A stretch of DNA of 64,000 nucleotides from the NCBI GenBank assembly GCA_003344405.1, contig NOWV01000136.1, positions 124,001-188,000 on the forward strand. Direction: 5' to 3'. Positions 1-64,000 of this stretch are shown here, piece after piece. The number at the start of each line of letters is the position of its first letter. The first letter of the stretch is position 1. Source of the DNA: Trichoplax sp. H2. Its lineage: Eukaryota. A program made the position numbers and the translations under genes. The notes under the pieces are model-generated. The model did no database searches, was not told the DNA's origin, and was given only the letters and a program-made list of their open reading frames with translations.

Positions 1-1029
1 AAGGTTACTTCGACTAACAAATCATGGCACTTCGATAGAGTAGCTACAGTATGCTGTAAATACCGTACCATTAAGTAATCCAGCACAAATCGAGTCCTAT
101 AGGTGGTTCAATATTGTCACTACATAACAAAATATACCCATTTCTGCCACATAAATAGGATTGCACTATTTTATTTAACCTTAATTCCATTTAAAAATCA
201 TGGCACTTCAATGAATCTCTACGAAAACAGCTAAAGCAATAGTAGTTTTCAAAATATCTTTGCTGATCAATAGACGGTCTGGAAGAAATCTAGAATAATG
301 GCATGTTTTTCTCAGAAACATATGTAACATATTTAATCATCTTGAATAGGCATCTTCGTACTCTCTCGGAAAGAAATTCCGGTAGAATTAGCATATACCT
401 TTATTGTGATCAGTCCTTAATGATCTTGAAGAGGCTAAGACATTTTTGTTACTGAAATCTTGCACAATTACTGAATATTTATGTCATTTTTATTTGTATA
501 TGCTACAGACAGGTATTGTCTATGTGTATTATAGTAGCACGAACAAAAAATACCTACCTCTACGGATTTTCAGATGTTTTTAATTAATGTTTAATCATTA
601 GACCACCTCTATAATCAGTCTTAGTACAGGTGCCATGCCAATCGCAAAAAAACATTATTCATACATTTACCGCAAGGTAACTGCACATTAAAGCCAAGCT
701 TCTGGTTGTAAGAAACTGTACTGTAAGTATCTAAAATAATATCAAATTTTCACTTCCACCGTCTACCCTATACCATGAACTATTAGAAATACTATAGTTT
801 CTAGTAGCCCATATTCAAACCTTTGCCTATACAAAACTGGATACCGCAATTGTTCATGATTGATAATGATACTGTCTCAAACACCGTATATTAATCGTTC
901 ATAACTGAAATCGAAAGCAAAATAATCATTTCAGATCCTATATCGACTATGATAAAGTTAGGTACTAGACAACGTGTAGGCAATGGCCATTATATAATCA
1001 ACTAGACTATTTCTATAGTATAATATTGT

Positions 1030-1270
1030 AATTACAAGACATGCTACCGGCAATAGTTTCATAGTACCCTGTAAAATCATATAAGGCCATAGTCCATCTA
1101 CGCGTATATTAATAATAAATACTGTATATCCCATATAAAAGAATACTATTTATTAATGGATATGTACTTTGGATATTTGATATGCTACCGGTTATGGTAT
1201 CACAGTACTCGATACTGTAAAATTGTATAAAGTCGTAGTCTATTCACATTAATCTACCGCATATTAGGGG
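1030..1270. repeat. Degenerate ~140-bp tandem duplication
   Basis: ATGCTACCGG...CTGTAAAAT...TAGTC...TATTA at 1041 and 1182. Confidence 0.6.
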
Positions 1271-2459
1271 ATGTCATTTATTTTTTAGTGTGTTCATATA
1301 TATATACTTTAGATATATTGATGCGTTATAATGGCTATCTTTCCACGTGGAATTACATTTTATGGTATTACGCTTCTATCCAACGTGGTATAGAGTATAT
1401 TTATAGGTGACAAAATGTAATCTACGACACTTATTTCCGCTAGCCGTGTTAGATAAATCAATGACTAACAATTAATAAGCAAATTTACGAACTATAATTT
1501 AATTTAATGTCAATCATTGTCAATTGACATTGAAGCTATCAATAGTATTTTATTATTTGCTTTAAGATCAAGAAAATACGTACGGTATTTTAAATTAAGA
1601 GCATTATAAAGCAATATCATACTCAGTTGTATAAACCAAACGTTGCTGTTCGTGAATGATTTATTAATTTTCGACCAATCTAATCGTGAAAATAAATGGC
1701 GTGATGTCAAATTGCCTGTACTTTATTTGACAGAGGTTATACCGTACTATGGAGAAGTAAGATTAAGAACATAATTTCGAAAGAAAGATACACTTTCTAA
1801 AATGATATGAAATACTATGAATAGTAGTTAGTAAAATGATTCACAGTAATATTAGCCAGTATCCTAGTTTCAACAGTTACTGGCATAAAACAGTTTTAAA
1901 AATTTTACCATGCCCTACAAGATTTTACTTTAATAATGAATGCATAATAACGATCATTCATTATAAAGTATAGCCTCATAGATTAATAAAGGATACGAAG
2001 TATATTAAATAGGAAATTTTAGGAATAGAGTAAAACATCAAGCAATATATCGGTAGAATCTATCAGCAGAGGATAAATCACTATGTAAAAATGGATATTT
2101 AAGAGTATGATCGCCATTTTTATATTTTCGATATCTGCAGTTATTTGAAGTAATCGGTCAACTCAATTAATTATTTTTCCGATTTCTTGGACCGTAGCAG
2201 AATACAATAAGGAATAACAGCATAATTAGGAAAAGAGTATTTAAGAGTAAATGCAAAATTACAGATACCCAATAATATAGATATAATGATTAACCACGGC
2301 TAGCAAGGTAACTGAAATAACACAACTTGAAAAAAAATTGATTTTACACTTTCAATCAATATTCTGATTTAGATATATTAAATTCAATTAAATAAGATCT
2401 TTATTTACTTTCTCTATATGGCACAAATAGAATAGTCCTACAGTCCAAGATTGACATAC

Positions 2460-3467
2460 TTAAACTGTAGTACTCCAGAGGGACCAAGTACGTGCTGCGA
2501 CTGGAGCGGTAGAATGAAAGGAAGTTTCTTGCCAACTATTGTGATTATGATTAAGGAATTTACTTTTAAAAATACAAATAACTTCAACCATTTCTATACG
2601 TAAGCTCTGAGTATTGAATAAGTAGACCAGTGGATTAACGGTGGCATAAATAAAGATTAGCAAAATTGAAATACCGTAAACATAGTAAAATACATCTTCA
2701 TTAAGCCAACCATTAATAAAACTTGAAATGATATAAGGCGACCAACAAAAGGAAAAGATACCAATAATCATTAAAATATGAGTTATAGCTCTTGTTTTCC
2801 TTTTCGCTCGCAATATTAACGGTCTATTAGAAACTAGCGCTGAAATGGATCGTTTACGTGACCAAATTACGATTAGTATACGAACATAAAAAATAATAGT
2901 TACACCCAATGGCATGAAAAAGAGGAGTGCAGAAAATGATTTTAACAGCAATTGACTACCAGTATCGAGCTGAAAATTGACATCACAGGCTGTCATATTT
3001 CCTGGTGGCACAACTGACATAGTAACGATAGCTGGTGCAGCCAGTGAAGCAATCCAAATTAATAAAATAGACAGAGATTTTTTAACTGGGGTTAAAGGTG
3101 AGTGTAATGGATAAATAACATGACAGTAACGATCGTAACTAATTAAACTTATATGATAATTAATATTAATCGACATAGATTGAGCTAATAATGGTAATAT
3201 AATGCAGAAGGGGAAAAATGTTTGGATTTGAGGGAAACCAAATGTTGGTATAACATAGAGTCCACCGAAGAGAGCACCGGCGAAAAATTTACTACACAAG
3301 ATTAGATTGGATGAATTATGTAGCCTTTTACGTGCACAAATTAGCATCATAACCGCTACATTAGTCATAACAGCGAGACAGCCAATGGACACTGCAGTAA
3401 TTTCATATGCAACTGAGTCAATAAAGTTGTCAGGATCGCTCATTGGATTATCATTTGAAGAGGACAT
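2460..3467 (-). CDS. Intronless rhodopsin-like (class A) GPCR, 335 aa
   Basis: Seven hydrophobic segments; TM1 N (VMTNVAV), DRY (SYDRYCHVIYP), TM4 W, TM5 P (FFMPL), TM6 FSFCWSPY, TM7 NPLVY; AATAAA on the minus strand at 2400-2405. Confidence 0.93.
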   Translation of the reverse strand: MSSSNDNPMSDPDNFIDSVAYEITAVSIGCLAVMTNVAVMMLICARKRLHNSSNLILCSKFFAGALFGGLYVIPTFGFPQIQTFFPFCIILPLLAQSMSININYHISLISYDRYCHVIYPLHSPLTPVKKSLSILLIWIASLAAPAIVTMSVVPPGNMTACDVNFQLDTGSQLLLKSFSALLFFMPLGVTIIFYVRILIVIWSRKRSISALVSNRPLILRAKRKTRAITHILMIIGIFSFCWSPYIISSFINGWLNEDVFYYVYGISILLIFIYATVNPLVYLFNTQSLRIEMVEVICIFKSKFLNHNHNSWQETSFHSTAPVAARTWSLWSTTV

Positions 3468-6400
3468 TTTTTTCTTGAGTTAGCTAGCGTCTAGCGATAT
3501 AAAGGCCTTTCCTGTTTGATTTACAATTCTTCTTGAAGACTGATATTTCAAGTTTTATCAATAATGACTTAAATAGTCGTATTAATATTTTGCTTTTGTT
3601 TCAAGTTGTGGCGATAGTAATATTAAGAAAACAACTCTTTATGCTACAGAATGATGCTATTCACAGTGATGACATCCATTACTTTCCGCAATACTTTGAA
3701 TATTCTCATGCCAATTGGGGCTATCAATGACCTATTTGTTTGAAGAGAGATATTGCAAATCTAAATATCAAAATACAAAAGTATGAATGAGAATACTGTA
3801 TCTCTTTAAACTTGGAATTAGGTTATGTAGTATTCAATTAATTTCAATATCGTCAAAATTGTGAATGGATTCATATTTGGCAATTCTACAAATCCTAGAT
3901 TACTAAGTTAAGGTACTGATATGAAATAGCAATTTTTTATTATTTTCTAGTTAGAATGAAATGGATACACTAGCTAGCGTAATTTTTCTTAACTCACCTA
4001 GGATAACAATAAATTTACACTAGAGTAACGTGTTTAAATGATCTAATTATTGTAATGGATACTTAACTTAAAGGCATGAGAACAAGTAAAGAACCATGTC
4101 AGAAAATAACAGTAATTCCTTTTCTAATGTGGTATTGACTATATTTAGCATACCACTAATAGTTACAAAATTGGTAATACGAATAATTCAGTTGGATTAA
4201 TCATTACTCGTAGATATACCGTGAGATTTCTTTCTTAATTACGATACTCCACAAAATTCTATCATTACAAAAAATATTGGCGATATAACTGCATAAAAAA
4301 TAAATACATAGAATGCATTATTTTGTAGCATTCAGTACCAGAAAGTGTCTGAAAATTTTTTTTCTGCATCTTAATACTTCTATTAGGTTGTGAATCTACT
4401 TAGCCGTAAATCGTCAAATGGTTAGGATAAACTAAGCGAAAATAATATTCAAGAATAAGAATAGTACCTTAGAAGCGAGTTGTGAAGAAGCCAAATAGTG
4501 GAAGGTTTATAAACTTTTCTAATCCAAAGTTGTAACAGTTATATTATAGCTACCGCAAGTACTGAAAAGAAACAATCAAAACTGATATAGAAACGTTATT
4601 CAAAATTTTCCTTTTAAGACAAAATAAGGGACTATGTTCGATCTAACGATTAGTTGATAATTACCTCGGTATTACAGTCTTTGATGCAATAGGTTACGGT
4701 CCAATTCTATTAGTTAGTTATTGGTAATCTGAGCAATGGGAAGATCAGAAAGAGAAAGTTATTAAACGTCTAAATCGATTACTTTTATCTACAACTCTAT
4801 GACAGTAATGAGTTTTACAACAGGCACAAGTATATATCCAATCAGATGACAATAATTAGTGAAAAAAAAATTAGTGATACCCAATGCTTTAAGTAATTTA
4901 GGGTGAAATTAGATCGAATTAAATGTAACTAGATTGCCAATGCTTACGCTCTATCATCATTAGTTTTAAATTATTTAAATCCTATCTGCCAATTAATAAA
5001 ATTGAAATTAGTTCTAGATATTGTATGTCAATATATCTTCTTAATTAATCCAATTGAAAGAGGTTACTATGAGTTAATGATCGCTTTATGTCATGTTGGA
5101 CTCAATTTTTACTGCAGAAAAACAATTATGAAACATGTAGTTCAATAATATTAAAAATTTTGAGAAGAACCTGTAATGTCCTGCAAATCTATGGAGTGAA
5201 GAGAATACGTAACAGATATAAAATAAATGCTAAAACGATAGATGCCAGCAAATTGAAATAGATGTAGAATAATAAAACAACCTTTCTAAATCAATCTTGC
5301 GACCTCAATCAATATATTTAATGGCTATTCTAGTAAATATTTTAAATTATCAACTAATGGTGTCAAAAAGAAAAATGAAAAAAATTTTTTTTAATTATTA
5401 ACTTATTTGATATCTAGAACAAATCAGACTGGGTCACCTTAATTTCTATGCCCTGAGGCTACTACTGGCAAAATAGCTACCTTACTTACATGTAATATAC
5501 GAGTAGATTGCTGTAGATTAATAAAATGCTACTATTTTGATTATAGTAATATCAGCGTAGTTGATCCATTACCGATTAAGATTATTAAAAATTTGATGGA
5601 ACTAAATTGAAGCAATTTCATTTTTTTATAGGTTATTTTATTAATTAACAGTTCATTTTAATACGCAATAAGTCTTTACCGATCATACTAACCATGGACC
5701 ATCAAGCATTAAATCAGTGTGTGTATTTTTGTAACAGAAAGAGATCAAAAATAAATTGCTACTGCTGCGTCGCCAGCTTTCGACATCAATCAATAAATAA
5801 TGAATTAAGTCAGATTTACCTCTCATACTTGTATATTCTCAATCAATAATTCGATCAATGATTTAATGATATAGAATGAAAATCATTGGATACTAAATGC
5901 GATGTTGACTCGGCTCAATCAGTAAATATTTTTTAGTCAATAGCTATGGATCAATTGAAATAAAGGGCCAACTTGCGTGAAGACAAATAATATCGATGAA
6001 TTGCTTGGAAATTGAGATATTGACGTAAAGGATGCGAGCATGAACATTCAATCGGTTAAATCAATGAAATAGCACCAAACCACTATGTAATACTTTTTTA
6101 CCCACTCCTCTTCCTCTATTCTTTTTTCCGCTATTTTAAATTATCTATGATCTCTTAATCAATGGAAAGAATGAAATTTTTATTGCCTATTAACTCCTTT
6201 ATTCATAGTTTTATTGAACTTTGGTATTGCCAGTTTATCGATCAGAGATGCTACTTGTATCGTTACAGAGCGTAAACGTATCGAAAGTAATTGACTTATA
6301 AACCGACATTGATGGCAAAGGCATAAATAAAGAAGGAGGAGCTAGCGTTTATTATAGTCTAGCAAAGTATTCAAATTTTAAAAAATGAAAGTCTCGCCCT

Positions 6401-9191
6401 TCCACCTTATTCCTCTAGACATTCAAGATAGTGTAACAGTATATTGTTATCATCGCTCTTATAGTGGTCCAGCCAATTGCAAATTAAAATATAGAGAATA
6501 GACAATTAACGAATAGTATTGATATTTTTTTGCCCTGTACGATGGAATTCACACTTATCATATTCAATTTGCTAAATACTATTTATTTCCCCATAATATT
6601 GTTGGCTAAATGAAGATACAGAGATTTATTCTATTGAATAGATTGAATCATGATGCGCTAGAAGTAAACAAGCTTCATTTTTACTTTACTGTATTTCGGC
6701 TCAAATTTTAATTCACATATGTTCTAGTTGTACTTTTTTTGACCCACTTAATTCCGTTATAAAAAAAACGCATAAAAATTATGAAAACATCCGATAGAAG
6801 TTGCTATTCTTTTATCCATTTACATTACATGAACTGTCACAGGTAAAATATGGATTTGTTGTTCCTATTGTTATTATCAACACTGATGTTGTTGTTGTTG
6901 TTGCTATCAATGTATTAATATAAGTGAGATCATGTTATTGTTTCGGTTAGGTAAAAGCGACATGTACACCCACTAATCTACAACTTTAAGGATAGAAAAC
7001 AATTCATTGCATATATTCCCCTCAGGTCAAGTCCCTAGAGAAAAATATGTCAAAATAGATCTTTTAGAAGCTGCCATTATCATTCACTCTGTTGACAATA
7101 TAGGATATGAAATCGATCAAAGAAGACATTTTCAGCATCAATCTTTGGTTTTACTTTTTATATTTATTTACTTTATTGACATATAGTATCATTATGTTGC
7201 TACAATATTTAAAAATAGCATCTAGTTTCTATCAGTACAACGTAGAAATGATGATCGAAATTTTCTGTAATTCAAGCTTAAGGGAAAGGAGTGGAGTTGG
7301 AGCTAACAAAAATTATCATTCATTTTCAATTCACTTTAATGTCATTAAATAGTACATAATTGGCAATACTTTGATTGCCATTACTTACCAGCATTGACTA
7401 AAATTTATACCCTCCAGTAAAACACTTAATAATTTTGAATTAGCACATTATCAAAGTAATGACAATCTACACTTACTTATTTATACTGTACGGAATGAGA
7501 ACAAATTATATCGAAATTAAAAGTTTAGTAACTTATTACTTTGGGTAATAATTTACAAATAATATCCAATTTAAAATATTAGAAGTAGATGAGTGACAGG
7601 ACTAGAACAGCCACCGATAATGCTAAAATACCTTACTAAATCGAATAAAATGTTAAGGAATATCCCTACAGTCTAGGTAATAAATATTTAATTACGTCAT
7701 GACAGCCTTCAATATAGATATCATCGGATTCCTGAGTATTAGAATTGATCATCTAAGCGATCTGGTCGAACTATAGATCTACCCTATATAAACATTGCAG
7801 TTAAATAAAAACCTAATGGCGTATTTTTGTTGAAATAAATCATACTGGGAATTTTTCAGTTTAGACGACTACTGAATATGAATATTATGCGATTTAGGGA
7901 AAATATATCAGTACAACATGTCATAGAAAATTAAAACTGCGTTATATGTCGATTTATTGATTATAGAATTCGATATTAAAATTTTACCAGGCTAGTAGCA
8001 GTCATAATTGAACGAATGAACTGGATATTTAGATAGAAAAGATGATATTATATAGGAGAAAAGTGATACTATCCAATTGGAGAATGGATTCAAAGATGAT
8101 ATGATCACGCTGCTAAGTTTCACAATATCATGGCTAGCAATAATTTCATGCATGAATCATGAATCACTTAACAAAGTCAATAGATGACTTTGAAACAACA
8201 GAATTATAATAACGATCATTTTAAAGGGGATAAAATATCGATATAGGACTACGAAGTAAAAGCAGACAAGATCATGCTTGATTAACTAACAATTTTAGTT
8301 CAATTTTGCGTGGAGATTACCTCTATTAGCTATTGTATGGGTAGCAGAAGACATGATGACATTTTGCAATGGCTTAAATTAATGGTCATTGTGTCAAGAA
8401 ATAAGTTGAACATGATAACTCATAAAAATATTTCATCGAAACATTTTTTATTTCTCGATAATTCATTAGCCAAGTCCAATTTGATTGAATCCTTAATTTA
8501 TTACTAATAATGTGAACAATTGAAAATCATACAATAATCATATTTTCGGAAGTAAAAAAGCACCTGGCCATGTCCTCTAGCTAGTATATTGTAATGCCCG
8601 CTTAAGTATTGTATTCTTCGATGATGTTACTGGGCCTAGCTGTCAATTTAATATGATAGTATTAATTGAACTCTGCTTTCAATTGCCACTATATCGTAGA
8701 CATAATAATGTTAAGTAAGTTTTATCAAATATGATGCCTAGGATTAGATCAAAGCAGGCCAATCAATAAGGTTCTGTTAATATTCCGTACAATAGGTTAT
8801 AAGAACAATAGTAATAATAGAATACAAAATAGAGGTGGGCTAATATTTTAATTTCTTTTTACTTCCGATCTTTTAGTTGAAATCGGGGGTCCAAATATCG
8901 TCTTTATAGCCTATTCTTCAACCGGTAATGTTGACTTGATAATTTCGCCTGGTAATCATAAAGGAATCAATAAAGCCTGTAATTACCGGTGTAGATACAA
9001 TTTTACTAGGTCATGTTCATGAGATCACAATTTCTTTAATTCTTATGAATGGCTCATCTTTGCCTATGGGTAATAAAATCAATGTTATATACATTCCCAA
9101 TTGCAGAACAACTGCATATATTATTAATGTAAGACCTGAGAATGAGCATGTGAGTAACGTTCTCGGATGATAATGGCACGGCCCGTGGTTA

Positions 9192-10482
9192 ATAAACTCG
9201 AAGAAATCGCATAAAAAGTCTCCAGGTGATATACATCCTTTTAATTTATATTATATAACTGCCCCCAATTTGACTTACAGTACATTTACATATAAATACG
9301 GCTTAATATAATAGCATTGGATAATAAAAAAGAAAATCAAGCACATCACGCGATGTTAGTGAACTTCCAATCAGGCTCTATATGCACAAAGGACAACATG
9401 AATGTCATCAATACTATCGCAACTTAGACTTCCTATCCATTATTGTCAAGTAAGGATGTTAATGATCCAAGTACGTAAGTAAACGGATGATGAGTACTAA
9501 TATAATTCCAATAAATTTGTCTTAGATCCTGTAACAGCATACTTTCTTGTATGTGTACGTATTATTTAAAAAATTATTGTATAATATCACTTCCTTATCC
9601 ATCTGCATACTGTTACCATTGAAGAAATTGCCAAGATAAATGTCTTACTATTATATTCAACCCTCATCCAGTTTAAAACAAAGTATTATTGTCTTATTAG
9701 AGGTAAGCGCCAAAGTAAATGCAGATAAAAATGAAAATATTGCCAGCCTCCAAATTGACGTATACCTTAAAAATTGAATTGTTTTTATTTCCCCTTAAGT
9801 TCGTGAAATAATATTAATAATAAATAGAATTTATATTGACAGAAGCCGCATTACAATGGCAGTCTGTATTACTTTAGATGAAACTTGAATATTAANNNNN
9901 NNNNNNNNNNNNNNNATAAACTCGAAGAAATCGCATAAAAAGTCTCCAGATGATATACATCCTTTTAATTTATATTATATAACTGCCCCCAATTTGACTT
10001 ACAGTACATTTGCATATAAATACGGCTTAATATAATAGCATTGGATAATAAAAAAGAAAATCAAGCACATCAAGCGATGTTAGTGAATTTCCAATCAGGC
10101 TCTACATGTACAAAGGACAACATGAATGTCATCAATACTATCGCAACTTAGACTTCCTATCCATTATTGTCAAGTAAGGATGTTAATGATCCAAGTACGT
10201 AAGTAAACGGATGATGAGTACTAATATAATTCCAATAAGTTTGTCTTAGATCCTCCAGTTTAAAACAAAGTATTATTGTCTTATTAGAGGTAAGCGCCAA
10301 AGTAAATGCAGATAAAAATGAAAATATTCCCAGCCTCCAAATTGACGTATACCTTAAAAATTGAATTGTTTTTATTTCCCCTTAAGTTCGTGAAATAATA
10401 TTAATAATAAATAGAATTTATATTGACAGAAGCCGCATTACAATGGCAGTCTGTATTACTTTAGATGAAACTTGAATATTAA
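9192..10482. repeat. Near-identical duplicate across a gap (alternative haplotypes), with a 137-bp indel
   Basis: 9192-9895 matches 9916-10482 with a few SNPs; ~9530-9666 is absent from the second copy. Confidence 0.85.
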
Positions 10483-13400
10483 TGGAACAAAATAAAATGC
10501 CAAGTTTCAATTAATTGCGGTATCGTTTCAAGTGTTTCATCAAATTTTCTGATACCTGCAGACTGATACCCCAAGAAATTGAGGAAAACTGAATCGTTTA
10601 TATTAAATAACAGAATCAAGGTAACATACACGTATAAGCGAATGCTTAAACTCTACAAGAGCATCTGAACTTTTAGACCAATGCCCTTTTAATAAGAATG
10701 CAGCCTGCACGGTGTTAATAATATATCATGAGATACTCATATACGTCCCTTCAAAGAAAACATTACATCCTACGTTATCAGACAGTTAACTAATGACTAT
10801 GAGTAAGAAAGCTGTTCCATGCTTAGCACGCGTAAATTAATTAAACTTTAATTGCAATAAGTTGTTAAATTACGATTAAGGCTTGTACTGTTGTTGAGCT
10901 GAAAATTAAAGTATTATAGTATATAGAATACTAAAATTTAATTACCCTCTAAGCTGTCAGTAAATCTAGTCATATAAAATCAAATTAACCTAATTTCAAT
11001 ACCTTCGTCTAACCTGTCTTGAGGGTAAGCAATAGATTGAGCAGAGTGTATAGAGATGTAAAAGTTATCGTAGGCTTTTTATAGCTTAAAAAATATTATT
11101 GAAAGAAAGACATCAAAGTTTTTCATGGTTTAATATTTACACAGTATATGGAATGAACATCGCTATTAACCATGCTATAGTATGGATAGAATGTAGTGAG
11201 AGAATTAGAAAAATAGTCCTTTCACTGTAGTTAAGACTCAAGATACTTAAATTTACATTAAATTAGCGTCTTTCATTCTTATGATTCATTTATTTCTTTA
11301 TTCGTAGAGGAATTCCTGAAGAGTTAAAAATACCTCAAGAGTATGAAGATACCAGTTGATCAATGTAACCCAATCTAAACTATCTAGGCACAGTAATTCA
11401 TCTTACGTAAAAAAATTAAAATCAAAAATTAATTCTATATCGAGTGTAACCTCAAATTAGATTGGAAACGCATTTTGTATTTCATATACTTTGATTTACC
11501 GCCAGACATTGTTACTACTTATCCTTATCCTATTAGTCATAAACGATGTAATACAACGTTATATTTCATTTCCGTTTTTTATGTATCGGAATTACAAAAA
11601 ACAACTAGAGAATTCTTTTGTATTAGCTATGATTCTCCTTTCCTTTAAATTTTAATATCTAAAAGTGATAGGCTTCTAAAAGTTCCCATGATTCTACTCA
11701 TAGTACATTACCAAAATTGATTAGTGATTGATTTTGAATAATTAATAATAGATAATCTGTCGGCTTTTCTTATATATTATACACGGTTTAGATAGTTAAA
11801 TATCTTTAATTTCAATTCCATTGTATTCTAATATTAAACATTTATTAAACAGCCTTATTACCTTATTACCTCATCAAACGGCAGCGAAGAAACTTATAGC
11901 TGGGAATATTTAATCGCTCAAGTTATACAATACTAAATGTAGCTCTTCTACTGTCTTATTCATTGTTATATTAGAATTTGCGGCATTCAGTTTAATTGAG
12001 AAAGGAGTCAAAGAGAAGACATATATATATATATCTTTTTTCAGATATACTGTACTTACATGTATCTACATAATACAGTATTTACTCGAAATCTCGACCT
12101 AGAAACTATAACGAAATGATTTTCCTGGAATTATAAACCTAAATTCTCTGGGATAAAAATGTTTGATAGTATTTAGACTATATCCATCGCAACGCATACT
12201 GGTAGCGACATATATATATTTGCAATTCGAAATTATAAAGCTACAAGCTTAGAAAAGATTCAATATCTCAACTTGACGATAACTGGGATTCACAATTGGC
12301 CTTGATCTATCAAAGACTAATGTAATCGATCAATGATCTAAATAGATATTCGTAAGTTTTCACCTCTTAATGCAAAATTTGACATCGAAAGTTTTTAATT
12401 AACACATAAAGTTACAGTTGATATAACCGAAAATGCCTCTATTGAACTCAGGAATAATGAGTCAAGGTTCAATACAGAGACGAAACCAACAACATAATAC
12501 TACAAAATAGCTTATATGTGGCGCAATCTATAACATAAATTAATTATTGACTATGGCTACAAGCTTTTGTACGAAAGAAGAGTATGTCTATCGTGTTAAC
12601 CTTCTGCAAAGATAAGACTCCATCGGCTTTATAGCTGGCTAGTATCCAATTAATCGATAGCTACTCATGAAAAATAAGTTAGCATGAAATTAATGAGCAG
12701 AAGCATATGATAAAATATAGGAAATCTGTTGATCATAAAAACATTGCGCCAAGTCAAAAATGAACGCATATAGATTCATAAATAATTTGATGCCAAGTAG
12801 CTTAGTAAAAGCGATTTTAATCTGCTATTCGATTCATCCGACCACTCTAATTCTTATTAATGATGCAGGAATACAAATTGGTTTGAAAATATTACAGTAC
12901 AAATGTTGCGTCAAATTTTGCAATAAATTAAGTACTAAAACTTTTAGAGACGAAAAGGACTTATCTTCATATTTGCGTTATATCAATTTTTTGCTTTCAA
13001 TTCACCCATTTCTTATTTATCCGTTTCTAGGAAATTATGTTATAAGCATCTACTTATATGTATGTCATGAGAACGACTCTATTGTCTAGAAAACTATTGT
13101 GTCTCCTTCAAATAGTTATATTGATCAGCATTATTATTGCCTGTTTAATAAAATCTATTTTGACACCTTTATACGGTATTTAGAGAATAAAAGTGTTTTA
13201 TTTATTGATGTATAAAATTTTATATAACGCAGCAGAAAATTTAAGTACTTATTAAATAAAAAACTTTGGACTGTACTTTCGTTTATTTGCAAATAAGTAG
13301 ATGGATTTTCAATTTAGTCTAGAAATTGATATTTGTGTATCTATTGGTTGATTGTATTGTATATCAGTCAATAATTGAGTATCCGATAATTTATATACCT

Positions 13401-15742
13401 TCAAATTTTGAAGATGGAAGCGAGAAACTTCAGGTTTGTCATAGGCTACGATCATATCTTAAAAAAAGCTCTCAACTCTACTGATTTGTATCCAAAATTA
13501 ACTTCCATTTATTTGATAAAATTCAAGGATATTTTGAATATTAGATCTGACATTGTCAAGGATATAATCTTTTATAATTGTCAGTAACTTTATATTCTAA
13601 TCAAAATTTAAATGATTCAACAAAAAGAATGGAATTGAATTCGTTTTTCTTTAAATTTTTCTATTGTAATGCAACGTTACAAGTAATTATCTTCCTACTC
13701 TATCTGATATTATTCTACTGATTATTAACGAGGTCGTAATGATTTTCCTAAGCGATCTAACACAATATTCAATTACTTTTCTGGAATGCTTTAGTTCATC
13801 TATCAGTACTCATATTTATTTTTTACATATATTTTTCTGATATCCAAAAATAAAAGTTACCAGGCTAGAATGAGATTTTAGAATGATCATTATCATCGAA
13901 TCGATTTTGCAATTCGGCTGATCCATATTCAATTGCTACGTACTTATACATTTACAGAATTTTGAAGAATAAAAAATCAAATAATTATAGCATTTATTTC
14001 TACTGCCAACCCAATGCTATATATTTACATAGTTTAAACATCTTTTACTAAAATTAGATTAATACTTGTGTTGCCGTTAGTATAAGTATTAATTAATGGC
14101 AGAGCTTGGGAAGCTTATAAGATATTCTGACTAATTACTGCACCTGGTACTCAATTAAATAGTTGAAAAATTATAAATGTCTCAATAAAAGCTCCATGCT
14201 AACTTACCATATGTTTTTACTCCTGAATCTAGCTGTACAATAACGCAAATTGATTAACATTTCGGTAATATAACACTGATGTTAACTTTACAATTTGAAT
14301 AAATATAAAACTAATTAAGATCTCGATCGATATGTGGTTGCTGATTAGCGATTAACTGGAATCATATTTGAACAGCATAGTCTTAAACACAAACTCTCAA
14401 CATTAATACAATCGTAATCTAACTATTATTGCTACTATAGTGGTATTTTAATGTTCGTAATATCAAAATAAAAAGAAATTAATGACTACTGGCCTACTAA
14501 AAGGCAATCGCCTGAATTAGTAAATATGCATTCACTATCAAGCAAAACACCGTAGTGCGATATGATTATAATAGCAGATGATAGAATTACGATTACAGAA
14601 TTGCTTGTTTCTGTCTAGCTTTATTTAATTTTTTTGCGATTCAATATTTTGCCATATAAACACAAGATATATTAGTATTGAGACTGCCATTTCTGCATGA
14701 CTATTACTGCAGATATAAATCATTTCTAGGCATCCAAACAAGTCAATTCTAATGAAAGCAAATACATGGTCTTATCCGATCGAACGAGCCATTAAATTGT
14801 TTAACTTACGTATCTAAGATAAAAATATGTACAGTAATAGCAAGAAATAGCTGTAGATACCGCTAAGAAGCGTAAACATATGATAGAGAGAAGAGCCTAC
14901 TAATATTATTAAAGAAATGAGGTCCAAAAGCTTGCTTGATCCCATGCATATAAGTTGATAGTGAAGAATGACAGAAGAATCACCATTTTCAGTTTAATTG
15001 TACTACTGGTAAGCGACATCGTCTCTTGTTTGAAATAGCGAATAAAATACAGACTTTTATACTAAAATAAATTTAAATCTAAAGAATAATTGTTGCATGC
15101 ATAGATGATGTTTCATTTTACTATGGTACTGAGTTACAGTTATTACATTAATTATTATAAAGTATTTGATATTTTGATACTAAATTAGAATCGCTCGTGA
15201 TCGGACAATATCTTTATGAATTTGCCGATCGAATAGGTGCGATTGATCAATTAATGGATCAGCCATAACCAAATGGCATCCGATGAATTAAGTAATGAAA
15301 GTCAAAATATCCGTAGCTCAGATATTATATAATTATTACTGCAATTAGCAAAGTTCCGGTCATCAAATTACCATAGTCAAATGCTAAATGAAATATTAGG
15401 GCCCCTCCGAGTAGAATGTTACTGATACGATTTGTCTTAGTGTTTAAAATATTTGTGGTTCTGTTATATCGATCTAATACAATGAGTTTCAATCAGCCGC
15501 CAGGCATCTCATTATAAATGATCTAGATATCCTTGAGTGATATAAGTTTACTAATTAAATATAAAGTGACATACAGCATAGTTGTAGGAGTAGACATTGA
15601 CGCTCAAAAGTATTGGAAAACTATTATTAGCTGTCGGTAGATAATGAACGTTTAAGTACTGTCTTTTTCTCTAGTTTGATGGATGTTGAAAGGGCTATAA
15701 TTATTGAAATAGAAAAATATGGNNNNNNNNNNNNNNNNNNNN

Positions 15743-16319
15743 TCTGCACTATCACAAACACTTTACTCTACTAGCAGACTACACAAAGACTTAAACGCCT
15801 CGTATTTTACGTTAAACACTAAGTTGGACAATTCTTCTTTATTTCACGATATACTGCATTTATATACTATTCCTCAATAGTTCATGAGTCATAGTTAATA
15901 CAATTAACATTAGAATCATTTACTGAATTAGATATTAATTTTAGCTACTGCTCCCTTAATGCAGACAACAGTATTTACGAACATAGACATATAATGACTA
16001 ATNNNNNNNNNNNNNNNNNNNNCAATTTGAATAGACGATCAAACGCCCTTTCTTTAGATTAGGCATTTGCTCTATAGGGCTACTTCTATAGTAATCTATA
16101 TAATACCTTGTAAAATAATGAAGAAGAAAAGATGGCGACATGATGATTTGGCAGGGTAAAACTTAAAGACACTATCACTTTCTAGGTATTTTGTATAGTA
16201 AAATAATACTAATTACATACTAAAAACTACAAAGGACTCTACTTTTAGTCCTTTTACTACAAATAGAATTATCCTAACATTGATATTTCTACTGTAGTAC
16301 AGTATATAACACTGTAACA
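15743..16319. mobile_element. Probable LTR-type insertion C (only one end visible)
   Basis: Sequence ending ...CTGTAACA at 16319 joins GTGACATACAG; the same flank occurs without it at 15566-15722. The other junction is lost in gaps. Confidence 0.55.
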
Positions 16320-19300
16320 GTGACATACAGCATAGTTTGTAGGAGTAGACATTGACGCTCAAAAGTATTGGAAAACTATTATTAGCTGTCGGTAGATAAT
16401 GAACGTTTAAGTACTGTCTTTTTCTCTAGTTTGATGGATGTTGAAAGGGCTATAATTATTGAAATAGAAAAATATGGCCAAGATGTGCCTTAGTAACACC
16501 AGCCAATCACAATTTTTTTAATACCGGACACGGAAATGCAAGAATAATTATCAGTACTTCGCTTACCAGTCTATTTACTGTAATTAATGCTAATATGACG
16601 TATATCGCAGCTGACAGTAATAATATCTCGAACGTCGCTAATAATAAATATATGCAAGTAGGATCATAATAACAATATGCACATTTTTACTTTCAAACCA
16701 CCATAATCTAGCCTATTGTAAGATACATTAGTGATTGATATGATTATTTCATGATATAATAGTGCAGCAAAATGCAGCTGAAGATGGATAGAACACTATT
16801 AATAGAGATAGATATCATATCAGGGCAAACTATAAATAAAAAATTCGAACTATATAGATATGATACAATCACGGAAAACAATTTTAGGTAGATCCCTATT
16901 TTAACATCCGAACTACTATCCTAAACGTCTTTTTTCAAAGTATAATTCGTATATCGGCATGAATTGTCTAGTTTAGTTAAAAATATTAATATTGTAGATT
17001 AAACAAAGTTACAGTGTTACAATCTACAGTAATAGAACCTTAAGTAATCAACTTAGAATAAAAATAAATGCACTAAAGTATATCGGGAAGATTACTACTA
17101 CAGTATCTACTGATTAGCATATGGAACTGTCCATTAGATATATATTATAATGAATTATTTGGAGGAAATAGATCGAAGAAAGTTTGATACTCGGCACTTG
17201 CATTTTAAAATTTCATGGTCTCATGAAGCTGACTAGTTGCTTTGGTATTTGCTTACAATTGGAATTAATGATAGTTAGCTGATTTAGGACGAAAAAATAA
17301 TATCATAATTAAGATCTGCTTTTTTAGTAGAATTGATCAAGTCACCAGGAATATACACACCGTCAATGTAAACAAGCCGAGCTTTATGCAAACTAATTAA
17401 CGGCATAAAATTATTCTTTTAATACAATTCTGGGTATAATACAAAATTAACACCCAATACCATAGTATCTATACCTTGATCCTACCACAATGGCAAAAAT
17501 GTCTTATACTAATATTTTGTTAACCTATTTTAATAGTAAGTAGAAAATATTGTTCGCGATATGATTATTTACAATTCATATTTAATGAAACTACGGCATT
17601 ATTTAGTACAATGGCGCTTTATTTTTGAACACATTGATAACAATATGAGGCAATGCTTGTTGTAATATATAAGATTGCAGCTATAAATTCTTGTTAACAC
17701 ATATATACAAACTTCTGACGTCTTATTATACGTCAATAATTTTATTATTTATTGATTTTAATGCCTTTATTTTAATAATAAATTTATTTTTAACACTCGA
17801 TCTGGATAATAAATGCAGCAGATGTGTCTTGCTTATTAAAAGGAGCTAAATACGATCATTCTTTCATTATTTGATATAATCGTTTAAATTAGCCTAGCAT
17901 AAAGAATCACTGATCACTAAGCAATAAATATATACTAAAATTGATAATAGATGTCGAAAATATACATTATGCCAAAAGGAAATGGTTACAGCAACTAATA
18001 ATTTTATTAGTAATTCCTTTACCATAGTATTCATATTAAAGACTATGAAAAAATATGCAATTATTTTACTTGTTTATAAACAATTAAAGATTTACTTTGT
18101 TAAGTGTAAAGAAGCCAGTACTGTATGTTATTCGATATAAGTCTAAGCTATATTTTATCTTTTAAAATTGATATTACGATGTGGCATATAAAGCCTAACG
18201 GATACTGTTTATTAAAAAATCTAATGTAGTATGAAATCAATGCGTCACGATCAGATCGAAATCGATAATACTGTAACTACATCGTATAGTTAACTACATC
18301 AGTAAATATTATATTAATTGAAATGTACGAAAAAATTTTGTGCCAGTAACTAATGTACTGTATAGTAAGTATTTAAGCACAGTAATCTGAAATTCTACGT
18401 CTTATCGAAGGTAACTCTGTATTAATAATGTAATTGATTAAAAAACTAATTAAACGCCACAAATATATCTAGTATCGAAATTTCATAATAAGATAAAGTA
18501 AAATATCTAAATATAAACTTAAGGTCGCGAATTCTAATTTTATGAAAGTGATCTATCTGATTGAAAGCTATGCAAACGAGCAATTCCTTTTGCCGCTTTC
18601 AAAACATATTCTACGATAATAGCTTTAATGATTTTACTGGACGGCTTTACAACAATACCATACAATATCTATATATAAATGTTAGTTACGGTGTCTTATG
18701 TAATATCTAAATATAATTGTTTTTTTCTTAGCTTAATCTACTTCTTGACTAATGATATTCGTACGCTATAATATAGAGAAAGATTGACAGAGCTACAAAA
18801 CAAATTTCTCTAATGCTAGTCGATTTAAGTAAATAATATGATAAAGTTTAGTGAACTGTAAGACGTCTAAATATAAATATAATAATGTCATTTAATAGTT
18901 TCTTTTTGGACAAATAAGGAAATGTTTAACCTGATCTAGTAAAGCTATAGTTAAGTTTTAGATGATCAAATATTAAGACTCAATAACAAGATAAAGCCCA
19001 GCGAACCATGAATAATAACAAAACAAAAAAATTTCTATTATTTGTTGACTAAAAAAGAAAGATCATTTATTAATATGCAAATGATTGTAGTGAATTAACT
19101 TAAAATTATAAATAGTAAACAAAAAAATTACAATTTTTCATTTCGTTCTACACAGGAAGCGAATAAGACTTATGTAGCGAAGTGAAGTTTCTAAACTATC
19201 AAAATTACTCCGTTACACTAACTAATTGGCTACTAAATATCGTTTTAGTAGTCAGTGTAATATCGAAATCAATACATAAAAATGATTCAACGATCATGTT

Positions 19301-20475
19301 TGTACATTGATATAGATAGTAATATTAACCATTATCCATAAACTCAGTTCTTTTTTATACTACGCTCTACGTGAACGCAATCGATTCAAAGTACATGCTT
19401 AAGCTGGATACTTGATCTATATCATCCATCATTCGACAATCTATAAGTTACCTTTGTTAAAAGCAAACAATAAGAGCTTAAGGTGTTTATAATTGAAATG
19501 TTTATTATACATAGACATTATAATTGCACACGCAAATACTGTGAAATCAATAAAAATGATTGATGGCATATAAATTTGAATAGCACAATGACCATTATAT
19601 TCATCGTTTGACGTACTAGATTAAAGAAATTGTATAGTATTTTTACAATGTTATTGTATTTAAAAATTACAGGATATACACCGACAAATACGATACATTA
19701 GTGATGTTGATTTCTTTTGCACTTTTCGCAGTCCTAAACTGTCTATAATAAACATCTTTTAAAAGTTACATTTTCTGAAATTACTGCGTTCCATTTATAC
19801 ATACCATTTATTATTGAATTATTATACATACTTAATTATCAGACTAAAGTAATAGGGAGGCTATACCGTAATTAATGTTTCTGTTTGTATAATTAGAGAT
19901 CAGCTCAGAATGAATTTCAAATATGATTATAGCAGTAATGACGTAAAAAAGCCCTTTCTTGAATATTGTATTTGATTAATTTAACAAAGATTATTTTTCT
20001 TTAGTAAATGGATTGCTTCATATCTACAAAATAATAATCTGCAATATTCTACGCAGCGTATTTCGGAAATCAGCTTATTTGTCTATATTTGTTGACTTTC
20101 ACTGAGCATGATTAGTTCCTTATAAACCAGGCTATAGTGACAATTTAAAAACAATCTCGGTAAATGGGCCAATGTCTGTCAAATTATAATATCATTATTT
20201 CTTCCAGTAGTTTGTGAAATAACTTGCTGACAATTACTATACGTACCGTAACATTATTCATGCGAGCGTATGCATACTCTACGGTAACTAATTCAGGAAG
20301 CTAACCAAAGTTTGCAAGTAGATTTCGTACAGAATCCCAGTTTAATATAGCAATTATTACTAATATAAATTTATGAGTTATTATTAAATTAATAGTTGAT
20401 TATAGATTGGCATATAAAAGTATCTGCATGAAAGTTAACCGACGCTATGTAAAAGCTCCTTAATTCTTAATATGC

Positions 20476-21768
20476 TGTAATGTAACTTAGTATTGTGATT
20501 GTAGACTGTTAGCCATGTGTAGTATAATGTACGGTAGATATTTATCCTAAGAGATATTTGGTAGCTGTAACTATAGACTGTAGTGGTAGAGACTCTATGC
20601 TAGAGTACAGATGACTATATACAGTAAGCTGTTGAGTTACTAATATGGCTATAGGTAAAAATAGAACTGTAAATCATATATTAGGATATGGTTAATTCAT
20701 TGTACTTTGGCTGGTGTGAATAATGTCTACGTAAGTACTGTAGTCGTATCCATATTGGATTAATGATGGTCCGCAGTAGAATAGTCTTACTAAGAATAAT
20801 TTAACTATGTGTAAAATAAGGTAAAAGGTTGCCATGCGGATTGTAGCTGCGAATGCTACGAAAAGTATAAAAGCNNNNNNNNNNNNNNNNNNNNAGAGAT
20901 CAGCTCAGAATGAATTTCAAATATGATTATAGCAGTAATGACGTAAAAAAGCCCTTTCTTGAATATTGTATTTGATTAATTTAACAAAGATTATTTTTCT
21001 TTAGTAAATGGATTGCTTCATATCAACAAAATAATAATCTGCAATATTCTACGCAGCGTATTTCGGAAATCAGCTTATTTGTCTATATTTGTTGACTTTC
21101 ACTGAGCATGATTAGTTCCTTATAAACCAGGCTATAGTGACAATTTAAAAACAATCTCGGTAAATGGGCCAATGTCTGTCAAATTATAATATCATTATTT
21201 CTTCCAGTAGTTTGTGAAATAACTTGCTGACAATTACTATACGTACCGTAACATTATTCATGCGAGCGTATGCATACTCTACGGTAACTAATTCAGGAAG
21301 CTAACCAAAGTTTGCAAGTAGATTTCATACAGAATCCCAGTTTAATATAGCAATTATTACTAATATAAATTTATGAGTTATTATTAAATTAATAGTTGAT
21401 TATAGATTGGCATATAAAAGTATCTGCATGAAAGTTAACCGACGCTATTTAAAAGCTCCTTAATTCTTAATATGCTAAACTGTGTTACCATATCATCTTG
21501 CCAGTGGTCATATTTTGTCGTTGTCATAGCGTATAATTTCCACAATTCACTAATAAATTTACTGAGAACTTCAAATTGAACATGATATATATATATTCTA
21601 AAATTTAACAGATCAAATNNNNNNNNNNNNNNNNNNNNTTAGTTCGTTCTAGAAGTCTTTAGAAGTAGTATTCGGCTAGAGTAGAGCTGTGTAGTTAATC
21701 TTTGTATAAGATTCAATAAAGCCCTTATTTTTCTAAAATTTGGAATTTCGTGATTGGTATATATCACA
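20476..21768 (+). mobile_element. LTR-type insertion A (split by gaps; the empty allele is assembled in between)
   Basis: TATGC|TGTAATG at 20476 and TATATCACA|TATGC at 21768; the empty allele has a single TATGC at 21471-21475; AATAAA near the 3' end (21715-21720). Element sequence is visible only at 20476-20874 and 21639-21768. Confidence 0.8.
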
Positions 21769-22850
21769 TATGCTAAACTGTGTTACCATATCATCTTGCC
21801 AGTGGTCATATTTTGTCGTTGTTATAGCGTATAATTTCCACAATTCACTAATAAATTTACTGAGAACTTCAAATTGAACATGATATATATATATATTCTA
21901 AAATTTAACAGATCAAATTACTAGATAAGTAACCTCGAACAAGTATATTCTATTCAAATTATGCGTGTTTTGTACTTATCTAAAATTTTATATATCTGCC
22001 GATATTATAGCATATTCCACCATCCTAAAGATGCCTTCTCTGTCTGTCATAAACACTGTATATTGTATGCAAATGTGTTACTGACCATCAAATTCTATTC
22101 TTTAGCATAATATCTTGCCTACATTAACACACTATGTTACGTAAAACGGAGAACTTTATCTATTATAGACTAAGATCGTGTATAGAGCAATCAATCAGTT
22201 AAATGATATTCTCTAGGTTAAACCTATTTAAAGCTATCTGTGATGGAGGGTTCAATGTCTCAGAAGATTGAGATTTAGTCGCCATTTACAATTATTACAC
22301 CAAAGGGGTTTATAAAAGTTATGCTTTATTGTAGGTTAGTAATGTGAAGTACAGTGAGGTAGTTACGGTAGATCAGCGTGCAAGCTGTCGTGAGTAACGA
22401 GTAGAAGTATTAGACTGTGAGAGACTAACTAGAAGACTAACTGAGAGGCTAACGAAGTCTGAGGTAGAAATCACCGGTATTTGTAGTTTTAAAGATAGAG
22501 CACATGCGGAGAATAGGATTGTGGAATTAGATACAACATATACCATAACAGGTTACAAAATAGCAGATGATTGTAGAAAACAGAGAGTACCGTAATAACT
22601 AAATACAGTAGTCTATATATGAATTTAGAGTAAGCGGACTATAGATCTGTCTAAATATAAGAGCAATACAACATGTCTATATTTAAGAGTAGAATATAGT
22701 TACAGTATATTCTAAATACACTACTCCATCTCTTCTAACTACTTACATTTCATAACAGCAGGTTATAGTATGACGTATGTTTGCAATCATATACCACATT
22801 CATAAATATTGAATAAGCAATTTCCTTCTTTATAAACCAAGGAATATAGC

Positions 22851-23433
22851 TGTCACAACCCTCACTTGTGGCAAAGGAAAGTAAAGAACTCTAGTGTAGT
22901 TACTTAAAACTTTGGGCTATTTCTCCCAGTACTTTCAGTTTCTATGAGAGAAGTATTTGAGAACTCGATTTCTCGGCTGATCTCCACAGACAACTGACTA
23001 ATTATTACACTATTCTTCACGATATGAGTCTTGCCGTTTCTTGAGCAATTACTTTTTTATTCTACAAACATACGCGCTTAAATAGGTTTCTACAGTGAAT
23101 TCCAATATTAACGAGTGAGAATTCATGCTTTACAAGTTACATTAATTAGTATAATACCATTACTAAATATATACATGTCGATATTCTCAGATTTAGATAG
23201 CTACAAGCTATCAGGTGTTAAGACGCTTAACCTTCGTCCATGTACAGCTCAATTTTTAGAGATTAACATACCTTATAAACCTACAGTAAATTAACTGCTA
23301 ACAACTTCTATTTTTATCTCATTTCTACCATCCTATTATCAGCTACAAGCGCATTAAAACATAGCACATAACCTTATCTTATCTATTCATAAGCATTCAT
23401 TAATTTACAGTTACTTAATTAGTAACGGCGTAC
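22851..23433 (-). mobile_element. Solo-LTR-like insertion B (~590 bp)
   Basis: ATAGC|TGTCAC at 22851; the other end GTGACA|ATAGC is on the displaced contig (46261-46272), which overlaps 23334-23433 exactly; the empty allele has a single ATAGC at 23740-23744. Confidence 0.85.
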
Positions 23434-24129
23434 NNNNNNNNNNNNNNNNNNNNATAGCAGATGATTGTAGAAAACAGAGAGTACCGTAATAACTAAATAC
23501 AGTAGTCTATATATGAATGTAGAGTAAGCGGAGTATAGATCTGTCTAAATATAAAAGCAATACAACATGTCTATATTTAAGAGTAGAATATAGTTACAGT
23601 ATATTCTAAATACACTACTCCATCTCTTCTAACTACTTACATTTCATAACAGCAGTTTATAGTATGACGTATGTTTGCAATCATATACCACATTCATAAA
23701 TATTGAATAAGCAATTTCCTTCTTTATAAACCAAGGAATATAGCATACAGTGAGTAGACATAAATGAATTTGTAACTATTGTAGAAATAGCCTTCCCTAA
23801 ACTAAACGTAGTGAGATTCAAGGATTTGAACAACTGTTGATATAGTTTTCTAAATGTAAAGTATCGTGTATTGAAGTAATATAATGTAGATATCTGGCAG
23901 TTAAAGTAATTTACAGCTGTCTGTACATGTACATTTCATACTGAATTTAACTTGAAATATGTTCTTGGAGTGATATACGCTGCATGTTCATATGAAGTTC
24001 TTCGCTCGTTTCTATAACAGTACCTTATTTCTATTAGAATTCTTAATCTCCTTTTCCATATTTAGTGATCGTGAAAACTTTAAATTGTATAAAATCATAT
24101 ATTTAATGCTATAAAGTATATTTACAATC

Positions 24130-24910
24130 ATGCGCGGATTGTATAAATATTAAAAGAGCATTTTCGTCTTTTAATTATTAACTAAAGATTGGAGTTTAGG
24201 GTTGCTTTATACGAGCCAGTATAAATATATACTAGTACATATTTATGGTGCAAATGACACATTTTTAGGTTAAGCCTGGCGAGAATAATTTTAAAGTACT
24301 CTATAGTCTACATTGTATAAAGTTTGCATTCAGTGGTAGATGTATCATTGCAATCTTACTCCTTAAGCATAGAAAAATAATAAGTATTTTTGTTTGCTTT
24401 AGACTAACCATCATGATGTATTGCAAAAATAGCAGTTTTTAGGTTAAAACTGGTACGAGTATTATTTCAGATTACATTGCAATATTAAAGCATGCTTTCA
24501 GTGCTACGATGCACAGTTGTAGTCATGAATGGGTCGTATGAATATTAAAAGAGCAATTTCGTCCATTATAGGCAAAAGACCGTAGTGTTAAATCGCAAGA
24601 TGCGAGTAAATTTTTATCGTTAAATATTTATTTTGGAAATATTTCCTACATTTAACCTTGCAAGAGTAATGTTTCAGACAATCTCTATAATATGCATGGA
24701 ACGATTCGATGCGTAGCAAAAATCGTATACCGCTTGTATAAATATATAATGAGAAATTTCGTCCTTTGTATGCTAAAGATGGCTACTTAGAGTAGGTATA
24801 GACAATTAAAATTTGTAGCCGTTAGTAGAAATAGCGTTCTAGGATTTTTAGCTTAAGCCTAGCAAGAGTTGTCTATTGCAGATTACTTTGTGCATAAGCA
24901 TTGATTCAGT
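24130..24910. repeat. Degenerate ~190-200-bp tandem repeat, ~4 units
   Basis: Recurring AATATTAAAAGAGCA.TTTCGTC and TTTTAGGTTAAGCCT..C.AGA motifs. Confidence 0.55.
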
Positions 24911-27364
24911 GGTATAATGGCTAATTCCAAACATATACACTATGTCGAGCTTTCATTAAAAATATACACAGCACTTTAGCAAGATAATATTATCACTATA
25001 TCATCATTAATGCACGGTATAAATAAACTAGCGATAGACAAATTATTTTATTGTATAAAGTCAAAATTGCGTGATGCCATACAGCCTAAATACGCCACTC
25101 AACCTAATAGGCGGTTTGTATCCTTAACTAAGCAGACTTCCTAATATTTGTATCCTCCCTTACATTAGTAAAATGGTTATTAAGTAGCTTAGCCTTGAGT
25201 AACTCTCCCAAGTGGACCTAACTATCCGTCTCTAGGACTTCTATAATTACGATAGCTACCATACTTTTTGAATCTCCTTATATTACACATGGTACAAATG
25301 AACATTTAAAGAGAATCTTATCCATGTTGACAAAAAGTTCATAGTGCAAATTTTTGTCATTATTTGCAGGAACAAACATTCTCTAACGTTCTTTAATCTA
25401 AACATAACAAGTTGCGCTTTAAAGATTACTTTATATTATAAAAATAAATATTCAATTATATGTCACTTCATTATAATATTTAATAGATTTTAAGTAGCCT
25501 CACCAGTAGTTTTGCTGTAGAAACCTATAATACACCTATTGAATTTTATGCATCCTTAGTCACGCTAAAGGGGAGAAGTTTTCTATACAGATTTAGGCCA
25601 TTGTCACAAATTTTCTTCTTTGTGAACCGTTCACTCCTCTAGTAAGTAATATCCTAATGCTCTCGAGGTACGCATAGGTAATCGATTACTCGAAAAGTAT
25701 TCAGTAGTAAGTTTATTATCTCGCTCAACGAGCCTTCATGACTACTAAATTTCGAAACAATTAGTCATTAAGAGCTCGCTCCTTTCATACTCTCTGAGCC
25801 TCGGAGCTCTGCAAAATTTCATAGGTGCAAGTAATTACCTGTTAGATTACTTAATACAAAACTATATTCATCAACTGTCCGAAGTGCAATAGTGCATTTA
25901 CAACTAAAGTTAATATTCCAAATTCAATTAACAATTAATGATCATATTTCATTGTCGTAAGTAATTACCTTACGGTGGCAAAGCACCGTAGCAGCCCCGT
26001 AAATTTCGCTCGCAACTTAGAAATTGCTATTGTAGCGTAAAAATATTGATAAATAAATTTTCTGGTAAGAGATTTTCATATAATGATATTTTTATTGCAT
26101 GATGTTATTTTATAAATGCCTACGCTCTAAAGAACTTAGCAGATGGATATTTCAAAAATTTCTTTACGTGGGAATTTACAATATTCTAAATGTTAAACTT
26201 GCTATTGCCTGATCATTAAATATGAAAGACAGTTAGTTCATCAAAATATTGTATAAATAATGAATTGAATAATGAAATTTAGATACGAGAATATCCGCAA
26301 GTAGAACTATGGCATTGCTTAATGGCAAAGTTAGAAAGAAATATGTTCAACTTTTAAATATTTGGTAGATAGTTGCGTACAGTATGGTATTTGGATTATG
26401 ACAAGTTCCTGCTCCTAGACAACTGATATTAAGGGCAATTAAAATCGTTAGCATTATAAATTTCTAATTTCGATATCCTATAAATCGACTTCATTTTAAA
26501 TCTGATAAAGATCACAGCTTACAGACATTCAGTGGGTGATGTTTTATTAGAATTGCGAAGGCCTATGGAGATAGATGATCATTAATTATCGATATCGTGG
26601 ACGATGTTAAATAGCCTTAGAATAATATTAATTTATTCCATTGCCTAGATGCTTAGACAACCTATAGTGTTCATTTCTAAATCATTAACTAGCATATATA
26701 TCTAGCTGTAATGCATTCGGAAGGTCAATTAACCTATTAATTAAAAATGATACCTTCTACGTAGAGATCTTAACGTAATAATCACCATTTTTGGCCATCG
26801 CTGATGCATTGCCAATTGAAAGTTTAAATATTTCATATCTTAATTATGATCCCTCCTGTTACAAATATAATACCTCATAAATAGTGGAGGTAACTTTCGA
26901 TTAATATGCCCTAGATACCGACATATAACAAGCAAAGCCAGTATAAATACTTAAGGGGAAAAGTAAACAGCAAATAGTTAAATTATTCGACCAATGCATC
27001 TAAACTTGCAATTTTATTTTAGAATTGTAAACGATTCCAGAGCGTTTTTCATTCCTAGCTGATATAAAGTTATGAAAAGTGTTATATTCAATTTGTACTA
27101 CTTCTTAAGTGAGAATTTTACTTAATTTGCCTCAGTAAAGTATATCATATATAAAATAAACTCTAATGCTGTAAATACGAATTACTGTAGCAGGGAATTT
27201 TCAATACAGTTTCTGTTCCTCCAGAAGCTAGTGCTGGAAGTGCAAATCATTTGTATGATAGAACAGTTATCATTATTAATAATTAGATATGCATGGCCAA
27301 GACGGCAATGGTAAATATCCGTCAAAAGAACGCTTTAGTAAGCCTTATTAATATTAAATATGCC

Positions 27365-27930
27365 TAGACATTTATTGTTGAAATTAGGCATTTTTGGCGA
27401 CAAGAAAGTCTAATTTTAAACTATAAAAGCAACCAAATAATCCATTGTAATCTGATCTCGGATATATTTAATGAAATGGTAAAAACAATTGTATACCTCG
27501 GCCATCATCAATTTTCAGTAAGAAGGAGAACAAGACCTGTTTTCATCTATAGGTTTCGTTTTATTCCTTTTCTTACTTTGTACTTACATGATCACATGCT
27601 AATAAAAAATTAGTATGCAAATTTCATAACAATATGAGACTTAGACTTTATTGTTGAAATTGGATGTTTTTAGCGACAAGAAACCTAATTTTAAACTAGA
27701 ATAGCAAACTAAATGTAATCCATTGAAATATGATCTCGAATATTTTTATTAACATGATAATAAAAACTATTATATACCTTTACTATCCTAAAATTTTATT
27801 AAGTTTGGGAGAATATGATATACTTTTTACGAGTAGATTTCGTTTTATTCATTTTCTGACTTCATACTGATATGATAACACGTTAAATAAAAGTTATTAT
27901 TCAAATTTCTCAACAACATAAGACTTGTAT
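27365..27930. repeat. Diverged ~277-bp tandem duplication
   Basis: TTTATTGTTGAAATT...GCGACAAGAAA...TAATTTTAAACTA at ~27371 and ~27647. Confidence 0.75.
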
Positions 27931-29157
27931 GATTAGCGTTGCCTAATACAAATAGAACATTAAACCATTATCGGTTATTGCCATATTAGATCAAGTCCTT
28001 CAACTTCTCATCACTAAAAGGCAGAAGACAGTTATGTAATATGCTGTACAGTGATAAATTAGCTTTAGCTTCTTTATTTATATTGTCTTTACTAGAAATC
28101 GCATCTTGATTAATATTATAAGTATTCTCTTCAAGCATTTTATTCAAGCAGATATAAATATGCTTTCTATAAATCATAAACGATATTATACAATAAGCGA
28201 TGGAAATATATTCTATTCTTAGTTCACCTTTAGCCAACTATTTATCTTATTTTACTAGAAAAACATTTTTACTAATATTAGAAATATTCTATTCGAGTAT
28301 TTATTCGAGTCAGCTTGCGCATAATTCTCATAAATCTTAAACAACATAACATAATAAGCAATAAAAATATGTCTTTATTCTATAACATAAAGACCTTCCA
28401 GAGTACGGACTATTATTGTGTACGCATATGCACCTTATTTCCATGCTAGCGTAGAAAGGCATATATAGCTATTTCATGCATAATTGTTGTTAGACAGGAA
28501 TGCATATACATGATATTATTCAGAATATTCTCCTAAACAGAGTTGGATAACTTAATAAAGTGATCCTCAAACAATACTTTTAATCTATAAATCTTTAATA
28601 AATCTAATTGTCAATCAACGATAGCATTTAATTTAGCATTAAGGCTTCGTACCAGGGCCTTATTATTAACATTGAACTAAATTCTAGTTCTAAATCAATC
28701 TATCACACTTTATATCATTCACAAGTCATATTTTCCAGATATTGCAAAAGTTTTATACTAATTTCTAGCTGACTGATGCAACTTTAAGAATGCTTTTATA
28801 GTTGATTTTTAATCTTGTCTGAGTTGGGAAAGTTTTGCTATCGTTAACCTAGGAATAGAATATCAAACATATAAGAATAGTTTCCACTTTAATTGTATCA
28901 TGAAGACATACTCTATTAGCGTATATTTTGAGAATTATATTTATTTACTGATCTATAGTTTATGTAATCTATTATCGGACTCATTGTCCTTAGAATAAAA
29001 TGAAATGCATTAAATATTCCCTTATCGAATGAAATCATGCATAGATGATTTGGTTTTAAGATTATACTTAATCTCATGTTAATATTATCCTCATGTTAGT
29101 CGGGCAATATTTCCGCTTGACAACACCAGTTGAAGCATTCCTTGGTGAAGAAGAAAG

Positions 29158-29433
29158 GTGAGTTTTTAATGTAGCTAAAAATGGTTATACTTTATGCAGA
29201 AATTTTAGTAAAATTTTATCATGCAAACGAGATATAAAATAAATGTTTATTTCTAAACTCATGCGGTTAGTAACTAACTGTGTGACTGATTAAACTTCTT
29301 TCCTATCCTATCGCCCTCGTCATTAAACTCCTAGATTTACCATTTAGCTTCTCATCATTTGTAGTCGAAATATGCTATATAGTGCGTAAGGTGGCTATTA
29401 AAATAAATATTAATTTCAACTTGATATTTTCAG
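29158..29433 (+). other. Probable 5'-UTR intron of the GPCR at 29481
   Basis: Consensus donor AAG|GTGAGT at 29158 and acceptor TTTTCAG ending at 29433, 47 nt before the ATG. Confidence 0.55.
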
Positions 29434-29480
29434 TTCCAGTTTCTTCATTATTAGCCTTGGAACTACAACTGCAACAAGAC

Positions 29481-30527
29481 ATGGAAAATACAACGATAGA
29501 TATAGATGAGGATATCAATCAAACCACAGTCGATTATTTTATAACGCAATTTCCAAATTCTACGTTCTGTCCATCCTTGCAAGCCATTTTAAATATTCTT
29601 CATGTAATCATTAGTGGTTTAACTATTTTTATCAATTTGAGCATATTTTTAATCATCATCTGTCGCAAAAGACTGCGTAAATGGAATAATTTTTACCTAT
29701 GCGGTATGTTTTTAGCAGCTACTGGAACAGCTACTGCCAACATTATCCATAAGGTACTATTTAAAATGGATCTAATTTTAGTTTTTCAACAAGGATTTAT
29801 TGCTGTCTTTAACTATTTGATTGCTGTCGTAACATTTAATCGATTTTTGCGCGTTTGTGAGCCTATACGTTATAAAAGTATCATGACTAAAACAGTTATT
29901 GCCAGCGCTACATTATCTTGTTATCTATTTTGCTTTATCATTCCAATTGTTGATTTTATTTTAAGACATTTCTTACAAAACCCAATGGATGCTCTATTAG
30001 TTCGGATGTTAAATTGGCTCTTGGTATGCCATATTTACATTCTACCATGTGCTTGCACTATTTTCCTCTATATTCGTATCGTTATGATTGTATTCTCTCG
30101 TGCCCAGTTTTTAAATCAAATTTCGCTATATCATGCCACGCGATGCAAAACTAATATGAAATCATTTCAGCAATTAGCATTAATTGTGACTCTGTACATT
30201 TTATGTTGGTTGCCCTATTGCATATGCTATCTGGTATTGTCACGCTCTCCCAGTCAAATTGCCGAGACAACATCGATTATTAATATTCTCGTCTTGCTAA
30301 TATTTTTCCATCAAGCCATTAATCCGATCTTGTATGTTGCTCTAACAACAACGATTAAAGATGAAGTGATTGACATTGCCTATAATCCACATGGTAGATA
30401 TCCACGGTCTCGAAGTAATCGTAAAACATTCACATCGAGTGGTAAAGGCGAAACAGTTAGCACAACTACTAATTGTGAAGCCCATCCACATCGTATTCAT
30501 GATATCCGTGAGGTAACTCATTTCTAA
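29481..30527 (+). CDS. Intronless-CDS rhodopsin-like GPCR, ~348 aa
   Basis: The ORF track starts at a GTG (29382); the first ATG is at 29481 (MENTTIDIDEDINQT, N-glycosylation sequons). NRF replaces DRY; TM6 CWLPY, TM7 NPILY. Confidence 0.9.
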   Translation: MENTTIDIDEDINQTTVDYFITQFPNSTFCPSLQAILNILHVIISGLTIFINLSIFLIIICRKRLRKWNNFYLCGMFLAATGTATANIIHKVLFKMDLILVFQQGFIAVFNYLIAVVTFNRFLRVCEPIRYKSIMTKTVIASATLSCYLFCFIIPIVDFILRHFLQNPMDALLVRMLNWLLVCHIYILPCACTIFLYIRIVMIVFSRAQFLNQISLYHATRCKTNMKSFQQLALIVTLYILCWLPYCICYLVLSRSPSQIAETTSIINILVLLIFFHQAINPILYVALTTTIKDEVIDIAYNPHGRYPRSRSNRKTFTSSGKGETVSTTTNCEAHPHRIHDIREVTHF

Positions 30528-31550
30528 GCTAGTTGAATGGGTAATCATGACATGACTAGATCTATTTGGGGTTGATAGTAATTTTCTATCTCAAATATCC
30601 CAAAAAGTCTTTCCGATATTACAACTGTGTTCATTGCATGCTTGATTTTCTCAATATCGCTAACATTTGATGTTATACGATTACTTTGCACAAAATAGTC
30701 AATCTACTTGTATCTATTATTAAGATACGATGGAAGACGATGGTTTGGTAAAATTTTATCGTTTATATGGCACTAAAAGCTGAGACCAATTTAAAATTAT
30801 AATTTTGAGATAAAATCATCATTATGCTGTTATATTCTCCTGGAATATACTAATTTCAGCTATATAAGTATTTATGCACAGTAAGACAACGAAAAATTCT
30901 ATTATTATGCGGAATAAGTTTATCCAGCGGAAAGGCGTTATTAACCTGAAAAACTATTAGAATTGATCATTTAAAATAGTCGTCTTGAAAATAGCATGAT
31001 AGAATGCAGATGAACATGGTTGCTTTTGCAATTTTCTTAGAATGGCATCGAACAATGACTTAAAAATGAGGCATTAAGAGATTTCAAAATTTCATGTCTT
31101 CCTGCTCATCAACATTTTAGCAGCAATCTCTAAATCAAGCCTTGAGGGCGATTTTTTATTATAATAATCGAAAGTCAAGACAGAGAACTCCCGCTAAATC
31201 GTCATTTGAGTAAAATATTGATGAAGGTATTATGGATTTGCTCGATCTTATTGTTCAGAAGTTAAATTTAAACGGTACTGTTACATCATTCTACTACAAT
31301 ATTAGTCCTAAATAAATAAGATATATTTGTTGATACTTTTAACAAGTCCGGTAAAATTTTACCACACCATGTCGAAAATTGGATTTGCATTTCAAATGTC
31401 TACTCTGTTGTTGAAAATTTTTATTTGCTTTAAAATCTAGCAATCGCTAATGAAATACGGCTTTATAAATGTTATAAATGATTTTATAGAAAATAAGAAT
31501 ATGAATGCCTATTTCAATATCCATATTTGAATCAAGTGGATCCTAGTCTT

Positions 31551-31735
31551 TAGAGTCCCTAAATGGAGTAAATACACCACTCGAACCCGATAAAACCCAA
31601 CCAAACTGTTGACTTTCAAACCCGAAATGAGTTAAATCGCCATACAAATACTATATCGGTACAGAATTACTTAACTCGAACCCCTCTCTCGAATAGGGTT
31701 CAAGTCGGGTTTTGAGTTGACTTTTAAGGACACTG
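31551..31735. mobile_element. hAT-like MITE, 185 bp
   Basis: Imperfect TIRs TAGAGTCCCTAAA vs CAGTGTCCTTAAA (reverse complement of the right end), subterminal AACCCG repeats, degenerate 8-bp TSD CTAGTCTT/GTAATCTT. Confidence 0.6.
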
Positions 31736-33810
31736 GTAATCTTTATGGGTTATACGTTCTTTCTGTAATTTTAAGAACACTGTGATAATCATATAATCAC
31801 ATTGGTTTTGGATTGATTTACTGTCTTTATATCTTTTTATTCGCTATTTGTCTATTTTGTACGTAAGATTGTGAAATATGCAGCATTATATGCAACAAGT
31901 TATAAGCTTATTCTAGTAACCTTCTTCTTACGGTTAAGATTTATTATTATTGACTTAAGCGCTACTGTTTTTATTCACTGCAATTCAACTTTAAAAACAA
32001 AATTGCAAAGTTATATCGCGCCATATATATAGAATATGTGCGCATAATACCAAAAATAAATTTGATAATAATTTATTAAGCTATTATAATGATGATCTGC
32101 ATTACATCAATATCTTTGTAGAAAATTTAAGTCGATAGAAAGCCGATATAAACATATTCCTATCTGATATAGTTTAGGCTGATAGTTTATCGTAGCATGA
32201 TTTTAATCTTTACTTTATATAATTGAATAACTTGCTAATTATGTTTATTTAAAGTGGTTCGAACGATTCTATAGAGATAAGATCATTTTTTTTAGTACAA
32301 TAAGTGATAACTGTACCTGTGGAAAATTATTAATATGAATAAGTATATTATATATAGTTAATAGCGATACAACGTATGCTATATCACTTTATTCTATAAT
32401 AAGTTATTTCTCATTCAACTTTTGCTATATTAAATAAATATGTAACCAATTTGTTATGCTATGGAAGAGCTATTCCTTATTTTACTGATTAATTTGGCTT
32501 TCCATAGTATTGATAATTTGGTGGTCAAAGTATTCATTATAATTATGACTGAAATTGTTTTTCTCTTTATAGTAATATATTTCATTTTTATCCTGTTTTA
32601 AATTCTGGTATTATCTCAATTGTTAATTCTTATTTAATTTGATAAATTATTTATTCGCTTCATGCTGATGATTGTACTGAGGCTAATTCTGGTTATTTAC
32701 TCGTATAATACTTAATTAAATAGATAATGCCTATATTAATAACATCATTTTTATCTGACTAAATTCTATTATCTCCATGCTATTTATCTTTCATAGCTGT
32801 TACCATTTCTATTTTACCACATCTCTTATGACATGGTTTTGTTTATAAGGATTCTAGGCATTAATTCTGTTCGACTAGTTTAAGTGAATGACGTTTTAAT
32901 TAAACAATTCATTGTTCAATCAAAAAGACGATTTTTGAGACTTTAAACAATGTGAATACGCTATAGAACATTTTAACAGCTGCTAATACCTATAATTCCT
33001 TTTCTCAAGATTTGAGATAGCCGATCTATAACGACCGATTTAAATGGTCTAATAATTGGAACATAGGTAATATACCACAGACAATGGCTAGATGTCAAAT
33101 ATTTTATCAGTTTCTGAGCTTCGAATACTATAATTTATAATGCCTACATAGACTACCAGAAATTAAAACATAGTAGAAATTCTCAGTAGTCCATGTTACT
33201 GGTGTCTCTGATCATTTAATTTTTTTATCTAGTAATCCGAATCATCAATTTTTAATACTGTTAGTTAGATTTCGTAGTTAAAATTAGTCGATAACATATT
33301 TTTAGTTGCTCTTAAACGGTGTGTGAATAAACCGTTTTCATAACTTGTCATATTATATTTTACATCCATAAGACCAACTAGATTATAATTTTGATCAATT
33401 TTGCAAGATTTAATAAGATAATGAATTAATCAAATAGACCTGATATGAATCAGGTATATAATATTTATTATTCCATGATCGTTATCTTAAGTGATAAAAA
33501 TTTTGTTTGTTATTTCATAATCATTCTTTAAACAATATACAAACTCTAAAGTTTAAATATTATACCAATAATTTAATTCTACGAGACTGCGTACAATTCA
33601 ATAGAATCGTGGATAATTCAGTAGAGATTTCCAGTTATCTCCTACCATCTCTAAATATTGACTATACTAGACAGTTATCCTTGATTTTTCCATCTACAAA
33701 ATACTTTAATTCGATGAAACTATAAATAAATCAAAGAAACTAATTTCAGTCGTATTGATGCCATTAGTGGGTATTGCTTCAATTTTTATAGAGATACTTT
33801 ATTCTCATGT

Positions 33811-34365
33811 TGTTACGGTGTTGCCTTATCATTAGGATAGTTTAATAAGTACAGTAGTAGCTAGTATGGAGAATATCCATATTTGTAGGGCTAGGTAAGA
33901 TAAGTAATGCCTTAACGTGGATGTTGTTTGCGATACTTCATTACATATTTGATATTGATTGTTACTGTGTGATAGATAGCAGTAAGATGATTCAAGTTCT
34001 AATTGATGATAGTTGAATTAGACAACCTACGAGCTTAGATTAAGATTAAGTATGAGTAAGAGATTCAAAATATTTACTGATAGGAAAGCTAGGTAATAAG
34101 GAACATCTCAGTTCGAGATGTTTCTCCTAGTAAGGTATAATCACAATGCTGTTGTCGTTTACAAATTGGACGGTTCCTATATAAACGGGAACATTTGAGT
34201 TGAGTGGTGTGGTAAAAAGTTGTAGATGTATCTTTGCTAATAAAAGTTTCATCTTTACAGTATTTTGCTGTATGTGTTTAACGTTAAGTAAAAGAGCGTT
34301 TAAGTCAGTAGCTACTTATAGACTTTTACTGTACATTACCTTGTCGCAGAAGTGAAATTGTGACA
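33811..34365 (+). mobile_element. Solo-LTR-like element D, 555 bp
   Basis: CATGT|TGTTACGG...TTGTGACA|CATGT: perfect 5-bp TSD and near-perfect terminal inverted repeat; both ends resemble the reverse complement of element B. Confidence 0.85.
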
Positions 34366-36294
34366 CATGTATAAAATACTGTATTTAATTCGATGAAACT
34401 ATAGCTAGATCACTAGAACTAATTTCAGTCCTTTTTTACTTTATCACTAAAGACTGCTCATACTTGGACGCAGATGACTTTCGTCTACTCTTACTGGAGT
34501 TGCAGATATTATTTATTTATTTTGTTCACACTATTTTCGCACTAGTAGGCTATATCTATAATTTAAAAGTCATTTGGATCATGGTCGTACGTGTAAAGAA
34601 TTTCAAATATTTTTATACCTGTTAAAATATGTTAGTATAATACATAAGGTATGTGAAGACTATCCAGATTATCATAATCTATCCTTGCTCTTCCACATTC
34701 AAAGCTATATTCTTTTGTTTGGTGTTGTCTCCAACGTAAAGTATATGTAGACCATTTCAGGATAACAGCTATACAATCTATCCTTGTTCATCCTATTATA
34801 TACTCAAAACTATATGTTTCCTATGTCGTTGTCTCCGACATAAGAAAATACAGTTATAGAGAAAAAATTATTACGATTGGATTGGCATTTATAGTAGTCT
34901 ACAAAAATGGGTATAAAATTGTTTACGAAGGCCCATAATTACTTTTGTGAATGATAGAATTTATTTTGCTCTGTAATTATATATCTGGGTCAATAAGAAA
35001 ATTTTCAATCCATATCATCTATTCTAATGATCGAAAAAGCTTATGCCATATGTAGGTGGCAATGATCGGCAGGCATAGAAATTTTCGAATAGATTCCTCG
35101 GTGAAATCGAAAAAGATCACGTTCTATCATGGATTTACTCGCTTTTCGTTGTACCGTCTAGATTTGCTATAGTTATCAACCGATGAACATAACAATATTA
35201 AAGCTTGTTCTAATAACTTTATTTATAAGTTTAACACGTGCTGTTATAAAAGAAAGGAAAATAACGAGTATCTTTATAATCTCATACATATTTTAGTAGC
35301 CATAAACATATTAGAGTAAGTTATTTATTTTAGATATATGAGTAAATACATGATGAGCTATCTATCACCTTTATACAGTGGTAAAATAAATATGTCCAAT
35401 TTCATATAACATACATGAACACATAAATAGCAATACTACGCTAGGAGTATTTGGTAAGTGCTTGAACTGTAGACGATTTCGTCCACTAATATAAACATTT
35501 GTAAGCATACATTTTAAATCGTTTTTTCTTTTGCTCTATTTCTTTCTTAAAATATCATGATATGATGCATCAGTTTCATTAAATTAGAGCTAATTAAAAA
35601 AACGATATTAGTATGCGCTGCTCAGTTGAGCATATAATATTTCAAGGTTTAATTGGCAAAACATCCGCCAGGCCTATATATACTTTTACAACAAGATTAA
35701 AGGTACAATAGTAATTTCTTGATAAGAAAAAGTCTAAAAACAGTGTTAATAAAAATAACATTTTCCACTTTAAGCCGTAAAATACCCAAAGGAATAACAA
35801 AGTCCCTCTAATAAATACTTGAAGTTTACAAAAGGCACTCTTAATAAAAAATAAGTAAGGCTATAAATAACATTTATAATAATCACAAAGTAATTCTATT
35901 GCTTGCTAAATTCTATCAACCTCTTCATCATGATAGAAAGATTTAATACAGGAAAATAGAAAGTTTCTAAAGTTCTTTCATCGATCTAAAAAGAATAAGT
36001 AATTCTATTTCCAATGTTAAATCATGAACAGCAAGTTCTCTATTCGATATATTTTCATTGCAAAGACTAAAATGAGATATTTCACTAGGAATGAATGCAA
36101 TATTATTTCATCTATTTGTATTCAGACATAACCTTGCATAAATACCGTCATAAGTGAAAAAATTTCCATTTCTTTATCCTATTATAAAAATAAACAGTTG
36201 CATTAATATTACAATCTTTGATACAAACATTAAAGTTAGGGAAACTCAATTTTTCAAGATTGTAAAGCACGATGATTGCTTTACAGAAAATCGA

Positions 36295-36715
36295 ATATTA
36301 ATACGATAGAATTATTTCAATCCTAAGTGCAATCTATGATCGATGCCCTTCATTAAAGATCCAATTTTAGGTATCAATAAAGGGATAGGGAATAGCCAAG
36401 ATTAATTAGGATAGTAGTGAAATCAAATAACTGAAAACGATCGAGTTCATTTTTCATCTTTCAAAATAGAAAGTAGATGCAAATAATTGCTAAATTATTA
36501 GAATTGAAACGTCAATAGAGCAACGAGTAATAGGCTAGTATCCTAAAATCATTTCATTGCTAGGCGCAATCTATGACCGATGTCCTCCATTAATGATCCA
36601 ATTTTTGGTATTCATAAAGAGATTGGAAGTGGATGAGACTAGCTCGGATAATAGTGAAATCAAATAACTGTATAAATAAATTGGTTTATTTTTTGCATTA
36701 TTAAATAGAAAGTTT
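36295..36715. repeat. Diverged ~240-bp tandem duplication
   Basis: GCAATCTATGA.CGATG...TAGTGAAATCAAATAACTG at ~36329 and ~36566. Confidence 0.75.
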
Positions 36716-37018
36716 TCCGAAATAGACCAATCAATCGGTCTGTTTTTATATTATTAAAAAAAATTTTCCGTTAAAGACCAATCGTCTGGTCTATTTTCAT
36801 ATTATGTATATAGATATGTATATGATTGTTAGGCAGAAATATTTGGGCTAAAGACCAAACAATTGGTCTAGTTTTTATATTCTTAAACAGAATTTTCCGC
36901 TAAAGACCGATAAATTAATTTTATCTTTCATGCGATTAAATCGAAAATTTTCACTACAGACCAATTGAGCGCTCTATCTTCCATACTATTGGACAGAAAA
37001 TGTTTCGTTAAAGACCAT
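36710..37018. repeat. ~57-bp minisatellite, 5-6 degenerate units with an internal palindrome
   Basis: Units TTTTCCG.TAAAGACC-N8-GGTCT..TTT.ATATT. Confidence 0.7.
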
Positions 37019-37346
37019 GTCATGATTTCAGCTCTTTGCAGCATTTTCATGTTAGGGAATACAGTGATAATAGGATGCAGTGTAGAGCTAGATGTTGTAA
37101 TAAAATAAATGTTAATTGGAGCTAGTATGATGATGAAAAGGTTTACTTGTACAATCAGAGACTTTTCCATTTTTCTTATTCCCAAAAACTGAAAAGTTGC
37201 TATGGGCTATAGAAGGCCTTAGCGGATAGCTGTATTAAGAATTAAGGATTATTATTTAGCCGCTAAGAATAGCAGTAGATACTGAACAAGGATGATAGAG
37301 ACTGGATTTATTTCCTTGCTAGAAATAGCCGCTAACGTTTACAGAG

Positions 37347-38309
37347 CTATTTGATACTTTGAACTTTGGTCGGTTTAACACGACTTATGATACGAACACG
37401 ACGAATACTTCTTCTCCAAATTCGGCCACCTTCCCTTCTCAAACTTAATGTATAAAAGTAGTAAATGATTGGATTAATAGTAATATGAGCATACAAAAGC
37501 ACTTTCAAAGTATTTAATATATCCACAGATACGAAAGATGGATTTCCAAGTTGGACCATGTAGGATATGGTATAAGGTAGCCAACAGAAGGAAAAAATAC
37601 CAATAATAATCGCCATTTGCTGGATTGCTTTTTTATTCCTTTTTAAATTGGCTTGTTTAACATGAGGCATAATGGTGATCACTAATTTGGCTCTCGAATA
37701 GACTAAACACATAATGGCAATATATAAAATGATGATACAGAGTAATGGAAGAAAGATGATAATGACCAAGAGGAAAGTAGCTAGCACTGCTGTATTAGCC
37801 GAGCGATGGATAAAACAAATTTGATCGGATAAAATGTTGGCATAGATACTACCAACCACAGTAAAAGCTAATATCCATAGCAAGATAATGGCTACAGTTA
37901 ATTTTTTGGTGGTGATGAGGTATGGATATCGTATAGGATAAGCTACTCGTAAATACTTGTCAGCACTAATCAAGATCATGTGTAAATTATAGTTGAGCAT
38001 GAGTGATTGAGAAAGAACGATAAAGATGGCGCAAGATGGATAACGATAGGTGGTATGACTGAAGAACCAGCCATAACATGTGATTAAGTATACACCAAAG
38101 GCAGCACCAACAATTAATAGACTGGATAAAGCAGTATTGGAAGAGATATGGCGTAGTTTTCGATCACAAGCAATAAATACCAAGATGATTACATTGGTTA
38201 AAATAGACAATCCACCTAAAGTAACGTTAATTAAGCTAAAAGTCAATGAATTCCACCGTGGAGCATGGCTATACTCGATAGTACTGAATGTAGTTTGATT
38301 CACAAGCAT
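37347..38309 (-). CDS. Intronless rhodopsin-like GPCR, 320 aa from the first ATG (frame open to a GTG at 38411)
   Basis: 7 TM; TM1 N (ILTNVII), DKY replaces DRY (ADKYLRVAYP), TM6 FSFCWLPY, TM7 NPIIY. Start codon uncertain. Confidence 0.9.
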   Translation of the reverse strand: MLVNQTTFSTIEYSHAPRWNSLTFSLINVTLGGLSILTNVIILVFIACDRKLRHISSNTALSSLLIVGAAFGVYLITCYGWFFSHTTYRYPSCAIFIVLSQSLMLNYNLHMILISADKYLRVAYPIRYPYLITTKKLTVAIILLWILAFTVVGSIYANILSDQICFIHRSANTAVLATFLLVIIIFLPLLCIIILYIAIMCLVYSRAKLVITIMPHVKQANLKRNKKAIQQMAIIIGIFSFCWLPYTISYMVQLGNPSFVSVDILNTLKVLLYAHITINPIIYYFYTLSLRREGGRIWRRSIRRVRIISRVKPTKVQSIK

Positions 38310-38499
38310 GATGTTGATGGCGCTACTTGATTGCCAAGACTTGACCAAACTGGGAAAGAAAATGGATTCTGTAGCGTTTATATTACTCAATATAGTATTA
38401 CTTGCATCCACGATCGATATTAGTATTCTTTCTCAACGGCCAGAGTCGAATAAATGAATTATTTACCAAACCAATTAATTAGCAAAGAAATCGCTGTAT

Positions 38500-40330
38500 T
38501 AAGGATAAGGATACAACAAGATGAATGCAATAGGATAAGTAGAGTTAACTTTATGAAGTAGCATGGACGAGAATTTGACCTTGGCTTCTTAAAATGCTAT
38601 ACGAGTTATATGCTACTATCTTGCATAAAATTTCAATACGTTTATTCTTTCTAGAAAATGGGGATTTAGTATTTATTCAAGGAAAAGTTAGCTGATCGTC
38701 TTAGAATATTGGTGCGACAGAATAATTGGATTGGTAGAATTGTCTTCAGGGATCATGGACAAAAAGAAACGAGGAAGAGATTTCGATTTGCTATAATGGA
38801 CTGCTACCTTGCCTAAAAAATATCAGTTCGCTAGTATTCTTATCCAGAAACAGAATAATTAAATGGGTAGAGCTGACTCCAAGGATTACGGACGAAAAGA
38901 AAAAATGGAAGAGATTTCGATTTACTATCACGGACTGCTACCTTGCCTAAAACTACCAAACTCTCGATGATTCTTTTCCTGAAAATGTGGATTCAGTATT
39001 TAAAGAAAAAGTTAGATGATCATCTCAAGATATTGATGCTACAGAATCATTAGAAGAGTAGAATGATCTTCAAGAATCATGGATGATAATTTACTTTCAG
39101 CTTTCTTCTAATTTTGCCAATATCGACTGTATACCTGTCATCCAACAGGAAAGAAAGAGAAAAAGATTTCGATAGTGGACTGCTACCTAGGCAAAACTAT
39201 CAAGGCTCGTTGTCTTTTCCGGAAAATCTGAACCCAGTATCAACTCCCCAAAAATTCCAGCCAAAAATAACTATTCAATTGATATGAATTCGATAGAATG
39301 GATGCAATTAAATAAGTAGATCTATCTTCAAGTAACATAAATAATAATTTATCTTCATTTAAAATTACCGATATTGCTAGTAATGTCTATCTTGTAGAAC
39401 AACGGAAGGAGGAAAAGAAGCGATTTCTTTTTCGTTATAATGTGTTACTACTTTACTTAATATTAATGCTAGTCTTCTTTCCCACCGAATCTATATTCAG
39501 GATAAATATAAAAAGTAGCTTTTAACTAAGAATTACTGTTTTATGGAGATTGTTACGACAGAATGGATGGGAAGAGAAGAGTAAATTTGTCTTCGAGTAG
39601 TATCAACAGTGGTTTACCTTCTTTTAAAATGATCGATACTACCAATAAGGTCTATCTTGCCGAATAACAGAAGGAGTAAAAGAAACGACTTCTTTTTCGC
39701 TATAATGTGGTACTACCTTGCCTATAATATTAATGCTAGTCTTCTTTCCCACAGAATCTGCGTTCAGAATAAATTTAAAAAGCAACTTTTAGCTAAGAAT
39801 AACTATCCTATCGTTAATGATATGATGGATTTATAATGCAGTACTACCTTGCCCAAAGTATCAATGCTAGTCTTCTTTCCACAGAATTTAAATTCAGGAT
39901 AAATTCAAAAAGCAACTTTAAGCTAAGAAGAATCGTCCTATCGATATTAATACAGCAGAATGGATGCAATGGGATGACTAGACTTTAAGTAGCACAAATG
40001 ACGATTTATATTCTTCTAAAATGACCAATATTGCCAATAATGTAAATCTTGTAGAACGACAGTATTAAGCAGGAAGCGATTTCTTTTCGCTGTAATATAG
40101 TACTACCTTGCCCAAAATATCAAGGCTAGTCTTCTTTTCCACACAATCTGAATGCTGGATATAATCAAAAAAAGTTACCACTCTTAGCTAAGAGTAAACT
40201 GTCCTATCGATATTAATACCACAGAATGAACGCAATGAGATGAGTAAAGTTGTCTTTAAATGGGCGATAATTTTACTTTAGCCTTCTTCTACAATAATCA
40301 ACATGGACAGTAATGGACATCGAGCACAAA
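38500..40330. repeat. Degenerate tandem array (~130-265-bp units, ~8 copies) upstream of GPCR 3
   Basis: Core CTACCTTGCC.AAA.TATCAA.GCTAGTCTTCTTTCC recurs near 38614, 38803, 38938, 39183, 39449, 39713, 39845 and 40103. Confidence 0.8.
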
Positions 40331-42139
40331 ACGATATCAAACAGCGAGAAAAGAAAATTCCCTTTGCCTGTTGTATACCGATATTTGGAATGGTAGATCA
40401 ATGATATAGCATCAATCTTAATGATCCTATTTGGGCTAGAAAACAAATATAGATTATATACAGGAATAATACCCTATAAAATGAAGTTTTTTGAATGATA
40501 AACATGCAGTGATTATAAACGACATTATTCTTTTGTGGCTTTCTTAATAGATAGAATGATCAATTATGGTCATTTTTCTCGGTCTCTATTACAATAGTCC
40601 AAGTACAATATTATATAATCAATGATGAATGGTGCTCTTATTTTAACACTATTTCTTGAATAGCATCAAGTAAAGTGATAGGGGAGCTATAAATCAGTAA
40701 CATTTTTAAGCGGTTGATATTTTATCCCTATCGATCAAGAATGGAGCGTAGTATTGATTATCATCTCGGGAGGAAAGAATAACATGATTAAAAGAGAGAA
40801 AGGAAATCAAGGATGTAAAATTTACATTAGTCTTGAACTTGCAACCGATACGATGACGACATAATTGCATCTATGGAATAGAACTGCTCGTTATGGACAA
40901 TTGATCCATATTGCAAAACGAATTGAGGTTGGGCAACGCCTTCATATTAAATAAAGCAAGAAAATTGTTGAGGTTAATTGCTTTGTTAGTATTGAAAAAA
41001 AAGATCGCAATAGAGAGAATTATTATTGCTTTGAATAAAGTAAAATAAATAATAAAAAACCAACAAACAATTTCTATTCAAATCCTTGCATCAATAAGAA
41101 TATCTCTTTCCATAATGCTAATCTAATACTAGAGAGTCTTAATAAAAAAAATCTACTTTCATTTTCGTCCAATCAATGAAAAAAATGGAGTAGCATTCTA
41201 TCGTTATTGTCTCATCAAAATTAGCATCGACTTTGATTTATTAAAGCAACGCTTATGCGATAGAATTGATGGTGTTATTCATCCTTAGGTTAGAATTTCC
41301 TCCATAAAGGAGCGAAGATAGAAATTATTCTATATCAATTCATATCAATTTTTAACACTACATTATATGGATTTATATCATGATCAATACCTATACCTTT
41401 TTCCTTCAGGTCATTGCATGATGGCCATTACTTATGATTAGCAATAAGTGCTTACAACATTAGTCATCGCTAATTCAATCATTTTTTTATAATATCAATT
41501 TAATCCATATTGAATACTTTCAATAATATTCGCTAAATATTGAATACAGGAAAACACAGTAAAATATCCGACAAAAATAGCGACGATAGTAAAAATAAAG
41601 ATTGCATTTAGATCATTATATAATTTCATATTCAAAGATTAAGCTATTCTAGCCGCCAATAATGAATATCAATCACTAACACAGAGGAGAAAATTCCTTC
41701 AAATAACAGTCGGAAACTGTCACCTAGAAATCATTACAATAATATGAGCGATACTTAACCCCATCATTTCTTATTCGATAAACTATTAAATGATCAATTC
41801 GTTAATAGGAATTTAGCTGTGAAATAAATCTCATCTGTAGTCATGGCGTAGGCCTGAAATGATATATATTTTATTCTAAAAATTGAATAATGATTTAATA
41901 AAGAAGTCATTCGTCTTGATAGAAAACCTATTCGAAGAAAGGCGATGGGTATTTATTGTTTTATAAAAGTGAATGATGATTCTATTATTAGGGTATTAGT
42001 GCTTGAAATTAAGCAGATTACATGTTATAACATATGTATTAACCATTTCCAAGCTGATAATTTCTATCATAATTCCATTATTATGGTAGTAGCCCTGAAA
42101 AAGTAAATCAAAAGTCTTGAAGCAGGCGTAAATTATTTG

Positions 42140-43200
42140 TTTTATCGGATAACTTTTTATCAATTATTCCATCAATATCAAGCTAGTCTGAAATAAAATA
42201 AAACTGAAATCATGAAATAGGTATGCAGCAATCATTTTATATTGGATAAGCTATGATATCGATCTCATCATTACACAAATTAGCCTTGGAATAAGTCTGA
42301 TCAGTAGTAAACTAATAACATAAGAATGTATCAATCACAGTAATCATTTTATGTTGGATAAGCTTTGATAATGATCTCTTTAATATATGATTAGCCTTAG
42401 AATAAGTCTGGTCAAAAGTAAAATAATTGCTTAAGAATGAATCAATCATTTCGGTTAGACCCATTTTGCAATAATTGCATAGTTATGAAGCTAATTCGAA
42501 ATAAAACTAAGCAGAAATAGTAAAGTACTAGATAGATATAGATTAATTATGTTATATAGATAAACTTGATAAAACTTCCACCAATGTACAATAAATCTTG
42601 AAATATGATTGGTCGGAAATAGTGAGCTACTATTGGTAGACGGATCAATCACTTTTTGTTGCATAAATTTTGTAATTATTTTATCTGTATAAACATAGCT
42701 CAAACTAAAACTGATCTGAAACAGTGATGTAGATCAGAGGCTGCTAAGACTAAATCCATTTTGTAATTATTTCATCACTGTGAAGCTAGCTTAAAATAAA
42801 ATGGATCAGAACTAACAACGTAGATATATATATCTATTAGTTTATATTGGATAAACTTGCTATCAATTTCATCATTATGCAACTAGACTTGAAATCAAAT
42901 TGGTCAAAAGTACGACAGTTGGTTAATATCAATTCCTATTTGGTGAAAATATTGGATAACCATTCCATCAAGATACTATACCCTTAAAATGAACTAATTA
43001 GAAGTATTCTTATTGATTAGATAAACTTGATAACAATTTCATCTGGATACTAATAAAGATTCCATCAAGACACTGTTATCCTTGAAATAAAAAAGCTTAA
43101 AAATATTGATATACTGTACATGAACATCAACTGTTTTTTGAGCGGATAAACTGATGGCTACTGTATCAAATACTTTTGAAATTGAATTGATTGGAAGTAT
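42140..43200. repeat. Degenerate ~115-bp tandem array
   Basis: Recurring TTGGATAA.CTT.GATA...TCATCA...CTTGAAATAA. Confidence 0.6.
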
Positions 43201-45618
43201 CAGACAGGCATGTATCATCAGCAGTTTATCATATCAAATGAACTTCTTAACAAGATAAAGAATTGAATCCTTTCAGAAGGTCATGAACGAATAATTTAAT
43301 TATAGGATAGCTAAATATTGTTTCTTGATTGTGAAAGGTTTACAAAATCATTTTCCCACTAACAGAATGAAATTTTAATACACTGCCGTACTAGTACAGA
43401 TCTGCGGCAATCCTTAGTCCAGATATACATAATTGAAGTATAAACATGATATTTGTGAGAATAATATTACTCCTATGAAGGAAAGCGATCATTTTGAATT
43501 ACTAATCTAAAATTATAAAATACTTTTTTGCTTATCATATGTACTTGTATAAGCCTTAAATATGACAAAAGTTTTTCTTATTGGTCAATATTTAATTTCT
43601 ATATTTTTTTTAATATTCTTACACTACACTGCTACTGGTCAAGATCGAATTAATAAGTAAATCCTCCCTGCACTTGATGATCATTATCCTAATAGTATAG
43701 TCTATGGAGTTAATTATCTGACCGAATTAAACGCTCAAAAGGGATTAGTCATAATATACGATAGTTAACAATAACAATATCCTTAGGTAGTAATTCTACC
43801 ATCAAAATATTGTTATCACCGTCGAATAAAGTCACTGCATTATGGAATAAGCACAATGTAAGAATAACCAATGACTTTAATAGATCAGTTTTAAGAAAAA
43901 TAAATAAATTCTTGTTTTTATATATATAATGTATTATAATCATTTCCTAATGTATTCATGTCATCATGGAAAATATCCAATTTTTTATCCAGACACAATT
44001 CAATCATGAATAGAGGTAGAAATAAACAGCTTGTTAATAATTTTTAATCGATAGCTATGTCGATAAAGTTTTACAATGAAGACTATGCTATAAGTTGATG
44101 ATTTATTTACAGTGTTCTAACTGCTTTTCATCATTTATGAAATTTTAAGAACCCCCTTTAGACAGCTAGTCTTACTTCGATTTTAAATAGCGTACATGAA
44201 TATGTAATTATCTTGCTTTAAAGATCTAATGATCAATTTTTACTTCTCCTAATTTTTCAAGATTACCATGATTACAATACCGCATAGACTTACTGGAATT
44301 TAATAAAACACCTGCCTCTAGTGTAAACTATGGCTAGTGATAACAATGAATTAGTTTATTATCGATTTAATGTTTAATTGTGACTTACTTTTAAATTAAA
44401 ACAGTTTGGAATGTATTATTTTACCCTTTGGAAAACTAATATCAATTGCTACACTCTGATTTACTAATCAATTATAAAATAATTATTTAATTTACTTAGA
44501 TTTGGTAGATATTTCTTCTAAAACAAAGCTATATATTTCTTGGATATTCTTCAGTTTTAGCGTATATTAATTGCTATCTTAGGCTATAATTATAGGAATG
44601 GACTAAAAGGGTAATACCTTAGCAAAACATTGCTAGAATGAAGTAATTCTAAAATATTAACCGATTGCATTTTATTAGTTTGAAATTTTCTTTTTTATAC
44701 CAAATCAAAAACAGCAAATAAATATTATTAAATAGAATTTATTCTCAAATTGTCTCAGTTCATTCCTGCGTAAAATTATTATCTATAAAAGTGAGATTTA
44801 TTTCCCCTAAACAAATTGATAACTGATTATGGCCATGGTCTAAATGCAAGATTAATATTGATCATTATGGACTTACATCCACAATTATCAATCAACCTCA
44901 TGAAAATCTATTTCGAATTTACAGAACAGCTGTTTTGAATAACTATAATCTATTTTCAAATTAATGAACCATAAAGGTATTTCTGTAGTAATAACCATTT
45001 CTATAGTATTATGTTATTTTTGGAATATTTGCTTAATAACTTTAAATGTGATTATAAAAATTTGCCTCAAAGATACTTGTATGTCAATAGATCTCTCATT
45101 AATTATGTATGCTCAGAAATCTCAGTATTTCGATGCCTGTGTCACGGCATTCGTATCACGAAGGGTTATGTGATGTATGTAGATTGTCAGTAATTAGTTA
45201 GATACCTAATTTACGAGAGGTCTCAAAGGTCAGATCGTGTTATGACTATGGTTAACCTCGTGTTATATGTGTGCTATAATGCATTTGAAGTAGAGCTTAA
45301 AGTATACTAATTTAGATCTAAGAAGATACGATACGATAACTGATAATGTTTATCAATATTAATTTTCATGTAAATATATATGCTGTGACTCATCGCGAAT
45401 AGATAGAAGGTATAAAAGCGAGTTACTTTTTATAATAAAGAGTTCTGGTTTTGATATTTGAAAGTCAATTTTAAGCACTTTATGAAGATAAACGATATCA
45501 TCTAATTTCAGTGAAGATTGTGGAATTGAGTATTTTTATATTATTATTGTATTTCTTCACCAATAGCTCGTAAATTCAATTTATCGCTTTATTTATGGCT
45601 AGCAACAAAATTTTATTT

Positions 45619-47488
45619 TTTAAGATCGTATCCATTGAGATTGATTGAGGAATATATTTGAATTATGAGGCATTAATACTGTACGTATAAACTAAATCAA
45701 AAGTATTTATAATTGGTATTAATTAAAAGATCTTTAAAACTATGATGCTAAAAGTGAATTATGCACCCATATTTTGCTACAAATTAAATTATGATATACG
45801 TATCAACTTCTTAAACATATCGAAAATAAATATAGATCATAGACTTCTATATCACGCGTATAACAGTGACAATTTATCTACTCATTCTAGACCAAAAGTT
45901 TTTAGCACTGATGGACGTCATCATTTTGTATATTAAGTTACTTTTTGATCATTCTTGTCTTGAAATACTCAATAAAAATTTTTTTCTGTAATTTCTACCC
46001 TTTTTAATTAAAAACATTCGGATATTACAATCATAGATTTCTAGATCATACACGCGTACTAGATAGCTCAAAGTGGCGGTATAACAGCCCAGATTATATT
46101 CTTTTGCAGGCAGATTTAGTTATTTCTATACATTTAGTTANNNNNNNNNNNNNNNNNNNNTATTATCAGCTACAAGCGCATTAAAACATAGCACATAACC
46201 TTATCTTATCTATTCATAAGCATTCATTAATTTACAGTTACTTAATTAGTAACGGCGTACCGTGACAATAGCATACAGTGAGTAGACATAAATGAATTTG
46301 TAACTATTGTAGAAATAGCCTTCCCTAAACTAAACGTAGTGAGATTCAAGGATTTGAACAACTGTTGATATAGTTTTCTAAATATAAAGTATCCTGTATT
46401 GAAGTAATATAATGTAGATATCTGGCAGTTAAAGTAATTTACAGCTGTCTGTACATGTACATTTCATACTGAGTTTAACTTGAAATATGTTCTTGGAGTG
46501 ATATACGNNNNNNNNNNNNNNNNNNNNTTTAAGATCGTATCCATTGAGATTGATTGAGGAATATATTTGAATTATGAGGCATTAATACTGTACGTATAAA
46601 CTAAATCAAAAGTATTTATAATTGGTATTGATTAAAAGATCTTTAAAACTATGATGCTAAAAGTGAATTACGCACCCATATTTTGCTACAAATTAAATTA
46701 TGATATACGTATCAACTTCTTAAACATATCGAAAATAAATATAGATCTAAATAAGTGTATTTAAGGGTATTTGATAGATTTTAAAAAGTTAGTCGCTAAT
46801 ACTATCCCGCTACAGTTCATGTCAATTAAAATATTTGCCAGGTAAAGACAGCTATAAAACGTACACTTGATAAAAAGTTCCCAATTTGCGTTACTGCAGT
46901 AATTTCTGGAAACTTGTTAATAACAAGTTTACTATTCGTAGCGGTAATTAACCACTAAGTTTCTTTACTACCCAAAGTGCCAATTTTATGGCCTAGATTA
47001 TTTTTAAACTCTTCAGATTAAATTATAAACGCCAGCGTAATAGCCCTGACTGTAGTTCTAGGCTAAGAGAGGTAATTATTTCTGCTTATTAAGTTACTGC
47101 CTTTAAATTCTGTATTGAAAATGCTATAAGAGTCACTCCTGCCCTTTCTATTATCTTTCGATGGAAAATAGTCAGATATAACAATCATAGACTTCTATAT
47201 CACGCGTATAACAGTGACAATTTATCTACTCATTCTAGACCAAAAGTTTTTAGCACTGATGGACGTCATCATTTTGTATATTAAGTTACTTTTTGATCAT
47301 TCTTGTCTTGAAATACTCAATAAAAATTTTTTCTGTAATTTCTACCCTTTTTAATTAAAAACATTCGGATATTACAATCATAGATTTCTAGATCATAGAC
47401 GCGTACTAGATAGCTCAAAGTGGCGGTATAACAGCCCAGATTATATTCTTTTGCAGGCAGATTTAGTTATTTCTATACATTTAGTTAA
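45619..47488. repeat. Near-identical duplicate across gaps (alternative haplotypes), with a 439-bp indel
   Basis: 45619-46140 matches 46528-47488 except for 46748-47186; ATC microhomology at the junction. Confidence 0.85.
46161..46507 (+). repeat. Displaced mini-contig that belongs at ~23.4 kb
   Basis: 46161-46260 equals 23334-23433, and 46268-46507 matches 23740-23979; bounded by 20-N gaps. Confidence 0.85.
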
Positions 47489-49843
47489 TTCCTGGCAATT
47501 CTGCATTAAAGGCGATCCACACAAGAGCCTTTATTACAATTTTAATCCTCTGTCGATTAAAAATAGTCATAGATGACAGATCAAAGTGCTAGCATTACGA
47601 AGGAACCACACCCGTCTCCTGGATACCAAATCGGTAGTTGATATCTCTATCCTATATACTTGTATATATCTAGATATAGATTAATAGTGTACAAAGCCCT
47701 CAAGTAATGTTTGATCATTGCAATATTGATCAATATGTTGTCTTTCCGATGTGATCGTGAAGTTAATCGTCGGTTAAACTGGACACTTGACTACCTAGGC
47801 TAACAGACTGTAAAGTGAATAATCTACACGCAAATTGACTACGAACTAGCGAGCCTTAGCGCTAAAATTTCTTAGGTATTATTTCTCCTACTACTACTAC
47901 TACGATCTAGGTGGTTGACAAGCAAGTTTGGAACAGCTTAAGTGTTTACCTATCTTTATCATATTGGAATAGCATATCAAGCTTGCAGTAGAATCAATCA
48001 AGTACGGTATGGAATGACTAGAATTTTACAGTTAGTTTATTTCCTTCAAGATATGAAATATTATGAATGAAATCAATTACCATGTTCGCTATCACTTATA
48101 AAGAACTGTTAAAGCATTAGTCTATATTTGAATTTACGGTAAACTTGATCATACTGGCAAAGGAAAATAACACTGTAGCATGATTTTGTTAACCGATTCT
48201 AAATCTATTGGAAGAATTTATGGATCCTTAGGACGTTGAAACTGCTCAAAGATTGCTAAGTAGTAGATAGGATAGTATATTAAAGATTTTGAAACAAATA
48301 CAGTTTAGAAAAGAGCACAGAGTCTTACCTTATTATATTTTTCATATTGAATATTAGCCTTAATCGATTATCTAAGAAGCTATCTCTAACATCGTCACGA
48401 TGTAACGTCTCGATTTTTGGATCCGGTCCTTTTTTAACGCCAAGAATAGGAAAAGACTTGCATTATTACTTTACCACTCATCACGTATACAGTACACCGT
48501 ATAGTCTATATTTCATAACCTATCTGGTATAAACTATGATTACTTATAGTCTTCATAACTGTTCTCTGAGCACATTCATTAAATCTATCTACGATAAACT
48601 CCATATTAACAGCCATTCATGCACATCTACAGTATGCTAAAGATTCTAGAGCAGCTTGAACGACTAGACGATAATGTTGCTAACAAATGTAATTAGGAAA
48701 ATTCATTCGAGATTATTTACACATTTTGACAGATAGTGAAACACCTTTATGAATAAGTATCTATTTATTATAAAGTTGTAGTATATTTAACATAGCAGAT
48801 GGAAACCTTACAGAATTTTACTTAGGTTATGTATTCAATACAATTCTGATTCTTAAATTCAATTTGCTGAATATCAAATCCGATGCATCAAAGAATGTTT
48901 ATTTTATTCACGTCTCAAAGGAATGACATTTAATAGTCTGTGTGTTTATTGAGAGAGTGATGTATAACTATCAATTAAACATCGATTTATTATAAAGTTC
49001 TTTGCATATCGCTTAGCAGATCGAAACTATGAAATTTTACTTAATTTATCTTCATAGGTAAATAGATTTTAGATTCTATAGTGAGACGTCGGTAGTCCTA
49101 AGTAAGATGGCGGCGCTAGACCTAAGCCATGGACTAGTAATGGCAAGGATCACTTTTAGGCATTAAGGTAGTCGTGTACTATTAGTAGCTGATTCTAGAG
49201 ACGATAGCTGTGTACATAAGTAAGATTGCAGGGCGCCTTGGTAAGCGGCATTAGCAGATCTCGCCTATCATTGGCTTAGAATGAGGGATAGCAATCATAC
49301 CTAGCTAGGGATCTTGTACCTGCAGGAGCTATACTAAGTATTGAGTGGTATAAGGGAAACGATAGACTAGGTTAAGCTAGGTTTTAATTTGAACTGGCTA
49401 GGCAGAGCAACTGGGCAAAGACATTCGTCAGCATAATTTCAGGAAGGATATAAAGGCTGATATCTTAAAGAGAAGTTTAATCGATAGCCTTTGAACTAGC
49501 TGTGTAATTACCTAGTCTAAAGTTTTAATACTGTAATATTCAACAATATTTTTAAGTAATAACTAATTTTAAGCGCTACATTATGAGACTGATTGCTGAC
49601 TGGTTAGAGCAGAGCTAAAGGTAGTACATTATTACAATGTATTGAATGCAATTCTGATTCTTAAATTCTATTTATCGAATGCCAAATCAAAGTCATCAGG
49701 GATATTATTTAAATAATATCAAAAAGGAGGAAGGACATGTGATAGTCTGCGTTTTACTTATTACTAAATCGGTTGTCAAATGATAGCACTTTGAAACGGT
49801 ATTATACCTATATTTTAAGCTAGATTGGCTAGTTCAAGATCTA

Positions 49844-50731
49844 ATGGGTGGTGATTTGAGAATAGTAAGCCAATTTACAAGCGAAAATTGCGTATTTAAA
49901 TTTGCAGTAGGAGATCTTACAACATTATCGAAGAAAGATGCTGTGGATATCCTGGTTGTGTCAGCGTTTCCAGGTATGAGTAGAGTAATGGATCTTTATA
50001 AATAAACCCTTTCGATGACACGTTTACGTATCTATTATCAAATTATCAGATTTACTTTATGGCTCTTGCCATAAAATAGAATATAAAATAATTTCAATTG
50101 CCTTAAAAAAGAATTTAATGTAAACTTAACATGAATTTTGTTAGGTGATTATGCGACTATTCCTGGCACACTCATTGGAGCTTTACATTCTAGATTGAAA
50201 GTTAGCCTGAGAGAATTGGCAAAAGATAGAGTGGATTATCGTTTATTCTATAACTGTTGGTATTCTCGCCTTCTTCCCAGTCATCTCAACTTTCGAAGGA
50301 TATTATGTTTCGAGAATGTTACAAAATCGCATCCATCTCAGGCTCTTGGCGATATTTTCCGCTGTATTCTCCCGCTATTTAACGACAATCAAGGTTCAGT
50401 AGCAGTGCCTATATTAGCAAGTGGTAACCAGGTAATGAGCTTTCATGAAATGAAGCCTATTTGAAGATAAGAAACGATAAATTACATCTTTTACTTTATA
50501 ATACATATTGATGAGCTTATAATCATAGTTTTATGGATTTTAATCATATTATTTTAAAACAATTAGGGCTATAGTCATAAACAAATGCTTTCAGCTACCA
50601 TAGAATCTGCAATAACATGGCTACAATCAGGCTTGTCGATGAAATCATTAATCATATGCAGTTATCTAGAGAGTAAAGAGTTACTAGCCGTTTTTAATTC
50701 GTATAAAGCACAACTAACATTACCAATGAAG
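49844..50731 (+). other. Macrodomain-like repeat 1 (exons 1-3)
   Basis: FAVGDLTT...VDILVVSAFPGDYATIPGTLIGAL...SVAVPILASGNQGYS; the motif order parallels macrodomain GDIT / D-IVNAAN / GGGV-GAI / SIAFPAISTG-YG. Confidence 0.65.
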
Positions 50732-53700
50732 GTTAGTAATTGAATTATATAGCTATAAAGTCATATTTGTACATCTGGCATGGTTTATGACTAGTGAGAT
50801 TGGATTTATTTTTTATTCTAAAGTATCCAGCGGGTTCCGGTCCTAAAGTTTCACCAACCAAACAGCCAACCAAAAAACCGGTTACCAAAGTAACGCCTAT
50901 AAAGTACGAAAAGTATCTAATAAAATTAAAAGTGCAATAGGACATAGTCCTGACTGGAAGCTAAATCCAACATCAAGCTCTGATAGTCTTATGTTACATT
51001 ATTTTTATATAATCAAAGAACAAATACAATAAAACTTAATGCTGCGACAAGTATCTAGTAAAATAAAAGTATATTTAGATATAATCCTGATTGGAAGCTA
51101 AATCCTTCATTAAGCTATGATAGTCCTAATTTAAATTTTTTTATATAATTAGAGCATAAATAGAATAAAAATAGATCCAACTCGTTTTATAAACCATTAT
51201 ATCATCCGCTTACATCTGCTGCTTTAATAATTGATTACTGATAGGAATGTTCCTGCAACAAATTCGTTACGAATAGTCGATTCATTCGGTGTTGAAGGAA
51301 CTGCTTGTCCATCGATAATTAAATATGCAACAGGAGATTTAACAGATTTGCAAAAAAGCGATGAAATTGATGTTTTAGTAGTCTCTGCATTTTCAAGTAA
51401 GCGTTTCTTAATATTCTTACAATCGTATCTATTGAACCTTTAAAACTGTGATTCAGGCGTATTATATATGCACCAGTCTAGAAGTTTCTTTTTCCGCTTC
51501 AATAATTACCTTCCTTAATATTTATGGTGTGATATTTTCTTATTGCAGATGACTATGCAGCTATTCCTGGGACGTTGATCGGAGCATTAAAAAAAAATTT
51601 GGGTATTAGTGTTGAGGAGCTAGCAAAAAACAAAGCTGAAGATTACCGAAAATATTATTCTTGCTGGTGGTCTCAGTTGCTTCCTAGTCACATCAATTTT
51701 AAGCGTATAGTCTGTTTTGAAAAGAAAATAAGCGTTAAGCCCACCCAAGTTATTGGTAATATTTTCCGATGTTTCTTTCCACTTTTTAACAACGAGCCTT
51801 GTTCAGTAGCTATGCCAGTACTAGCAACCGGCAATCAGGTAAACTATGCATGAGTCGATTATTTACTGTATTGTTTGCTCCCGCTATATCTAACGAAGTA
51901 GCTCATATCGAGCGGCACCTAGAGGTAAATTTAGAAATTCATGTCCAACATAATGCAATATAACTACTATAACATATACCAATCCAGAGTTATCGATCAA
52001 GACGATTGTTTAATTGTGCGCTATGAGTAAAAATGTAGAAAAATTATGCAGAAAAATAATACAAACTGAAGCGTACCGTGTATGTTACTTTCTTGTACTA
52101 GATAAATCTTGTAAATCTTGTAGGCACAGTCTTACCAGAGTATTTGACCTTTAGCTATCTACTATTAGTCAGAAATGGTCAAAATTCAGTAATTTCTTCC
52201 AGACAGTATAAAACTAACTACAACATTTTTAGATTTTAAACTAATTCGACTGCTTATAATATGGCCTTGCTATGATAGTTGACTATTTAGAGTTATTATT
52301 TGGATATTATAGGGATATTCCCAGACTCGAGTATTTGAGTCTCTATTAAATGCTGCTATCCGGTGGATAAGAGCGGGCTTACCACTCAAGTCGCTGTTAG
52401 TTTGCAATTTTACGAAAAACCCTGAATTGGATTTGTTATTCACTAAAATCAAGGCTACTGCTTTGCTTCCTCAACCAATAGCTAAAGTAAGTTACCTATT
52501 TATAAATAAGTATCAAGTTATAGGAAGGGTTTGAAAAATTTTCAATAGAACTTTAGTTGTGGTATCAAATTACGACATGTCTCACAAAATATTTCATTAT
52601 CAGCGAAATATAAACACAAATTGATGGATGGCCAAAACTTTTGCCCTTCAGGTTCCAGAATTCGATTTCGATTTTTATATATCCTATAGTCCCCAAGATA
52701 TTACACTTGCAAACAGAGTGAAGAATGAGCTTGAAAATGCATGGGCAGAAGAAAAGAAAGCAATTCGTCTTCATACTAACTTTCAAGAAATTAATCCTGA
52801 CATTTCATGGCAAGATGAAATTTATAATGCCATTTGCAAATCAATCCGTGTTATTGTGATATTAACACCTAGCTATTTGCAGGTATATTCCTTAACCAAT
52901 ATAAAAATTAGCATAGTCTAGTTCTATGATGCATTTGGAAATTATTTCTTCTATTTGACTTTTCTAAAACAGCTTAAATGTTTGCTTGATTTGATAATTT
53001 ATATAGTGCGAAGCATGTAAGGAACAATTTAACGTTGCACTTTGTGTCAACCAACAATCTAAATGGAATTTGTTAGCCCCACTCTATGTTATTGCTATTC
53101 CTGATATTCCAACATATATTACATTAGTACAATATATAGACTGTCGGTGAGTATTATTTGAACGTAACTAACAATAACTTTATACCTATAAAATTATTAG
53201 ATATCTCGTAGGATTGTATAGGACTATTAGAAATGAGTAGCCTTCTCAATGATTCGCATTTTGCATAGGGATAATACCGAGGTCTGTATCAGTAAAGCAA
53301 GTGAACAGTTTTGTGAATGGCATCAGCGGTCTAGCGATGAATTAGAACTAATTGATAATCCTCACGAAAAAGCTACAATCAAGTATAATTATGATTTATT
53401 CATTTCCTACTGTCACGAAAATTCAAACTATGCTAAGTTAGTACTTGAAAAGATGAAAATTTTCGATGAAGATGCTAACATTTTCTTTGATGTTCAGCAA
53501 TTAAAGGTAGATTGCTGTAGTATTTTGAACCAGATCAAACTTGATTATAGCTATTTATCAGTGAATAAGAACATATAAATGTTTATGTGTCATAAAACTT
53601 GTAAATAGATAGGCCGTTTTAGTTTATCATCTAGATGGATATATTCTAGTAATGAATCATTACCAAAACTCTTTAGAAGTTAATCTCCGCGTATCTTTCT

Positions 53701-55401
53701 ATCATTCATTTGGCTAATTTTTATTTATAGACAGGAACCGCATGGCAGAAAGAGCTATATGAAGCTATTGATGGTAGTCAAAGTTTAGTTGCTATTGTTA
53801 CACCTGCATATGTACGATCAAAAGTGTGTTATGAAGAGTTTTCACTAGCATTAGCATTGGATCGTGAAAGAAATACATCAGAAGGGAAACGATTTTACTT
53901 TTGTCCTGTTATCTTAAACAGTAATGATAACGTTCCTAGTACATTTAGACATGCCAATATGATGATTTGTAAAGATGGTAGTTTCTCAAATGAATTTGTT
54001 AGTAAGGTTTGCCAACATTTAAAAATAGGCCAACATTTACAGGTGTGTTTAATTATTAAGGAAAATATTACATAAAATTTTTACAATATAAAGCTATCTA
54101 ATAATTGGATTAAGTCATTAGAAAAATGCTAAAACAACTTGATACTTTTGCAAGGATTTTCCGATGGACAAGGATGAGAAATCACCAAAGCTGGATGAAG
54201 TTCTAAGTAAATGGAGAGCGTTCCAGTTTACTCAAATAGCACAGGAAATAATGGCTGATCTTGATAAATTACCAAAAAGCGCAGTTACTGGCACTGGTGC
54301 TACTACTAAAAGATCGTCTATCAAAGCCATCCTTTGTTCAAAAAACATTTCAACGAGGGCAATCATAAATACTTTCAATGCTAGTACCACTGCTAGTACA
54401 ATAAAAGTTGATGATTCGCAAAAGTCTGTACATGTTGTAATCTTAAATGCTCAAAGCGAAGAAGATACAGCTGCTATGTTGAGAAGTTTGCTGACGAGAT
54501 TACTTCCTCAAACGAGAGTTACTCTATTGCAACAGCCAAAAACAGAAGAACAAACTCATAGAAGATTAAATATACTAGATGAAGTTGATATGGCTATAGC
54601 ACTAATATCACCACAATATTTATTGTCTCCTAAATTAGTAGACGAATTGCATATCATGCTTTTTCGACAAAGGAGTAATCCTCAGCGGTGTCTCTTTTTC
54701 CCAATAATTATGTATGGACTGCCGGAAGAACCGTTATATTTTAGGATATTAAACTGTAGATACGCATGCCACGATGAATTTTGGGATAAACTATACGAAA
54801 AGAGTCAGTTAAAAGTCCTAATTGAGAGTATATTTGGCCGTCTTGATATACGAAAGCAAATGGTATTGGTTTGTGCCGCTATTCATATAATCCGACTTTT
54901 AAATGGAAAAGGTATTTTTGCGTTAAAAGCATATCGCATCACTTAGAAAGCTGCTTCAAAATGATAGAACGAGCTACATACGAATGCAATCGCAAATATA
55001 ATTACGATAGTCTAGCAGAATATTTGTAAGTTTGTAGTTCTCACTTTTATACGGATAGTATCTTAATTTCATTGCATTGTCGTGATAATTGGAATCAGAT
55101 CTATTTTATTATACTATAGCTTAAGAACATTATAAATATCTTGAATTGATAAGACTATACGTCTAGGATTCGCATTTATTGATATTAGGAACTACTATAC
55201 GAGTATATAAGTAATACTAATTTATCGAATTACTCTTTTATGGCTTTGCTACTACATAGATATCATAAATGAACGATACTGTATTGCTAAATTTACATTT
55301 TCGTTACAGATCAAGGAAATTTCGGTATTTTATTAAATCTCAATAAAATCAACGACGAAATTGAGGATATTGAAGTAATTGATAAATTGAAGAAGCTGTA
55401 A
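49844..55401 (+). CDS. 13-exon gene, ~1018 aa: macrodomain-like x2 + TIR x3
   Basis: Hand-spliced exons: 49844-49973, 50145-50431, 50567-50731, 50824-50912 (alternative donor ends exon at 50903), 51245-51396, 51549-51838, 52313-52486, 52652-52882, 53007-53146, 53269-53506, 53731-54042, 54155-54911, 55310-55401. All introns are GT-AG with compatible phases, giving one open frame (3057 nt) to TAA. Confidence 0.85.
50911..51170. repeat. ~138-bp intronic tandem duplication
   Basis: AAGTATCTA...TCCTGA.TGGAAGCTAAATCC..CAT.AAGCT.TGATAGTC occurs twice, starting at the exon-4 donor. Confidence 0.75.
51245..52486 (+). other. Macrodomain-like repeat 2 (exons 5-7)
   Basis: YATGDLTD...IDVLVVSAFSNDYAAIPGTLIGAL...SVAMPVLATGNQGYS; clearly homologous to repeat 1. 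Confidence 0.65.
52652..53330 (+). other. TIR domain 1 (TIR_2-like)
   Basis: FDFYISYSPQD...SWQDEIYNAICKSIRVIVILTPSYLQCEACKEQF...LAPLY...LVQYIDCR. Confidence 0.85.
53385..54042 (+). other. TIR domain 2 (TIR_2-like)
   Basis: YDLFISYCHEN...IFFDVQQLKTGTAWQKELYEAIDGSQSLVAIVTPAYVRSKVCYEEF...FCPVIL. Confidence 0.88.
54425..54911 (+). other. Divergent TIR/SEFIR-like domain 3
   Basis: VHVVILNAQSEEDTAAMLRSLL...LDEVDMAIALISPQYLLSPKLVDELHI...FFPII; box 1 is degenerate. Confidence 0.6.
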
Positions 55402-56277
55402 GGTCTCGATTGTAATGTGTACTTGTTACGCTTAGGTTATGTATTTGTTGCTAAAGCCATAAGTTAAGTTAGTGTTAATAATTAATCAAGGTTTAGATAG
55501 GGTTTCTTTATATTGCTTTTTACTTAATCTGAGATTTGTATTTGTACATAACTTCATGAAATAGAGAATATATAGCATCTGTGTAGGCTACAGTATGTAT
55601 CCTAGAAGATTGGAGAATTTAGGACAGTTTTGATCTTATTGCCTGTCGATAACATCTTCTTTAACTGAAAAGTTGATGAAATTGATGGCTCCATCAATTT
55701 TATCATTAGTATTTAGTAGCCTAACAGTACTTAAAACTAGGTTTGTAGTATCAATTTTTATTTTATATCAATAAATATACATATCTTACCATAAATTGAC
55801 TACGGTTCTTAAGGGTAATACAATGTTCAACATGTCACTTTTTCTATAGTTTTTCTGTAACATAGTTCCTAGGTGTAGATGATCTATCGTAATACTATAG
55901 CGCATACATTTAAAAAGTATCGTTGCTATAAAAATTGCTCGTAATATAATAGTATGCTTAATAGGATATCTTGGTCCAGTAGAAGATAAAAATGTTAACT
56001 TTATACATTAAACAAATAATTTAGTTGTACTAGACTTAAGTACGACTGATGATAATAAAATTATGATCACAATATGCTGATTTTGACATTAATAAATCCA
56101 TATCATACACTCAAAATGAAATGTGAAGTTCATTTGCTCTAGAACTTTCAACTAAGTTCAGTCTCATATTACTGCATTTCTTGCAACAGTAATTCTACCA
56201 TTTAATAAGCTATTTGCCACTTAAGTAAGACGGTAGTACTTGCTTGAAAGAGCCATATTAACTTTAAAACTGTAAAT

Positions 56278-57423
56278 TCAAGCTTCAGTTAAGTCATCAT
56301 TAAAATAGATATGAATCGCTGGTAAAAAAGAGTCATCGTTCATGCCAAGTTTGAAAAATTCTTCAGAATCATCAGCAACTTCGTTCTCTTCTAGGGTTTT
56401 TGTCATGTCTAAATTTTTTCCAATGTATTTCCAAGTATAACTGCGTGCATGGGAATTGTATTTCATATAACGATCTTGAATCTCATCTAAGATTTCTTCA
56501 GAGCAAACCTGCAACAAGCAATATTCTTAATTACGATAAATTTTATAATGTATCATTCTGTAAAGTACTTATGCTGCTATTACGAAATATATAAAATCGA
56601 TAGGAGATTAAGCTGAAGTTTAGTATTACTTCGATTGTTTGCTCTTGAGATGTTAAAGTATTTATAACGCGAATAAATCGAGTTTTCTGTGAAAGAAGGC
56701 CTATGCAATAGGCATCATCTTTCCACCAAGGCTTTCCAAAATTATTAGCCCAATCACTTTGTGGATATGGCGGTGGAATATGAATAAAACGGCCATGAGG
56801 TGTATATGGTACAATGCAACCGGTAACAGGATCGACATGCGTTCTTACCTAAATCAAGAGTGAAATTAATTTTACACTTAATGCATTTACGTGTCTTTTA
56901 ATACGATTCAATTTTAAGATAAAAGCAAATACTGTAATATTGAACAACTACTCACATCTTTCGTTTTATCATCGAACCAATGAGAAATGTCTTTACCAGC
57001 TGATTGTATAACTGGTTTCAAGAGTAGATCTCCTATAATGGATAAATGGCGTGGTTATTCGAGCTTACTAACATCACCGAATTTCAACTAATAGCCGTTG
57101 ATTACCATATATCATATACTTGTTATAAATAAAATGATTATATTAATACGAATCTCAATCATTCACTCATACTACATCAACGCAATAATCTACTCTTCAA
57201 TATTATATGTTGTTGCCATACTTCTTTGCAGACTCCATCGGCAAATACTGTAAAACCTTGACAAGTACATCAGTAAGCTAGAGCTAAACGATGCCTAACC
57301 TGAATATTGATTACATAGCGGTGTTAAATTGTAAACCTTGCCCAGGAATGAAATCCATAAATCATCGATTGTAGTGTGTATACTAACTTCGTTAGGAGTG
57401 AAATATTTCGGCCTTACCACCAT
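56278..57423 (-). CDS. CYB5D1: Cytochrome b5 domain-containing protein 1 (ciliary/axonemal), 216 aa, 4 exons
   Basis: Exons 57423-57300, 57032-56956, 56848-56630, 56508-56278. Translation KYFTPNEV...[14 protein letters not shown]...[10 protein letters not shown]...HVDPVTG...[12 protein letters not shown]...[12 protein letters not shown]...YFNDDLTEA matches the CYB5D1 family as I recall it. Confidence 0.95.
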
Positions 57424-57471
57424 TGCGAATTTTTTTATCCAACTATCCACTTTAGTTCAATGTAACCTGAT

Positions 57472-57485
57472 GTTGTTATGGAAAC
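57472..57485. promoter_or_regulatory. RFX X-box upstream of CYB5D1
   Basis: GTTGTTATGGAAAC fits the X-box consensus GTHNYY-AT-RRNAAC; it lies ~50 bp 5' of the ATG of a ciliary gene. Confidence 0.7.
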
Positions 57486-59191
57486 GTAAACTGGAGTTTT
57501 GCGGAATTTATACAGTACAGTACTGTAACTCTACGGTACAGTGTACTGTACTCCTGCTCCGATTGGTGAGACAGCGGACAGATCATAAAAGGGTTCTATA
57601 CGATTTCTACTCTACTGCACTATACTTTTGTACAGTACACTAAACATTGACCGTCTCGTAACGGTATGATTCCAGACCAGCCGACACGAACTAGACGGGC
57701 GTCCGCGCGTCTGTTCATTTTTTTGATCCAACAAGTACTGGACACTATATAGTGTTCTAAACTAGCGCTGTAGACTTATAGAATATTATAGAATGAAATA
57801 GTAAACACTTGATTGCCCTGGAATTGTATTAGCTGCAAATCTTTCTCCTGAGCATTTACTTTGATTGCAAAATTATTTCTTGCTATCATTTCTTACACAG
57901 TTGTAGCTCTTACTACTGATTAATTAATCTATTAGACGTTGTGATAATAGATAAGAGTTCTTGAGCTATTAATTTTAATTCTTTGGCCATCAGATAAGGA
58001 CGATCGAGTTGTGTACTAGCTGCAGTGGAGGAGGCTGCCAATAATGAAGTGGAGAGATTGCTGAGGAGCAGTAGGGCGAAACGGTAAATAGAAAGTTGAA
58101 TTATAGTGATCATGCATAGTTTACACTTCAATTTATCGCTATTCCTTACACTGTGTTGTATCCAAGTGTTTGATTCTATGGTAAAGTGGGCTACGCACCA
58201 TAACGGTGCCAAAATGTTGTATTAACGTGAGCGAATTGAAGGTCAATGCTGGTTAGAATATTTGCATGTAGGACTGCAATTCTGCAAGAATAGCTTGCAG
58301 ACAGACCTGACGAATGGCGTATAGCATCTATAAAATAATAGTGCACCTATCACGACCAAGGTTGTGACACCAGAAGATAATATAAAAATAAATGTTCTTT
58401 ATCCTCGTTGATCCGGCAGATCTACCTCGTTACTTGACATTAAGTAGAACTACTCCTCTAATAATTAATGACTGTTTGCTTCTGAAGTGAAATAATTGGT
58501 GCTAGTCTACCTTTTATCCTACAGACAACTCTTTGATCGACGTGTATAACTACAGTATCTAGTCTACATATGGAAGTGAGAACTATCTAGTGTATCTGCT
58601 GTATTTGTTGTATTATCAGGTTTGTTGAAGTAGGGTAGACAATTTGCTATGCAAATAATTTCATATCAAAAATTTCACATCTAATTTTTTAGAGCTGTGG
58701 CAAACCAGCTAGACAGAAGGTGTTAATTACAGCTCCTATATCAACTTGCTTTTTTGTTAAATATTGATACTTGTCGATGAAGCGAATATAGCTGAATTCA
58801 TAATTCTGTTATGAATTTAAACATCTCTATTGCATCTTTGATATCGTACCTAGTATACTGAACTGAAGCTTATTTTACTAACTGGTGTATCAATATTCGA
58901 ATATCGTACAACAAAATTCATGATATATGGTAAAGTTAATGGGCATATTTGTAAAATTGTGCACGTACGCGATTATAGTATACGCGTATTTACTGCGAGT
59001 GCATTTTGCTTTATTCTTCGCGGTAGAGCAAAAATCATTCGATTTCCAGTTTCCGTTTAGGTAGTGACTTGTTATGTTTAAAAACGATTATATCTCATTT
59101 ACTACTTACTAATTTATGCGTTCATATATTTTCATTCTTATTTCAATAGATGATAGTAAGGATACATTAGTCGTAATACCTTGTTGGCGAC

Positions 59192-60757
59192 ATGGGTGGC
59201 AAAGACGTGAAGGAAATGAATCCGTTTAATAAAGTTTCTATTTTTATAGATGACAATTTACGTACTATCAGGGTAAGTCTTAATACCTAATTTTTACTAT
59301 TTTGATACCGAATCGTAAACATAGAAGTCATAAATGCTGTTACGAAATGAATATGATGCACAGCATACATTACAGTAACTGCATACTGCTATATATGATT
59401 GATTTGAAATACGACACTGATATTTACTGATCATTAAATATATAACGAACTGTATTATCTACAAAAATGATCGCTATATAGAAAATAATTGATAGCGGCA
59501 TTGCGATTATATCCATTTTCGAGTGAATCATCCGACAGGAGATTCTGCAAATCTCATGGTGTTCGTGCGCTAATTAATCAACACTAAGATCGAATATCAT
59601 AAGTGTTTCTAGAATGCGAGATACATTAATCTATCTTTCCACTGTTTACTATAGCTTGGTGTCACCATGTGCATGGGTATCGGCTTAATTATCGTTGCAC
59701 GGAGCGGTAGATTGGTATGTATTACATTTAGAGTTGACATCACCAGCAAGTAGAATGATTAAATTGCTGTTTGGAAGGATAAAAGCAAAGCAAAACTTAC
59801 AGTATCAGATTTATTAAGTTTCACCGTGTATTCCGAATGATAGTAATGTGACTGTGTATTATGACTAGTAGACAAAGTTGCAAATGTCATATCGTGAATC
59901 GGTTTCATGCTCTTTACCATGTTTTACTGCCAAAGAAATGTTATAAATCGAGTCATTGCTTATCAATACATTTGTCTTAATTTAGTTGAAAACGTTCACA
60001 TCTGTGTCCGATATACCCGAAAAATTTATCAGAAAAAATATAAAGTTACGTGGGATTGTAAAAAGTATTGACGAAAATGGCATTTTAATGGTCCAACATG
60101 TGCCTGTGTACCGACCTTCTCTTCTCAAATGTAAGTCTAAGTTGACATTTAAAAATTACTTCTTAATGATTCTTAACCATCATTTTACCTTGAATTTGAC
60201 GCTCCTTCAATAGCGAGGGATCATTGTCCCTTGAATGTAAAATTATTGGGTTTAGAATTACATGAAAATGGTCACTTGTGGCTAAAATCACATCTGCTTG
60301 ACAAACATATTTGGTTTCAGCTGTTTAGTGTTAATAGCAAAGATACGCTGGAATGTATAATTTTCAAAGGCGAGGCAAGTATCTCATCTATCCAACTTTA
60401 TTTATTATGCATTATCGTTGTATTGATCAAAAGGTGGCCTTTGTCTCACCATAGAATTTTATTATACGGTCTCGAATGAATGTGAACGAGTTACTCATTA
60501 AGGATGGCTTAGCTACAGTTACGACAATTAACCAAATCGAGAATAAACGAATTGCTAATGAAGTAGTCCGAAAGTTTATTAGAGCTGAGCTAAAGGCGGA
60601 AAAGAGCGAAAAAGGACTATGGATGACTTCTTCAATTGGGATCATGGATAGGCTGTCTAACCTCAAACATAAATTAAGAGATTGGACGGATAATTTAAAA
60701 AGATCACTGATTTCAGTGCAATCACGCATAACTGGGTACTTTGGAAAGAAAAAATAA
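59192..60757 (+). CDS. C3orf33: C3orf33 orthologue (TM + staphylococcal-nuclease-like OB fold), 249 aa, 5 exons
   Basis: Exons 59192-59272, 59655-59714, 59986-60130, 60214-60374, 60455-60757 (intron 4 is GC-AG). Motifs IDDNLRTIR, FTSVSDIPEKFIRKNIKLRG, VKLLGLEL, IWFQL, NVNELLIKDGLA, AELKAEKSEKGLW. Confidence 0.88.
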
Positions 60758-62571
60758 ATGGCTTTTGTTAATGTATCTATAGTATATTGCATATCTATTG
60801 AGCTGACGATTTTATAGTTTTACTGTTGCAACTAATGCAACGTTAATGTTATTATAGATATATAAGCATGTACGTGTCATGTATAGAGTATGCGACAGGT
60901 ATAATGATACAGCTGCATTATAGATGATTTTTTGGTGCTACACAAAATACATCTTGATCTGGAATTCTACGACTATTAAAATGTACTAGCTTATACGTAA
61001 ATGCCTTTTAGGCTACCGTATCTTTCATTGAATACAGCATAACAATAAATTATTATCTCCAATGATCTAGATTTCGACGTCACATAAGCATAATGTTCCA
61101 ATGTCATGCAACCAATCTTGTAAAATATCAGCATCTACCGTACACTCTAGACTGTATTACAATTTAGATCTGTATAGAAATATTTGCATCCAAGTATAGA
61201 ACATATTCAGTATAGCATACTGTACCTGCAGTATACTGTACGTTTAAATTATGAATTATTTGCTGGATACGAAGAATACTGGTAGCATCTAAGCATTTTT
61301 GTATGCTATGCAAGGTATTGAGTTAATTCTGGACGTTATCACAAGCTGGTTTTAGAGCTCTTGTCTGTTCCCTTGTTCGAAATTTAATATTGCCAGTTAG
61401 TGAGCTCAATTGATTTTTCATGCCCGTACACACTTCAGCTCGGGTATGCAAAGTTGCAGCGTTGTGAGCTACTGTAATTCCGCACGTAGTCGTTTTCCAA
61501 TTTTAGTGTTTACAACAACATTTCTTGTCCATCAGCGTAGAAATCCCACAAGATCTTATTATGAAATTTGTTAAGCGTATTTCGAACCGTTCCTTTTTTG
61601 CACACTAAACTTATATCATTTAATTCCCCCTTTTTATACTGCATGTGATGATATAACTAATAGTAAACAATTGATAAACATTTATTCGAGTATTATCTAT
61701 AGCCGATGCATGATTAATTAATTTCATTCAATTTATTTATAAATTTACTATTAATCTTGCTATCATTCACTTAGTTTGATCGTTTGGATCTTGTCTTGTT
61801 CGAATTATCCACACCACCGTCCGTCCGCACCGAGCATGCGCAGTTTTCGACTGAGTTTTAAACGTTAGAAAGACGTTTAAAAACTCCAAATGGCCAATGT
61901 GGCGCGTCCTCGAGGCAATCTCTTGTAAAGCGATAATACGGCTAAAATGGCTATTAAATCTATATTAACCTAGTATTGTAGAGTATATGATTCGTCTACT
62001 GTATCGTATGCATGCTTAGAACTACTCTATAGTTTCATAATAACTGAAAATCCGATTCTTTTGGTGACCATTTTTAGGGCCTTCGTTGCCCATGACAGCG
62101 GAAAGCTTCGAAGGGTTCGAGTACAAAAACTACAGTTAAAATAATGTCGCCAATTGGTCCCAATGGGCAGGAGCGATGCGACATTGCTTTTGCAGTAAAT
62201 TATATAGTAAAGTATATTATAGGACTAAAAGTAATGTCGTAAATAAAGACTCATACTACGTAGCTGGGGTGACATGGTTTTTGTTGGAGCGGGTAGTATG
62301 CAGTGATTTTTTTCGTCCAGTATAGTATTATTCACTGTAATCGCTAGGTGATTAGCATACTAGCTCAAACCATAGTTCAAGAGCTATAAGAGCTCTAGTC
62401 GAGCATAACTCAGTATTCATAGTCACTGTCTACAACAGACTACAGTACAATCATAGAAAAATTAGTACTGTAGAATGGACAGTATACTGTATAGAAACAG
62501 AGTTGGCTCATACCCATTCACACTAACGCCAATCCAAATACGCGTGTAGCTCATTGTGGAAAATATCCATC

Positions 62572-63675
62572 ATGGCGGTGCCGACAGAATTCAGTGGCGT
62601 TGTTCTATCCCTTGAAAATACTATTTATCCAGATGAAAAACTACAAGAAACACCATCGCAATTAGACGGATTAAGTAAGGAAATGGAAACAAACTTACGA
62701 ATTGCAGGTTGTGAATATATTCAAGCTGCAGGAATCTTATTAAAATTACCTCAGGTCAGTTGAAAATCCAGTCTATGCTGTCTACTCATACATTGTTACT
62801 ACTTCTAGCATTGGATAAATGGATTGAATGTTGTAGATTATAGGATAGGAATGAGATATTGTTGAGCTTTTTATCGAGTAATTCATTATATATACAACGC
62901 AGATAAAGGATCAGCTTTACAGTATGTAGGAATAGCTGTATGATGATAGTATTTGTAAGCTTATTTTTGTACACTATGAATCAACAAGCTTGATCATTTT
63001 GCGATCATGTTCTATATTGAGAGATCATTAATAGTGAGATAAAGATCAAGAATTTTCTACATTTAACATTATTATTGTCATCAAGCTGGACGATCGATGA
63101 CAAATTCATTTCCTACGTGATAGAGATGAGTGATTGTCAAGTCTGTCAAGGATGCTTACGAAAACGATCGTTAGTAATGATGATAATCATTAATAGTCAA
63201 TAGAAGATCAAGAGAGCTTATACGTTAATAATACGATCAAGCTATAGAGTCAATGCTTACATGAGTAATCATCAGTAGTTAAAAGAAGATCAAGAATTCG
63301 TATACATTAATATGAAGATCAAACGATGGATTATAGCGCACTCATTTCCTACGTAAAGGAGATAGTCCTACATGAACTTCATAAAGGATGCTTACATTAA
63401 TGATCGTTAGTAGTCGGAAGATTTATACTGTGTAATTGAAAGACTAATAAGAGTTCTTCTGCCTTTTCACGTTAATATTGCGATCAAACTGTAAAGTCGA
63501 TAACAAGCTCATTACTTAACATGATGGAGATGATTGTAGTCCATGCTATTGATGCTACTAAATTAAGTTGTATTCGTAACAGCATTGATGTTCTTTTCAG
63601 GTGGCAATGGCAACTGCACAAGTACTTTATCAACGCTATTATTATTCCAAGTCTTTTGTCAAATACAATTATGAG
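62572..63675 (+). CDS. CCNL1: Cyclin L, first two coding exons (gene runs past the window end)
   Basis: Exons 62572-62754 and 63601-63675: ...TPSQLDGLSKEMETNLRIAGCEYIQAAGILLKLPQ|VAMATAQVLYQRYYYSKSFVKY, the characteristic cyclin L N-terminus. Likely co-orthologue of CCNL1/CCNL2. Confidence 0.93.
62980..63540. repeat. Degenerate repeats in cyclin L intron 1
   Basis: TCATTTCCTACGT, AAGGATGCTTAC, GATCGTTAGTA and AAGATCAAGA each recur at ~230-240-bp spacing. Confidence 0.6.
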
Positions 63676-64000
63676 GTAGACAAGCGATAAATTGACAATA
63701 ACTTTGCTCTAATCTGCTTTAAATTCTATCAAGGACTCTATTCCTACACCGTATGATCATTATAATGAGTCAAAAGTACTAATTGAATTCTGTAGCATTA
63801 AAGTACCTTTCTTGTCAAGAAATTCTATTCCATGGTATCAGCTTATATTGTAATCTAGATGATGGACGGCATAACTATTATTATAGTAGTGATACGGTTA
63901 TACTTTCTATAATTATAAAGAACTCGGCTTGCAAGCAAATAGCTTAAAACTAACATATAATTTCCTTGATCATTTCAACCTTGTATGATAGATATGTGCC

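What the first reader, a model, noticed from the sequence alone, without database searches (positions are those of the whole stretch)
49844..55401. Animal gene encoding Macro-like x2 + TIR x3: a candidate single-chain, Thoeris-like immune signalling protein
Seen: the fragmentary ORFs splice into one ~1018-aa frame with two homologous N-terminal repeats and three TIR domains. There is no evident signal peptide, TM, LRR, SAM/ARM, death or NACHT region, so it is not a TLR, IL-1R, MyD88 or SARM1 architecture. Established: many bacterial/plant TIRs and SARM1 cleave NAD+ to ADP-ribose derivatives; macrodomains bind ADP-ribose; in type II Thoeris the ThsB TIR makes His-ADPR, which the ThsA macrodomain senses. 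Inference: this protein joins signal producer and reader in one chain, as an ADPR-gated NADase or feedback amplifier in animal innate immunity. I do not recognise a named animal gene with this architecture.
Basis: partly seen in the sequence, partly recalled or inferred. Interest (0 to 1): 0.9.

Follow-up and report, generated by a model that had tools for sequence, protein, structure and literature searches.

The report
Animal macrodomain plus triple-TIR gene
A real, expressed Trichoplax gene joins two macro-type (ADP-ribose-reader) folds to three TIR domains; it belongs to an unstudied family found in many invertebrates and related to a common one-gene bacterial module, which makes it a candidate ancient NAD-based immune switch.

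Summary
Window 49844..55401 (+) is a 13-exon gene whose 12 introns are all GT..AG. It encodes 1015 aa and differs at 6 of 1015 residues from NCBI's uncharacterised Trichoplax adhaerens protein TRIADDRAFT_57729. Transcript contigs from three studies join the exons in single contigs, so the macro and TIR halves are one mRNA.

No Pfam, PADLOC or NCBIfam model recognises the N-terminal repeat, yet it folds confidently (pLDDT 90.9) into a macrodomain: 228 PDB matches, Z about 16 to macroH2A, PARP9/14 and Af1521, and Z 12.4 to Thoeris EcThsA.

- **Not a one-off:** cnidarians, molluscs, a brachiopod and a nemertean carry Macro-like x1 + TIR x3. Only Trichoplax has duplicated the macro unit.
- **Bacterial relatives:** they are about 340-aa Macro-like-TIR proteins with no conserved neighbour gene.
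- **Catalytic glutamate pattern:** it is conserved across phyla. TIR1 lacks it (0 of 20), TIR2 keeps it (19 of 20) and TIR3 keeps it (18 of 19).

The mechanism is inferred: a nucleotide-gated TIR NADase or signal generator. It is not a Thoeris member. I found no paper describing the family. The scan had noted other macro-TIR fusions on other DNA (bacteria, a rotifer); sequence look-ups with two members of this family (P0005, P0124) found no look-alike windows.

The parts
47710..48006 (+). Non-coding 5' exon (5' UTR). The 3' end is exact; the 5' end is approximate, from 297 nt of contig lying before the joint.
   Evidence: Loose ends of the X5/X6 contigs at 49823 map uniquely to 47976-48005. 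There is a GT donor at 48007 and an in-frame stop at 47970-47972.
49844..55401 (+). Coding region: 13 exons, 12 GT..AG introns, 1015 aa. It corresponds to T. adhaerens TRIADDRAFT_57729.
49868..50698 (+). Macro-like domain 1 (aa 9-183; exons 1-3). The GDLT Asp is aa 24, codon 49913-49915.
   Evidence: Family HMM E 1.6e-57. AF2 pLDDT 90.9. Macro fold.
50824..50903 (+). Exon 4: a Pro/Lys/Thr-rich linker between the two macro units (within aa 195-229).
51270..52420 (+). Macro-like domain 2 (aa 230-404; exons 5-7). The GDLT Asp is aa 252, codon 51336-51338.
   Evidence: Family HMM E 3e-59. 50.8% identical to unit 1. Sister to unit 1 in the tree, support 98.
52655..53305 (+). TIR1 (aa 428-562). The canonical catalytic position holds Gln510 (codon 53025-53027). 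It keeps the W-Q motif after the BB loop.
   Evidence: Best PDB sequence match is the MyD88 TIR, E 2.4e-4.
53381..53982 (+). TIR2 (aa 588-713). The catalytic-position Glu665 (codon 53836-53838) is retained. Its motifs are the closest of the three to the bacterial consensus.
54155..54418 (+). Predicted disordered linker (aa 734-821).
   Evidence: AF2 pLDDT <50 for fragment residues 1-88.
54419..54910 (+). TIR3, a divergent TIR (HMM aa 822-949; folded to aa 985). Glu897 (codon 54644-54646) is retained. The G..WQ motif (BB loop / start of helix B) is lost.
   Evidence: Family HMM E 3.3e-8. AF2 pLDDT >90. Foldseek top hits are the L6, TRAM, RPS4 and Hydra TRR-2 TIRs. Motif table.
55310..55401 (+). 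Last coding exon (aa 986-1015) with the stop codon.
   Evidence: Joint 54909>55308 in X5 and X6.

Best explanation
Shown: this is an expressed cytosolic protein of Trichoplax with the order Macro-like, Macro-like, TIR1, TIR2, disordered linker, TIR3. It belongs to an old animal family (Macro-like x1 + TIR x3). The Macro-like-TIR unit of that family is homologous to a widespread bacterial single-gene protein of about 340 aa.

Inferred mechanism: the macro-fold domains are the regulatory, nucleotide-binding part. Their ligand is probably an ADP-ribose-containing or related ligand, because the adenine-contacting GD(I/L)T motif and the second phosphate loop are kept. It is not necessarily plain ADPR, because the Gly-rich loop is replaced by a different, strictly conserved loop (S-A-F-P-x-x-Y-x-P).

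The TIR array is the output. TIR2 (Glu665) and perhaps TIR3 (Glu897) cleave NAD+ to deplete it or to make an ADPR-derived signal. TIR1 (Gln510) is a non-catalytic partner that helps assemble the active site. Ligand binding to the macro domain(s) would switch TIR assembly or activity on or off, as ligand-binding domains do in SARM1, TIR-STING and TIR-SAVED.
For: - **One gene, one mRNA:**
- **Macro fold:** pLDDT 90.9. Foldseek gives 228 PDB matches at E<=1e-3, led by macroH2A, PARP14/15/9, Af1521 and YmdB. VIA Z is 16.7-15.4 for the top ten, and 40 of 48,161 chains reach Z>=8.
- **Weak sequence signal points the same way:** the only two PDB sequences reaching E<=10 with the N-domain profile are macrodomains, PARP14 at 0.13 and MACROD1 at 0.77, both aligned on the phosphate loop 2.
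- **Signature residues:** they are invariant across 123 bacterial and Trichoplax sequences (G23, L25, S40, Y46, D74, W82, C98, F99, E100 among others; D24 in at least 90%). They are also kept in both Trichoplax units and 17 other eukaryote-clade sequences. That fits a conserved pocket rather than a decayed domain.
- **Catalytic position:** it was mapped through the profile alignment to TLR2 'CKYE'. Hurieva et al. 2026 describe this glutamate as essential (section 5 read).
- **Glutamate pattern:** TIR1 has Glu in 0 of 20 rows (Q16, H2, K1, M1). TIR2 has it in 19 of 20 (one fragment not alignable). TIR3 has it in 18 of 19.
- **Old triplication:** T1, T2 and T3 are each one clade (support 97, 99, 99), so the pattern has been kept since before the lineages sampled here (Placozoa, Cnidaria, lophotrochozoans) split.
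- **Bacterial side:** both Glu of C-x-E-E are at least 90% conserved. There is no conserved neighbour in 82 loci, so the protein acts alone.
- **Portable dyad:** among 42 long relatives (38 with a Pfam TIR hit) the module is fused to kinase, HSP70, VipA/VipB sheath, NUDIX, CHAT, patatin, PLD or NB-ARC domains, and the Macro-like domain lies directly upstream of the TIR in the fused relatives that were mapped, as expected of a portable sensor-effector module.
- **Published precedent:** animal non-TLR TIRs with the glutamate make cADPR in vitro (Hurieva et al. 2026, abstract and section 8 read).
Against: - No ligand binding or NAD cleavage was or could be tested.
- The canonical macro features for gripping and hydrolysing ADPR are missing: the Gly-rich loop 1 and the Asn of NAAN. 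Pfam Macro does not detect the domain. Some macro folds bind nothing or have other roles; the leucine aminopeptidase N-domain scores Z 13.9.
- A glutamate at the catalytic position does not prove activity. TLR2 has it and was inactive (Hurieva et al., discussion passage).
- By sequence, the family's TIR profile is closest to the adaptor-type TLR2/1/6/10 and MyD88 TIRs (E 3e-13 to 1e-10). It is less close to proven NADases (AbTir 8e-8, SARM1 8e-3).
- Neighbours of the bacterial genes are mostly housekeeping genes, with no consistent defence-island context in 13 loci and 93 ORFs. An immune role in bacteria is therefore itself an inference.
Confidence: 0.45

Rival explanations
1. Adaptor or scaffold. 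The TIRs work as protein-protein interaction modules in a TLR/MyD88-like pathway, not as enzymes. The macro domains recruit the protein to ADP-ribosylated proteins, made for example by PARPs or by pathogen toxins.
For: - The best PDB sequence matches of P0001 are six MyD88 TIR sequences, all aligned on TIR1 (E 2.4e-4 to 5.8e-3).
- TIR1 has Gln at the catalytic position, and MyD88 also has Gln in that column of the alignment.
- The family profile's top PDB hits are TLR2, TLR10, MyD88 and TLR6/1.
- Kamm et al. 2019 (passages read) propose that TIR-only and ecTIR-DC proteins of Trichoplax may be alternative adaptors.
Against: - The catalytic-position Glu is kept in TIR2 (19 of 20) and TIR3 (18 of 19) across phyla. 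It is at least 90% conserved in the bacterial family, and bacteria are not known to have a TLR pathway (general knowledge).
- No death, CARD or TM domain is present.
- The two roles are not exclusive.
Confidence: 0.25
2. Eraser or editor. The macro-like domain is an enzyme of a new macro subtype. It hydrolyses or converts the product of the neighbouring TIR (or removes ADP-ribose from a target), so the protein makes and then trims its own signal rather than sensing it.
For: - Charged and polar residues are invariant or nearly so in loops around the predicted pocket: D74, R76, E100 in 'CFEP', Q139 and Y46.
- Many macrodomains are hydrolases, and MacroD and YmdB are among the structural matches.
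- JGI names one bacterial member 'O-acetyl-ADP-ribose deacetylase' (P0042), but that is an automatic label.
Against: - The MacroD-type catalytic Asn and Gly-rich loop are absent.
- The closest folds are the mostly non-catalytic macroH2A and PARP9/14 macro 2/3 class.
- No activity was tested.
Confidence: 0.15
3. Annotation artefact: separate macro and TIR genes, or a bacterial contaminant, wrongly merged.
For: None found. It was considered because the ORFs are fragmentary and the nearest relatives outside eukaryotes are bacterial.
Against: - Single transcript contigs span all exons in three studies.
- The gene has 12 spliceosomal introns.
- It lies on a scaffold of about 6 Mb between animal genes, namely the GPCR genes in the window.
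- Orthologues follow the animal phylogeny.
Confidence: 0.01

Closest known systems
Uncharacterised bacterial Macro-like-TIR proteins of about 340 aa (for example P0005 of Coleofasciculus chthonoplastes, annotated only as 'TIR domain-containing protein')
   Same: They are homologous over both domains: 35-42% identity in the macro-like part, with the same signature motifs and the same domain order. The eukaryotic macro-like domains form one clade among them in a midpoint-rooted tree (support 99).
   Different: The bacterial proteins have one macro unit and one TIR, no introns and no conserved partner gene. The animal form has three specialised TIRs, and Trichoplax has two macro units. I found no publication on the family.
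Type II Thoeris (ThsB TIR makes His-ADPR; ThsA Macro-TM effector senses it)
   Same: Both combine a TIR with a macro fold. EcThsA (8v6q) is a structural match at Z 12.4. The logic of a nucleotide signal read by a macro domain is the model for the inferred mechanism (passages).
   Different: Thoeris uses two genes and a membrane effector. Here there is one soluble chain with no TM. The macro domain is closer to macroH2A, PARP9/14 and Af1521 (Z 15.4-16.7) than to ThsA. The only Thoeris model matched in NCBIfam (type III ThcB4) scores 27 bits against a cut-off of 220. PADLOC ThsB hits are weak and cover the TIR only.
SARM1 (ARM-SAM-TIR, an allosterically gated NADase) and ligand-gated TIR effectors (TIR-STING, TIR-SAVED)
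   Same: All share the general design of a nucleotide-binding regulatory domain in cis with a TIR that has the catalytic Glu. The oyster TIR-STING (6wt6) and SARM1 TIRs are detectable sequence relatives (E 3.6e-6 and 8e-3).
   Different: There are no ARM, SAM, STING or SAVED domains. The regulator is a macro fold. The TIRs come as a tandem array of three with divided features rather than as a single TIR that oligomerises.
MyD88 and TLR TIR adaptors
   Same: TIR1 is the best PDB sequence match to the MyD88 TIR and shares Gln at the catalytic position.
   Different: There is no death domain, LRR or TM. TIR2 and TIR3 keep the Glu.
Macro-PARPs (PARP9, PARP14, PARP15) and macroH2A
   Same: Their macro domains are the nearest solved folds.
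   Different: Sequence identity is only 12-18%. Loop 1 is not Gly-rich. The partner is a TIR, not a PARP or histone domain.

Membership tests
Macrodomain superfamily | Three-layer alpha/beta/alpha macro fold | tested here: met
   AF2 model pLDDT 90.9. 228 PDB matches at E<=1e-3, with macrodomains on top. Z 16.7-15.4, rmsd about 3 A over 168-182 residues.
Macrodomain superfamily | Match to the Pfam Macro model (PF01661) | tested here: not met
   No Macro hit at E<=1 in the exon pieces or in P0001-P0004. A PF01661 scan of genome G001 found three canonical macros but not its Macro-like-TIR gene.
Macrodomain superfamily | Adenine-contacting Asp in the GD(I/L)T motif, and phosphate loop 2 (xAxPxxxxG) | tested here: met
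   G23 and L25 are invariant and D24 is at least 90% conserved; A130-M131-P132..G137 are at least 90% conserved. They align with the GDIT and AFPAISTG motifs of a canonical macro. These alignments have low probability, and their register rests on fold topology.
Macrodomain superfamily | Gly-rich loop 1 (GGG) and NAAN Asn, used for diphosphate/ribose contact and MacroD-type hydrolysis | tested here: not met
   They are replaced by V-S-A-F-P-x-x-Y-x-P-x-P-x-(S/T)-L-I-G-A-L.
Macrodomain superfamily | Binding of ADP-ribose or a derivative | not testable with these tools
   Needs ITC, DSF or co-crystallisation.
Catalytic (NAD-cleaving) TIR domains | TIR fold or HMM match | tested here: met
   Pfam TIR_2, 3 stretches, E 2.1e-33. 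Family HMM. TIR3 fold.
Catalytic (NAD-cleaving) TIR domains | [quoted passage not shown] | tested here: met
   Met for TIR2 (Glu665) and TIR3 (Glu897). NOT met for TIR1 (Gln510), and this holds across orthologues. The register comes from the TLR2 alignment.
Catalytic (NAD-cleaving) TIR domains | NAD+ consumption or cADPR-type product | not testable with these tools
   Needs an enzyme assay or LC-MS.
Thoeris (type II) | Two-gene system: a ThsB TIR plus a separate Macro-TM ThsA effector | tested here: not met
   It is a single chain with no TM. There is no conserved neighbour in 82 bacterial loci. The only Thoeris model matched in NCBIfam (type III ThcB4) scores 27.1 bits against a cut-off of 220.
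SARM1 | ARM and tandem SAM domains upstream of the TIR | tested here: not met
   Pfam finds only TIR.
MyD88 / TLR / IL-1R | Death domain, or LRR/Ig ectodomain with a TM | tested here: not met
ecTIR-DC families (Gerdol et al. 2017) | TIR protein family conserved across invertebrate phyla and absent from vertebrates | tested here: inconclusive
   Orthologues were found in Placozoa, Cnidaria, Mollusca, Brachiopoda and Nemertea, and none from vertebrates among the 30 hits. That search is not exhaustive. The Gerdol paper and Fig. S1 of Kamm et al. 2019 could not be read, so any family number already assigned is unknown.

The most novel reading that the evidence does not exclude
The three TIRs form a built-in head-to-tail chain, TIR1 > TIR2 > TIR3, that pre-assembles composite active sites within one polypeptide. 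TIR1 keeps the W-Q motif beside the BB loop but has lost the Glu, so it would act only as a BB-loop donor. TIR2 keeps both. TIR3 keeps the Glu but has lost that BB-loop motif, so it would act only as an acceptor. The macro-like domain(s), with a non-canonical conserved pocket, would gate this array on binding a nucleotide signal that has not been identified. If so, this is an animal immune NADase or signal generator related to a one-gene bacterial module, retained in placozoans, cnidarians and lophotrochozoans, and not found among the vertebrate or ecdysozoan sequences sampled here.
Probability: 0.2. Interest if true: 0.85.

Novelty: new variant of a known kind. Interest (0 to 1): 0.62.

Why it matters
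TIR enzymes and the small molecules they make are now seen as a shared immune language of bacteria, plants and animals. In animals, however, only SARM1 and a few isolated TIR domains have been tied to catalysis.

This family offers a compact case conserved across the invertebrate phyla sampled here. An unrecognised macro-type sensor sits in cis with a TIR array whose catalytic and non-catalytic members have stayed fixed since before placozoans, cnidarians and lophotrochozoan bilaterians diverged. It also has a clear bacterial counterpart that can be tested in E. coli.

Three things become directly testable:
- which ligand a non-canonical macro pocket reads;
- how tandem TIRs build an active site;
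- whether a bacterial one-gene module gave rise to an animal immune pathway.

It also points to a domain family of at least 1175 cluster representatives that Pfam, NCBIfam and PADLOC do not detect.

Tried and rejected
- **Domain docking:** Complex prediction of macro unit 2 (aa 226-424) against TIR1 (aa 427-566) gave no verdict (score 0.24, mark 0.34). It says nothing either way.
- **Own genome:** no genome is held for this window, so paralogues elsewhere in the Trichoplax genome were not surveyed. The window itself has no second copy.
- **Sequence-level proof of macro homology:** only weak. PDB profile search gave E 0.13 and 0.77. hhalign against a canonical macro gave E 0.056 over 32 columns. 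The global mode failed, and the permissive local mode gave E 0.011 at probability 3.9%. The assignment therefore rests on the fold.
- **ESM Atlas:** best scores were 0.87, below the tool's 0.9 lead threshold. One of the three best clusters is a Macro cluster. I treat this as a lead only.
- **Genome-contig scan:** run with a single protein, it returned only 2 loci. The metagenome scan was used instead.
- **Bacterial context:** no conserved neighbour gene. PADLOC and Pfam on 93 neighbour ORFs from 13 loci gave scattered single hits and mostly metabolic genes. A defence-island argument could not be made.
- **Horizontal transfer into Trichoplax alone:** rejected, because orthologues in other phyla follow the species tree.
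- **Literature:** no hit for TRIADDRAFT_57729, for Macro-TIR spellings, or for macrodomain + TIR domain + Nematostella. Other searches found nothing describing this family.
- **Supplements are closed:** Kamm 2019 Fig. S1 and Hurieva 2026 Tables S1-S4 may list this protein or its orthologues.

Full report
**1. The observation**

The window is AT-rich (about 30% GC) animal DNA. Stop-to-stop ORFs on the + strand between 49.8 and 55.4 kb join through 12 GT..AG introns. The result is an open 3048-nt reading frame of 1015 aa.

A search with exon 2 returned a 1015-aa protein, NCBI 'uncharacterized protein TRIADDRAFT_57729 [Trichoplax adhaerens]' (P0001), which is 100% identical over that exon. My model differs from it at 6 of 1015 residues. 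The window is therefore Trichoplax, and this gene model already exists in public annotation, though without a function.

The two N-terminal repeats are 50.8% identical over 193 aa (E 3e-74). Their introns fall at the same positions and phases, which indicates a DNA-level tandem duplication of a three-exon block.

**2. Transcript evidence**

I laid four public runs on 49500-55700:

| Run | Kind | Joints seen | Contig |
|---|---|---|---|
| X5 | RNA is a guess | 12 of 12 | 4959 nt |
| X6 | RNA is a guess | 12 of 12 | 4173 nt |
| X7 | RNA on record | 11 of 12 (ends at 54720) | 3665 nt |
| X1 | not on record; contigs run through the introns | 0 of 12 | unspliced, several contigs |

The three spliced runs come from three different studies. 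These are assembled contigs, so they show that the joined form exists and that the macro and TIR parts are joined. They do not show expression level.

X5 and X6 also carry a 5' exon. Its last 30 letters map uniquely to 47976-48005, and it joins 48006 to 49824. An in-frame stop at 47970-47972 with no intervening ATG makes 49844 the start codon. X7's contig runs unspliced from 49500 into exon 1, so a second 5' end is possible.

**3. What the domains are**

*TIR domains.* Pfam finds three TIR_2 stretches in P0001 and nothing else of note at E<=1. PADLOC and NCBIfam hit only the TIR region, and the NCBIfam scores fall far below the curated cut-offs.

*The N-terminal repeat.* It matches no model in the three libraries searched (Pfam, PADLOC, NCBIfam).
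- I folded repeat 1 (aa 1-194) with an alignment of 122 relatives: pLDDT 90.9, pTM 0.89.
- Foldseek against the PDB gave 228 matches at E<=1e-3. The top ones are macrodomains: macroH2A, PARP14/15/9, Af1521 and YmdB.
- The Foldseek-independent aligner gave Z 16.7-15.4 (rmsd about 3 A over 168-182 residues) for the top ten. Most of these are macrodomains or macro-carrier fusions. Forty of 48,161 chains reach Z>=8.
- The Thoeris effector EcThsA (8v6q) ranks 20th at Z 12.4.

*Sequence level.* The relationship is barely visible. The only two PDB sequences reaching E<=10 with the N-domain profile are PARP14 (0.13) and MACROD1 (0.77). hhalign against a canonical cyanobacterial macro gave E 0.056 and 0.011.

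These alignments and the model's strand/helix order agree on the register:
- The GD(I/L)T motif with its Asp (aa 24 and 252) is kept.
- Loop 2 (A-x-P-x-x-A-x-G) is kept.
- The NAAN Asn and the Gly-rich loop 1 are replaced by a different loop that is itself strictly conserved, S-A-F-P-x-x-Y-x-P.

*TIR3.* The region aa 822-985 folds with pLDDT >90 behind a disordered linker (aa 734-821). Its best PDB matches are TIR domains: L6, TRAM, RPS4 and Hydra TRR-2, with E from 6e-5.

**4. Relatives**

*Bacteria.*
- The N-domain of a metagenomic homologue found 765 proteins at E<=1e-3 among 3453 candidates. Of the 120 listed, 115 carry Pfam TIR and 5 are N-domain only.
- Named members come from Cyanobacteria, Acidobacteriota, Planctomycetota and Chloroflexota. 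All are annotated merely as TIR proteins, except one automatic JGI label, 'O-acetyl-ADP-ribose deacetylase'.
- An N-domain-only profile read against 1.84 billion representatives found 1175 (E<=1e-3), 838 (<=1e-10) and 319 (<=1e-30).
- In 82 loci no neighbour gene family is shared. The largest neighbour cluster spans 4 loci, three of them near-identical contigs.
- The 93 neighbour ORFs from 13 long loci are mostly metabolic, with scattered single PADLOC hits.
- Of 42 longer relatives, 38 have a Pfam TIR hit, and in those mapped the Macro-like-TIR dyad is kept. They add HSP70 (4), protein kinase (4), T6SS sheath VipA/VipB (3-4), NUDIX (3), CHAT (2), FHA (2), patatin, PLD, a tubulin-like domain or NB-ARC.

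*Animals.*
- A search with aa 1-430 found 30 proteins at E<=1e-3. They include Nematostella, Montipora, Rhopilema, seven gastropods, three bivalve proteins (two Mytilus species, Pinctada), Lingula and Lineus. Only the 8000 candidates sharing most words were scored, so this is not exhaustive.
- Local HMMs show one Macro-like domain followed by TIR1, TIR2 and, in 13 of the 15 named animal proteins (not detected in Nematostella or Elysia at that threshold), a divergent TIR3. Only Trichoplax has two macro units.
- In a 109-row tree of the macro-like domain, the eukaryotic rows form one clade with support 99. It also contains one unnamed 822-aa protein, P0251, which I had provisionally labelled bacterial.
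- Inside that clade the branching broadly follows animal phylogeny, and the two Trichoplax units are sisters (98). The root is at the midpoint only, so 'nested within bacteria' is suggested, not proven.
- In a 72-row TIR tree, T1 (20 rows), T2 (19) and T3 (12) are each one clade, with support 97, 99 and 99. Seven short T3 rows and one T2 fragment were dropped for having fewer than 70 residues.
- The triplication therefore predates the split of placozoans, cnidarians and lophotrochozoans.

**5. Catalytic residues**

The profile alignment to TLR2 ('CKYE') fixes the catalytic column as the third residue after the conserved Cys. Hurieva et al. 2026 (section 5 read) call this glutamate essential for all NAD-processing TIRs.

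| Domain | Glu at the catalytic column | Trichoplax residue |
|---|---|---|
| TIR1 | 0 of 20 (Q16, H2, K1, M1) | Gln510 |
| TIR2 | 19 of 20 (one fragment not alignable) | Glu665 |
| TIR3 | 18 of 19 (Ala in Mucochytrium; no TIR3 found in Nematostella) | Glu897 |

TIR1 and TIR2 keep the W-Q motif that follows the BB loop. TIR3 does not. In the bacterial family both Glu of C-x-E-E are at least 90% conserved.

**6. Mechanism**

*Shown:* the architecture, the folds, the conservation pattern and the single transcript.

*Inferred:* the macro-like domain is a conserved ligand pocket, probably for an adenine-nucleotide or ADPR-type ligand. It controls a TIR output in which TIR2, and perhaps TIR3, cleave NAD+ while TIR1 is a structural partner. 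I put this at about 0.45.

A bolder reading fits the complementary losses: no Glu in TIR1 and no BB-loop motif in TIR3. In it the three TIRs form an intramolecular head-to-tail chain that supplies BB loops to neighbouring active sites. I put that at about 0.2.

*Rivals:*
- A MyD88-like adaptor that reads ADP-ribosylated proteins (0.25). TIR1's best PDB match is MyD88, and the family profile is closest to TLR2/MyD88.
- A macro-type eraser or editor of the TIR product (0.15).
- An annotation artefact, which is excluded.

**7. Comparison with known systems**

The protein works most like ligand-gated TIR effectors (SARM1, TIR-STING, TIR-SAVED), and it borrows the macro-reads-ADPR logic of type II Thoeris. 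It is not a member of any of them:
- It has no ARM, SAM, STING, SAVED or TM domain.
- There is no two-gene operon in the bacterial relatives.
- The only Thoeris model matched in NCBIfam (type III ThcB4) scores far below its cut-off.

**8. Novelty**

The gene itself is annotated, as uncharacterised. I found no paper naming it or describing a macro-TIR family in animals or bacteria.

What I read of each paper:
- Kamm et al. 2019 (passages) counts 16 TIR proteins in Trichoplax sp. H2, eight of them in 'ecTIR-DC' families. The details are in a supplement I could not open.
- Gerdol et al. 2017 is not in the library. I saw only its reference entry.
- Hurieva et al. 2026 (abstract, sections 5 and 8, one discussion passage) shows that diverse animal TIRs make cADPR. 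'macro' occurs nowhere in its main text, and macro is absent from the partner domains abbreviated in the Figure 3 legend.
- The 2025 preprint on TIR systems in bacteria (passages) and the Sci Adv 2024 Thoeris macro paper (passages) do not describe a fused Macro-TIR.
- Kaur et al. 2021 (passages) does not either.

Earlier notes of this scan record other macro-TIR fusions on other DNA, in bacteria and a rotifer. Sequence look-ups with two members of this family found no look-alike windows.

**Verdict:** a real feature and a new variant of a known kind. Interest 0.62.

Noticed in passing
L004:108-3146 (+): A 5.3-kb metagenome contig (40% GC) carries one uninterrupted 1012-aa ORF with the animal architecture (Macro-like + TIR x3). 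It is followed by about 2 kb with no ORF of 70 aa or more. Its macro domain is sister to that of the jellyfish Rhopilema (support 96). It looks like an intronless or transcript-derived cnidarian-type copy.
   Followed up: partly
P0151 (Mucochytrium quahogii, MMETSP transcriptome): A labyrinthulomycete parasite of clams has a 787-aa Macro-like + TIR protein inside the eukaryote clade, on a very long branch. Its TIR1 has His, TIR2 has Glu and TIR3 has Ala at the catalytic position. Transfer from a host, contamination or old inheritance were not distinguished.
   Followed up: no
P0157, P0185, P0196 and relatives: In some bacteria the Macro-like-TIR dyad is fused to the C-terminus of a complete T6SS sheath (VipA-VipB). 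In others it is fused to HSP70, tubulin-like or MreB-like proteins. These are unusual 'housekeeping or structural protein + TIR' chimeras.
   Followed up: no
L084:844-2594 (-): In the Coleofasciculus genome (G001), a 347-aa protein with an N-terminal Pfam Macro match lies directly beside a 219-aa ORF. From recall only, the pair looks like a DarT/DarG toxin-antitoxin pair.
   Followed up: no
window 2463-3479 (-), 29286-30524 (+), 37350-38432 (-): Three long ORFs each match the rhodopsin-family GPCR model (7tm_1; E 3e-26, 4e-14, 8e-23). They appear to be single-exon receptor genes upstream of the TIR gene.
   Followed up: partly
window 45727-47576 (+): ORF translations repeat almost word for word: 45727-45936 with 46636-46764, 45836-45991 with 47172-47354, and 46008-46184 with 47355-47576. 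They lie around two 20-N assembly gaps (46141-46160, 46508-46527). This is a tandem repeat of about 1.3 kb just upstream of the 5' UTR exon.
   Followed up: no
window 49500-49971 (+): The RNA contig of run X7 runs unspliced from at least 49500 into exon 1, whereas X5 and X6 splice from the exon ending at 48006. There may be an alternative 5' end or a retained first intron.
   Followed up: no
window 56281-57054 (-): A spliced gene lies on the opposite strand about 0.9 kb downstream of the stop codon. Its exon-sized ORFs get no Pfam hit as pieces. From recall only, the peptides resemble a cytochrome b5 domain-containing ciliary protein.
   Followed up: partly
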